From Flaccisagitta enflata (Eukaryota): a DNA stretch of 64,000 bases. The translations under genes and the position numbers were made by a program. This document shows positions 1 to 64,000 of the stretch, in pieces (the stretch's first letter is position 1; every line of letters begins with the position of its first letter). A model generated the notes under the pieces. That model saw only the letters and a program-made list of their open reading frames with translations. It was not told where the DNA came from and did not search any database. The DNA lies in the NCBI GenBank assembly GCA_965153355.1, contig OZ231126.1, positions 1,488,001-1,552,000 on the forward strand, given 5' to 3'.

Positions 1-169
1 GGAAAGAAGGAGTATGTAGCCTGTTGGGCTTGTTTCTTCTTAAAAATTCTGAAAGAGACTGTGGAAACAAGTTGAAATCCATGTACATTGTACTTAGGAC
101 CCCATTAATACTGGAGTATGTCAATCTCGTAAAGTGTTGAAAACAATTAACATGCTCAGCCCCTGAGGT

Positions 170-1062
170 GACGGTATACGGTAAGGTCATACAACGAGAA
201 TGTGACACGGTTAGGACATGCTACAAGGTGCAACACGGTAAGGACATACTACGAGAATGTGAAATGGTTTGGCACCATCCGTCCAAACTACCGCCAGGTG
301 GTTTTTAGTATTACTCTGAATTTTCCGCTTTTATTTACTCAGGATGGACTTCCTGAACTAGGATCCAGCTTCAAAGAAATCTTTCTTGTGGCGCTTTTTG
401 AAAAAAATACAAAATTGATAATTTTTCATCTTATAATGCACCCAGGTCTTAGAGGGTTGTTAGAAAACCTTTTTAGATAGCATAATTGAATTCCGGATGA
501 AATTTCGTTTCATTTGATAGGTCGCACTATATATTTTTCAAAAGAGATCAAATTTTCAATTTTTTAGCCACCGTTACTTTTTGTAACGGTGGCTTAAAAA
601 TTAAAAATTTTATTTCTTCTCAAAAATATATAGTGCGACCTATCAAATGAAAGGAAATTTTATCAGGAATTCAGATATGCTATCTAAAAAGATCTTCCAA
701 CAACCTTAAAAATTCTGACTTCAAAATAAGAGAAAAAACAATCAATTTTGGATTTTTTTCAAAAGGCGCCAAAAGAAAGATTTTTTTGAAGCTGGATTCA
801 TGTTCAGGAGGTCCATATTGAGTGAAAACAAGCGGAAAATCCAGAGTAATACTGAAAACCACCTGGCGGTAGTTTGAACGGATGGTGTTGGACATACTAC
901 GAGGTGCAACGCGGTTAGGACATATTACGGGAATGTGACATGGTTAGGACATAGTACAAAGTGCGACACGGTTAGGGCATAGTACCAGAATGTGACACGG
1001 TTTGGACATACTACGAGGTGCAACGCGGTTAGGACAAAGTAGGAGGTGCGACACGTTAGACA
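170..1062. repeat. ~29-bp tandem minisatellite (TGTGACACGGTTAGGACATACTACGAGG-like), split by a MITE
   Basis: Degenerate units at about 170-272 resume at 888-1062. Confidence 0.8.
273..887. mobile_element. Palindromic (fold-back) MITE, 615 bp, 4-bp TSD TTGG
   Basis: Left end CACCATCCGTCCAAACTACCGCCAGGTGG; right end CCACCTGGCGGTAGTTTGAACGGATGGTG. The arms pair almost to the centre (AGCCACCGTTAC..GTAACGGTGGCT, about 566-595). TTGG lies at 269-272 and 888-891. Confidence 0.9.
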
Positions 1063-1145
1063 CGTCTCACTCCTTTCCAAAATTGCCTCACAAATTGTGG
1101 CTCCACTTTGGAAGAAGGAGTGATTACAGCCTGTAAACACTCGTC

Positions 1146-2103
1146 TTTTTCTTTTTCTTTTCCTTTTTCTTTTTCTTTTTCTTTTTCTTTTTCTATTTTT
1201 TTTTCTTTTTCTTTTTCTTTTTCTTTTTCATTTTCTTTTTCTTTTTCTTTTTCGATTTCTTTTCTCTCCTTTTTCTTTTAACTTAATCTTTATCTTCATC
1301 ATCATCTTCATCTTCATCATCATCATCATCATCATCTTCTTCTTCTTCTTCTTCTTCTTCTTCTTCTTCTTCTTCTTCTTCTTCTTTATCTTCATCTTTT
1401 TCTTCTTCTTCTTCATCTTCATCTTCATCTTCATCTTCATCTTCATCTTTTTCTTCTTCTTCTTCTTCTTCTTCTTCTTCTTCTTCTTCTTCTTCTTCTT
1501 CTTCTTCTTCTTCTTTTTCTTCTTCTTCTCCTTCTCCTTCTTCTTCTTCTTCTTCATCTTCTCCTGCTCTTCAATCTACCTCAGGTTTTTTTTCTTCTTC
1601 TTCTACTTCTTCTTCTTTTTCTTTTTCTTTTTCTTTTTCTTTTTCTTTTTCTTTTTCTTTTTCTTTTTCTTCTTCTTCTTCTTCTTCTGCTTCTCCTTCT
1701 CCTTCATCTTCTCTTTTTCTTCTTTTTCTTTTTCTTTTTCTTTTTTTTTTTCTTTTTCTTTTTCTTTTCCTTCTTCTTCTTCTCCTTCTTCTTCTTCTTC
1801 TTCTTCTTCTCCTCCTACTTCTTCTCCTCCTTCATGTTCTTCTTCTCCTTCTTCTTCTTCTTCTTCTTTTTCTTCTTCTTCTTCTTCTTCTTCTTCTTCT
1901 TCTTCTTCTTCTTCTTCTTCTTCTTCTTCTTCTTCTTCTTCTTCTTCTTGATATCCTCCCTCTCCTCCTGCTCTTCAATCTACCTCAGGTTTTTCTTCAC
2001 GTTGTTATTGCTCTCTTTTCATCATTTCTATTGCCTCCATTTTGATTCTCTTTGTGCGCTAACAGACTCGTTGTCATCATCAATGTCATTATCATTTCAT
2101 CAC

Positions 2104-2166
<63 letters not shown>

Positions 2167-2167
2167 T

Positions 2168-2213
<46 letters not shown>

Positions 2214-2257
2214 ATATTATGATAGTGATAATGATCGTCATCAATGTCATCAATATT

Positions 2258-2353
<96 letters not shown>
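1146..2353. repeat. Compound microsatellite (TTTTTC)n/(TTC)n/(CAT)n
   Basis: Read directly from the sequence. Confidence 0.95.
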
Positions 2354-2354
<1 letters not shown>

Positions 2355-2598
2355 AGCAACTGTTTCAAACTCATATGGTTGAGCCAAAAATGTTGCTTTG
2401 ATTTGTTGTGGAAGAAGGTTGAGCCAAAAATGTTGCTTTGATTTGTTGTGAAAGCACATGAAAAAGCAGCACATAATGAAAAAAACCAGCACCTTTCTTA
2501 TACACTTATCAAAAATTCAGAATTACAGTGGGACCTCAGGATAACGGTCTTGAAAGGACTGGATATTTTTGAAAAGGGGGACTGTTATCATGAAATTT

Positions 2599-2813
2599 AA
2601 CAAGGCCGGATACACGGCTACCCCAGTCGCGTGCGGGTGGGCAGTGGCCTTAATTGAGGTCACTTCATCATTTGGGCAGGTGCAGTGAGGCCAGAGACCG
2701 CAAAAAACAAAAAAAAGTAAAGTGTGACGGACAACAGACGGACCGACGGACAGACGGACCGATAGACAGACCGACAAAGCGGGGTGTAGAGTCGCAAAGA
2801 ACGCGACTAAAAA
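2599..2813 (-). mobile_element. DINE-1/Helentron-like non-autonomous element, family A
   Basis: On the - strand: T-run plus AGTCGCG..GCGACT hairpin, (GTCY)n microsatellite, 3' subterminal GCACGCGACT and GCCG-TGTATC-CGGC hairpin ending CTTGTT. No TSD. Confidence 0.8.
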
Positions 2814-3210
2814 TTTTTGTTTTTTCATCATGATATAAAAGATATGAAAAAATATCATATGTTATAGATAAAAAATACAAACAAGAAATTCAAAGGAAAT
2901 TTATAATAGTAATTTTTTATGATATTATTTACTAGTAATTGTTAACCAAGAAAGAAGCAGTGATGACTCTTTTTAGGGATCCAATGTTTTCAGCAACGCT
3001 CTTCTTTCCTACCTTTTTTCTCCATCTCTTTCTTCACCATGATCCCCTCGCAAATATTCCTCTCAGTTTTTTTTTCCTTTTCTCTTTACTTATATATGTC
3101 CTCCCAGCAAATTCCATGGTTTTCCTTTCTATTGTTAGCTTTCCTCATTTCTCATTCCTTTTCACTCTTTTTTTGCGTCTAAATTCAGGTTTTCAGGCGC
3201 CAAACAACCA

Positions 3211-3845
3211 CTCTGTCTCTTTTAACTCTGTCTCTTTTAACTCTGTCTCTTTTAACTCTGTCTCTTTTAACTCTATCTCTTTTAACTCTGTCTGTTGTAA
3301 CTCTGTCTCTTTTAATTCTGTCTCTTTTTAACTCTGTCTCTTTTAAGTCTGTCTCTTTTAATTCTGTCTCTTTTAACTCTGTCTCTTTTAACTCTGTCTC
3401 TTTTCACTCTGTCTGTTTTAACTCTGTCTCTTTTAACTCTGTCTATTTTGACTCTGTCTCTTTTTACTCTGTCTCCTTTGACTCTGTCTCTTTTCACTCT
3501 GTCTCTTTTAACTCTGTCTCCTTTAACTCTGTCTGTTTTAACTCTGTCTCTTTTCACTCTGTCTCCTTTGACTCTGTCTCTTTTAACTCTGTCTCTTTTA
3601 ACTCTGTCTCATTTAACTCTGTCTCTTTTAACTCTGTCTCTTTCAACTCTGTCTCTTTTAACTCTGTCTCTTTTAACTCTGTCTCCTTTAACTCTGTCTC
3701 TTTTAACTCTGTCTCTTTTAACTCTGTCTCTTTTAACTCTGTCTCTTTTAACTCTGTCTCTTTTAACTCTGTCTCTTTTAACTCTGTCTCTTTTAACTCT
3801 GTCTCTTTTAATTCTGTCTCTTTTAACTCTGCCTCTTTCAAATCT
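3211..3845. repeat. 15-bp minisatellite (ACTCTGTCTCTTTTA)n
   Basis: About 40 near-identical units. Confidence 0.95.
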
Positions 3846-4425
3846 GTCAGTTTTATCTCTGTCTCTCATAACACTCTTTCTGTCTCTCTGAACTCACATT
3901 GTCTTATGTCTCTCTAAACTCGGTTAGCGTCTCCCTGTCTCTCTAAGAGTCTCTAAGAGTCTTAACTCAAGAGTGTCTTTCTGTCTCTCTTAACTTAGAG
4001 TGCCTTCTTCTCCATCATAACTCAAAATTTCTCTCTGTCTTTTTAACTCCAAGTGTCTATCTCTTTGTCTCTCTTAACTCAGAGTGTGTCTGTCTCTCCT
4101 AACAGAAATTGTCTCTCTGTCTCTCTCAACTCGCAGTGGCTCTCTGTCTCTCTCTTATTTAGATTGTCTCTCTGTCTCTCTCAAACCACAGTGTCTCTCT
4201 GTCTCTCTGAACTCCAAGTGTGGCTTTGTCTTTCTGTACTCTTAGTGTCTCTCTGTCTCTCTTCAAACTCTCTATCTCTGTCTTTCTTTACTGTCTCCTG
4301 TTTATCTCGATCTATCTTCGCTCTTTCTCTCTATCCAATATATATCTGAGACTATTTCATTACCTCTCTTTCCTTCTCTCTATCTCTTTCTCTCTCTCTC
4401 TCTCTTTCTCTTTCTCTTTCTCTCC

Positions 4426-4526
<101 letters not shown>

Positions 4527-4626
4527 CTTTTTAGAAAATACTTAAAAAACTGGTGCCGCAAATTCTCTGAAATCTGGAATAACCACTGACTGCTTGTTAT
4601 GCTGTGCTGTGTTTCATGTTTGCGGT

Positions 4627-4719
<93 letters not shown>

Positions 4720-4988
4720 GAAACAGAGAGACAGAGTTATCAAGATAGTTAGTCACACAGACAGAAACACAGTGATAGCGGGTATAAATATTCTCCTCGT
4801 GGCAGAATCTTCTCATATATGAAGTCAAAAGCGAGATTGAATGAGAAAATCTCTATTATCCTATCTTTTGTTGAGCCTCTGGAGGATGGGCCAGTTAGAA
4901 GAGCCTTAACTCAGTCTTACATCATTCTCAACTTGACGCCCATAAAGAGCTCTTCAAGCCTCATCAAGAAACGGAGGAGGAGGAAATG

Positions 4989-5450
4989 GTGAGGATTTGG
5001 GTTGTGAGGACAGGCGTTAGTTAGCAGGGACATGGGCAGGTGAGGACAGGAGTTAGCAGGGATGGGGGTTGGTGAGGACAGGAGTTAGCATGGACAGGGG
5101 TTAATGAGAATAGGAATTAGTTAGCAGGGATGTGGGCTGGTGAAAACAGGAGTTACCAGGGTCGGGGGTTGGTGAGAATAGGAGTTAGCAGGGACAGAGG
5201 TTGGTGAGGACAGGAGTCTGTTTGCATGGATGTGGGCTTGTGAGAACAGGAGTTACCAGGGTTGTGGGTTGGTGAGTTTATTAGTTAGCAGGGACAGGGG
5301 TCGGTGTGGACAGGAGTTAGCAGGGACAAGGGTTGGCGAGGACAGAGATTAGTTAGCAGGGACGTGGGCTGGTGAAGACAGGAGTAAGCAGGGACGGGGG
5401 TTGGTGAGGACAGGAGTTAGCAGGGACAGGGGTTGGTGAGGTCAGGAGTC
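4989..5450. repeat. ~32-36-bp minisatellite (GGTGAGGACAGGAGTTAGCAGGGACAGGGGTT)n
   Basis: About 13 degenerate units. Confidence 0.85.
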
Positions 5451-6322
5451 TGTTGGCGGGGAAGGAGGTGGATGGAGAGTTGGAGACAGAAGCTGGCAAG
5501 TACTTACGTAATAAACCAAAGATCTCAAGAGCGTTAGTTGGTGAGGCAGAGGGGTTGGTTGGTTAATTGGCTGGTTGTTTGATTAGTACAATAGTAGGAC
5601 TTCTTTGGGTTAGGCAGGTCCATAAGTCAGTGGAGTAGATGGACGGGGTTTAGAATGGTGATTTTTTGGAGCCATGGGTTGATGAGGTTGGTGAGGAGGT
5701 GGTTGGAATTTTGACAATGAGGTCATTTGGGCCAATCTAGACTCTAAAAGGGAAAAAGAGGCAAGAAACGCTTCAGACACTTCCTCCCGCCTTTTCCACA
5801 TAATCAACGCCAACACAACCTCATTTGTCCCAACAAAGTCATTTGCATAATTAAGCAAAAGCAGATAAAAACCAGTCTCGTTTTCTAGAAGAGAAGATAA
5901 ATGGGAAAATTGAGCTCAGAAATGGAACATCCTTGAAAAGGACAGAGAGAGAGAGAGAGAGAGAAAGAAAGAGATGTAAAAACCCAGACAGACACGCAGC
6001 GAAAGAGTCATGAAGTGGGAAAAACGGTTGCTGGGACAAAGGGACAGGCAGACACACAAAGACCGTCCAACATAAATGATGGTCGGACAGACAGTCAAGC
6101 AGACGAACAGACAGACGCATAAGGATTACGCTATTTTGGGTCTGCAAAGGTCCAAGAGGTTATTGAATTTAATCCAATCTTGGATATTTCCATTAGCTGA
6201 TGGAAATACAAATGTATTTTATTTACAGTTGAACTCCGCAATAACGGATGCCAAGGGAGCAACAAATTATAACCATTATAAACCAATATCTGTTATTGCC
6301 ATATAAGAAATTCAAAGAAATA

Positions 6323-6498
6323 CAGTTGAACCCCGCTCTAACGGATCTCAAGGGACCAAAAGTTTTCTTCTGTTATAGGCGGACTTCTGTTATTGCCAAC
6401 AAAGGAAAAAAAGAAATTAACTTGAAGGGACCATGAATTTGTGTCTGTTTTAGGCAGAATTCCGTTGGTGGCGGGTCCGTTAGAGCGGGGTTCAACTG
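6323..6498. mobile_element. Tc1/mariner(pogo)-type MITE with TA TSD, nested in an older relative (6226 to about 6560)
   Basis: Perfect 23-bp TIR CAGTTGAACCCCGCTCTAACGGA; TA at 6321-6322 and 6499-6500. The outer copy begins TA|CAGTTGAACTCCGCAATAACGGA at 6226. Confidence 0.9.
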
Positions 6499-6686
6499 TA
6501 GTATTAAAGATTCTCTATCTGATATGGGCAGATTTTCGTTACTCTGGGATCCGGTTTAACATTCATCAAGGTTGATGTTGAGTACTTAAAACCTTCTCAC
6601 CTTCCTCCAGGCCTGTATACTATCTTCACAAATAAAATCTTTCTGCATATCTTAACATACATCTCTGGTTATTTTGGACTAATTCT

Positions 6687-6945
6687 AAAAAAATTGGTGA
6701 CGAGATTAAAGCTCTGCAAATTTGCAAGCAGTCTGCGCAAATTTCATCTCTCTAACTCAACGCGTTCAAAAGTTATTCAACTTTGAATGAAATATTTCAA
6801 TTTCGCCTTTGCCATTCCACACAATCTTTAAATGATATCACTTCACACTTTTCTTTGTTACTTCTAAACGCATTGAGCTAAACAGATGCGGTTTGCGTAG
6901 ACCGCTTGCAAATTTGAAGGGCTTCATTTATGTCACCTATTTTTC
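6687..6945. mobile_element. Degenerate inverted-repeat element (MITE core)
   Basis: About 6687-6770 pairs imperfectly with about 6861-6945 (GGTGAC..CAAATTTGCAAGC / GCTTGCAAATTTG..GTCACC). Confidence 0.6.
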
Positions 6946-6999
6946 CCTGATTTGTTGAGTCTCTTTAGAGCTTTAAGTAGAAACGTAGAGAAATAGCAG

Positions 7000-7125
7000 A
7001 TCAAGAAAATGGCGTGAATGGTTTGGGAGAGCATCACTTAAGAGTACCTGAAGAAGATCAAGGAATCGCTACCTGAAAAAATGGCGGCCGTAATTCAGTC
7101 AGGGGATGAACACAAGTATTATTGA
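7000..7125 (+). pseudogene. Tc1-like transposase C-terminal remnant
   Basis: Translates IKKMA*MVWESIT*EYLKKIKESLPEKMAAVIQSGDEHKYY, resembling the Tc1 C-terminal W..I....L..SMP.R..AVI...G..TKY pattern; two in-frame stops. Confidence 0.55.
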
Positions 7126-7897
7126 TTGCCTTGCGATCAACTGGTATTCCTTAACTAGTCAACAAACACGCTCATTTTCGAAGTGGAAAGATTTTTTTTG
7201 TGAAGATAGTACATATAGCTGAGTTTTCAAAGGGTCCGGAGATGGGGAGGTAAATCAAAGAGAGAAAAAAGAAAAAAAAAAGAAAATTTGGGGAAAATAT
7301 AACTTTTGACAGTATCAAATCATAAAGACTAGTTAGTAAAACACAATTTAACGCTTTTTAAAACTTAACTACACTGTGTTAGGTTGCAGTGCACCGGAAC
7401 AGCAAATTTGGAAAATCGTTATGCTTGAAATTCTTAATCTCTCTCGAATGCAATATTTTGCATTTCTAAGGACATGGCTCCTTTCTTATAAGTCTTTAAA
7501 AGAGAGCGATGTTTTCAGAAATGCAGATTTATGCATTAAGAGACAGATTAAGAATTTTCTTTTTTTTTTCTCTCAATTTTTCCAACTGATTTTGAACACA
7601 TCAATGATTCTCAATGCAAATAAATAGATAATCTCTACTGAAAATATGATTTCTTTTTAGAATATTATGAATCCATCATTTTTTTTTCTAGAATATGATT
7701 TGACCGTGAAAATTGCCCCTTTATGTGTACCTTGACTTAAAGCTTTATGGAGATGAAAATCATAGATTTTAGAATGCGACGGTCGCGTCGCGGGGAAGAA
7801 AATCAAAGGCAGGTGGGGGGGGGGAAGAATCAAATGCGGGTCAATTACATACACACCTGATTTCTTCTTGTTTCTCCTCTTTTACGTTTTTAAGCAG

Positions 7898-8060
7898 GAT
7901 TCGAGGATTTCCTGAGCATCTCGAGCGGCCGCCGACCTTCGCTGGCGTCTCGAGAGCTGCTCCTGGAAGCATTTCCGGTGGAAGTCGTCGATGCGGCAAC
8001 TTCAAGTCCCCCAAGTCCCTCGACAACGCCAGCACTCAGCAGATCCGTCTCACTCAGACA
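7898..8060 (+). CDS. Host gene, internal exon A (unknown low-complexity protein; 5' exons not identified)
   Basis: Polypyrimidine tract plus AAG-CAG| acceptor and CA|GTGAGG donor. Open frame (G)FEDFLSISSGRRPSLASRELLLEAFPVEVVDAATSSPPSPSTTPALSRSVSLRQ. The phase-2 end fits the next exon. Confidence 0.7.
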
Positions 8061-8469
8061 GTGAGGATGAATGAGAGAGAGAGAGAGACAGAGAGACAGA
8101 GAGAGAGAGAGACAGAGAGAGAGAAAGGTCATGGTGGACGTCCATAGTCAAGTTTGCTTCTGAACGCGAATGCCGCAGAACATCTCGTTCAGATTCCGAA
8201 AGGCGATTCATTGTCTTCAAGGGGTCTTTTATCTTCTAGTAAGGAAGCTTCTGAGAATCTTTTCGCTTCCAAGTAGTTCAATATAAGCCCACTAAGAAAA
8301 CACACTTTTTCATAGAAAAGTTCTCTATCGAAGAGATATGACTCAAAATCATAAAACTAGATGGTCCATGACAAAAATTTGGCCATGGGTCTTCTATAAA
8401 GTGTGCCCGCCACATACCCCATTTCCCATTATAAAAGATAGAAGGCTCTGCAGACCAAAATCCTCCTGT

Positions 8470-8800
8470 ACATTTCCTATGGGATCTATATACATGATTT
8501 CGAGCAAGATTCCTTGGATAGAGAGCCTCGCCATGAAAAAGCGTTTTTTTATAGTGGGCTATTCAATATCTATTCACATAACAGTCGATATTTCAGCAGG
8601 TCGGGAATTTTTATATCTTTCAAAATCCATGGACACCAAAACCACTCCACTAATAACAATTGGTATAACCAGGCATTCACAGTTCCACATTCGGCCCAGT
8701 TCCAGTCTCAGGCCATTATATTTGGTGATTTTCTCCTGTTCCTTTTTTGGAAACATTGATCGAGAAAGGGGTATCCCAGATAATCTCCACATTTTTCAAT
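8470..8800 (-). pseudogene. Remnant of the restriction-like endonuclease (REL) C-terminus of an R2/R4/NeSL-type non-LTR retrotransposon
   Basis: VEIIWD in one frame, then KKEQEKITKYNGLRLELGRMWNCECLVIPIVISG in another. This matches the K..EK..KY..L..E...W....V.P.V.G REL signature; frameshifted and internally deleted. Confidence 0.7.
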
Positions 8801-8811
8801 GATATGACTTC

Positions 8812-8872
<61 letters not shown>

Positions 8873-9646
8873 CAGAGAAAGATAGAACGACAGACAGAAA
8901 GATGGACAGACATTCAGACCCAACGATATACAGACAGACAGACAAACGGATGTGAAGACCGACGGCCAAAAAGAGGGACAGACAGACAGAGAGAAAGATG
9001 AACTCGCAGACCAAAACAACGAAAGAAAGGTAACACCTGTACACTTATTATTGTCAAAAGATCAAACAACTGTCAAATCTGAACGGAGATATTTAGCTAC
9101 ATGCCGATTTTTCGACCAGTTAGAGCATGAAAAAATCTTAATTTTGCTCATGAATTTTACTTTGATTTCTTCGATAAAAATCTAATTAGATCAAAAACAG
9201 TAAAAGCATTGCCTCTGCAAATTGTGGCAAAATTACCAGAAAAACCTAATCTTCTTCAGATGCTCACCAAATCTTTATGAAGATAGATAATCAGATGCGG
9301 ATTTCACGACTAAAAAGCTTATGAAAAGTTTTTTATTTTGCCCATAGATTTCAATTGATTTTGAGAAAATGAAGGTTTTCAAAATTCAAACCAAAGTTGT
9401 GGAAAAATTGGAACCTGAGTGTTGCTTGCTAGTTGTCCAGAGGTGATAAAGTACAAAACTAGCAACCAAATTGGAAAAAAGTATAAAAGATAATGTGGGT
9501 CATTATGAGAAATACTCAAATAATATCAAATATCAGAGATTTGCATTGTTTTCCACCAGCATTGGCAAGGTATCTATACTTATATCATTACTGTGACAAT
9601 AATTAGTGGACAGGTGTTAGATAGTAAATAGATAGATAGATAGATA

Positions 9647-10025
9647 ACAGGGTGTGCAAAAAATTTTGCACAGATGCTGAAGCATACAGGATGTAAACAA
9701 GGCCGGATACACGGCCACCAGTTGCTGACGGGTGGGCAGGGGCGGAAATGAGCGTTTCCTCACTTTACGACTTGTGTCCACGGACCAACGGACCGACGGA
9801 CCGACTGACAAACCGACCGATGGACTGACAAAGCCTCTTAAAGAGTTGCGTGTCCGCAACTAAAAACATGCTTTTACTTGGCTCAGTTTTACAAACATTT
9901 TATCATAGTATATAGTTACTGCAGGGATACTTCAATTCAAATTCTATTACAGTAAGCCATCTGTAAGGATAGTTTTTTTGTTTTGTAAGCTTGAGTACCA
10001 GCGCAAATTTTTTTGCACACCCTGT
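9647..10025. mobile_element. Tc1/mariner-type MITE (TIR ACAGGGTGTGCAAAAAA, TA TSD) inserted in (GATA)n
   Basis: TA|ACAGGGTGTGCAAAAAA ... TTTTTTGCACACCCTGT|TA. Confidence 0.85.
9696..9866 (-). mobile_element. DINE-1/Helentron-like element, family A variant, nested in the MITE
   Basis: 5' TTTTTAGTTGCGGACACGCAACT, GTCY tract, 3' GCAACT plus GGCCG-TGTATC-CGGCC-TTGTT. Confidence 0.8.
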
Positions 10026-10162
10026 TAGAAGGATAGATAGATAGATAGAAATATGGATAGTTATATAAACAATATGATCATGAGGGACAATTCTTCATTT
10101 TCAATTCTTTATTTTCTTTTTTTTTTTCAACTCATGATTCAATTTTTTTCCATTCTCCTCAG

Positions 10163-10920
10163 ACGTCGTAGTTGTCCATTCAGCAACACCATCAAACTTC
10201 GACGTCCACTTCCGATTGTCAAGGACGGCGCCAACTCGATCCTCGCTGGCGCTAATTCAGTCCTCACCGGCGCCAATTCAGTCCTCACCGGCGCCACCTC
10301 GGCGTCTGATGCAGCCGCCGCCTCCAAAGTCGAGGATCCCTTGCAACGGCCCGTCAACGACGCCAGCATCGACGTCTTCGTCGACGCCGGAACGCCTTCG
10401 GATCCGGAAGAAGACGACAACGACGGCGGAAATGACGGCGCCGGAAAAAGGAAAGACGGCGATCGGCGCCGAGTCATCAACGCCGATGATCATCGTCCCG
10501 TCAACGGCGATGAAGCAACAGGAGGAGGAGGAGGAGGAGGAGGAGCAGCAGCAGCAGCAGGAGGAGCGGAGATCGACGCCGACCGTCTTCAATTGGGATT
10601 GACGCGTCGATTTCGTTACAGCAGCGTATACGCGCCTTCGTCTTCCGCGTCAACACCGACTTCCGGTTTGGCAGCGCCTATTTCCGGTTACGCTTCCGCT
10701 TCGGCGCCGGGATCCGCCTACGCCTCGCCGCGCGCGTCTTCCACGTTCCCACGAGCGCCGCCACCACCACCTTCATTTGGCGTGTCTTATACGATGCCAC
10801 CGTGCTATGGAGCAGGAGGAGGAGGAAGAGGAGGTGGAGGAGGAGGAGGAGGAGGAGGAGGAGAAGAAGAGGATGGAATGGTGTTTACGTTCAACGAGCG
10901 TGACAGATTGAAACTGCGAG
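10163..10920 (+). CDS. Host gene, internal exon B
   Basis: GC-rich block inside ORF 10053-11081, with a TTCTCCTCAG| acceptor and GAG|GTAGGC donor. Encodes RRSCPFSNTIKLRRPLP...GMVFTFNERDRLKLR; the phase-1 end fits the next exon. Confidence 0.8.
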
Positions 10921-11254
10921 GTAGGCCAATTCTTATGTGCTCAGTTGACGGTTTTGCAATCTTCTTTCAGATTTTTGTGGTCAGGACTGAATCCATTACA
11001 ACTCCGAGATTTTTGCCAATCGAAAGCGCTCATTTGAAAACAAACTGTCCCACATTGGAAATGGTACTCTCGTTTTCCTAAGCAAATTGTAATTTTTTTT
11101 CCCTTTCTACTGTAGATTTAGTTGTCTGATGTTATTGTCTGATCTGTGTTTACATGTTAAGCACGAATAAAAGCTCATATATATATAAGGGGAACCCAAA
11201 GCTCATCTAGTTCTATGCACTCTTTACTGTAACCTACACTTGTTTTATTAACAG

Positions 11255-11444
11255 TGGCAAAAAGTGCCGAAGGTACGACATCGGCGTCGGCATCGGCATC
11301 CGCATTGGCGCCTGGATTGACTGAAAGTACGGCCAGCGTCAGCAGCAGCACGCTATCGATCCGGCCAGAAGACGCAGGAAGAAGCAATTCCGTCACAGTC
11401 AATATGGCAACCATCGGAATACCCAAAAGTAGCTGTCAGAGGCG
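11255..11444 (+). CDS. Host gene, internal exon C
   Basis: TTATTAACAG| acceptor and CG|GTGAGG donor. Encodes (V)AKSAEGTTSASASASALAPG...GIPKSSCQR(R); phases match both neighbours. Confidence 0.8.
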
Positions 11445-11451
11445 GTGAGGG

Positions 11452-11730
<279 letters not shown>

Positions 11731-12513
11731 GTTTTCACAGACTTTATAGCGATTCTGCGATGTCAGCACTCTTAACCTAATTTGCATAATGCAGTTATAA
11801 AGAAATTTCTCAAGCATATAGAAAAAAATAGAATTTGGAGCCAACTATGATTTGAATAATCAATTTTTGTGGTCAAATATAATGCCATTATTAATCATTG
11901 AGCAATCTTGCACGTAACATAGTAATTACAAAAAAATTTAACGCTGATTGGATCTGAGTTGATAGAATTGATCTTTGATATTCAATATTTAAAAAGAGCC
12001 CGCTTCGTAGAGATTTTCCTTTTTGCAATAAGTTAACAACGGCCGAAAGCTCGGCAGTAGTCCCTCTGCTGCAAATTTGGCGATTTGATCGCTGTTTCTG
12101 GCGAATTATGGGACCTACAGGCGATAAGAATTTCTCATCTAGCTCCTAGCGAATTATCTAGCGATTTTTTTCGAAGCCCCTAGCAAATCCAGCAAATTTT
12201 AGTGAATTTTAGCGAATTTCAGCTAATTCTCTCCAATTTGGCTGTATATTTATCCAATTTTAGGCTTTCTCCTATTTTGTATGGGAAAATTGCTGATTCC
12301 CGATGAGAAATAGGAATCAGCATTCACTTATCCCACTGGGCAACTCGAGACCTATTGTTTTTTTTTCTCCCAACTATCATGCTCTCTACTCAGGGTCCTC
12401 TAGAAGCCTTTACACCCTATACAAATTATAGGGGCCTGGGCCTCAGGGGGACCTGGAGGGCCCCCTCAATTGTCATAGAAATGAAGAGGAAAGAAAAGGG
12501 AAAAAGAAGAGGG

Positions 12514-13158
12514 AACTAGTCATCCAAGGATCGCACATGGTCAGCGGTACCCGATGCCCTGCTTGGAGTGATTAACTGAAGAAGTGGAGTGAGAGCAGGG
12601 CAGGGCAGAGCAGGGCAGCGGCCCCAAAGGGCCAATGTCCTGTAGGACACAGGGGTGAAGTTCCATACCTCCTGAAATGGCATATTTGGGGTAATTTTCT
12701 GTGATATTCATTGGGAATTTTGTGTTTTTTTTAATTTTCTGTCAATTTGCCATGTTATTCAATGAGAATTTGAGGTCTGAGAGGTTGGATTTAGGGCCCA
12801 AAAGGCTGGATTTGAGGCCTGAGAGGCTGGATTTGAGGCCCAAGAGGCTGGATTTGAGGCCCAAGAGGCTGGATTTGAGGCCTGAGAGGCTGGATTTGAG
12901 GCCTGAGAGGCTGGATTTGAGGCCTGAGAGGCTAGATTTGATGCCTGAGAGGCTGGATTTGAGGCCTGAGAGGCTAGATTTGATGCCTGAGAGGCTGGAT
13001 TTGAGGCTTGAGAGGCCAGATTTGAGGCCTGAGAGGCTGGATTTGAGGCCTGAGAGGCTTGAGAAGCTTCGGAGGGGGGGGGACGTAATGTCAGACGGAC
13101 GTAACGGTTCACCCCTGTGTCCTACAGGACATCGGCCCTTTGGGCCGCTGCCCAAAAA
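12514..13158 (-). mobile_element. Helentron-like element, family B (asymmetric ~40-bp inverted repeats, internal 21-bp minisatellite)
   Basis: GGGCAGCGGCCCC..GTCCTGTAGGACACAGGGG is inverted at about 13112-13153, flush with an A-run; internal (TTTGAGGCCTGAGAGGCTGGA)n. Confidence 0.75.
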
Positions 13159-13372
13159 GGGGAAAAAAGGAAAAAAGAAAATGGAAAAAAAAGAAAAAAA
13201 AAGAAAAAAAAAGAAAGAAAAGAAAGAAAAGAAAGAAAAGAAAGAAAAGAAAGAAAAGAAGAAAAAAAAGAAAGAAAAGAAAAAAGAAAAGAAAAAAAGG
13301 AAGAGTCTAGGGCTTAATAAGAACTAAAGCTCCTGAGAGAATAATGAGCAATACCAAGCCCTTAGCTTATAA

Positions 13373-13574
13373 TTTTAGTCGCGTGCACGCGAATCAATAA
13401 CCCGCTTTGTCCGTCCGTCCGTCGTTCCATTGGTAGGTCGGTCTACATTTTACTTTTTTTATGATTTTATTTCTTTGACCTCACTGCTCCTGCCTAAATG
13501 GTCTGGTGACCTCAAATATGGCCCCTGCCTGCCTACCCGCACGCGACTTTGGTAGCCGTGTATCCGGCCTTGTT
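13373..13574 (+). mobile_element. DINE-1/Helentron-like element, family A
   Basis: TTTTAGTCGCGTGCACGCGA, (GTCC)n, 3' GCACGCGACT..GCCGTGTATCCGGCCTTGTT. Confidence 0.8.
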
Positions 13575-14865
13575 TTTTTCTATTTTTGTTACAGAGCTTA
13601 ATTCAACACTTGTTTGGATTTTCTTCTCCAGATTGAATGTATAGAGACTGAAAAGTAAACAATGAAAAACTGTATATCAATAATGTGCCCTTATTCGTGT
13701 TGGCGGTCACGTCGAGAGTAGGGGGGGGGGCGGATTATTTGATTGTATAGGGGCACAAAATTCCTCTTCAGGCCCCTGTCTCTACTGAATCGAAAATGTA
13801 ATACTGCTCGAGGCTGCTGGCTGCGCTGCCTGATGTCAGCACATTAGAAAAAAAAAAAAAAAAAAAAAAAAAACTAAAGAAGAATAAAAGAAGAAAGACA
13901 GAAGAAAGAAGAAGAAATACTGAATTGTATCATACGCGTTGTATGTCCTCTTTTGCTTATGTTTAGTGATATTGTGCAAACAGACTGTTTGCATTACTTG
14001 TGCTCTATCTATTAGCCCAGAACGCTTTCCCTTATTCCATTCTCAGTTGCAGACACGCATTTATAAGAGGCTTTGTCCGTCCGTCCGTCTGTCCGTCCGT
14101 TAGCCCGTTGGTCCATTGCTCCGTGGGTAATGGCGCAAATAGCGCCATTCTTCCCGGCATGATGCAACAAATCTATCAAAAAATGTGTGATCATGTGCCG
14201 GCTTGCAGACAAGGGACTGCTTTGACAACTTCACCTCAGCTTGATAACAATGAGGAGTGTCTTTTGTACACTGTGTCATATTATGTCTTTTTAGTCGCTT
14301 GCTCTTGACTCTACAACCCGCTCTGGCCGTCTGTCTGTTGGTTGGTCACGCTTAGGTCACGCTTAGCTTTTTTGTCGCCGCCCCTGCCCACCCGTAGGCG
14401 ACTAAGGTAGCCGTGTATCCGGATAAATAATTATTCAAATGAATGTTTTGAAGCCTATCCAGTAGCAGTTTACTTGTTCAAAAGCATTTTTCTCTTGTTT
14501 TATGGGTCGTTTTCTCTACTGATGGTTATCAGGTAAGCCAAGCAAAATCTAGCGAATTTTTAGCTAATTTGGAAAAAAATCTAGCGAATTCTAGCGATTT
14601 TTTAGGGGCTAACAAGCGAATTTCGAAAAGCCCGAGTTAGCACCATAGAGTAGTCCCTTACTCCTTAATCCTTATAGAGTGAATGGCGAATTGACGATGG
14701 CGGTACCAAAGATCGTAGGCAAAGCCAGGTAATTACTAACGGCTACGCGCTGGGGGGGGGGGGGGGGGGTCGGTATCAACCCACTTTGGAAGAGCCACTT
14801 GGACATATGGCTGAAGTTTGCACAATAACATTATATAAACGCATGTAAAAGTCGTGCCACACCCC

Positions 14866-15342
14866 TTTTTGGGCAGCGGCCCCGAAGGGGCCGATGACCT
14901 ATGCTTTCACACATGGGGAAATTTCTCCTTCTCCTTCTCCTCCAGTGTACCCCCCCCCCCTGGCTTGAAACCCAGTCTTGAGGCTCAAATTCCAGTCTTG
15001 AGGCTCAAACCTCAGTCTCAAAGCTACAATCCCAGTCTTGAGGCTCACATCCCAATCTAGAGGCTAAAATCCCAATCTCAAGGCTCAAATCCCAGTCTCA
15101 AGGCTCAAATCCCAGTATCCAGGCTCAGATCCTAGTCTCGAGGCTCAAATCCCAGTCTCAAAGCTCAAATCTTAGCCTTCAGGCTTAAATCCTAGCCCCA
15201 TGGCTCACATCCCAGCTGCAATAAAAACAGCATAGGTCATTGGCCCCTTTGGGGCCGCTGCCCCTCTAACTACCTCACACCCACATGAACTCACATAGGG
15301 GCAACGGGTACCGCTGGCCATCTAACGCTTTTGCGACTATTT
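14866..15342 (+). mobile_element. Helentron-like element, family B2 (20-bp minisatellite)
   Basis: TTTTTGGGCAGCGGCCCCGAAGGGGCCGATGACCTATGCT, an inverted copy at about 15229-15263, (GAGGCTCAAATCCCAGTCTT)n, and a 3' end ...CTTTTGCGACTATTT. Same family as 23652 and 26247. Confidence 0.75.
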
Positions 15343-16018
15343 ACATTGTAATGATTAGGGAGAAGGAAGGGGAAGCACCTATACTTTACTATGGGAAAGG
15401 TAGGGTTGGTACGGCTGTAAATGATTAAGTCTCATGAACTTTAGTAAATTTGTAATTGCGCATGGCCTGGTCATATGTTCGATGGGCATTTCCGAACTTG
15501 GTTGATACCGACCCCCCCCCCCCCACTGCGCGCTTGTTCGACGTAAAATATTAATGGAATTTGTCAACTAGGTCTTCACTCGTCAGTGTGTTGTGAGGGA
15601 CCCTGACTGAGGGTATTATTAGTTTTGCCTCATAAAGCCCGAATGGAGCGCAGTGAACATGGGACAATGGCTCTCGATAAGATCCAACAGAATTCAGCCA
15701 CTAAATCGTTTGTTTAAATGTGTGTTTTTTTTAATTGCGTGCACGCGAATTTACACGTTGGTCTGTTGATCCGTTGCTCGGGTCCGTCGGTCCGAAATAT
15801 TATCAAATCATGTGACTTTTAGTCATTTGATAATGAACTGTGAATATGATTTTGTTTTCATGTAAATAGCAATAATCATATAATCATTGTTATGTAATTA
15901 TGTAACTTTGTTTTTGTTTGATTTTTCTTTCAGAAGTGAACATGGGACTCGATCGTCATTACATGAGTGTGGTTTATTTACTTTGTTTGTTTATTTGTTT
16001 GTTTGATTTTTCTTGCAG

Positions 16019-16106
16019 AAGTGAACATGGGACTCGATCGACTTCGTCTCGTAAGTCTGTGCATTTTAATGATCACACAAATTGCGGCCGAAAAAACGAC
16101 GAAGAG
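16019..16106 (+). CDS. Host gene, internal exon D (contains RKSVHF, an RVxF-like motif)
   Basis: TTCTTGCAG| acceptor and GAG|GTGAGA donor. Encodes (R)SEHGTRSTSSRKSVHFNDHTNCGRKNDEE; phase 2 in, phase 0 out. Confidence 0.75.
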
Positions 16107-16309
16107 GTGAGAAAACACAGAATAATACTTAGTCTAAGAGACATGTGATATCGTAAATGTCACATGACAGCCAGACAGACAGATAGACAAATAGGACGGG
16201 CAGGTTCGAAACGGAACAAAGTTAAGATAAAGTTTTAAGACTCTTAGTAAAGACATTGAGGGAGTTGCGGATGATAAGCAGACTTTATCTAGCACAAAAA
16301 CCATTAATC

Positions 16310-16780
16310 AATTCACTCATTCATCATTCATTCATTCATTCATTCATTCATTCATTCATTCATTCATACATACATTCATTCATTCATTCATTCATTCATT
16401 CATTGATTTATTCTCTCATTCATTCATTCATTTATTCATTCACTCACTCCTTTATTCATCAATTCATTCATTCATTCATTCATTCATTCATTCATTCATT
16501 CATTCATTCATTCATTCATTCATTCATTCATTCATTCATTCATTCATTCATTCATTCATTCATTCATTCATTCATTCATTCATTCATTCATTCATTCATT
16601 CATTCATTCATTCATTCATTCATTTATTCTCTCATTCATTCATTCATTCATTCATTCATTCATTCATTCATTCATCTTTTATTCTCAGGAGGTCCTCGCG
16701 TCTGACGGATTTCCTTTGGCATTTATTCATTCATTCATTCATTCATTCATTCATTCATTCATTCATTCATTCATTCATCT
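16310..16780. repeat. (TTCA)n intronic microsatellite
   Basis: Read directly from the sequence. Confidence 0.95.
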
Positions 16781-16791
16781 TTTATTCTCAG

Positions 16792-16884
16792 GAGGTCCTC
16801 GCGTCTGACGGATTTCCTTTGGCATCCCGATCTTCGTCATCCTCAGGAGACGAATCTTGCTTCTTCATATCAACTAGAATTTGA
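16792..16884 (+). CDS. Host gene, probable terminal coding exon E
   Basis: TTTTATTCTCAG| acceptor; phase 0 gives EVLASDGFPLASRSSSSSGDESCFFISTRI*. Exons A-E total 1292 nt, which is 2 nt plus 430 codons including the stop. Confidence 0.65.
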   Translation, partial: EVLASDGFPLASRSSSSSGDESCFFISTRI

Positions 16885-16891
16885 CCAGAAG

Positions 16892-17500
<609 letters not shown>

Positions 17501-18764
17501 CAACCAAAACAACATCTTCAACATCGATTCTTCCACCATTCGCTGATTACAAGAAATTAACAAGCCATGATGTAAATATCAAAACCTTAAATTTCATTTC
17601 CTCCTGCACAAAGGACAATGCAAACTTACTTTGGTAATAGTTGAGTAATTTTTTTCCCCCAACAATCAAGCCGGGAGCCTGTAGAGAGCTCTTATGTCTC
17701 GGCATCTTGTGTTTATGTTTACGCTGCACATAGATCCGTGAGCATATCACACCAAGACAAAACTATAAGGCAGTACCTAGGGATGATAGCTATGGTATAC
17801 AAATGTCCCCAAGTATGTTTAGATTACATCTATATAGGGTTTTGCTCCCGCCCTGATCCATCTAAGGACATTTTTTTGCTCAGGAAGTCATTAGGTTCAC
17901 TATTTTGAAGGCGCGAAAATTGACAAAAACTTTTTCATTTTAGTTTGGAAATTTGCAGGTTTTTTTTATAGGTCCTTCAAAACTGGGAGCAAGGTTACCA
18001 AATTATACACAAATCGTGTTAAATCCACCCTGAAGCTTTTCCAAAAAGTTTGTGTCTTCTCTTATATTCTTAGTATCATTTTTGAAGTCTAGAAAAGTAA
18101 CAAATGAAACAAAAAAAAAAAAAAAACAAACATTTTTTGCAACATTTAATTTTGAGCGAAGTAGTTAACTTCAAGGAGGAAAATGAGGCTTTGGATGAGC
18201 TAGGGCTAGTGCTGCCGTAATTTTTCTTGTCTTGAGGTGGTGTGCTCTCAGACCATAGTGCACTGGTTCGCTCTCGTTTCTTGTGCTTTTGTGAAGTAGA
18301 TTCTTTTCTTTTAAGATCATAAATAGGGACAATTGTGACAATTCTTATCAAGATTCACCGGATATGATGTACCTTGGCATTCATGCTTTCTTCGCTACAT
18401 GCTCGCTCCGTATGAGTATAAGTATAAGTATAAGTATAATTGTGGTTTTCTAGCTTGCTCAATTCAATTTGTTTTCAAAGAAAAAACATAATCCCAACGC
18501 ACTACGACAATATCCCTCACCGATCTTTTTGGTTCCATTACAGATCGGAACTATTCTATTTTTTGACTATCACATTTTGCTTTTTTTTTTCCTCTTGATT
18601 CCTTTTTCATCGGAAAATAGTTTGTTATAATCGATTACAGTAATAGTCCAAATTAGTTTTAATGATATCGAAATTAACTGCAAATTAAGTCAATTGTCAC
18701 GCATGCACATGGATTTGTCCATTGTTTTCTCTTGTAGACAAACGAATCTTCATTTGTAGTATTC

Positions 18765-18960
18765 AGTTCGAATGATTTCACAGATGATCTTTTATTTAAT
18801 TCAAATGATTTCACAGATGATCTTTTATTCAGTTCAGATGATTTCACAGATGATCTTTTATTCAGTTCAGATGATTTCACAGATGATTTTTCATACAATC
18901 CAGATTATTTCACAGATGATCCTCTATCCAGTTCATATGATTTCACAGATGATCTTTTTT
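18765..18960. repeat. 33-bp minisatellite (GATTTCACAGATGATCTTTTATTCAGTTCAGAT)n
   Basis: About 6 units. Confidence 0.9.
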
Positions 18961-19299
18961 TAAATTCAAATGCTGTCACTGAATCCCCAATTTCCGGCTG
19001 ATGATCTTTTTTTTTTTTTTTTTGTGATACAGCACCGTCTTTAAGCTATTGTAAATAAAACATATTTGAAGGAAATAAAATTTCTGGGTAAATGCCTTTA
19101 ACAAGAGGGTTTTTGGCTTCATAAAACCTTTTTTCTTTTTTCGAAGGGGGGGGAGAAGCTAAGTCCAAAGTACACTACCACGAGCAAAATTCTTCGTTCA
19201 CCTATTATCCATCTAGAGGAGCTAGATAGACAGAAATGGTGAGATTCGAAAAATAGATTTCTGGCACCACCGCTGAAATAGGCGTAATTGCTCCCAACC

Positions 19300-20440
<1,141 letters not shown>

Positions 20441-21405
20441 ATCTGTTCCACCTAATCCCCTCTTATCATCGCCGTTGGTGACAATTTATCTGCTCTATTG
20501 AATCCCATCCAATTTAATATCACGTTATGAGCCTCATCAGCATTCAGGTTTGTCATCGTCGTCGTCGTCGTCGTCGAAGTCGTCGTCGTCGTCTTCGTCG
20601 TCGTCATCGTCGTCGTCATCATCGTCCTCCCCTTTGCCCTGAGCCACGCGCCTTCCTTTGTTATTGTTATCCGCGCGAATTGATTCTCTATGAGGCGTGC
20701 AATTTATGAGGCGTATCAAACCTTTCCTCCCTTTCTTCTTTTCCTCTTCCTTCTTCTCCTCTTCCTTCTCCTTCTCCCCTGCTTCCTCCTGCTTCTTCTC
20801 CCTCTCCTTCTCCTCCTGCTTTTACTACCGTTCCTCCTCCTGTTTTTTTTCCTGCTTCTACTTCCTCTTTTTCGTTTCTTTGTGAGCAGCGACAGAAAAG
20901 TCTTATTTTTTTTTCATTTTGAAATTCATCCTGTTCTACCTTCTAGATCTGTCTCTCCCCTGCCTCGATCCGTAAACAAAAAGCTCTCTCTTCCTTTCTA
21001 GTTACAATCCCACTACAAGGGGACCCCTACCCCCTTTTCTCAATGCGTTTGCCATTTCCATGTCTCCACTGCTCATTCTAGGCTTTTATATATTTTTTCA
21101 AGAACATCATTTTTTGAGGCCTTTAAAACAAGATAGATAAACCAGATGTTCGACCACTTCACATGCTCTATTCCTCCCTCTTTTTCTCTTCCACGTTCAC
21201 AATCTACTAACTTTAAGTATTCATTTCCCTTCTCCACCATACACAACGGAGCAGATTCCCCCTATCCATTTCTTCTCACTCTGTCCCGCTTTTCCTCATC
21301 TTCACCCTCAAGGGCCCTCCCTTCCTTCCTCCTTTCCTCCCTCCTTTCCTTCCTCCTTTCTGCTTCTCTCAATAATCCTCGGGCAAGATAATTTCCGCAA
21401 TATAC

Positions 21406-21476
<71 letters not shown>

Positions 21477-21612
21477 AACCCATTAACATGGATAATCTGT
21501 GCCGCTTGACGGCCTTATGATGGTTGAGGGTGTTAACACCATTTACACCAACGATGACGGTCAGCGATGGTGATGATGATGGTGATGATGATGATGATGA
21601 TGATGAGGATGG

Positions 21613-21668
<56 letters not shown>

Positions 21669-21687
21669 TGTGTGATGTGTGTGTGTG

Positions 21688-21747
<60 letters not shown>

Positions 21748-21846
21748 TGATGGTGATAATAATGGTAATAGTGATGGTGTAGGTGCTGATGTTGATGATA
21801 ACGTGTGTGTGTGTGTGTGTTGATGTGTGATGATGATTATGATGTA

Positions 21847-21890
<44 letters not shown>

Positions 21891-22165
21891 TGACGATGTG
21901 ATGATGTGTGTGTGTGTGTGATGTGATGATGTGATGATGATGATGTGATAGTAATGGTAATGGTGATGGTGAAGGTGCTGATGTTGATGTTGATGATAAC
22001 GATGATGATGACGATGATGGTGATGGTGATGGTGATGATGTTGATGTTGATGATAACGATGATGATGATGAGGATGGTAGATGATGTGATGATGTGTGTG
22101 TGTGTGTGATGATGATGTGTGATGTGTTGTGATGTGTGTGTGATGATGTGTGATGTGTGTGTGTG

Positions 22166-22197
<32 letters not shown>

Positions 22198-22452
22198 GTG
22201 ATAGTAATGGTAATGGTGATGGTGAAGGTGCTGATGTTGATGATAACGATGATGATGGGTAGGTCGTGTTACTTAGAATCTGAGTGGCAAGAATTTTGAA
22301 ATTCTCATCATTTAGATTCTTAGTGATGAGAATTATATTCTCATAACTTAGATTGTCTATCTTTCTATCTTTTTCTCATTACTCAGAATCTAAGTTATGA
22401 GAATTTTTCCTCATCATTTCATTCATTCTTTTTTTACCTGTTTGTCTGTCTG

Positions 22453-22612
<160 letters not shown>

Positions 22613-22626
22613 GTCTCCTCAGATCA

Positions 22627-22671
<45 letters not shown>

Positions 22672-22884
22672 GCGCGCTCCCCCCAGGCCCTCAGGCTCGA
22701 AATTTCGCCCGTTCCGTTCGTGAAATCTACCCTCTCAGGCCTGAAATCTGCTCCCTGGTTCTACCCTCTCAGGACATCGTCCCCTTCGGGGCCGCTGCCC
22801 TGCTTCCCCTCACTCCAAATCACAATCAGGCAAAGCAGGGCAACGGGTATCGCTGACCACATATTGCCCTTGGGCGACCTGTTC

Positions 22885-22915
<31 letters not shown>

Positions 22916-23536
22916 CTCTCGCTCTGGCTGTTGCTCTCTCTTTCTCTCATTCTCTTCTGTGCATTTATGCAAAATAGCAAAATGAAATAAAAAATTTTTC
23001 TTGGGAGGTAGAATTCTATCAATTGATTAGTATTCCTGACGGAGCCAGCAACTAGCTCATTGACCCAATGTCACCAATAGCTTGGCTCTATCATTCGAGG
23101 TAAAATCACAATTTTGTAATTGTTAACAGTTGACATCACTTTTTCCACCAAATACCACAGACTGATGCAATGCAGTAACATTGTAACAAAGTACCAATGG
23201 ATGGATACAAATTCCTCCCTCCTCAATTCTTCTGTTCATTTAGTCCCCACTTTGCAGTGACTTTTCACTGGCCACCAATCATGTCTCAAAATGTAAGGGT
23301 GAGGATGAAGATGACAATTTGAATCGCAACTTCTATCATGGCGAAACCAAAGATGATGAAGATGATGTTGATGATGCCAACAGAGTAAGCACTTTTTGGG
23401 CAGCGGCCCCAAAGAGCCAATGTTTTGAAAAACACAGGAGTGAACCATTACATATGTCCCTGGTCTGACCTCACTACCTTGAATTAGCAATAAAGCAGGG
23501 CAATGGATACTGCTTACCATATGCAATCCTTAGATG

Positions 23537-26500
23537 CAGGCCCAGCCAGAGGGGGTTTACCCCATCTGAGATGGGAAGCCCGGGCACCAGTGACACCTGT
23601 GAGAGCCTCTGTAATACAAGAGAAAAAGAAAAAAAAAAGAAAAAAAAAAGAAAAATAGTCGCAAAAGCGTTAGATGGTCAGCGGTACCCGTTGCCCCCAT
23701 GTGAGTTTATGTGGATGTCTGGTGGTAAGAGGGGCAGCGGCCCCGAAGGGGCCGATGACCTATGCTTAGCAAGTTTGGAGCTTCAAGGCTGGGATTTGAG
23801 CCTTAAGGCGGGGTTTAAGCCTTAAGGCTGGGATTTGAGCCTTAAGACTGGGATTTGAGCCTTGAGGCTGGGATTGGAGCCTTTAGGCTGGGATTGGAGC
23901 CTTGAGGCTGGGGTTTGAGCCTTGAGGCTGGGATTTGAGCCTTGAGGCTGGGATTTGAGGTTTGAGGCTGGGATTTGAGCTTCCAGGCTGGGATCTGAGC
24001 ATCCAAGCTGGGATTTGAGCCTCAAGGCTGGGATTTGAGCCTCAAGGCTGGGATTTGAGCCTCGAGGCTGAGATTTGAGCCTCAAGGCTGGAATTTGAGC
24101 CTCAATGCTGGAATTTGGGCCTCAAGGCTGATATTTGAGCATCAAGGCTGGGATTTGAGCCTCGAGGCTGGGATTTGAGCTTCGAGGCTGGGATTTAGGC
24201 CTCAAGGCTGAGATTTGAGCATCAAGGCTGGGATTTGAGCCTCGAGGCTAGGAATTGAGCATCAAGGCTGGGATTTAGGCCTCATAAGGGGGTGGACGGA
24301 CGGAGGAGAAGAAGGAGGAGAAGGAGAAGGAGGAGAAATTTCTCCTGTGTGAAAGCATAGGTCAACAGCCCCTTCGGGGCCGCTGCCCAAAAAGGGAAAC
24401 AGGTCGCCCAAGGGCAATACGTGGTCAGCGATACCCGTTGCCCTGCTTTGCATGGTTGTAAATCGGAATGAGAGGCAGGGCAGCAGCCCCGAAGGAGACG
24501 AAGTCCTATAGAACACAGGAGTCTTTCGTTCGTTCATTCGTCCGTCCGTTCGTCCATTCGTCCATTCATCTGCCCTCCGACCCTCTCAGGCCTGAAAATT
24601 GGCCTTCCAGGCCTAAAATCTGCCCTCTTAAGCCTGAAATCTGCCTTCTCAGGCCTTGAGTCTGAGAGAGCAGATTTCAGGCCTGGGAGGGCAGATTCAA
24701 GCCTGAGAGGACAGATTTCAGGCCTGATAGGGCAGATTTTAGGCCTGAGAAGGTAGATTTTAGGCCTGAGAGGGCAGATTTCAGGCCTGAGAGGGCCTAG
24801 GGGGGGGGACGAACAAACGAACGAACAGACAAACGAACGAACGAAAGTCCCCTGTGTTCTACAGGACTTCGTCCCCTTCGGGGCCGCTGCCCAAAAAAGG
24901 GAAAAACAGGTCGCCCAAGGGCAATATATGGTCAGCGATACCCTTTGCCCTGCTTTGAGTGATTGTGAGTTAGAGTGAGGGGAAGCAGGGCAGCGGCCCC
25001 AAAGGGGACGAAGTCCTGTAGAACACAGGGGGACTTTTTGTTGTTATGCTTTACCTGGATGAGATGCTACATAGAGGGTTGACTGAAGGCCTTCAAGAGC
25101 TTAAATTGAGGTCTAAGAAGGCTGATGTAAGGCCTGAGAATGCCAATTGGAATCATGAGAGGACTAACTTGAGGCCTAATTTGAGGCATGAGAGGATAGG
25201 TTTGAGGCATGGGAATTTTGATTTGAGGCCTAGGAGGCCTAGTTTGAGGTCTGAAAGGCCAGGTTTGAGGCCTGAGGGGTCGGATTTGAGGCCTGACAGG
25301 CTGGATTTGAGGCCAGAGAGGCTGGATTTGAGGCCTGAGAGGCTGGATTTGAAGCCTGAGAGGCTGGATTTGAGGCCTGAGAGGCTGGATTAGAGGCCTG
25401 AGAGGCTGGATTTGAGGCCTGAGAGGCTGGATTTGAGGCCTGAGAGGCCAGATTTTAGGCCTGAGGGGCCTGATAAGGGGGGGACGAACTAACGAACTAA
25501 CGAACGGACGAACAAACGAAAGTCCCCCTGTCTACAGGACTTCGTCCCCTTCGGGGCCGCTGCCCAAAAAGGGAAAACAGGTCGCCCAAGGGCAATATGT
25601 GGTCAGCGATACCCGTTGCCCTGCTTTGATTGTGAATTTGAGTGAGGGGAAGCAGGGCAGCGGCCCCGAAGGGGACGAAGTCCTGTAGAACACAGGGGGA
25701 CTTTCGTTCGTCCTACCTGAGGAAGTGGATGAGATGCTATAGAGGGCTGACTGAAGGCATTTAAGATTTTAAACTGAGGTCTTAGAAGGCTGATATAAGG
25801 CCTGAGAATGCCAATTGGAAGCTTGAGAGGGCTGACTTATGGCTTGAGAGAGCTGGATTAAGGCTTGAAAGGCCAGAGGACTGATTTGAGGCCTGAGAGG
25901 CTTAATCTGAGGCATAAGAGGCCAGGTTTGAGGCCTGAGAAGCCAGATTTGAGGCCTGAGAAGCCAGATTTGAGGCCTGAGAGGCCAGATTTGAGGCCTG
26001 AGAGGCCAGATTTGGGGCCTGAGAGGCCAGATTTGAGGCCTGAGAGGTCAGATCTGAGGCCTGAAGGGCCAGATCTGAGGCCTGAGAGGCTAGTTTTGAG
26101 GCCTGAGAGGCTGACTTTGAGGCCTGAGGGGTCTGATGAAGGGGGGGACTAACGAACGAACGGACGAACGGACGAACGAAAGTCCCCCTGTGTTCTACAG
26201 GACTTCGTCCCCTTCGGGGCCGCTGCCCAAAAAGAAATAAAAAAGGAAAAATAGTCGCAAAAGCGTTAGATGGTCAGCGGTACCCATTGCCCCTATGTGA
26301 GTGTATGAGGATGTGAGGTGGTGAGAGGGGCAGCGGCCCCGAAGGAGCCGATGACCTATGCTGTTTTTATTTGACCCTGGAGGCTGGAATTGGGGCCTTG
26401 AAGCTGGGGTTTGAGCTTAGAGTCGGGGATTTGAGCCTCATGGCTGAGATTTGAGCCTTGAGCCTGGGATTTGGGCCTCGAGGTTGGGGTTTGAGCCTGG

Positions 26501-27044
26501 ATGCTAGGATTTGTGCCTCAAGACTTGGATTTGAGCCTTGAGGCTGGGATTTGGGCCTTGAGGCTGGGATTTGGGCCTTGAGGCTGGGATTTGGGCCTTG
26601 AGGCTGGGATTTGGGCGTTGAGGCTAGGATTTGGGCCTCGAGGCTTGGATTTGGGCCTCGAGGCTGGGATTTGGTCCTCCAGACTGGGATTTGGGCCTCG
26701 AGGCTGGGATTTGAGGGGGGGGGACGAAGAAGATGGAGGAGGAGGAGAAGGAGAAAATCCCCCGTATGTGTGAAAGCATAGGTCATCGGCCCCTTCGGGG
26801 CCGCTGCCCAAAAAGGGGAAATAAATAATAAGTAATAAAAAAATGATGAGAAAATGAAAAAAAGGAAGGTTCTATCCAAGTTACAAGTTCTGGAGGCTGA
26901 AGTTTCAGCACTGGAACAAACTTTAAGGCAATGAAAAATATTGCAATAGTTGAAATATTAAGAGTAGAGGAGGGGGCTAAAGGGGGAGGGGAGTCCAACC
27001 AAGGGAGCCAGCAGAGGGGTGCGCCATATTTCTGGCCGGGCCTG
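23537..27044. mobile_element. hAT-like MITE (TIR CAGGCCCRGCCAGA) swollen by a nested Helentron-like array
   Basis: TIR is 13/14 identical. The flanks CTTAGATG and CTTGCGTA only partly match, so a TSD is not established. Confidence 0.55.
23652..26814 (-). mobile_element. Head-to-tail array of five family-B Helentron-like elements (23652-24393, 24397-24898, 24902-25570, 25574-26233, 26247-26814)
   Basis: Each unit ends GGGGCCGCTGCCCAAAAA on +, starts AACAGGTCGCCC or AATAGTCGCAAAAG, and has its own inverted repeat pair and 20/21-bp minisatellite. Confidence 0.85.
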
Positions 27045-27095
27045 CTTGCGTATTGTAAGACTGAATAGAAACACAAATTTACACACAAACACACA

Positions 27096-27229
<134 letters not shown>

Positions 27230-27274
27230 GTACAAACACAGGGAAGAAAAAAAGTAAGAGAGAAGAAGAGAACA

Positions 27275-27326
<52 letters not shown>

Positions 27327-27532
27327 AGAAAGAGGAAGAGAGACAAAGAGCAACAAAAACACTGAATTTAGAGAAAAATCTAAGTTATGAGAAAAAGATA
27401 GAAAGACAGACAATCTGAGTTATGAGAAATAACAAAATTGTCAAATTCTCATAACATAGAATCTGACTTATGAGAAAAGTGCTAAATTCTAAGTAACGCG
27501 ACTTAGAAAAATCTGAATAACGAGATTTTCCC

Positions 27533-27576
<44 letters not shown>

Positions 27577-27577
27577 A

Positions 27578-27697
<120 letters not shown>

Positions 27698-28185
27698 GTG
27701 ATAGTAATGGTAATGGTGATGGTGAAGGTGCTGATGTTGATGTTGATGATAACGATGATGATGACGATGATGGTGATGGTGATGGTGATGATGTTGATGT
27801 TGATGATAACGATGATGATGATGATGGTGATGATGATGATGATGATGATGATGATGTTGATGATGACGAGGAGTGTACAGATGACGCCGAAGACGACGAG
27901 GATAAGGTAGACAACGACAACGACGAGGATAGTGATGACGACGAAGATGACGATGACAACGACGTCAATAATGTCGCGTTGTGAATGGCGCTGGACCAAC
28001 ATTATGGAAAGATTAGTGAGTCAATCCTGAAAATGCGTTCCGAGCGAATAGTTTTGTAAGCGGACCCTCATTAATTTCATTTGTAATCTCGACTAACATG
28101 CTTCATCGAGACTTTATGGCACTGAGAAGCGTCGTCTCAAGTTATACGTTTGACTTTAGCTGCATGTCTAACTCACCAAATGGAC

Positions 28186-29080
28186 CTGTTGTTATCACGC
28201 CATGTGGTCTCAAGCCTGCCCAATTGACTATGTCTCTATCTTGTAAATGGAACTGTTGTAATCATGCCATGTGGCATCGAGCCTACCCAAATTTTGATAG
28301 CTTAAGCCCCCATCTTTTGAGTGCTATTGTTGCCGTTTGGTGTATTTACAGCCCGCCCAATGGTTTACGCTTTTAATGTTTAAGTTGTATGTTTGTTTTC
28401 ACGCCATTTTGTGCCCGGCCTACCCAAATCCCAACCGCTTATACATCCATCTATTAAGTGGTGTTGTTGTATTCACACCATGTGGTCCTGAGCCTGCCCA
28501 AATTTCAGTAGCTCAAGCCACCTTCTTTTGAGTGGTGCAGTTTTATTCTGGCCGTATGTTGTAATATCTACAGCCCGCCCAATCGCTTACGCTTCTATCC
28601 TTTAAACGGTGTTGTTTTATGCGCGCCATGTGGTGTCGAGCCTGCCCAAACCCGCATCGCTTATGCATCAATCTTTAAGTGGTGTTGTTGTATTCACACC
28701 ATGTGGTTCTGAGCCTGCCCAAAATTCAATAGCTCAAGTCACCATCTTTCGAGTGTTGCAGTTGTATTCTGGCCGTGTGTTGTATCTACAGCCGGCCCAA
28801 TCGCTTACGCTTCTATCCTTTAAACGGTGTTGTTGTACGCGCGCCATGTGGTGTCGAGCCTGCCCAAATCCCACTCGCTTATGCATCCATCTATTAAGTG
28901 GTGTTGTTGTATTCACACCATGTGGTCCTGAGCCTGCCCAAAATTCATTAGCTGAGGCCACCATCTTTTCAGTGGTACAGTTGTAATCTGGCCGTGTGTT
29001 GTATCTACAGCCTGCCCAATCGCTTACGCTTTTATCCTTTAAACGGTATTGTTGTACGCGCGCCATGTGGTGTCGAGCCT
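28186..29080. repeat. ~220-bp tandem repeat built from three ~73-bp subunits
   Basis: GTGGTGTTGTTGTATTCACACCATGTGG recurs at about 28458, 28679 and 28898; the CC(A/G)TGTG..AGCCYGCCCAA motif recurs about every 73 bp. Confidence 0.85.
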
Positions 29081-29323
29081 CTGGGGCTTTCCAAAGGGAA
29101 TTTGGTAATTTAACTAAACTTCGAATTTGAAACGAAACGTCTCTTTGATGTCCTGATTAATGGTCTAAGACCCTAAAGCAAAAATTGCTTAGAAAATTTG
29201 GGGTATTTTGACATTAAAAGAGCACAATAGGGATGTCTCTTTCTTCCACTCTCTCTGGCTCTGTCCCTCTATGGCTGTTTCTGTATGTCTTTCTCTGTCT
29301 GTCTCTCTCTCTCTGTCTCTCTC

Positions 29324-29442
<119 letters not shown>

Positions 29443-30105
29443 CTTTTGTCCTTGCCCTGATTTTACCTTCGTTTTCCTTTCAAGTATCCACGTGTGCCTT
29501 TAATTTCAAAAAGAAATAAAACTATTTGCCACGTGTGTTCATCTTGCCTTCAGCCTGTCCTCAGAATCTTTTGTCCTCAGTTTTCATTTGTCCTCAGTTT
29601 TCATTTGTTCTCGAAAATCTATTTTACTTATTAAACGATTTAACGCTTTATGTGTATCTCTAGGATATTTTAGCTTATGGCACATGGCTTTGTCATTTAC
29701 CATCACTATTGATCATGGTCATTTTGGACCTGTCATTGGTAGCTGGTTAATTCGATAAACCATCATTAGGAAGCTTTGGCTGCTTGTGATTCTAATTTTC
29801 CTTATCTGTTCCTTGGGACCAATTCTGTTTTTATGCCCCTCACCCTGAGGATATTTTCGTTGATTGCCAACGGAATGTTTGCGCACTTCCACAGGGTATT
29901 TTTGTTGATTACCATTATGATGTTTGGTCACTCACTCCGTGGATGTTTTGAATATCTACCTTCATGTTTGGCCACTTGTACTGAGGATATTCAGGAAATT
30001 AGGATTTTGTAATTAATCTTCAGGATAATCGTGAAAGTTTGCCTACAGGATGATTAGTCACTTGCCCTGTGGGTGTTTCTTTTTTTCTTCATTTGTTTTG
30101 TTTGA

Positions 30106-30348
30106 TTTTTTAGTCGCGTACTATGCGACTCTACAACCCGCTTTGTCGGTCCGTCCGTCGGTCCGTCCGTCGGTCCGTCCGTCCGTCCGTCCGTCCGTCC
30201 GTCCGTCCGTCCGTCCGTCACACTTTACTTTCTTTGTTTTTTTTTTGGTCCTCGGCCTCAATGCTCCTGCCCAGGTGATCAAGTGACCTAAGATACGGCC
30301 CCTGCCCACCCGCACGCGACTGGGGTTGCCGAGTATCCGGCCTTGTTT
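30106..30348 (+). mobile_element. DINE-1/Helentron-like element, family A
   Basis: Same 5' hairpin, (GTCC)n tract and 3' hairpin as 13373. Confidence 0.8.
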
Positions 30349-30482
30349 GACAAAGACGAGGATCTGTTACCTGACCTCGGTTGGTTCCACATTGGTTAAC
30401 AGCGATAGTTTCTTAAAAATGAAAAAAGAATATCTCATACTTGTAAACAAGCGTCCACGTTGGAAGAGTACTGCTTGAAACG

Positions 30483-30976
30483 AAACAGGGCCGGATACGC
30501 CGAAATCCAGTCGCGGACGGTTGGGCAGGAGCAGTAACGCAAAAAACCGCTTGCAATTCAACAAGGCCATGTGAAGGCCAATAAGTGCGCCTCGCTTGAT
30601 TAGGATTTTGTGAAGGAACGTTTTTGATGTATGTATGAATGAATGAATGAATGAATGAATGAATGAATGAATGAATGAATGAATGGATGAATGGATGAAT
30701 GGATGAATGGATGAATGGATGAATGAATGAAAGAATGAATGTGGTAAAGCATGAAAGGTGATAGGAATGAAGAAATACGTCAGTTTGAGCCCTTTTGCGC
30801 ATTTCAATCATTTGCGTGACCGACCAACCAACCAACGAACCAACCAACGGACATGACCTCTTATAGAAGTGCGAGGACGCATTTAAAGATGGAACGGACT
30901 TACAGACTTACAGACTTACGAATGGATGGACGGACTGACACGGCCAGGTGTAGAGTCGCGTGTTCGCGACTATAAA
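30483..30976 (-). mobile_element. Family A element interrupted by a second DINE-1-like element (30560-30887) containing (GAAT)n
   Basis: The outer halves align with the uninterrupted copy at 49205-49374; the inner element has its own termini. Confidence 0.75.
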
Positions 30977-31002
30977 GCTACTACAACCAGATTGGTCTCA
31001 TA

Positions 31003-31975
31003 ACTATGGCAAAAAAAAAAACCGAACAGTTATTTCTATTGCTCATAAATCCTTTGAAAATTCACCCAGTGTGCTGAAATTTTTACTTAAGTTACTTTTT
31101 AGTATCATTAAGCATCACTGAAAAAATCAATGACCTGCTCTAAATAGTTTGAGAATTATAGATTTTTTAAAAGTGCTTGTCAGAAGATCAGAAATTCAAT
31201 GTACACACATAAGAATTTACTAAGAATTAATAAACAAACTTGAAAAAACCATACTAAATCTAGTCCGATTTTGATGAAATTTTAAGTGGAAGTAAACCAC
31301 AGTGTTAGCGGGCTGTGATAAAAATTTCATTACAAAACTCCAATTATTTTAGCAGAAACAGCAAGTTTTCTATAACTTTTTTTGTGGTTTTTAGAATGAA
31401 GTAAATGAAGATGAAATCTGAAATATAAATCGATGCTAAGGCCAGAGTTTTTTACCAATTATCATGATTTTTTAACTGGTAACTTTTGTACATATGATTC
31501 ATCTCCAGTAAAATTTTTGTGAAGATTGAAGCATTTTTAGTCCCCCAAATTGCAAAAATATTCTAACAGGTAGCAGAATATTTCTTATCCTGAGCAAGCT
31601 TACAATCAACCAATATCTACCCCACTAGACTTTATCTGAGTAGATGCGAATTTTGCCTAGTATTAGTAAATATTACCATCAGACTACAGTTCAAAAATCA
31701 TGACAGAACTCCCAAAACTTTTTGCACAATGCCAATTTTACTGCAAATGGTAATATTTTGATTTAGGATTTACGTCATCTCTGGCAGTCCAAAAAAGAGG
31801 TGACTTTAATAAAAACGTGATAACGGCTAAAGTTTTCAACGGATTTTGATGAAATTTTTACCAGACATAGTCCATATCATGGTTATCATTTACTGTAAAT
31901 TTTATGCAAATTGGTCAACATTTTCATACTTTTTTGCTCTCTCAAAAGTTGTTCGGTTTTTTTTTTTGCCATAGT
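31003..31975. mobile_element. Tc1/mariner-type non-autonomous element with TA TSD
   Basis: TA|ACTATGGC(A)nCCGAACA ... TGTTCGG(T)nGCCATAGT|TA. Confidence 0.8.
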
Positions 31976-32451
31976 TATTGGTTTAAATTCGACAAATCTG
32001 GCACCACAACGAATTTTCTAAGGTTATCATGTTTATCGAGCCCTTTTCAAGGACTATATTTTCTAATATGTAGTTGTTTCAAATGTCCACCTGAAAGCTA
32101 AAATAGAAAAAATACGAAAAGAGCCATCAATGCCAGGATGGTCAAACAACGGTTATTTGCTTTTTTCTGTTTTTTTTTCTTTTTTTTATCTTTTGTATTC
32201 TTCAGTTTTTACCCCTTCATGAATATTGAAAGATCTCCGCTTAAAAAAAAAAAACAACATTCAATTTCTGGAGGCAGCAAATTTCATATCAGTTTTCATT
32301 TTTTCCCTTCCTATTTTCATAATCTATCGTGAAAACCTTTTAGATGATAATAAGCGCGCGCCGCTCGTTTATTCTAATCTGCCGAGCAAACAATATCATA
32401 CAAAAGTGATTGGAGAATTGAAAAAAAAATGCCAAGTCGCCCATGAATTTT

Positions 32452-32751
<300 letters not shown>

Positions 32752-33080
32752 TCCATTATCATTGAATTTGATGCGTTGTTTCCCAGGCACAAACTTGATT
32801 TAGCGCACTGTGGGTTAGAATCAGGATGTTAGCTTAATAATTGATTCTCTGTTTGTAAGTATAGTTCGGCGATTTGGCTATTCTAAAACAGTTCAATTGG
32901 GTTCAATTATGAAATCAGTATTCGCGAATATAGGTTCGGTTCAATTACTGCTAAAATCGATTTTCGGGTACGGTTTTTATCAATTACATTTACTTCTTGA
33001 TAGACACTTTTGCATGGCCGATTAAATTTGATCATTTAGAATATGCTTTAATTTTTCATTTAGTAGAAGAAGAAGAAATC

Positions 33081-33167
<87 letters not shown>

Positions 33168-34369
33168 GAGGTAAAGGTGGATAGGGGATTAGGATTAGAG
33201 AAAAAACCGAGCCACTTGATCAGTTTTTTTTTGTTTTCCAATTTCCGGTCATTATAAAAATGGTAACCTAGCTTAGGTTATTATCGGGTACCCTTCTACC
33301 ACTATTTGTAAGTTATGCTTATCTTGACGTCACAAAGTAAGATCGTTATGCAAGGCTTTTTCCTTCTCTCTACAGGTCTTTCAATCTGTCCATTAGTTGG
33401 TGGAGCTTTATGTGTGTTAATTTCTGGTCGATTATGCATCCAAGCTCCTGTCCAAATACCCATATGATAATTCAGATCACTGAGTCTGCCCACTTGAATG
33501 AAACATAGCCATGTTCCTTTGTGCTTAAGGATTTAACATAAAGTGGAAAAAAACAATTTATATAAGTGCAGATGAGCTGCGCAAAAAAGGAACTGAACAA
33601 AATTTTGCTTTGTAGCAAAGCTGCCTTATTGCCATTATATGAGTCATGAAGAACAATTATTGATGAATCATGAAATCAGGCAGGTACGCTTTAATAGCGG
33701 GTGAGCTTCAGGCGTGCTCTTCTGTGACTCAAAGAATTACTGAATTAGACTTTACTATCCCTCAGTGCCAATTATTCCAATTTTATCTTGTCTATTTTCT
33801 GCATTTATGATATGATCAGTTTCCCGCCTGTCTTTCTCCTTGTCATTGCTCTTTCTCTCTCCTCTGTGCTCACACGTCCTTCATTCAAGTTGTCTGTTTA
33901 TGCTTCCTTTCTCTTCTTTCATAGCCCCGTTTGTTGTCTTTGTCCTTTTGTTGTCGTTGTCTTTGTCCTATTGTTGTCGTTGTCTTTGTCCCATTGTACT
34001 TGGACGTGGTTCCCTCCTTCATTGATGCCTGTCTCGTCACTAATGCTGCCATCGCCGTCATTGTCATCATCATTGTCAAAAACATCGTTGTCATCGCCAT
34101 CGTCATCGTCGCCGTCATCGTCATTGCCATCGTTGCCATAGTTATTGTTATTTTGACGTCTGGCCTCGCTTTCTCACTCTCGCAGACATCCCTCCCTTCT
34201 TCATTATTGTTCTTTTTGTTTGTTTTTGGTTTGTTATTCATATTCTTCTCCGTTTCCTCTTCCTCTTCCTCCTTTCTCATAATCCTTTCTTTTCCTGTTT
34301 TTTTGTGCGCTTTTTGTGAGACAAAGTCGATTTGCGCTGTTACCGAGGTAATTGAACAGAAGGAGGGAG

Positions 34370-34438
<69 letters not shown>

Positions 34439-35224
34439 AACAGAATTGCAGATGGAGAGACAGAAAGAGAGTGAATCAGGCATTCACCTTTTCTCCTTGG
34501 TGATATAGATTCTCTTCTGCCACCCCACCGTTGAAGGTTTAAAACCCAAACTACCACCCATCACTCCCAACCTCCTCCTCCTCCACTTCCTCCTCCTCCT
34601 CTCTCCCTCCTGCTCTTCCTCTTCCTTCCACCCATCACTTCCACACTCGTCACTTATCATTTTTTCTTTTGGCATTTTGTGAAAGAGATTTCGTCACCCC
34701 AAAAAACTTCCTGACATGTCAAATATTCTCCGTAAATTTTCCTTCTTTTTTCCCTATTTTTGAACACTAAGGTCTGAGATATTGGTTATTGGCGAATAGA
34801 TTATCTTTGATGTTTCTATGAAATATGAAAAACATAAATGAACAATCTATAAAGCAAGCTTAGGTGGACAAGTTTTGGGGTGGGAACGGTGAATATGCAA
34901 ACAACTCAATGGCAGAGCAAAATAGCACTGAAGAGATTAAGATTCTTTTTCTTTAAATGTCTTATAAAAATAAATACAGATTGTTGACAAAGCAAACAAG
35001 CAAGCATCGGTCAATTGCAATAAAATCGCTGGTTTTTTTAGCTAATTTTATTTTTCATAAAATAAAACAAAACAATTGTTTTTACAGAAATAGCAAATGA
35101 CTTGACTTATTTCTGTCAGTTCTGGACCAACGTGCGCTTCAACGGCTCGAGGTTGTGGGAAATTTGATTTTCTATAGAAGTTCCGATGTTATTCATGGTC
35201 CTTTTTTGTGAGGGTGTCATCATT

Positions 35225-35629
<405 letters not shown>

Positions 35630-35689
35630 CACTCCGCCGCTCCATATTGTTTCAAAATTTGCATAAACACAATCATGGAATGGAAGATT

Positions 35690-37790
35690 GGACAGGAGAG
35701 AAAGGAGGTAAGAAGAAAGAGGAAGAGAGAAAGAGAAAGAGGAGGAGAGAAAGAGGAAGGAGGTAAGGAAAGAGAAAGAGTAGGTAATGAAAGAGAAAGA
35801 GGAGGTAAGGAAAGAGAAAGGATAGAGAAAGAAGGAGAAGTGAGGGAAAGAGAAAGAGAAGTGAAGAGAAAGAGGTAAGGAAAGAAAGGAGGCAGAAGAA
35901 GAAAGAGGAGATGAGAAAGAGGAAAGGAGGTGAGAAGAGAAAGAGGAGGTAAGAAAGAGAAAGAGGAGGTAAGGAAAGGAGAGGAGGTAAGGAAGAGAGA
36001 GAAAGTGGAAGGTAAGGAGTAAAGAAAGGGAGGTAAGAGGAAAGAGAGAAAGGAGGGCAGGAAAGAGAGAGCAATAGGTAACGAAAGAGAAAGAGGAGGT
36101 AAGGAATGAGAAAGAGAAGGTAATGAAAGAGAAAGAGGAGGTAAGGAAGGAGAAAGAATAGGTAAGGAAAGAGAAAGGGAGGTAAGGAAACAGAAAGGGA
36201 GGTAAGGAAAGAGAAAGGGAGGTAAGGAAAGAGAAAGAGAAGGGAAGGAAAGAGAAAGGGAGGTAAGGAAAGAGAAAGAGGAGGTAAGGAAAGAGAAAGA
36301 GAAGGTAATGAAAGAGAAAGAGGAGGTAAGGAAAGAGAAAGTGGAGGTAAGGGAAGAGAAAGGGAGGTAAGGAAAGAGAAAGGGAGGTAGGGAAAGAGAA
36401 AGAGGAGGTAAGGAAAGAGAAAGGGAGGTAAAAAAGAGAAAGAGGAGGTAAGGAAGGAGAAAGAATAGGTAAGGAAAGAAAAAGGGAGGTAAAAAAAGAG
36501 AAAGGGAGGTAGGAAAAGAGAAAGAGGAGGTAAAAAAAGAGAAAGGGAGGTAAGGAAAGAGAAAGGGAGGTGATAAAAGAGAAAGGGAGGTAAGGAAAGA
36601 GAAAGAGGAGGTAAGGAAAGAGAAAGGGAGGTAAAAAAGAGAAAGGGAGGTAAGGAAAGAGAAAGAGGAGGTAAGGAAAGAGAAAGGGAGGTAAAAAAGA
36701 GAAAGGGAGGTAAGGAAAGAGAAAGAGGAGGTAAGGAAAGAGAAAGGGAGGTAAAAAAGAGAAAGGAGTGAGGAAAGAGAAAGAGGAGGTAAGGAAGAAA
36801 GAGGGAGGTAAGGAAAGAGAAAGGAGGTAAGAGAAGAAGAGTGATAAAGAAAGGAGGTAAGGAAAGAGAACGAGGAGTAAGGAAAGAGAAAGGGAGGTAA
36901 GGAAAGAGAAAGTGGAGGTAAGGAAAGAGAAAGAGGAGGTAAGGAAAGAGAAAGAGGAGGTAAAGGAAAGAAAGGGAGGTAGGGAAGAGAAGAGGATGTA
37001 AGGAAAGAAGGGAGGTAAAAAGAAAGGGAGGTAAGGAAAGAGAAAGAGAAGGGAAGGAAAGAGAAAGGGAGGTAAGGAAAGAGAAAGAGGAGGTAAGGAA
37101 AGAGAAAGAGGAGGTAAGGAAAGAGAAAGAGGAGGTAAGGAAAGAGAAAGAGGAGGTAAGGAAAGAGAAAGAGGAGGTAAGGAAAGAGAAAGAGGAGGTA
37201 AGGAAAGAGAAAGAGGAGGCAAGGAAAGAGAAAGGGAGGTAAGGAAAGAGAATGGGGAGGTAAGGAAAGAGAAAGGGAGTTAAGGAAAGAGAAAGATGAG
37301 GTAAGGAAAGAGAAAGAATAGGTAAGGAATGAGAAAGAGGAGGTAAGGTAAGAGAAAGAGGAGGTAAGGAAAGAGAAAGAGGAGGTAAGGAAGGAGAAAG
37401 AGGAGGTAAGGAAAGAGAGAGAATAGGTAAGGAAAGAGAGAGAATAGGTAACGAAAGAGAAAGAGGAGGTAAGGAAAGAGAAAAAATAGGTAAGGAGAGA
37501 GAAAGGGACGTAAGAAAAGAGAAAGGGAGGTAAGGAAAGAGAAAGAGGAGGTAAGGAAAGAGAAAGAGGAGGTAAGGAAAGAGAAAGGGACATAGGAAAA
37601 GAGAAAGGGAGGTAAGGATAGAGAAAGAGGAGGTAAGGAAAGAGAAAGAGAAGGTAAGGAAACAGAAAGAGGAGGGAAGGATAGAGAAAGAGGAGGTAAG
37701 GAAAGAGAAAACATAGGTAAGGAAAGAGAAAGGGAGGTAAGGAAAGAGAATGAGGAGGTAAGGAAAGAGAAAGAGAGTTAAGGAAAGGGT
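35690..37790. repeat. 2.1-kb polypurine 21-bp minisatellite (GGAGGTAAGGAAAGAGAAAGA)n with 18-bp variants
   Basis: Read directly; it accounts for the 532-aa and 654-aa spurious ORFs. Confidence 0.95.
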
Positions 37791-38564
37791 GAGTTAAGGG
37801 AGAGGGAAAGGGGGTAAGGGATTATGGGGGGAGGGGGGGGTAAAGGAAAGGGGGAATTGACTTCCATAATGAGGGGGGAAGATGCTTAAGGATGTCAGGG
37901 GGAAGAAGTACGAAACGATGTGGGCAAACAGACGGGAGGGGCCGGGGGAACATTATACTTTTACCAGTCCGCACACATCATACCCACTTTTGGAGCACAT
38001 ACACTACCCATTCCTATACCAACTCTTAAACCCCTGCCACGCAACTTCCCAAATTTGCACCAAACAACTTAACCATCGCTTCTACACCTTACCCACTCCT
38101 ACATCTTAGCCACTAGCACACAACGCACATTAGCCATTCCTTCACCAAGCTCCGTACCATTCCTACTCCATTCACCTGCTCCTACACCGTACACCATTAC
38201 CCCCCCCCCCCATCTTGGAAGACTTATCTTCAACCTCGATATATATTTCTTTCTTTTTTTCCCTTCTTTTTTTTTCTTCGCGAAAGAAAATGATGAATTT
38301 CTTACGTGAGTCAGAAAAGGGAGAAAACGTACCACCAACATAAATCACAAACAACAAAATGGCCCAAAATAAGAGTTTTCCACTTTTTGATTTACCCACA
38401 CCTGAGATAACGCGACCAAGGTTTTTTTCTTCACCCTCAAACACAATTTTCTAAAAAAGACTCCATTGCATTACTTCTTTTTCAACCCTTCTATTCTATC
38501 ATAAGGTAAAAAAAGGCCATACAAACAAACACGCAAACAAACAAACAAACAAAAAAACAAACAA

Positions 38565-38667
<103 letters not shown>

Positions 38668-39990
38668 GCCACAATGCTATTCCACTGCGTTGACATGCAG
38701 GTGAAACTCAGTGAAAGGGGATATTTATGAGTGAATTGAATTTTCCGTCTTCCTCTCTTTTTCTGTTCTTTCTTTCTTTTTTCATTCTCTCTTTTTTTCC
38801 ACTTTGACGGACCTCACAATGGGCCGTCAGAAAATATGTCCAAGTTTATGATATCGAATCATTTCATGTTCATTTCTAAGCGTAGTTATAACGTAACCAA
38901 AACTCCTTGAGTTCTCAGTTACAAACTGCCCGGATCTTTTACCATATCGTCAATGAATTTTCCCGTGATTTTTCATTTTCATATCGTAAATACGCCCGTC
39001 ATAAACTCAATTGGATTCTGAAAAGGGAAAAAATGGAGGAAGAAAAAAAAAGGGGCGCTAAATGCTTGGTAGGGGATACGAAGATTCAGGGGGGGGGGGG
39101 AATGTAAGCTTGTGTCAATATCGATGGTCATTACTGTAGTCTACTCCACAGATAAACACAATTGTTAGAAATGTGTGTCTGTCCGTCTCTTAGGTGTGTG
39201 TGCCTTCTGTCTCTTTTGCGTGCTTTTGGCTTTTTTCTCTTTCTCTACTATTCGATGCCCGTGTCTTTTGTTTCTTGCCATTTTTTATATTGAACGCTAG
39301 ATGGGTAACCATATGGTTGCGCCTTGATTTTGTGCCATTTGTTTTTACTACGTAGGCAAATATACGTAACTCGTCTTTCGTATCATCCAATTTTTGGATT
39401 GATTGATTTTATTTAATTATGGCATCGCTTCTTAAAGTGATTGATTGATTTTTATGATCGTTTGAATGCGCCCTAGGTCACTAATTTCCAAGTAATCTAT
39501 ATCTTTGTACTGCAGATAAACTAATGAACGGACAATTAACGTTAATTTGACATCGACAGACTGTGGGTTGAAACCAACGAAAGTGGGCCTAAAAGTAAGT
39601 TTTATAGGCGTGTTTCTGCTTTTATTAACGTGTTGTTTATCTTGTTTTCCGGTCTGTTATTTTTGTCTTTTGCCCTTTTGCATTTTTATCGCCGGATTTT
39701 AGTATGGTTTTTATCGCTTGCCCGGTCAGCTTACTATATGTGATGATATGGATGAATTTAATGGGATAGGCCGGGGGCAGGGGCGGGTATTGTCTGGGTT
39801 TGGCTATAGGCTCTGAAAAAGATGAACATGTTGTCGTATTATCATTTCCTGTCCTTTAATGTATCCTATCTAAATTCATATTTATCTTTCGTTTACTTAG
39901 TCTAGTGCAGCCCACTTTCCTTTCATTTTTCCCCTCTCTTCAGTTGTTAAGAAATTTTATGGAATAAACAGGCATTCATATCCTAGCCTG

Positions 39991-40614
39991 TCAGCCCTTT
40001 CTTTCACCTGGTGTCAGTCTGAGAATGGCATCTCTACAAGAACAGAAATTACCAGTTGAAACTCCGAAGTAATATATTCTTTCGGCCCTACGAGGATAGG
40101 CGTTGTTCCACGCGTCCCAATCATCGTCGATCCAGTTATCGGGCTTCCTGCTTCTGCCGGTCCTGAAGGCGTGTTCGTCGTTTCTTCGATGGCGGATGAA
40201 GTTCTTCCACTCTCTTTTGTCTTCCCGCTGCTCGTTCATATCTCTCATCATCGGGTCCTCATCACGCGGCGCTTCCTCGACCGCGATGTGATCCCGGCTG
40301 CTGCTCGTCCTTGGGCGGACACTCGCAATCCTGGTTTCGCTGCGGTGTCGTCTAGGATCTTCCGGCGAGCGGACGGGTGGACGGCTGGCGTCTTGGGAGG
40401 CTTGAGGAGGAGGAAGATCCTCGTCCTGGCGATCTGCGATGGCTTCCGCCCCGCGATGACGAGAGCTGCGGCGCGTTGCCTGCCTTTGATCGGAATCGTT
40501 ACGAGTTGACGAAGTCGCTATTTCATCGTCGGCGTTGCCACGACGTCTTCTTCTCGCATGGTTCTGATCGTCCTCTTCCTGGTCGCGTGCTGCCCTGCTT
40601 GGTCGTTTCGCCAT
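39991..40614 (-). CDS. ORF3 of the retrotransposon, 207 aa, Arg/Asp-rich N-half and Trp-rich C-terminal segment; function unknown
   Basis: GC-rich island between AT-rich flanks, starting ATG GCG AAA at 40614 on the same strand as ORF1 and ORF2. The frame is open from 40941. Confidence 0.6.
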   Translation of the reverse strand: MAKRPSRAARDQEEDDQNHARRRRRGNADDEIATSSTRNDSDQRQATRRSSRHRGAEAIADRQDEDLPPPQASQDASRPPVRSPEDPRRHRSETRIASVRPRTSSSRDHIAVEEAPRDEDPMMRDMNEQREDKREWKNFIRHRRNDEHAFRTGRSRKPDNWIDDDWDAWNNAYPRRAERIYYFGVSTGNFCSCRDAILRLTPGERKG

Positions 40615-40838
40615 CTGGATAAATTTAACGAGTATAGGTACTGATGCATGAAAAGACAGTAAAAGTGTATTGAAAAGCCTATTGGCCCGGATATTGATTT
40701 GTTTATGGGTGGTCACCGTTATGTCTCTTTTACTGTACAGGAACAAGTCTGTTATTCTGTCAATTATGTAGCTGGTATCAACCCCCCAAATCACTGGGCA
40801 TCGTTCCACAATAAAAGCCCTTGCTGCCCAGGCGCACT

Positions 40839-43811
40839 TTACTGCGAGTATGATAGCCTGTGTAAAGAACATAGTTTGTGTGTTAATGGCCTCGGCAGTG
40901 TCTTCGTCATGCCGTCTGGTGAGTAGGTGCATATAATGCACTTAGTGTTGTTTAGTCTATCGTCAAGTCCTGATAGGCTGGTAAGTTTTTCAAAGGGGCT
41001 CGTGAACTTTCCCCTCTTGCTGATGACACAGCGACTTTGAAATTTTGCCATGTTTGGGTTGTTGCTATTGATCGCGCAGAATCTGTTAATTGCTCTACTC
41101 CTTATGGTCTCCTTGAAGGTGGGGGTGTTTATGATGTTAAACACAGCGTGGTCCGGTGTGCGCCTGGGGACGTTTAAGATGCCTTTTAGCGCACGCATTT
41201 GGCATTGGTGTATTTTGTTCCAGTGGCAGGCTGCAGCGTTGATCCATGCAACCGAGCTATAATCGAACAACGAGATGATCAGCGAGTTAACGAGTTGTAG
41301 CACTAAACCGTTGTCTCTGCCATAGAGACTTTCCGCGAATCTCCTTATTTGGATGCTCCGGGGTGTTGCTTTTTGGATGAGTTTGTTGATGTGTTTGGCC
41401 CACGTTAGGCCTTGGTCAAATGTTACGCCGAGAAAACACACTTCTTTCACAGTTTTTAAACGCTGCCCAAATAGTTGTAACGTCGTTTCATGATTCCTGT
41501 TGAGTTTGGAGTCACTAAAGATCATCACTTCGGTTTTTATTGGGCTTGGAAGCATCCTCCACGTACTTCCCCAGACCTGTAGGGCGTCGAGATATTTCTG
41601 AATTTCGACCTTGGCGATTCGTAGGCCAGTTCTTGCTTTCACAAACGCTCTCCATTCAGCATTGTCGTCGGCGTATCCTGAGCCATCGCTTCTTGTGCAG
41701 ATTATGTCCATGGTGTCAGATCCGGGTACGTCGCCGATGTAGTAAGTGAAGATTGGGGGACTAGAGGTTCCTCCTTGCGGTGCTGATGCTCCCAGGTTTC
41801 GGATTGATGAAAGGACGTCTCCGTCTTTTATCTGGAATTGTCGATTTAGCAAGAAACTGGCTATGATTTTTATAAGTGGGTAGGGAGCTTTGTCGCACAG
41901 GAGTTTGTAGATGACACCATTGTGCCATAACTTATCGAAAGCTTTTTCGAGGTCGATGAATACACCGATGACGTGTTGACCGTTTTTGAAGGCGTTGGAG
42001 ATGTTGTCAGCTAGTTTGATGACTGATTCTTGAGCACTGCGTCCTTTGGCGAAGCCACACTGTCTTGGTCTGCGTTTGTTGTTTTCGTCAAGAAATTTGT
42101 TGAATGATTTCAAGTAGATTTTTTCAAGAATTTTTCCCATTGTAGCGCACAGGGAGATCGGACGATAGTTGCCGCTTTTAGTTGCATCTTTCCCTGGTTT
42201 GGGGATCATCGTTACCCAGCTTAGTTTCCAGGCTTTGGGGAAGTATGAGGTGGCGACACAAGCGTTGAAGATTATCACAAGGCGTTTTATCGCAAGAGTG
42301 GTGAAGCGTTTTAGCAGGTAGTGGTCAATGCCGTCCGGACCCGCTGCGCCATTCGGTTTAATAGCTTTAATCAAGTTGGTTGTTTCTTCTTCTGTTGTCA
42401 TCATGAATGTACGTTCGTCGTTGAAGTCAATATTGTCGATGTTGTCGCAAACAGTTGGTTCACTAATGCCACTGTGATCCTCGTTAATCTGATCGTCCAC
42501 AGCTGTTGTGAAGTTTGAGTCGATTCGCGGGTCGTTATCAAGGCTGCAGGTATGCTCTAGTCGCGTCGCGTGGGTTTCTACGTTGTCCTGTTTACTTTGG
42601 CACTTACTTCCGTTGTCTCTTGTTAGGGCTTTGAACGAGGAGGTTTTGTTGTTACGGTTCATGATGGCGTTCATTTTTTTCCATCTTTTTTTTGGGCAGT
42701 TTTCCTTGAGCACTTCGGATCCTTTATGTATCAGATGTAGTTCTTCGTCTCGTTTTATATGGCGTTTAATTTCACGTTCAAGGAAGTTTGATCTTTGGCG
42801 TTCGGTTGATGAGAAGTTGGCACGATTACGGGTGCGTTTCCTTATAAGTTGGCGTCGCTCCGTTATTAGGGCGTTGGTGCTGGCGCTAAGTACGACACCG
42901 TTATTTGTTCTTAACCTTTTTGTGTGTGTTGCCGCGTTTTTGCCGTCCATGATGCATTTGGTGAAGTTCACGATTTCTTTGTCGATTAGTTTTGCGTCGA
43001 ATCGCCGATTGAGGTCGATTTTCGATGGATTTTCGTTGAGATTTTTGTCAATTTCTATGTGGAGTATGTCGTCGTTCACAATGCTTATAAACGTGGGCTC
43101 GTTTCGCTGGCGCATTCTCAGGTTTATCGTTATTGGAAGGTGGTCGCTGCCAATTGGATCGTCAACACTGTAGTTAATTAGGATTTCGTTTGCTTTCTTA
43201 TTGAGGAATATCATGTCGAGCACATTGTCGTCGCCACGTTTGTTGTTGATGTATGTTGGTATTTTATTTTTGACGTACGATAAGCCGTTAGATTCCGTGA
43301 GGATGCGAAGTGCTTCACCGCTAGTCGTGTCACAATTGCTTCCGAAAGATTTGAGGCTGGAGTTGAAGTCACCAAGGAGTATCGCTGGTATGTTGTTTCC
43401 TGCTGTATTTGTAAGGTTGTTGATGAGTGTGGCGTCAATCAGATCCCCAGGGTGCACATAGTGAGTCCCTACTATGAGACTCTTGTTGTTTATTTGTATT
43501 TTACAGATCATCGATTCCTTTTCTGGCGTGTCGATTATCGTCACAAAGTATTTTTTAGGAATTGCCATTGCTACTCCACCGGCGTACCTTTCTCGGTCTG
43601 GATTGTTTCTGATCATTATGTTGTGATTTTTAAGCGTGATTTTGTCGTCTTCTGCGTGTAAACGGCAGTCATTTAGAACAAATATATCTTGGGAGCTTGT
43701 TTTGCTATTAATTCTATTTACAAGTTCAAGCAATCTAAGTGGGTTACCGTTTGTATTAATGGCGGTGCATCTGATTGAACCGTCCACTGGTCTTCCGTCT
43801 GAATTATCCAT
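40839..43811 (-). CDS. ORF2: apurinic-like endonuclease plus reverse transcriptase (about 990 aa from the first ATG)
   Basis: APE motifs INTNG, GGVA, GDFN, PTY, LD, SDHLPI. RT motifs GPDGI, IPKPGK, YRPISL, QCGF, DLEKAFD, PQG, YADD, FLGV. C-terminal CxxC..H..C. No internal stops. Confidence 0.95.
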   Translation of the reverse strand: MDNSDGRPVDGSIRCTAINTNGNPLRLLELVNRINSKTSSQDIFVLNDCRLHAEDDKITLKNHNIMIRNNPDRERYAGGVAMAIPKKYFVTIIDTPEKESMICKIQINNKSLIVGTHYVHPGDLIDATLINNLTNTAGNNIPAILLGDFNSSLKSFGSNCDTTSGEALRILTESNGLSYVKNKIPTYINNKRGDDNVLDMIFLNKKANEILINYSVDDPIGSDHLPITINLRMRQRNEPTFISIVNDDILHIEIDKNLNENPSKIDLNRRFDAKLIDKEIVNFTKCIMDGKNAATHTKRLRTNNGVVLSASTNALITERRQLIRKRTRNRANFSSTERQRSNFLEREIKRHIKRDEELHLIHKGSEVLKENCPKKRWKKMNAIMNRNNKTSSFKALTRDNGSKCQSKQDNVETHATRLEHTCSLDNDPRIDSNFTTAVDDQINEDHSGISEPTVCDNIDNIDFNDERTFMMTTEEETTNLIKAIKPNGAAGPDGIDHYLLKRFTTLAIKRLVIIFNACVATSYFPKAWKLSWVTMIPKPGKDATKSGNYRPISLCATMGKILEKIYLKSFNKFLDENNKRRPRQCGFAKGRSAQESVIKLADNISNAFKNGQHVIGVFIDLEKAFDKLWHNGVIYKLLCDKAPYPLIKIIASFLLNRQFQIKDGDVLSSIRNLGASAPQGGTSSPPIFTYYIGDVPGSDTMDIICTRSDGSGYADDNAEWRAFVKARTGLRIAKVEIQKYLDALQVWGSTWRMLPSPIKTEVMIFSDSKLNRNHETTLQLFGQRLKTVKEVCFLGVTFDQGLTWAKHINKLIQKATPRSIQIRRFAESLYGRDNGLVLQLVNSLIISLFDYSSVAWINAAACHWNKIHQCQMRALKGILNVPRRTPDHAVFNIINTPTFKETIRSRAINRFCAINSNNPNMAKFQSRCVISKRGKFTSPFEKLTSLSGLDDRLNNTKCIICTYSPDGMTKTLPRPLTHKLCSLHRLSYSQ

Positions 43812-44125
43812 TGTCGCTTGATGTCCCGGCTGCGCTCCACACTCGTTAGGGAAAGGACTGCCTCTGCCAAATGACCTGGCCGTCTTGGCAGAAGAGGCTC
43901 TGGGTTCCACGACTCTGGAAGATCTAGAATGGTATTTCTTTGGATCACAATATGGTTGTTCGTGAATGCAACACGGGCGTTTGTTAGATCTATGGACCCC
44001 AATCCCACTTCCTGACCTGAAGTTGCCTGCAGGTTCTTTAGGAGAACTGGGTGCGGGAGTGGGAGGGGGGGCATCGACATGCTGCTCCCGGAAGCCCTCA
44101 AGTGATCTGTCCCGGTATCTGAAGT

Positions 44126-47100
44126 CTAGGGACGCGAATCTGGGACTTCCTGACCTTGGCGCTCGGATCCTGTCGGATTTTTATGTTTACCGTTTTTAAA
44201 TTTGCTGTCGTTAGTTTTGTCATTATCTCGTGTGGGATCTGCCGACCTGCTACGGGATCCATGCTCTGATGACTCAGCCTCCGAGTCTTCACTTTCGCTT
44301 GAGCCCGAGGAAGATCCGTCTCCTTCTTCCTCATGCGTGTTTGCGACCATCTCTTCTTCTTCGTCACTGTCATCGGCGTCGTCCCACGCTCCCATGATTT
44401 GTCCTGCATGTTTTGGAGCAGTGATCTTTACAAAGTTTGAAAAGAACCCTTTGAGATTTTTTGACTGGTTGTCTAGTTTTTTTCCAATCTTTCTTGTGCG
44501 TTTTTTCTGCTTTTTCCTATCGTCCTCTTGTCTGTTACATAGGTACTGTTGTCCTAGGACTAGATCGTTGACAGTCTTTTCAAGTGTCGCGATACGAGCG
44601 TCCATTTGGTCCTTATTCTCCCATGTGTCCGAGGGTGTGTTAGATGCTGCTCTCTGAGAGTTCTGAGAACCACCTGGGTTTGGCCAGCCATTACTACCAT
44701 TTCTCGGATAGCTTATGTCTTCCTGTGCTGTGTAATTGACCCTGTCTGCCCATGACGTTGTAGTTGGATTGCTCCTGTTTACCTCCAGGGCGGTGTTAGG
44801 TCTTGTGGCGTCATCATTACCTTGTGTGCCATTACTGGTGTTGGTGTTGTTATTGTTGTTACTGTTTTGCCTACCATGCCGTAGATCTCTCTTCTTCTGG
44901 ACGATGTCTCTATAATTGATGCTTCTCGGGCAGTCCCTCGAGTTGCTCCGATGGTCCCCCGCACAATTGGCGCATTTGACATCGAATGGGCAGTTGTTGC
45001 TTTCCCAGTCGTTAGGGATGTTAGATGCGCCTTCCGGATATTTCTCGTGGTGCCCTGTTTGACCGCACTTCCGACAACGACGTTCATAGACGCAGGCCGC
45101 TCCATGATGACCCCACCGAAGGCAGTCTCGACACTGGCCGGTTCTAGTGTCTCTGAAGATGTCGCAGTTGAATTTTTTGAATCCGATCTCGATGGTTCCT
45201 TCTTCTACGTCGCCGCCTGGGTTAATGAGCTTTCTGACATTCTCCTTGCTCGTCATTATGACCGTCTGTTCTCGCGTGTTTCTGTTCGCAGCGCCCGGGT
45301 TTGAGACCCTTGTGATCGTGGTTACCGAGGTGACTTCGATTCCCAAATCTTCCAAGAATTGCTTGACGTACTCGTCAGACATGCTCGTGGGGATGCGGAA
45401 GAGGATTGCCTGGTGCGTCGGCGTCCTTGGGGCATCAAGCTCTGCGGTGACGGGTCCCGGTTGGAATGTGCGCCAGGAGTTTTGGTCTAAGGCGATGCTT
45501 TTGGTTCTGTCGTCGCCTACATTGATGATGACTGAACCTTTGTTCCTTCCATCCATGTAGCAGTCTGTTATGGTGACTGCTGACTTGTTGGCTCGGAGAT
45601 GTTGAAGGAGGCGGGCGCCGATACGATGCCTATCCGCCTGTCCATTAGACATTATGTCTGGAAGCGTGATGAGTGCCGGGCAATGGATTCGCACGCGTCT
45701 GTACGACTTAGTTTTTGGGTCGATCAGATCGTTGCCCTCTGATCCTCCCGGGATTCCCCCAATAGCTCCTGCGGCGACGGGAGCGGAAGCAGATGATGCG
45801 TCGTCGGGCTGCAGCTGAGGTGGCGCTGCGGCGGCGGCGGCAGCGGCGGCGGGGGCTCCTGCGAAGGCGGGAGCGGAAGATATGTCGACGGGCTGTTGTT
45901 GAGACGGCGCTGCCACGGCGGCGGCGGCTATAGGGGGAGTCGAGGGTGACGACGAGGCGCGTAGAAGTGGCGGCGGTGGCGGCGCTTCACCGGGAGTGTT
46001 GGCGGCGTGCGAGCGATTAGAGCTGTAGTTGGCCGATGTAGCCCCCAGGTCGCTTGGAGGGGAAGAGTGACTTATGTCCATAGCGTCAGCTTTGGCGTCT
46101 TTTTCATCAATGCGGCGTCTAGCTTCATCCGCGTAATCTTCTTCGCTGGCTTCGCCTTCAAGACCCCCTTCCATGTCCTTACGCTCGCTCGTCCCCGGCG
46201 GCACAACGATTCCTTTGTCGGTTTTAGCCTTCTTTTTCTTTTTCTTCTTTTTGTCTTTGTCCGTGTCAGTTGGCGGTTTCGAGTTTCCTAAGTCGTCTTA
46301 TCGGTCGTCATTACTATCGATGGCCATTGTCGTCGTCGATATTTGGTCGGGTAATTGGCGCACTGGGTGGCTAACGGGCGTCGCTTTGCTTACCGCTGTA
46401 CCTGTTGTCGTTAGCGGTGTCGAAGTTGGGGTCGATGCACTCGTTGACGAAGAGATCGGCGCGGACGCAGATGGCTTTGGCGTCGGAAGGGCGTTCGCGA
46501 GCCGTGGACTTGCTGCGGGCGGAGACTTGTTGACCAGCGTATCGCCGATGAAAGCGAAGACCCCTTGGTCTCTTTGGTCTTCTTCAATGTTAGCGATCAA
46601 AGGGGCCACGTGACCTGGTGACGCTTGAGACGATTTCGGTCTTTTTTGTTGGTCTGTTGGCGAGTTATCGCTCAGCGCGCGCTTCTGCTTCCGGTCGAGA
46701 CTTTGGCTACGCTCTTCTGTTTCTTTGTCACTGTTAGTATCTGAAATGGGAAAGGAGAGAACCGGGGGGATTGTTAGAGGGGTTGCAGAGGTAAGTGTAT
46801 GGGTGCTGGTTTCAGCACCGACGGATGGACACTTTGTTAATCTCCTTGAGGCGACAACTGCTTTATTTTTCCATGTTTGCAATCGGTGGCTGCCAGCTTT
46901 ATTTGCTGGTTTTGCGTTGTTTCCATGCAAAATTTCGTTCACTGCGCTGGAGGTAGCTTCCGACGTTTTGCTTTTTAGTTTCGATACGTTCGAGTCGAAA
47001 GAATCGGTTTTTTTTGAATTTGCCGCCAAATTATCATGGCTGCCTCCTTCGTCTAGGGAGAGATTGAGAGGGTTAAGTGTACGCTGACGCCCGGCTTCAA

Positions 47101-47338
47101 TTTCCGCGCGAGTGGTTGCTCGTCTACTGTTCGGCGTGCCGATACCGGCTATCGAGCCCGGTGGCCTGCCCCTTGGCAGCCCCTTTGGGCTATTTTCGAC
47201 GATTTTTGACGCGTTGAGTCTTGATCGTGTTCTAACCCCACTCGTATCGGGGGTTGCGGGGCTAGCAACAAGTGTTTGGTCAACAACGCTGCCATTTTTC
47301 GACGCCGTGTTTTTATACTGCGTTTTATTATTTCTCAT
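44126..47338 (-). CDS. ORF1 (gag-like, three CCHC knuckles), about 1,070 codons with one in-frame TAA at 46298-46300
   Basis: Track ORFs 46298-47497 and 44126-46204 share a frame and are joined by 31 sense codons after the TAA. Knuckles are CRDCLRWGHHGAAC, CRKCGQTGH-X19-C and CANCAGDHRSNSRDC. First ATG at 47338. Confidence 0.85.
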
Positions 47339-47674
47339 CGCCGAACTGTTTTTCTGTGCTTCGACATCGCCTTTGTTGCACTTGGAGCCGCTTTTCCCGG
47401 GCTCCGGTCGTTGTCCGTTCTGGCCGTTTTTCGTCAGTTTGGTTGGAGTTTCATTGCTTCGCAAGTGTTTAGGTTTGACACAGTGTTCGTAGCGCAATTC
47501 ACGGGGAGAAGCTAATTTTTAGATCTGAGTCTTAATGATAGTTTTTGAATTGGTATAGATATTACTAAGGCGTTCTGTGTTCGATTTCGACGTCGGTCGA
47601 AACAGGTCTTGACTTGCCAAATCCGTCAAAGGCGATCCCGGAACACCAAACTTTAAACAAGTGAAGTAGTAGAA

Positions 47675-48500
47675 AAAATGACCATAATGACAAAAATGAC
47701 CAAAGATGACCAAAATGACAAAATGACCAGCTACCAAACCAAGTAAAATGACCAAAGTGACCAAAAAATGACCAAAAATGATCAAAAATGATCAAAATTG
47801 ACCAAAAATGACCAAAATTGACCAAAATTGACCAAAATTGACCAAAATTGACCAAAAATGACCAAAATGACCGAAATGACCAAAATGACCAAAATGAACA
47901 AAATGACCGAAATGACAAAAATGATCAAAAATGTCCAAAATGACCAAAATGACCAAAATGACCAAAATGACCAAAAATGACCAAAAATGACCAAATATGA
48001 TCAAAAATGACCAAAAATGACCAAAAATGACCAAAAATGACCAAAAATGACCAAAATGACCAAAAATGACCAAAAATGACCAAAAATGACCAAAATGACC
48101 AAAATGACCAGAATGACCAGAATGACCAAAATGACCAAAATGACCAAAATGACCATAATGACCATAATGACCAAAAATGACCAAAAATGACCAAAATGAC
48201 CAAAATGACCAAAATGACCAAAATGACCAAAAATGATCAAAAAGGCCAAAATGACCAAAATGACCAAAATGACCAAAATGACCAAAATGACCAAAATGAC
48301 CAAAATGACCAAAATGACCAAAAATGACCAAAAATGACCAAAAATGATCAAAAATGACCAAAATTGATCAAAATTGATCAAAAATGACCAAAAATGACCA
48401 AAATTGACCAAAATTGACCAAAATTGACCAAAATGACCAAAGTGACCAAAATAACCAAAATGACCAAAAATGACCAAAAATGACCAAAACTGACCAAAAT
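47675..48500. repeat. 9-10-bp minisatellite (AAAATGACC/AAAAATGACC)n
   Basis: Read directly; related to the internal tracts at 53420-53770 and 60820-60900. Confidence 0.95.
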
Positions 48501-48584
48501 GTGACTAAAGCAACCAATAATTCCCAAAAACAACAAATGACTCAAAATAACTCTGAGACGACTTAAAACAAAAAAGCAGTGTTA

Positions 48585-48663
48585 CCACGACCCGACCGAC
48601 CGACGGACCGACGGACCGACGGACGGAGCGGGTTGTAGAGTCGCGTGCACGCGACTAAAAAAA
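48585..48663 (-). mobile_element. 5' end of a family A DINE-1/Helentron-like element (3' end not found)
   Basis: On the - strand: TTTTAGTCGCGTGCACGCGACTCTACAACCCGCTCCGTCCGTCGG, followed by the GGTCATTTT minisatellite as in the complete copy at 53264. Confidence 0.8.
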
Positions 48664-49204
48664 GGGTGCAGCTTTTTTTTTAGGCCAGTAGTAAGTGGTC
48701 AGTGGTACACGTGCCCTGCTTAAGTAGCTTGTAATTTAGGTTGAGGGGGAGCAGGGCAGCGGTCCCAAAGGGGACAAAGTCCTGTAGAACACAGGGGGAA
48801 TGTGTTTGTCCTTCCGTCCGTCTGCCCCCCCCCCCCACCCCATCCTCAGGGCTTTTTCTCCCTTGGGGCTTATTCCAAGCCACTGTCCTCTCAGCGTGAA
48901 TTCAGGTGAAAAGTCATGGTACAATGAGTTTTTTTGTAGTTTGTGATAGTTTGAGGGTTACTTTGACGAAAACTAACAGTTATGAAATCTTTACAAGGGC
49001 GCTTACTGAGAAATATGAAAAAAAGAGTAATTTTAGCTTCATTTAGAATTGGGAATTCTACAACTCATCCAGACCACTTTTTTGAAAGCAAATTTGTTAT
49101 CTTGATGTTATTTCCTTTTGTTTGATAGGTCGAACTTTTCTTTTTTAGGAGAAAAAGAAATTTCAATTTCTAAGCAACTATTATAATTTTGCAATGGTCA
49201 CTAA

Positions 49205-49374
49205 AACAAGGCGGGATACACGGCAATCCAGTCGCGGACGGTTGGGCAGGAGCAGTAATGCAAAAACCGCTCGGATTTTAAAAATGTGATGGACCTACCA
49301 ACCAATCTGCCGACCAACCTACCGACCTACCGACCGACACGGCAAGGTGTAGAGTCGCGTGTCCACGACTAAAA
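49205..49374 (-). mobile_element. DINE-1/Helentron-like element, family A
   Basis: Both termini and the GTCG/GTAG tract are present. Confidence 0.75.
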
Positions 49375-51397
49375 GTTGAAAATTGTAATCCTTTAAATTT
49401 GTCAAAAAGGGCCCTTAAATTAATCAATTTGAATCAGTTTAAAGTGAATGTCACAGGGTGTAAACATAATTCAGCCTTGAGCTACATATACCAATACAAA
49501 TATTTAACACTATCTTTTTAGTCACTAACTCTATAGTCTAACTTTCTGCATTCTTTTTATCCCGCTTCTGCCCAAGGCATTTTCCATCCATTGGCTGTAT
49601 GGTCCCTTGGTCGGTTGGTCTATGGTTTCCCAATGTACATTTTCAGGGCGAATTTCAAGTGATGACAACAAACATGTTCATTTCTGTCAAGCGCATCCAC
49701 ATATATTTCTGAATTTCAACCGTCCAATGAGGAGGTGAGTGAAGTTAGAGGAGCAAGTAAGTGGAGTGAGTGGTGTGAGCAAACTTAAGAAGCGAGGGAC
49801 CAAGTGGCCTGTTGAAAACGAGATTGTCTGTGTCTGTGAACATTACAGCTCTTCTCCCTTCCCACCATTTTCTATACGAATCTTAGCCCGGGTCACCTGT
49901 TTCAGATCATCAATGTCAGTGCATCAACTTCTGAGAATCAACCATATCCAATTTCCCAATAGTTTTTCTTTTTTTTTTGAAAACAAGGAGGTTGCATAAA
50001 GTTAGAAACTATGAATTACATAGTCAGTTTTTAATGCAATATTCTTTTTGTATGTTCCTCCAGCACGATCTCGCCATAAAAAATCTGAACAATAATTGGG
50101 TTCGTGACAAATCGATTGAAGATTGCTTTAATCAAATGATTAATATAACTAAAACATTGCTATGAGTAAAACATTGCTTTGGCCAATTTGTTGATATAAC
50201 CAGAACATCACTAGGACCAAAACATTGCTATGACCAAAATGTTGATATAACCAAAACATCGCTATGACCAAAACATTGCTATGGCTAAAATGTTGATAAC
50301 CATGGCCAAAAAAAATGTTACATGGCTTATTTCTACCATAACTTGGTGCTGCTTTTGAGAAAGTATACAATATCTATAATCATTCTAAAGAGCTTTGAAA
50401 AATCTTTTATCTGAGTCGTTGAACAAAATTCTTACATGAAAACTCTAAAGAGGTTATGTTGATTTAAAAAATTTGAGTCGCATGCATGTGAATAAAATCA
50501 TGGTTTCCTTCCAAACACTTAGACATGCAAAATGATTGAAACCTTTGGGGAAGGGCATGTACTATCTTGCTCATGATTATACGGACACCTACTCATGATC
50601 ATAACAATTTTTCTTTAATATCCAATATAAAAAAGATAGCAGATCCATAAAATATAACAAAAAATCTTCTATTCAAGACCAAGCAGAGCTTAGTAGCTCA
50701 ATCCGTTTTCAAATGACAGCATTTTGAAGAAAAACTGTCATTCTACCAACATCGAATTCAGAGGTTTTAAGTTCATATCTACAAAGGACAACCTATAAAG
50801 AAAGATCTCTTAAATCCAAATGGATTGGCAAAAATCATTCTGCTTGATCTCATTAGATCACATTTTCACTAATTTTTTTGAACGTTGAAAAAATTGAAGG
50901 CTGTAGTTTAACTTATGGCTCTAGAATTATCTTATATCAAAGGAAAAAAAATCAATGGTTTTTGATGTTTTTTGAAAAAAATCAATGATACACTGATTTA
51001 AGTTAAAAAATCATTGACCAATCAGATAGAAACTTGAAACAAAAGCAGTTGACAGATCAAATTATAATGTAATGACTAAAAATTGATTCATTTGAATATA
51101 TTTTTTATTCAGTGGGTCAATATGCTTATTTTCATCCAGCTGTCCATAAATTAATGAGCTAGATGGTATGTTTAACATTAATGTCCATTAACATCCCCCT
51201 GAGAAGAATGGGATTCCCGAACCGTTTTTGCGCAAGGATTTCAATGTTTTTGCCAACGTTTTGCCTCCAATCTGAGTCCCAAATTTCAGGACTTTAATCA
51301 ATCACTTGTAAGGCTTACGGCTCAACCAAGAGGTAGTAATTGATACTCTTTTTTACAGATTTACTTTTTGGTCTCATTTAGGGCCCTTATACAGAGG

Positions 51398-52094
51398 AAC
51401 AGGTCGCCCAAGGGCAATATGTGGTCAGCGATACCCGTTGCCCTGCTTTGAGTGATTGTGATTTGGAGGGAGGGGGAAGCAGGGCAGCTGCCCCAAAGGG
51501 GACAAAGTCCTGTAGAACACAGGGGGACTTTTGTTCGTCCTGCCTGAGAAAGGGGATGAGATGCTATAGAGGGCTGACCAAAGGCCTTCAAGAGCCTAAA
51601 CTGAGGTCTAAGAAGGTTGATATAAGGCCTAAGAATGCCAATTGGAAGCTTGAGAGGGCTGACTTGCGGCTCGGGAGAGCTGGTCCAAGGCTTGAAATCA
51701 GAGGACTGATTTGAAGCTTGAGAGCAATAGATTGAGGCTTAGATTGCTGATTTGAGGCCTGAGAGGCCAGGTTTGAGGCCTGAGAATTTGGATTTGAGGT
51801 CTGAGAGGTCTAATTTGAGGCTTAAGAGGCCAGATTTGAGGCCTGAGAGGTTGAATTTGAGGCCTGAGAGGCAAGATTTGAGGCCTGAGAGGCGAGATTT
51901 GAGGCCTGAGAGGCGAGATTTGAGGCCTGAGAGGCGAGATTTGAGGCCTGAGAGACCAGTTTTGAGGCCTGAGAGGCCGGATTTGAGGCCTAAGGGGCCT
52001 GAGGGGGGACAGACGAACGGACTAACAAACGGACGAACGAAAGTCCCCCTGTGTTCTACAGGACTTCGTCCCCTTCGGGGCCGCTGCCCAAAAA
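51398..52094 (-). mobile_element. Helentron-like element, family B
   Basis: Colinear with 25574-26233: same termini, inverted repeat pair and 21-bp minisatellite. Confidence 0.85.
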
Positions 52095-52627
52095 TAGTAT
52101 TTGTGACTGAAAATCTTTTGCAGAGAGTGAATGTGAGAAACACAAAATGAGCAAACTTAATTAGGACTGCTAACGAACAATCTTTGAATTAATCATCGTT
52201 GGTCAGTTAATTTAGATCATTAATCATCGTTAATCGTTAATTTTAAGCTAATTTTACAGTAATGAAAGCTGATATAAAACTATTTACCACAATACCAAAA
52301 ATGGAAAAAAATCATTTTTTCCTTGTTGATACACAGCTACTCAAGTCGGGTGCAGATGGGCTGGGGCAGAGATACAAAAACAGCTTAAAACACAAAAAAA
52401 AAAAAAAAAAAAAAAAGATTTTTTTTACTGACTGATAGACAGACCAATAGACCAGCCCTGTGCCAACAGACAGCGTGTTAGAGTCACTTGCACAGAAAAT
52501 GAGAAATGAGAAGAAAAAAACAGAGAGAATCAACAATATGATTGCAATGTCAAAATGCATGTTTAATTGTTATTGTTACATAGTCGTATGATGATGATTT
52601 TTTTTGCTCAAACCCGCAAAAAAAGAG

Positions 52628-52658
<31 letters not shown>

Positions 52659-52662
52659 AAAA

Positions 52663-52738
<76 letters not shown>

Positions 52739-53263
52739 AAAAAAAAAAAAAAAAAAAAGAAAGAAAAAAAAAAGAAAGGAAGAAAGAGTACAACAACAAC
52801 AAAATGTAGGATATCGATACTTAAGAAGGCCTATCGATCATGAGATTTTTTTTTTCAGGAGAACCCTATGGGGGTCAATTATACAGCATTAAAGGGGCAA
52901 AGTTGTCACTCTCTTGATAGCCCGGGATAAACGTGACATGTCAGGTCACGCCATACTAGAAAATTTTCATTGGATAAAAAGGTGAGTTACCTCTTAACTT
53001 AAGGGATGAAAAAAGTTTCATACCCTTGTATGGCTGGGGTCAATTTTTATTTTCTACTTTTTTGCCCTACACATAATGAGGCTATAATCAGAAATTGTAT
53101 TGACATAGTTTGCGTCATGAAAGTATCAGAATCAGCCCAGCTCGAAATCCACTGTGGTTCGACGCTTTTTTCATGATTCATAAGTGGAGCGAACAAAAAA
53201 TGTCAATGTAGAATTATCCGTTGCTCACATTGCTTCATCTTATCAGTTCCTCAGTTGCCGAAG

Positions 53264-53832
53264 TTTTTAGTCGCGTGCTACGCGACTCTACACCCCGCTT
53301 TGTCCGTCGGTCGGTCGGTCGGTCCGTCGGTTGGTCGGTTGGTCACACTTTACTTTTTTTATTCGTTTTATTCCTACTTACTCATTTTAAGTCAATTAGA
53401 TTATTTAAAGTTAAATTAGATCATTTTTAGTCATTTTAGGTCATTTTAGGTCATTTTAAGTCAGTTTAAGTCAATTTTAGTTATTTGAGTTATTTTAATA
53501 GTTTTGATCATTTTAGTGATTTTAGGTCAATTTAAGTCAATTTAGGTCAGTTGAATTCAATTTAAGTCATTCTAGGTCAATTTAAGTCATTTAAAGTCAT
53601 TTTAAGTCAATTTTTGTTATTTAAGTCAATTTAAGTCATTTTAGTCACTTAGTCATTTTTGTCATTTTAGGTCAATTTAAGTCAATTTAGGTCATTTTAA
53701 GTCATTTTAGGTCATTTCATATCATTTAAAGTCATCTTATGTCAATTGAATTCAATGAAAGTCATTTTAGTTATGTGGTTATGTAATTAAGTAATTATGT
53801 CTCGCACGCGACTTATAGGTGTTGGCCTTGTT
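53264..53832 (+). mobile_element. Complete family A element with an internal degenerate (GTCATTTTAG)n minisatellite
   Basis: 5' TTTTTAGTCGCGTGCTACGCGACT; 3' GCACGCGACTTATAGGTGTTGGCCTTGTT. Confidence 0.8.
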
Positions 53833-54035
53833 TTTCTTTTTCTTGATTTTTTTTATTTCACTCGGGTAATTATTTAGTTGCTACAAGATATCAAGCTATG
53901 TTTTAATCATTTGGACAATGTCAGTTCCACGTCGATGCGCTTGGGAGTGAAAATGCATCAGGGACAACACCGATGCCTAGAGGTGAGCCAAAGAGAGCGA
54001 GAGAGCGGGAGAGCGAGAGAGTGGGAGAGCGAGAG

Positions 54036-54100
<65 letters not shown>

Positions 54101-54600
54101 CAGAGAGACAGACAGAGAGATGGACCTACAGACAGACAGACAGAAAGAGACAGAAAAAGAGAGACAGACAGAGACAGACAGACAGACAGATAGAGACAGA
54201 CAGACAGACAGACAGACAGAGACAGACAGACAGACAGACAGACAGATAGAGACAGACAGACAGACAGACAGACAGATAGAGACAGACAGATAGAGACAGA
54301 CCGACAGACAATTAGGGACAGACAGACAGACAGAGACAGACAGACAAAAAATAGACAGACATTAACAGACAGTTGCAGTAACAAACAATTTGGACAGCTG
54401 TCCGATGTTCTGATGGATAAAGTAACCGATCAATTGATGAAGCAAAAAGTTTCCTTTTGCTACTCATTAGGTGCGATTGCGACAGAATGGGTATTGGAAG
54501 GTCTCCCTATGAATCGTATCCTGTAGATAACGTGGGCAAGAAGAGCTGTTGTGGACAACTGGATATTATCAATCTACGAATGGTATGAAGTCCTTGTTAA

Positions 54601-55330
54601 TTTTTTGTCGCGTGCTACACGACTCTACACCCCGCTTTGTCGGTCCATCCGTCAGTCCGTCTGTCGGTCCATCTGTCGGTCTGTCCGTCACATTTTACTT
54701 TTTCTGGGTTTTTGCGGTCTATGGCCTCACTGCTCCTGCCCAAGTGACCTCAAATATGGCCCCTGCCCACCCGCACGCGACTGGGGTAGCCGTGTTTCTG
54801 ACCTTGTTAATTGTGGACACGCAATTCTATAAGAGTTTTTTGTTGAATTTGGCATATTTGTACAGCTGTAGAATAAAGGATTGAAATTTAAAACTGGCAT
54901 ATGCAAGTCAATTCATGTAAAATATGGTTGTTGGTAGTTTTATTGAAAATATTAAAACAAAAATTTTCATTAAATTTCATTTTATAAATTTCATGACTTA
55001 TCTAGCTCGGGTAGCAAATTCTATGGTAATTTTCAGTGCGTCAAATATTATTCCTATTTGAGCGCGATGGACCGACTGACCGACAGACAGAGCCTCTGAA
55101 TTCTAATAGAGGTGCTATGGCGAACCTAAAAAGAATAAGTTTTTTAGCCGCATGCACGCGACTCTACATCCTGCTTTGTCCGTCCATCCGTTGGTTGGTC
55201 GATCACACTTTACTTTTTTCAGGATTTTTATTTTTTTACCTCACTGCTCCTGCCCAAATGGTCTAGTGACCTTATATATCGCCCCTGCCCACCAACACGC
55301 GACATGGGTTGCCGCGTATCCGGCCTTGTT
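54601..55330 (+). mobile_element. Two family A DINE-1/Helentron-like elements (54601-54808, 55140-55330)
   Basis: Same terminal structure as 13373 and 30106. Confidence 0.8.
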
Positions 55331-55776
55331 TTTTTCCATAGGTGGTAAATAAGTGGTTAGGTTATGTAAATTTCCTTTGCTCTTTACAGAAACGGAAAAA
55401 AATGTCAAGAAGAAAACGGCACGAAAGATCAAATTCTGGCTGGTTGCTACTGGAACAGTCGTCGCAAACCTTTAATCTCATTTTTGGGAGTGATTCTGAA
55501 ATGATTCTTTGTAATAATGATAATATGTAATTGACCAAATATGTGCAATAGCGATACACCTAGATTGAAACAAACTGTTGTCCCGTAAGGCGTGTTAACC
55601 TTAACGCTGTAATGGATACTGTAGAGAATTTTCTTAGTCGCACATGCATACACAAACGCACTCGCAGACACCCACGCAAACCCTGAGTTCCAGACACCCA
55701 AACACAGTCACACGGGCATATGCACTGAAATGCAGGCACACTTACACAGACACACACACACAGAAACACACACACA

Positions 55777-55935
<159 letters not shown>

Positions 55936-55940
55936 TGCTT

Positions 55941-56145
<205 letters not shown>

Positions 56146-56469
56146 GGAATCTATAGATAGAAAGATAAATACTCATTTGATGTAAGGATGGCATAGCTAA
56201 AAAGATAGATATACTGACCAATTAGTAAAGGCCGTGTTGCATCAGGGTTATTGAGTAGTTTCTGTCAGTTGGTTGGTCTGTTGGTCGGTTCACTATGTAC
56301 ATCGATCTCTGTGTTTTCGCTTTGCCTGCCCAGCCTAAATGCCTGAATGGCCTACTACGTCACTGCTCCTGTCCACCTGCAAACCTTGTTTTTACTCATG
56401 TGCTATCTATGAGTCACAATTTGGTCTGTCCGTCCGTTGGTTTGTTCATTGTTCAGACATTTTTGTCAC

Positions 56470-56762
56470 TTTTTAGATGCGTATGTCAGGAACGCATCTC
56501 TATAAGAGAGTCTGTCCGTCGGTCGGTCCGTCCGTCCGTCCGTCCGTCCATCCGTTGGTCCGTCCATAACGCCTGTGCAAAAACCGCGTTTCTCGGCTGT
56601 TTTAGGCCACGGTGAGATCCTACACTGGAACAAATGATAATCCAACATGTTTTGAGTCTTCTCATCCGTCTGTTCATCCATTTGTCACTCCATACATATG
56701 TCACATGATCAATACACGCTGAGACACAGCCCGGACGCATCGTTGCCAGTTCGGGCTTATTT
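56470..56762 (+). mobile_element. DINE-1-like element, GATGCG/CGCATC subfamily
   Basis: 5' TTTTTAGATGCG..CGCATCT, (GTCC)n, 3' GGACGCATC plus a degenerate hairpin. Confidence 0.7.
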
Positions 56763-57140
56763 TTTGCTCCGCACGCTCTACACGTGCTTACCTGTCCTTC
56801 CGGATTATTGCTCCTACACATGACCGAAGTATTGCCGTCTGTCGGTTTTTCTTTTTTTTTTTTTTTTTTCACCAAGTCATTGACCCAAGAAAACCTACTT
56901 GAGGTTTTTTGACCGACTCACTGTTCATGCAGTGGTGAATGGGCACAGATTTAAACTCAGCTCAGTCAGGGCTATCTACTGAATTTTTTGTGTGCAATTT
57001 AAAAATTTTCTGTAGGCCATCTTAAGACACATTCAAAGACAAAGAAAAAGAAAGGAATGAAGATAGAAAGAAAGAAAGAACGAAAGGAGGAGAGAAAGAA
57101 AGAAAGAAAGAGAGAAAGAAAGAAAGAAAGAAAGAAAGGA

Positions 57141-57208
<68 letters not shown>

Positions 57209-57709
57209 GAAAAAAAAAGAAGCAATTGCAAAGAACACTTGAGAATTTTGTCCATTTGCGTTGGTAAAAATGCGAACCTAAGTCACATTTCAGCTTAGAG
57301 TTAGGATCATGATTAACGATTAAATTCTTTTGACTTGTTTGATAATTGATTTGCTAATTGATCGTTAATTAATCGTTAATTGATAACGATTATACATCCC
57401 TAAACTTAATGTGCACATGTGAGCTTCAGAATGGAACTTTTCCTGAGATTTGCTCATATCATACAAATGGCTTATCAGGGCTCTTTCAGACTGATTCTTT
57501 AAAATACTCACTCAAAAACACTTCCAAAGAACTTAAGAGAGCTGTTGTTCTTGAATAGTAATGTATCTTTATAATTGTAGATTTTTTTTCTTTTTTGCCT
57601 AAGTAGTAGAGGAAAGCAGAGTGCTCTCAGGTTACTATTTTTATAGTTATCTACTTTTCAATCTTTTGATCACTTCATCATGAAAATGGGATAGATCTTA
57701 AGTTGAATA

Positions 57710-58661
57710 ACAGGGTGTCCAAAAAATTTGGCAAAAAAATAACTGCACATAAACCATAGTTCTAGGCAACGCAGCAAGCTCAAATTTAGTGTTTATTATC
57801 TTAATTGGTTCTACTTGATGTTAGAGTGCACAGTTTTTCATAAGAGTTCCCCTGGTTTCATAGGAAAGGAATTATGCCACAGACAAACTTTGTAACTTTG
57901 TGGGATTTTTACAAATAAAACATGGCAGAAAGTAGCAACCATTTAGCTATAATTGATATAGAATTTTGTATCCAAATTGGATGATAAATTAGTGGGTTTG
58001 CGTCATTGAAGCAAGACAAGTTGGGTTCTAGTGAGGGATATTGTTCCACCTATCATACTACTCAGTACCTTGGATTGGAATGTCCGGCGGTCGCATTAAG
58101 CTTGACCTCAATTCTATCCTCTAAGGGTATGGTTTCTTAACAATGTTGCCCTTGGGTGATGTGTTGAATTTTGGTTAACTAGGTAACAATAATTTGCCCT
58201 TAACTACTTTTGTTAAGCAGTTTGCTTTTTGGGTAGATGAAAAGGGATGTTTTTCAGATTCTGTTTTGTGGAAAACTAGGAGTGGTGCGCGTATTAACTA
58301 GTCAGTGAGGGTTCACAAGGCCCTCTTCCATTTGTTTCAGTTGGGTTCTAGTGAGGGATATTGTTCCACCTATCATCTTACTCGAAATTGGCTCAAAGTA
58401 TTAAAGTATGTCCACTAAATTCATTCTAATCTACTATCAATTTTTTTTTACCATTAAAGCCAATTTTTTCCTGACATCTTAAAGTGAACCTCTTCTTCAT
58501 TAAACTGATCTTTTATCATAGTTTTTTGCTGCCTGTTGGATAATAAACATTCACAACTAACCAACCTTTTTGTTAGACCATTTTTTTCATAGAATTTATC
58601 AATTCAAAAAAGTTTTTAAATGTCCTTTTTTGAATTTTGCCAAATCTATTGGACACCCTGT
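57710..58661. mobile_element. Tc1/mariner-type non-autonomous element with TA TSD
   Basis: TA|ACAGGGTGTCCAAAAAATTTGGCAAAA ... TTTTGCCAAATCTATTGGACACCCTGT|TA; internal ~38-bp duplication at 58020 and 58339. Confidence 0.85.
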
Positions 58662-60304
58662 TAAATGCGCCATTTTCTTTAAATTGCGTGTTAAAGGGAC
58701 CTTTCCATATACACCTTTTCAGGGAAACTCTGTTGGATGGGATGGAAGACTTGTGTGTCGACAAATCTGAAAACTTTCACCAAATCTTTTAAAGATTTAA
58801 AAAATCTTTCAGAAAGTAAAATTCACACTACATTCTACGTTTCTATAGGACTTTTACAATCTTGGTTATTTGCAATGGAATGTAATTCTGATGTCTTCAC
58901 TGACTTATAGATACACTGTAAATTCACTGATTCATAGACAGGTTGGTCTTGCTTTAAACCTCAAACTGGTGACAAAACAATTTGAGGGCATCTAGTTGAG
59001 TAAAGAATCAGGTTCCCTTGCATTTTAGCCAAAAAAGTTAATCCTTGGTCTCAAATCAAATCGAGGTAAGGTTTTGGCTGGTGACATATCTCGATTTTTT
59101 ATGTTACAACTGAGTTGGTACACCCTGTGGAAGATGTAAAACTACATATATGATACATTTGAAAGGTTTTTTCAAAGATCAATTTTGAATAAAAAAGCCA
59201 ATTAGTATACTGTCTACATACTTTTTCTCTAGCTAGTAACTAAGAAAATACCATTTTTATGGCATTTTACAGCTATTTACAGCATTTTCTTGAATAAATG
59301 TCTCTATTTTGCTTTTTCAGTAACTTTTCTCACTTATCATTACTTGTGTTTATTTTCTTGTATTGGTTGAACAGGTGCTTCATTCTTTTTGGTTTTGCAA
59401 TACAGGTGTCATCAAGGAGACGCCCATTTTGATGTAACTTTTTTCAAAGATGCCTAGCTACTGATCAATACAGGGTTTTTATACAGATGAAATAAATCCG
59501 ATCAAATTGTAGTTTTTAACCCATTTTATCATTCAAAAAGATTTCAAAACAAATGAGTAGCGCTGGTAATTCCAAACCTTCATTATTTCTTTTATTTCAG
59601 TTAAGTTTAAGAACACAATTTCACGACATGAAAATTGTAGCAATTGCCAAAATAAAGAAAAGAACTCATAAGCTAGAAAATAGGGCTGGAAACATGGCTA
59701 AGACGGCGAGCATCTGACAGCAAGATTTAGTGTGTCAACGGGGGTGAAAAAAGAAAATTCTATGAGAATAAAAGTAAAAAAAAACATAAAAAGAATCCTT
59801 GAGGTATATCCTAGTGAATATTTCATTGCAAAATTTGCATCCAAATAGCAAAAAAGAGTAAGTTAACATTAACTAATTATTTTTACTGAAAAATATTCAA
59901 AATTCAATAATTTGTTCACTGATAGGAGGTTTGTCAAAATTATAACTTTGCATGGAAAATGAAAAAACTCAAAAATGAAGAACATAGCCCCCTTCCAAAC
60001 TTAATTATGGAGGGGGCTAAGTTCTTAGAAATGCAAAATTTCTTTGCATTTGTGAGTCTTATAATTTTGACAGCAGCAATGAGATAAAAAATGTAAGCAC
60101 AATTTTCTTAAAAATCCTTTTTTCTTTTGCTTTTCTCATATGAATTGCTGATTTAAAGGTTCATTTGAGGTCAGCTTACGGCAGAGACATACACATTGAG
60201 TATTTCTGGAGACAATTTGTCTCATGAAAATATCTGTTGCATCACAATTAATCAACTATAGTTGAAAAAATGGGGTGAAACACTAATTGTTGACATCAAT
60301 TGCT

Positions 60305-60900
60305 CGCCGTCCTAACTCAATCGCGTGGAGGAGGGCAGGCGCTGTATCTGTGGTCACTAGAGCATTTGAGCAGGAGCAGTGAGGTCAAAGAATAAAAAAA
60401 GTGCATAAAGAAAGTTAAGTGTGACTGACCGACCAACCAACTGATTGGCGGATGGACAAACGGACAAGCGGACAAAGGAATGGACGGACAGACGAAGTGG
60501 GGTGTCGTGTCATGCTACATGTGACTAAAAACCCAGAGCCCAGATTTTTCCGAGTTGTCTCTCAAGTTCCGGACCCGCAAATCATCTTGCACTCCTCCAT
60601 TGTATTAAAAACGTTTCCTTCGCCCCCGCAACCACCAGATTTGACGCAAGTCCCTCTTGAGGCGTTGAAGTAATATTGAACATAGGATGCTCTGCACATG
60701 CTCGTGGGCTTTGGTTCGTAGCAGAAGTTGGGTTTGCCAATCTGGGGATAGTTTCAAGTATAACAGGGCCAACACCTTTAAGTCGCGTGTGGGACATAAA
60801 TAACTTAAGATGTCTTTAAATGACTCGGGATGACTTAAAATGACTCAAGATGACCCAAAATGACTTAAAAAGCCTATAAATGACTTAAACGACCAAATTG
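60305..60900 (-). mobile_element. Degenerate family A element (about 60305-60531) and the 3' fragment of a minisatellite-type copy (60762 to about 60900)
   Basis: AACAGGGCCAACACCTTTAAGTCGCGTGTGGGACAT is close to the reverse complement of the 53795-53832 terminus. Confidence 0.6.
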
Positions 60901-61289
60901 ACCTGATTGACTTGAGTGAATCAATCCAATCTGGTATCTGTAGCTCAAACCGTTTGGACATGAACATGATTTAAAGAAAAATTTCCAGGATGAAGAATGC
61001 ATTGACTGTAAATATTCATCTTATTACAAATATATATCATAGCCCAACTACTCAACTTACACCAATGTAATTTTTACAGTAGATGCACACTAGCCCTAAT
61101 ACACCACCTATCAAGCTCTTAAGCCTATCTCAACTCTATCCACCCATAACCACCACCTTCAACCATAGATGTCATCTAGACTTGAAAATACGGGGGAATT
61201 GATTACAGGAAGACAAATAAACTTAAGAGACTGATATTTGGAATACAGACTACTAAAAGGATGCTTTATAGTTTTATCGCCCATGGGTG

Positions 61290-62716
61290 TTGGTTGCAAT
61301 AGAAACACATTTCCATGCATTCATGCTAAAGTATAAGAATGATTCATTGTGATTTGCAACATAACAATCATACTTTTTTGAAAATCGCTCATTAAGGCTT
61401 TCAACTCTTTCTATGATATTCGGTGTGCTGTTTTGACGGAAACTGTTCATGAAGGAATTTGCAATATCCTTTTTGGTAGAACATCCATTGACAACAGGCG
61501 CAAGATGGCAACTGTTTTTATTATAGAGTTTCCTCCATGATTTCCAGAAAGAGTTTGTGTCACTTTCAGCTGAAGAAGAACGAGACGATCCCAAGCAGCT
61601 TGTTTGGGAGCTCGTTGTGCTGCACGAATGGTACATTTGTAGGCTGCACGCACGCGAAGACGCTCCTAATGAGTTGGGCCTTGACTAGGGCGACCTTGAC
61701 TAATCCAAAGTTGCTGAATTTCAATGGATTTTTGCTTCAAATCTGTCAGAGCATCTGTCCACCAGTCTTTTTCGACGCCTGGTTTGAATTTTGGTAGAAT
61801 GTCATCTGCTAACTTAAACAAATTGACAAGGCTATCATATTCCTGCTGAATGGCTTCATGACAATTGCAATTTCGACATCTGCAAACGTGTTGACACTGA
61901 GACAGTTGTGGTGTTTGTGGAGTGGAAGACACAAGTGAATGAAGAAAAGCCACATAATTCGATTTATCCTGATTACTTAACTTCTCCCACTTCAATTTTG
62001 GCTTTGGCATTGGCATTGGCATTGGCATTGGCATTGGCATTGGCATTGGCATTGGCATTGGCGTAATTGTTGGTGATTCGCTCCTTTGAATTTAGGTCTT
62101 TAAAGACATAAGAATTGGAAATTGGTCGGACAAATTGTCCCCTTCCTCAATGACTCTATGGTCTGAAAGCCTGTCTCTATTGCAAAGAGAGGCACTTACA
62201 ATAAAGGGGTCACTCCATTTCTTTTGATCAAGAGAATTGTGATTATACGTAATTGTTGAGTCTGGGAAGTACTCATCGCAAGATGATAAATGGTATTTAC
62301 TTGAGAACTCATCCCAAAGCGGGTCAAAAGGCAATTCTCCCTTCATTTTGGTGTGGAAATATAGTTTGGCGATCTAGCTATTAGATAACGGTTCAATTAG
62401 GTTCAATTAATTAATTAATAATCGCGAATATAGGTTCGGTTTGGATACTGCTATAACCGACTTTCCGATGCGGTTATTATCGATTTTTTTTTCTTCACAA
62501 ACTGACTTCTTTTTTGCATGAGGTAAAATTGTTCGTGTTGATCATCCAAGAATAGCAATAATGTTTGAAGGAAAAAAATGATGCATTATTTTCATTTTAG
62601 TCTCTCATTTATATTTAATTCATTTCTGCATATAATTTTTTTTCATATATATTTTTTTTAGAAAGAATAAGAAAAAAATCACAAAATATGATGGATGCAT
62701 ATGTCAAAAGAAAGAA

Positions 62717-62813
<97 letters not shown>

Positions 62814-64000
62814 CACAGAGACATACAGACAGACCGAGACAGATAGACATACAGACAGACCAAGACAGATAGACACACAGACAGATAGACAGACAGATAG
62901 AATGATGAATAGATCGACATAGAGAAAAGCAAAGTTCACAGGCGACTTTTTGGTAGGAGGAGGAAGAGGAGGAAGTGGAACAGGAAGAGGAAGAGAAGAA
63001 CGGTCTGTAGCCATAACCGATCGTAACCGCATCAATGAGTAGCAATCGATAATCCGGGTGACAGCTATTTACTAATCGTCACAAATGGTATTTACTTGAG
63101 AACTCATCCCAGGCGATTCTCCCTTCATTTCGGTGTTGAAATCACCACCAATGATAATTTGATGATGAGGATGGTGTCCAATGATGTTATCCAACATTGC
63201 AATTGCATCTATTGTTTCTGTTAAGCATTCTGCACGTTGAGCTGCATTTCAAAAAGGTATGTAGATGCAAATCAGTATGAATTTTTCTTCACCAGAATCG
63301 AGCTCGACTCCAACTTTCCTCTTATGACAAAAATTCGAGATAGGGGAAATGATATGGTTGTAGCATTGAGACCAGGGTATAAGCCACTACATATCTTATC
63401 CTCCATGCCCAATGTGGCACAGAAATGCGTCCCGAGTTGATGCAGAAGTGGTAACTGCCGTTCAGAAAGCCACAGCTCCTGCCCAATCCATACACCTTGG
63501 TGTTTTTCCAAGCAGGATTTGTGATAGGCGCCGGTTTTTTAAATCCATGTAAGTTTTGAGAGCCAATATTCGAGTAAGAATCAGCGAAGATAAGAAGAGA
63601 ACAGAATAAGAAGATGAGTAGTGAAATCGATTCTACTGCGTGGCCCTTAATTCCACTGCCCGGCGTTGCTTGGCATCGCCCGGCGTCGTTTGGCGTCATC
63701 TGGTGCGATCCGGCGTCGTTTGGCGTCACCCGGCGTCGCCATTGTTTTTTCACTGCGCTTTTTTCGATCAAAATCCCAGTCTTTTATTCGATCCTTGGCT
63801 CTGTTTGCATGTTCTCTTGCAACACGGACCTTAGCTGTTTTTGTCCCTGGAATGTTTGTTTGCAGCATCCAGACATCTTTGACTTCAATGCCTGTTTCTT
63901 GCAAATGTCGTCGGACCTCATCTGCAGTTGTTTTTTCTTCTAACCAATAAACCGCGAACTGCCAGTAATCCTGTGATTGTTGGGGGACTCCTTTTAGACC
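61290..64000 (-). pseudogene. Decayed second APE-type LINE (ORF1 end, endonuclease and linker; RT absent here)
   Basis: Frameshifted pieces: IGSQNLHGFK, WIGQELWL, IIIGGDFNT, NLSDQFPI, KDWWTDALTDLK..S..W...GRP, FWKSW. Interrupted at 62361-63082 and runs off the window end. Confidence 0.8.

What the first reader, a model, noticed from the sequence alone, without database searches (positions are those of the whole stretch)
39991..40941. LINE with a third, sense-strand ORF downstream of reverse transcriptase
Seen: after the ORF2 stop there is a GC-rich 207-codon ORF (ATG 40614) with a disordered R/D/E-rich N-half (RRRRR, NLS-like) and an aromatic C-terminal segment (EWKNFIRHRR..KPDNWIDDDWDAWNNAYPRRAERIYYFG..FCSC). 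Its frame is open from 40941 and overlaps the ORF2 end by 103 nt in -1, with in-frame ATGs at 40932 and 40872 near the ORF2 stop. Known: Jockey/I-group LINEs normally have only ORF1, ORF2 and a UTR. Inference: this is an accessory protein, for example anti-silencing, targeting or RNP/nuclear import, or else a captured gene. It is the best candidate for an undescribed system in this window.
Basis: partly seen in the sequence, partly recalled or inferred. Interest (0 to 1): 0.75.

Follow-up and report, generated by a model that had tools for sequence, protein, structure and literature searches.

The report
Conserved third gene in a LINE
A jumping gene of the LINE type in a marine eukaryote carries, after its reverse transcriptase, a real third protein-coding gene of unknown function that is about 600 residues long in intact copies, although the copy in this window has lost its second half.

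Summary
On the minus strand a LINE has ORF1 at 44126-46174 and ORF2 (endonuclease plus reverse transcriptase) at 40839-43811. A third frame is open from 40941 to 39991 and overlaps ORF2 by 103 nt in the -1 frame.

It is not a chance ORF. Protein searches found 38 relatives, all unnamed and from ENA assemblies. Fourteen are 604-647 aa long, fall in five clusters and are 42-96% identical to one another. They share conserved blocks, in-frame indels and the same C-terminal tail.

The window copy is broken. Homology stops at about 40066-40075, the last 27 codons are unrelated, the C-terminal ~330 residues are nowhere in the window, and a far more abundant unrelated repeat follows.

The family has no Pfam, PDB or fold match. 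The models are mostly low-confidence; only a tryptophan-rich helical segment is confident.

Conserved short motifs (basic clusters, an ARK[ST] site like the histone H3K9 context, poly-proline, an acidic tail) suggest a nuclear or chromatin adaptor. The AUG at 40872, 31 nt before the ORF2 stop, suggests termination-reinitiation. Both are inference.

I obtained no DNA of other copies, so dN/dS, the true 3' end and expression remain untested.

The parts
46298..47518 (-). Open frame of 406 codons upstream of ORF1. It is in the same frame as ORF1 and separated from it by a single TAA (46298-46300). It is possibly part of the element (an extended ORF1 or an 'ORF0').
   Evidence: no Pfam hit.
44126..46174 (-). 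ORF1, 682 aa, with CCHC-type zinc knuckles (CX2CX4HX4C at 45092-45133, CX2CX3HX6C at 44930-44974).
   Evidence: regex; no Pfam hit.
40839..43811 (-). ORF2, 990 aa: apurinic-type endonuclease (residues 19-227) plus reverse transcriptase (536-798). No RNase H hit.
40839..40941 (-). ORF2/ORF3 overlap of 103 nt, with ORF3 in the -1 frame. There is no X_XXY_YYZ slippery heptamer. ATG 40872 (M-F-x-T-Q start, present in five relatives of 604-647 aa) lies 31 nt before the ORF2 stop TAA (40839-40841).
40075..40932 (-). The conserved part of ORF3 kept in this copy (residues 1-286 from ATG 40932). It corresponds to positions 1-270 of the 604-position family profile.
   Evidence: tblastn, alignment A1, hmmsearch (E 1.4e-148).
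40615..40872 (-). ORF3 N-terminal module, GC 0.41. It comprises a conserved ~47-residue hydrophobic/Cys segment followed by a variable linker with in-frame indels.
40213..40614 (-). ORF3 basic/acidic region that the model leaves at low confidence. It begins at the conserved Q-M-A-K-R-P (ATG 40614) and holds the RRRRR cluster at 40540-40554.
40075..40212 (-). Tryptophan-rich motif (from EWKNF through WIDDDWDAW to RAER). It holds the 19 invariant columns of the family and is the only confidently modelled segment (helices, pLDDT 82-91).
39991..40074 (-). 27 codons plus stop that match no relative. This is the breakpoint tail, not natural ORF3.
39291..39969 (.). Unrelated repeat, roughly 100-600 times the LINE bins in summed word depth. 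It abuts the break and is not part of the LINE as far as can be told. Many contigs run on with other sequence at 39969.
   Evidence: X2 depth 5.5e5-7.4e5 against 1.3e3-6.4e3 over the LINE; loose ends at 39969 in X2, X1 and X18. Rfam and tRNA scans found nothing.

Best explanation
The region is the 5' half of a genuine third gene (ORF3) of an endonuclease-type LINE.

In intact copies ORF3 encodes a protein of about 600-650 residues. It starts inside the last codons of ORF2 in the -1 frame and ends in an invariant acidic tail (SDEEESDD). The window copy is dead: ORF3 is cut at about 40066-40075 and joined to unrelated, highly repeated DNA. This much is shown (my odds about 0.85).

How it works is inferred (my odds about 0.25-0.3 for each step):
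1. Ribosomes finishing ORF2 at the TAA (40839-40841) reinitiate at the AUG 31 nt upstream (40872). The full-length LINE RNA would then yield small amounts of ORF3 protein.
2. ORF3p is a mostly disordered nuclear adaptor. It would use basic NLS-like clusters, a small tryptophan-rich helical module and conserved linear motifs to couple the LINE ribonucleoprotein to host chromatin machinery. Those motifs are an ARK[ST] site like the H3K9/G9a context, an acidic-hydrophobic stretch, poly-proline and the acidic tail. The coupling would serve either to choose insertion sites or to blunt H3K9-based silencing.
For: Real gene:
- phmmer of the 313-aa window ORF against 1.84 billion representatives gave 5 hits. 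A word-indexed search with the C-terminal half of P0003 gave 7.
- With cluster members, 38 family proteins were collected.
- 14 of the 38 are 604-647 aa, in five 90%-identity clusters, and 42-96% identical to P0003.
- 29 of 38 end in SDEEESDD. All 30 that reach the region carry KTARK[ST], and 30 of 38 carry the W-motif. The sequences lacking these features are fragments; one, P0010, has a variant tail.
- Conserved blocks alternate with variable linkers whose indels are all in frame.
- Simulated neutral decay rarely keeps even 266 codons open: 7% of trials at 80% identity and 0.3% at 54%.

Belongs to the LINE:
- Five relatives of 604-647 aa begin at the segment that in the window overlaps or directly follows the ORF2 end. 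Six others start at a Met 26 codons further in.
- P0011, P0001, P0002 and the distant P0005 also read on upstream through the ORF2 overlap.
- Contigs of X2 and X18 bridge 40704-40970 and 40743-40925.
- Word depth over ORF3 in X2 (3296-6439) matches ORF2 (1274-4958) and exceeds the 5' end (274-1148). This is the pattern expected of 5'-truncated LINE copies.

Truncation:
- tblastn and a family HMM find only profile positions 1-270 in the whole window.

Mechanism leads:
- There is no slippery heptamer in the overlap, and ATG 40872 has A at -3.
- AlphaFold gave pLDDT 82-91 only for residues ~205-272 of P0003, with a mean of 42.
- The ARKS/ARKT contexts of H3K9, H3K27, H1K26 and G9a K165 bind HP1 or Polycomb when methylated (PMC3022755, passages read).
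Against: - I obtained no nucleotide sequence of any other ORF3 copy. dN/dS was therefore not computed, and ORF2 was never seen directly upstream of a full-length ORF3 outside this window.
- The protein database holds only called ORFs, so broken copies are under-represented.
- A search with the ORF2 C-terminus gave 14 hits, none on a contig of the same length as an ORF3 contig.
- Expression: of 12.2 million polyA RNA records read from organism A (about 6% of run X22), only 2 reads laid on the element, both under 90% alike. The metatranscriptome X18 gave only 53 contig pieces, which may be DNA carry-over.
- Both structure models are poor (mean pLDDT 42 and 46). Fold searches gave only generic helices (best Z 5.7, no Foldseek E <= 0.001).
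- The functional reading rests on 4-8-residue motifs that can arise by chance. An 84-residue stretch around the ARKS site matched no PDB chain, histones included, at E <= 10.
- The invariant Met of Q-M-A-K-R-P (40614) and the GC jump there leave room for a shorter product or a different start.
Confidence: 0.6

Rival explanations
1. ORF3 is real, but it is translated from its own subgenomic or spliced mRNA (or from an internal promoter, or by leaky scanning), not by termination-reinitiation after ORF2.
For: - There are several in-frame Mets (40932, 40872, 40614), and the Q-M-A-K-R-P Met is invariant.
- Six 605-607-aa relatives of the P0014 type were called from a still later Met (MIWGVD).
- GC jumps from 0.41 to 0.59 at 40614.
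Against: - No splice joint over ORF3 was seen, but RNA coverage was almost nil, so this is uninformative.
- The ~85-110 codons before Q-M-A-K-R-P stay open with in-frame indels in all lineages that reach them. That would be unnecessary if translation began at 40614.
Confidence: 0.25
2. ORF3, or its GC-rich part from MAKRP onward, is a passenger: a host coding sequence captured into the LINE 3' region and carried along without a role in the element's life cycle.
For: - There is a sharp GC shift at 40614 (0.41 to 0.59).
- The protein is unlike any known LINE protein.
- A distant N-terminal-only relative, P0006 (92 aa), may show that the N-module can exist without the extension.
Against: - No free-standing homologue turned up. 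Every hit that reaches the N-terminus has the LINE-linked module.
- The frame and the motifs are kept across lineages only 42-45% identical. A useless passenger would not last that long in a mobile element.
Confidence: 0.12
3. ORF3 is made as a C-terminal extension of ORF2 by -1 ribosomal frameshifting within the 103-nt overlap.
For: - ORF3 is in the -1 frame with a 103-nt open overlap.
- ORF2 is likewise -1 relative to ORF1, with an overlap of open frames.
Against: - There is no X_XXY_YYZ heptamer in the ORF2 frame of the overlap.
- A Met at the M-F-x-T-Q position is present in five lineages.
Confidence: 0.06
4. The ORF is a chance open frame in a GC-rich 3' UTR and encodes nothing.
For: - The window copy has no Pfam, Atlas or fold match.
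- Four of the five listed sites in ORF3 where the window differs from nearly all laid contigs fall on codon position 2.
Against: - 14 relatives of 604-647 aa span 42-96% identity and share blocks and a common tail.
- See the simulation.
- The position-2 changes fit decay of this one dead copy, not decay of the family.
Confidence: 0.02

Closest known systems
Primate L1 ORF0
   Same: It is an extra, lineage-restricted ORF in a LINE beyond ORF1 and ORF2, reported to stimulate mobility modestly (passages read in PMC5203782 and PMC4700185).
   Different: ORF0 is antisense, lies in the 5' UTR and encodes 71 aa. This ORF3 is sense-strand, lies 3' of the reverse transcriptase, is ~600-650 aa and is conserved across lineages only 42% identical.
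ORF3s of LTR retrotransposons and Penelope-like elements (env, GDSL esterase, DEDDy exonuclease)
   Same: They are accessory ORFs placed downstream of pol and acquired by capture (PMC5408684 abstract and passages; PMC5718144 passage).
   Different: Those sit in LTR or Penelope-like elements and have recognisable enzymatic or envelope folds. This one sits in a non-LTR element, has no Pfam, PDB or fold match and models mostly at low confidence.
ARKS/ARKT histone H3K9-like motifs in non-histone proteins (G9a K165, H1K26, ADNP)
   Same: The family has an invariant K-T-A-R-K-[ST] inside a conserved block (30 of 30 sequences that reach it). PMC3022755 (passages) lists ARKS/ARKT contexts that bind HP1 or Polycomb when methylated.
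   Different: Only a short motif is shared. Methylation and reader binding are untested here. The ADNP ARKS motif itself contributed little and did not bind HP1 as a methyl-peptide (same paper). The viral ORF8 case is disputed (search listing only; 10.1101/2021.11.10.468057 and PMC10833455).
Termination-reinitiation (coupled translation) of overlapping ORFs in RNA viruses and in some LINE ORF1/ORF2 junctions
   Same: The downstream ORF's AUG lies a few tens of nucleotides before the upstream stop, in another frame, with no slippery site.
   Different: No upstream ribosome-tethering motif was sought, and there is no experimental evidence for this element.

Membership tests
Endonuclease-type non-LTR retrotransposon (LINE) | Reverse transcriptase domain of the non-LTR type | tested here: met
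   Pfam RVT_1, E 1e-23, residues 536-798 of ORF2.
Endonuclease-type non-LTR retrotransposon (LINE) | N-terminal apurinic/apyrimidinic-type endonuclease | tested here: met
   Pfam Exo_endo_phos_2, E 3.4e-13, residues 117-227; Exo_endo_phos, E 0.001.
Endonuclease-type non-LTR retrotransposon (LINE) | Many genomic copies, with 5' ends rarer than 3' parts | tested here: met
   4030 contig pieces laid in X2, 1123 of them >=99% alike. Depth is 274-1148 over 45671-47120, against 1274-6439 over ORF2 and ORF3. Word depth is only a rough measure.
Endonuclease-type non-LTR retrotransposon (LINE) | 3' tail (poly(A) or simple repeat) and target-site duplication | tested here: inconclusive
   The window copy lacks its 3' end, and no DNA of other copies was available.
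   No reference sequences were at hand. ORF1 does have CCHC knuckles, which fits the wider Jockey-like superfamily (recalled).
I clade of LINEs | RNase H domain after the reverse transcriptase (feature recalled) | tested here: not met
   No RNase H family among the Pfam hits of ORF2 at E <= 0.1.
-1 programmed ribosomal frameshift fusion | Slippery heptamer X_XXY_YYZ in the upstream frame within the overlap | tested here: not met
   None found in 40839-40950.
Termination-reinitiation coupled ORFs | Start codon of the downstream ORF close to the stop of the upstream ORF | tested here: met
   ATG 40872 is 31 nt before the TAA at 40839-40841. A Met at the same aligned position is present in five lineages.
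Termination-reinitiation coupled ORFs | Dependence of downstream initiation on upstream termination | not testable with these tools
   Needs reporter assays or ribosome profiling.
Histone H3K9-like (ARKS/ARKT) mimic | A-R-K-[ST] motif in an accessible, conserved segment | tested here: met
   KTARK[ST] is present in 30 of 38 family proteins, which is all that reach the region. It is invariant in A2 and lies in a low-pLDDT segment.
Histone H3K9-like (ARKS/ARKT) mimic | Lysine methylation and binding by chromodomain readers | not testable with these tools
   Biochemistry is needed.
L1 ORF0-type extra ORF | Antisense ORF in the 5' UTR | tested here: not met
   ORF3 is on the sense strand, 3' of ORF2.

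The most novel reading that the evidence does not exclude
A lineage of LINEs has evolved or captured a 600-residue disordered accessory protein. It would present a histone-H3K9-like ARK[ST] site, together with an acidic-hydrophobic SUMO-interaction-like stretch (a resemblance I recall, not tested) and an acidic tail. With these it would engage the host's H3K9-methylation/HP1 machinery, either as a decoy that weakens silencing of the element or as a homing device that steers insertions into heterochromatin. That would be the first histone-mimic or anti-silencing protein encoded by a non-LTR retrotransposon.
Probability: 0.1. Interest if true: 0.85.

Novelty: new variant of a known kind. Interest (0 to 1): 0.58.

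Why it matters
LINEs are normally described as encoding only ORF1 and ORF2. The one extra ORF my literature searches turned up is the tiny antisense ORF0 of primate L1 (passages).

A long, conserved, sense-strand third protein would show that non-LTR elements can also carry accessory genes, as retroviruses and some LTR and Penelope-like elements do. It would also provide an abundant, recently active family, seen in marine plankton DNA, in which to ask what such a protein does: chromatin targeting, escape from silencing, or RNP transport.

It is also a practical caution. The copy in this window is truncated, so features read from it alone (length, C-terminus, start codon) mislead.

Tried and rejected
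- **Whole genome:** none is held. One search was a coordinate slip of mine.
- **Other copies in the window:** none by blastn.
- **Earlier scan notes:** nothing by place or by sequence.
- **ESM Atlas:** no usable hit with the 207-aa fragment. A second query with P0003 residues 200-604 did not complete on three tries.
- **Pfam:** nothing on the window ORF3, ORF1, the upstream ORF, or P0003, P0008 and P0011. P0007 gave only a sub-threshold EIF_2_alpha hit at E 0.078.
- **PDB by sequence:** 0 hits, with the family profile (E <= 1) and with an 84-residue stretch of P0015 (E <= 10).
- **Structure:** two AlphaFold jobs gave mean pLDDT 42 and 46. Foldseek against PDB gave no match at E <= 0.001. The VIA-align wide search gave a best Z of 5.7, on generic helical hairpins over low-confidence N-terminal residues.
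- **JGI metagenome contigs, ORF3 profile:** 130 pattern matches, 0 confirmed.
- **JGI metagenome contigs, ORF2 C-terminus:** 8 loci, at only 26-39% identity by my tblastn. None has an ORF3 relative at E below 0.09. The one locus with room downstream (L002) has no ORF >= 90 aa in the 2.8 kb after ORF2. This is one degenerate, distant element, so it is a weak control.
- **Linking ORF2 and ORF3 by contig length:** no match among 14 ORF2 hits.
- **RNA:** no RNA holder was listed by the look-up of sequencing runs.
- **Rfam and tRNA scans of 38000-41000:** only two sub-threshold Rfam rows and no tRNA.
- **ORF3 against the element's own ORF0, ORF1 and ORF2:** nothing by blastp at E below 0.07.
- **Host genes for naming the organism:** 27 other long ORFs of the window gave only one sub-threshold Pfam row. 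The shrimp idea, prompted by PMC3849965, was dropped as unsupported.
- **Short 370-394-aa family members as a separate isoform:** rejected. They all begin at the first internal Met after a repetitive stretch, so I read them as assembly breaks.


Full report
**What is in the window**

The element lies on the minus strand. Under the standard code:
- ORF1 runs 46174 to 44126 (682 aa).
- ORF2 runs 43811 to 40839 (990 aa).
- A third frame is open from 40941 to the stop at 39991-39993.

ORF2 carries an apurinic-type endonuclease (Pfam Exo_endo_phos_2, E 3.4e-13) and a reverse transcriptase (RVT_1, E 1e-23). The other three ORFs have no Pfam hit. ORF1 has two CCHC-type knuckles by pattern.

The third frame has ATGs at 40932, 40872 and 40614. 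It overlaps ORF2 by 103 nt in the -1 frame. GC is 0.41 from 40872 to 40615, 0.59 from 40614 to 40075, and 0.45 for ORF2.

**Is it more than a chance ORF?**

Yes.
- A word-indexed search with the 207-aa version found 2 relatives among 524 candidates.
- An exhaustive phmmer of the 313-aa version against 1.84 billion representatives found 5.
- The best of these, P0003, is 604 aa. It matches window residues 21-288 at 77% identity and then continues for some 330 residues.
- Searching with that C-terminal half found 7 proteins among 8000 scored candidates.
- Listing cluster members brought the collection to 38 proteins, all from ENA assemblies and all unnamed.

Counts:
- 14 of the 38 are 604-647 aa, in five 90%-identity clusters.
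- 29 of the 38 end in the same tail, SDEEESDD.
- All 30 that reach the region carry K-T-A-R-K-[ST].
- 30 of the 38 carry the tryptophan motif.
- The sequences lacking these features are N- or C-terminal fragments, plus one (P0010) with a variant tail.

In the alignment identities to P0003 are 96, 79, 64, 45 and 42% for the other full-length lineages. Conserved blocks alternate with variable linkers, and every indel is in frame.

I simulated neutral substitution of the 266 conserved window codons. The frame stayed open in 7% of 2000 trials at 80% amino-acid identity and in 0.3% at 54%. That simulation ignores indels and covers less than half the real length.

One caveat applies. The database holds only called ORFs, so broken copies are under-counted. 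I also obtained no DNA of other copies, so dN/dS was not computed.

**The window copy is broken**
- tblastn of the relatives against the whole window finds only 40932-40066.
- A profile HMM of the family finds only profile positions 1-270 of 604.
- After ...RAER the window reads 27 unrelated residues and then a stop. The closest relative, P0011, reads on into the proline-rich block.

Laying public contigs on 39001-47700 shows what follows the break.
- Summed word depth in the DNA run X2 is 1274-6439 over ORF2 and ORF3.
- It is 550,445-743,197 over 39291-39870.
- Contigs from three runs leave the window sequence at 39969.

So a different, far more abundant repeat abuts the truncated ORF3. It has no Rfam or tRNA match. 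I could not tell whether that repeat is unrelated or shares the LINE's real 3' end.

Five sites in ORF3 are listed where the window differs from all or nearly all laid contigs: 40301, 40424, 40427 and 40697 at codon position 2, and 40594 at position 3. Only 40 of 646 variant rows were shown. This fits decay of this one copy.

**Does ORF3 belong to the LINE?**

The evidence is indirect but consistent.
- Five relatives of 604-647 aa start with the segment that, in the window, begins 31 nt before the ORF2 stop (M-F-x-T-Q-A...).
- Four relatives also read upstream through the overlap with similar sequence: P0011, P0001, P0002 and the distant P0005.
- Contigs bridge the junction in X2 (40704-40970) and in the metatranscriptome X18 (40743-40925).
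- ORF3's depth equals that of ORF2 and exceeds that of the 5' end (274-1148 over 45671-47120). This is as expected for 5'-truncated LINE copies.
- The family is abundant and young in 'organism A': 4030 pieces were laid, 1123 of them at least 99% alike.

ORF3 is unrelated to the element's own ORF0, ORF1 and ORF2.

Distant LINEs from JGI metagenomes (8 loci, 26-39% ORF2 identity) have no ORF3 relative.

**What the protein looks like**

From, in order along the protein:
1. A conserved ~47-residue hydrophobic/Cys-containing N-module.
2. A variable linker.
3. An invariant Q-M-A-K-R-P, followed by a basic/acidic stretch.
4. The best conserved block, holding the 19 invariant columns of the alignment: F..RR.D....R.G.S..P..WI..DW.AW..A...RAER.
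5. Poly-proline.
6. An acidic run followed by a hydrophobic core.
7. A block containing DIKHR and F-K-x-P-E-x-x-K-T-A-R-K-[ST].
8. R-Y-[IV]-P-L followed by SSSPSPPP.
9. A basic cluster.
10. A conserved ~85-residue C-terminal block.
11. The acidic tail.

AlphaFold with the 10-sequence alignment gave a mean pLDDT of 42. Only residues ~205-272, the tryptophan block, were confident (82-91), and they are modelled as helices. The C-terminal half alone gave a mean of 46.

Foldseek, VIA-align, the PDB sequence searches and Pfam all gave nothing specific.

**How it may work (inferred)**

*Expression.* The overlap has no slippery heptamer. The M-F-x-T-Q AUG has A at -3 and lies 31 nt before the ORF2 stop. 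Coupled termination-reinitiation is my first choice. A separate mRNA, leaky scanning, or use of the Q-M-A-K-R-P Met remain open.

*Function.* The basic clusters, the low-confidence model and the conserved short motifs point to a nuclear adaptor. The invariant ARK[ST] site resembles the H3K9/H3K27/H1K26/G9a contexts, which bind HP1 or Polycomb when methylated (PMC3022755, passages read). A role at H3K9-marked chromatin, in targeting or anti-silencing, is therefore the most specific lead. It rests on a short motif only, and the one viral precedent I saw listed is disputed (listings only).

*RNA evidence.* This is essentially absent. Two reads out of 12.2 million records sampled from a polyA run of organism A laid on the element, and a handful of metatranscriptome contigs may be DNA.

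**Comparison and novelty**

Five full-text searches for a third or downstream ORF in non-LTR elements found only two things: the primate L1 antisense ORF0, and ORF3s of LTR, Penelope-like or DIRS elements (passages). Subscription-only literature and Repbase were not searchable.

I therefore rate this a new variant of a known kind: an ordinary LINE backbone with an undescribed, conserved accessory gene. The clade assignment (Jockey/I) was not tested. No RNase H hit was found.

**Verdict**

The finding is real and worth following. The region given shows only the truncated 5' half of the gene. The family's full-length members, now identified as proteins, are the proper objects for study.

Noticed in passing
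window 46298-47518 (-): A 406-codon open frame (first ATG at 47338, 346 aa, Ser/Thr/Pro-rich, no Pfam hit) lies directly upstream of ORF1. It is in the same frame as ORF1 and separated from it only by one TAA at 46298-46300. ORF1 may be about 1100 aa in intact copies, or the element may have a further upstream ORF.
   Followed up: partly
window 39291-39969: A repeat whose summed word depth is roughly 100-600 times that of the LINE bins in the DNA run X2. It is also present in the metatranscriptome contigs. It has no Rfam or tRNA match and no second copy in the window. It may be a SINE-like element; whether it shares the LINE's 3' end is unknown.
   Followed up: partly
window 43817 and 43644: Relative to other copies, the window lacks 2 nt just upstream of the ORF2 ATG (all depth in X2, from one contig, and 60 of 99 in X1 have the extra 2 nt). 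It also lacks 3 nt at 43644 inside ORF2. The third frame upstream is full of stops, so the 2-nt difference does not extend ORF2.
   Followed up: partly
window 35186-37800 and 38568-38665: Very long purine/pyrimidine simple repeats: (CT)n/(GA)n tracts and a 21-nt-period AG-rich array over 37500-37787. They give spurious ORFs of up to 730 codons.
   Followed up: no
window 47675-48500: A tandem array of a 9-nt unit (about 88 copies, 87% matches) begins just beyond the 5' side of the LINE.
   Followed up: no
proteins P0014 and P0011 against the window, around residues 150-200: One ORF3 subfamily carries an in-frame tandem duplication of about 34 residues in the basic/acidic region that the window copy lacks. 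The 370-394-aa database entries all begin just after this repetitive part, so they are probably assembly breaks.
   Followed up: partly
protein P0006 (92 aa, seen on 4 contigs) and P0005: These are distant (45-47% identity) relatives of the ORF3 N-module only. If P0006 ends naturally at 92 aa, a short ORF3 may be ancestral and the GC-rich extension a later addition.
   Followed up: no
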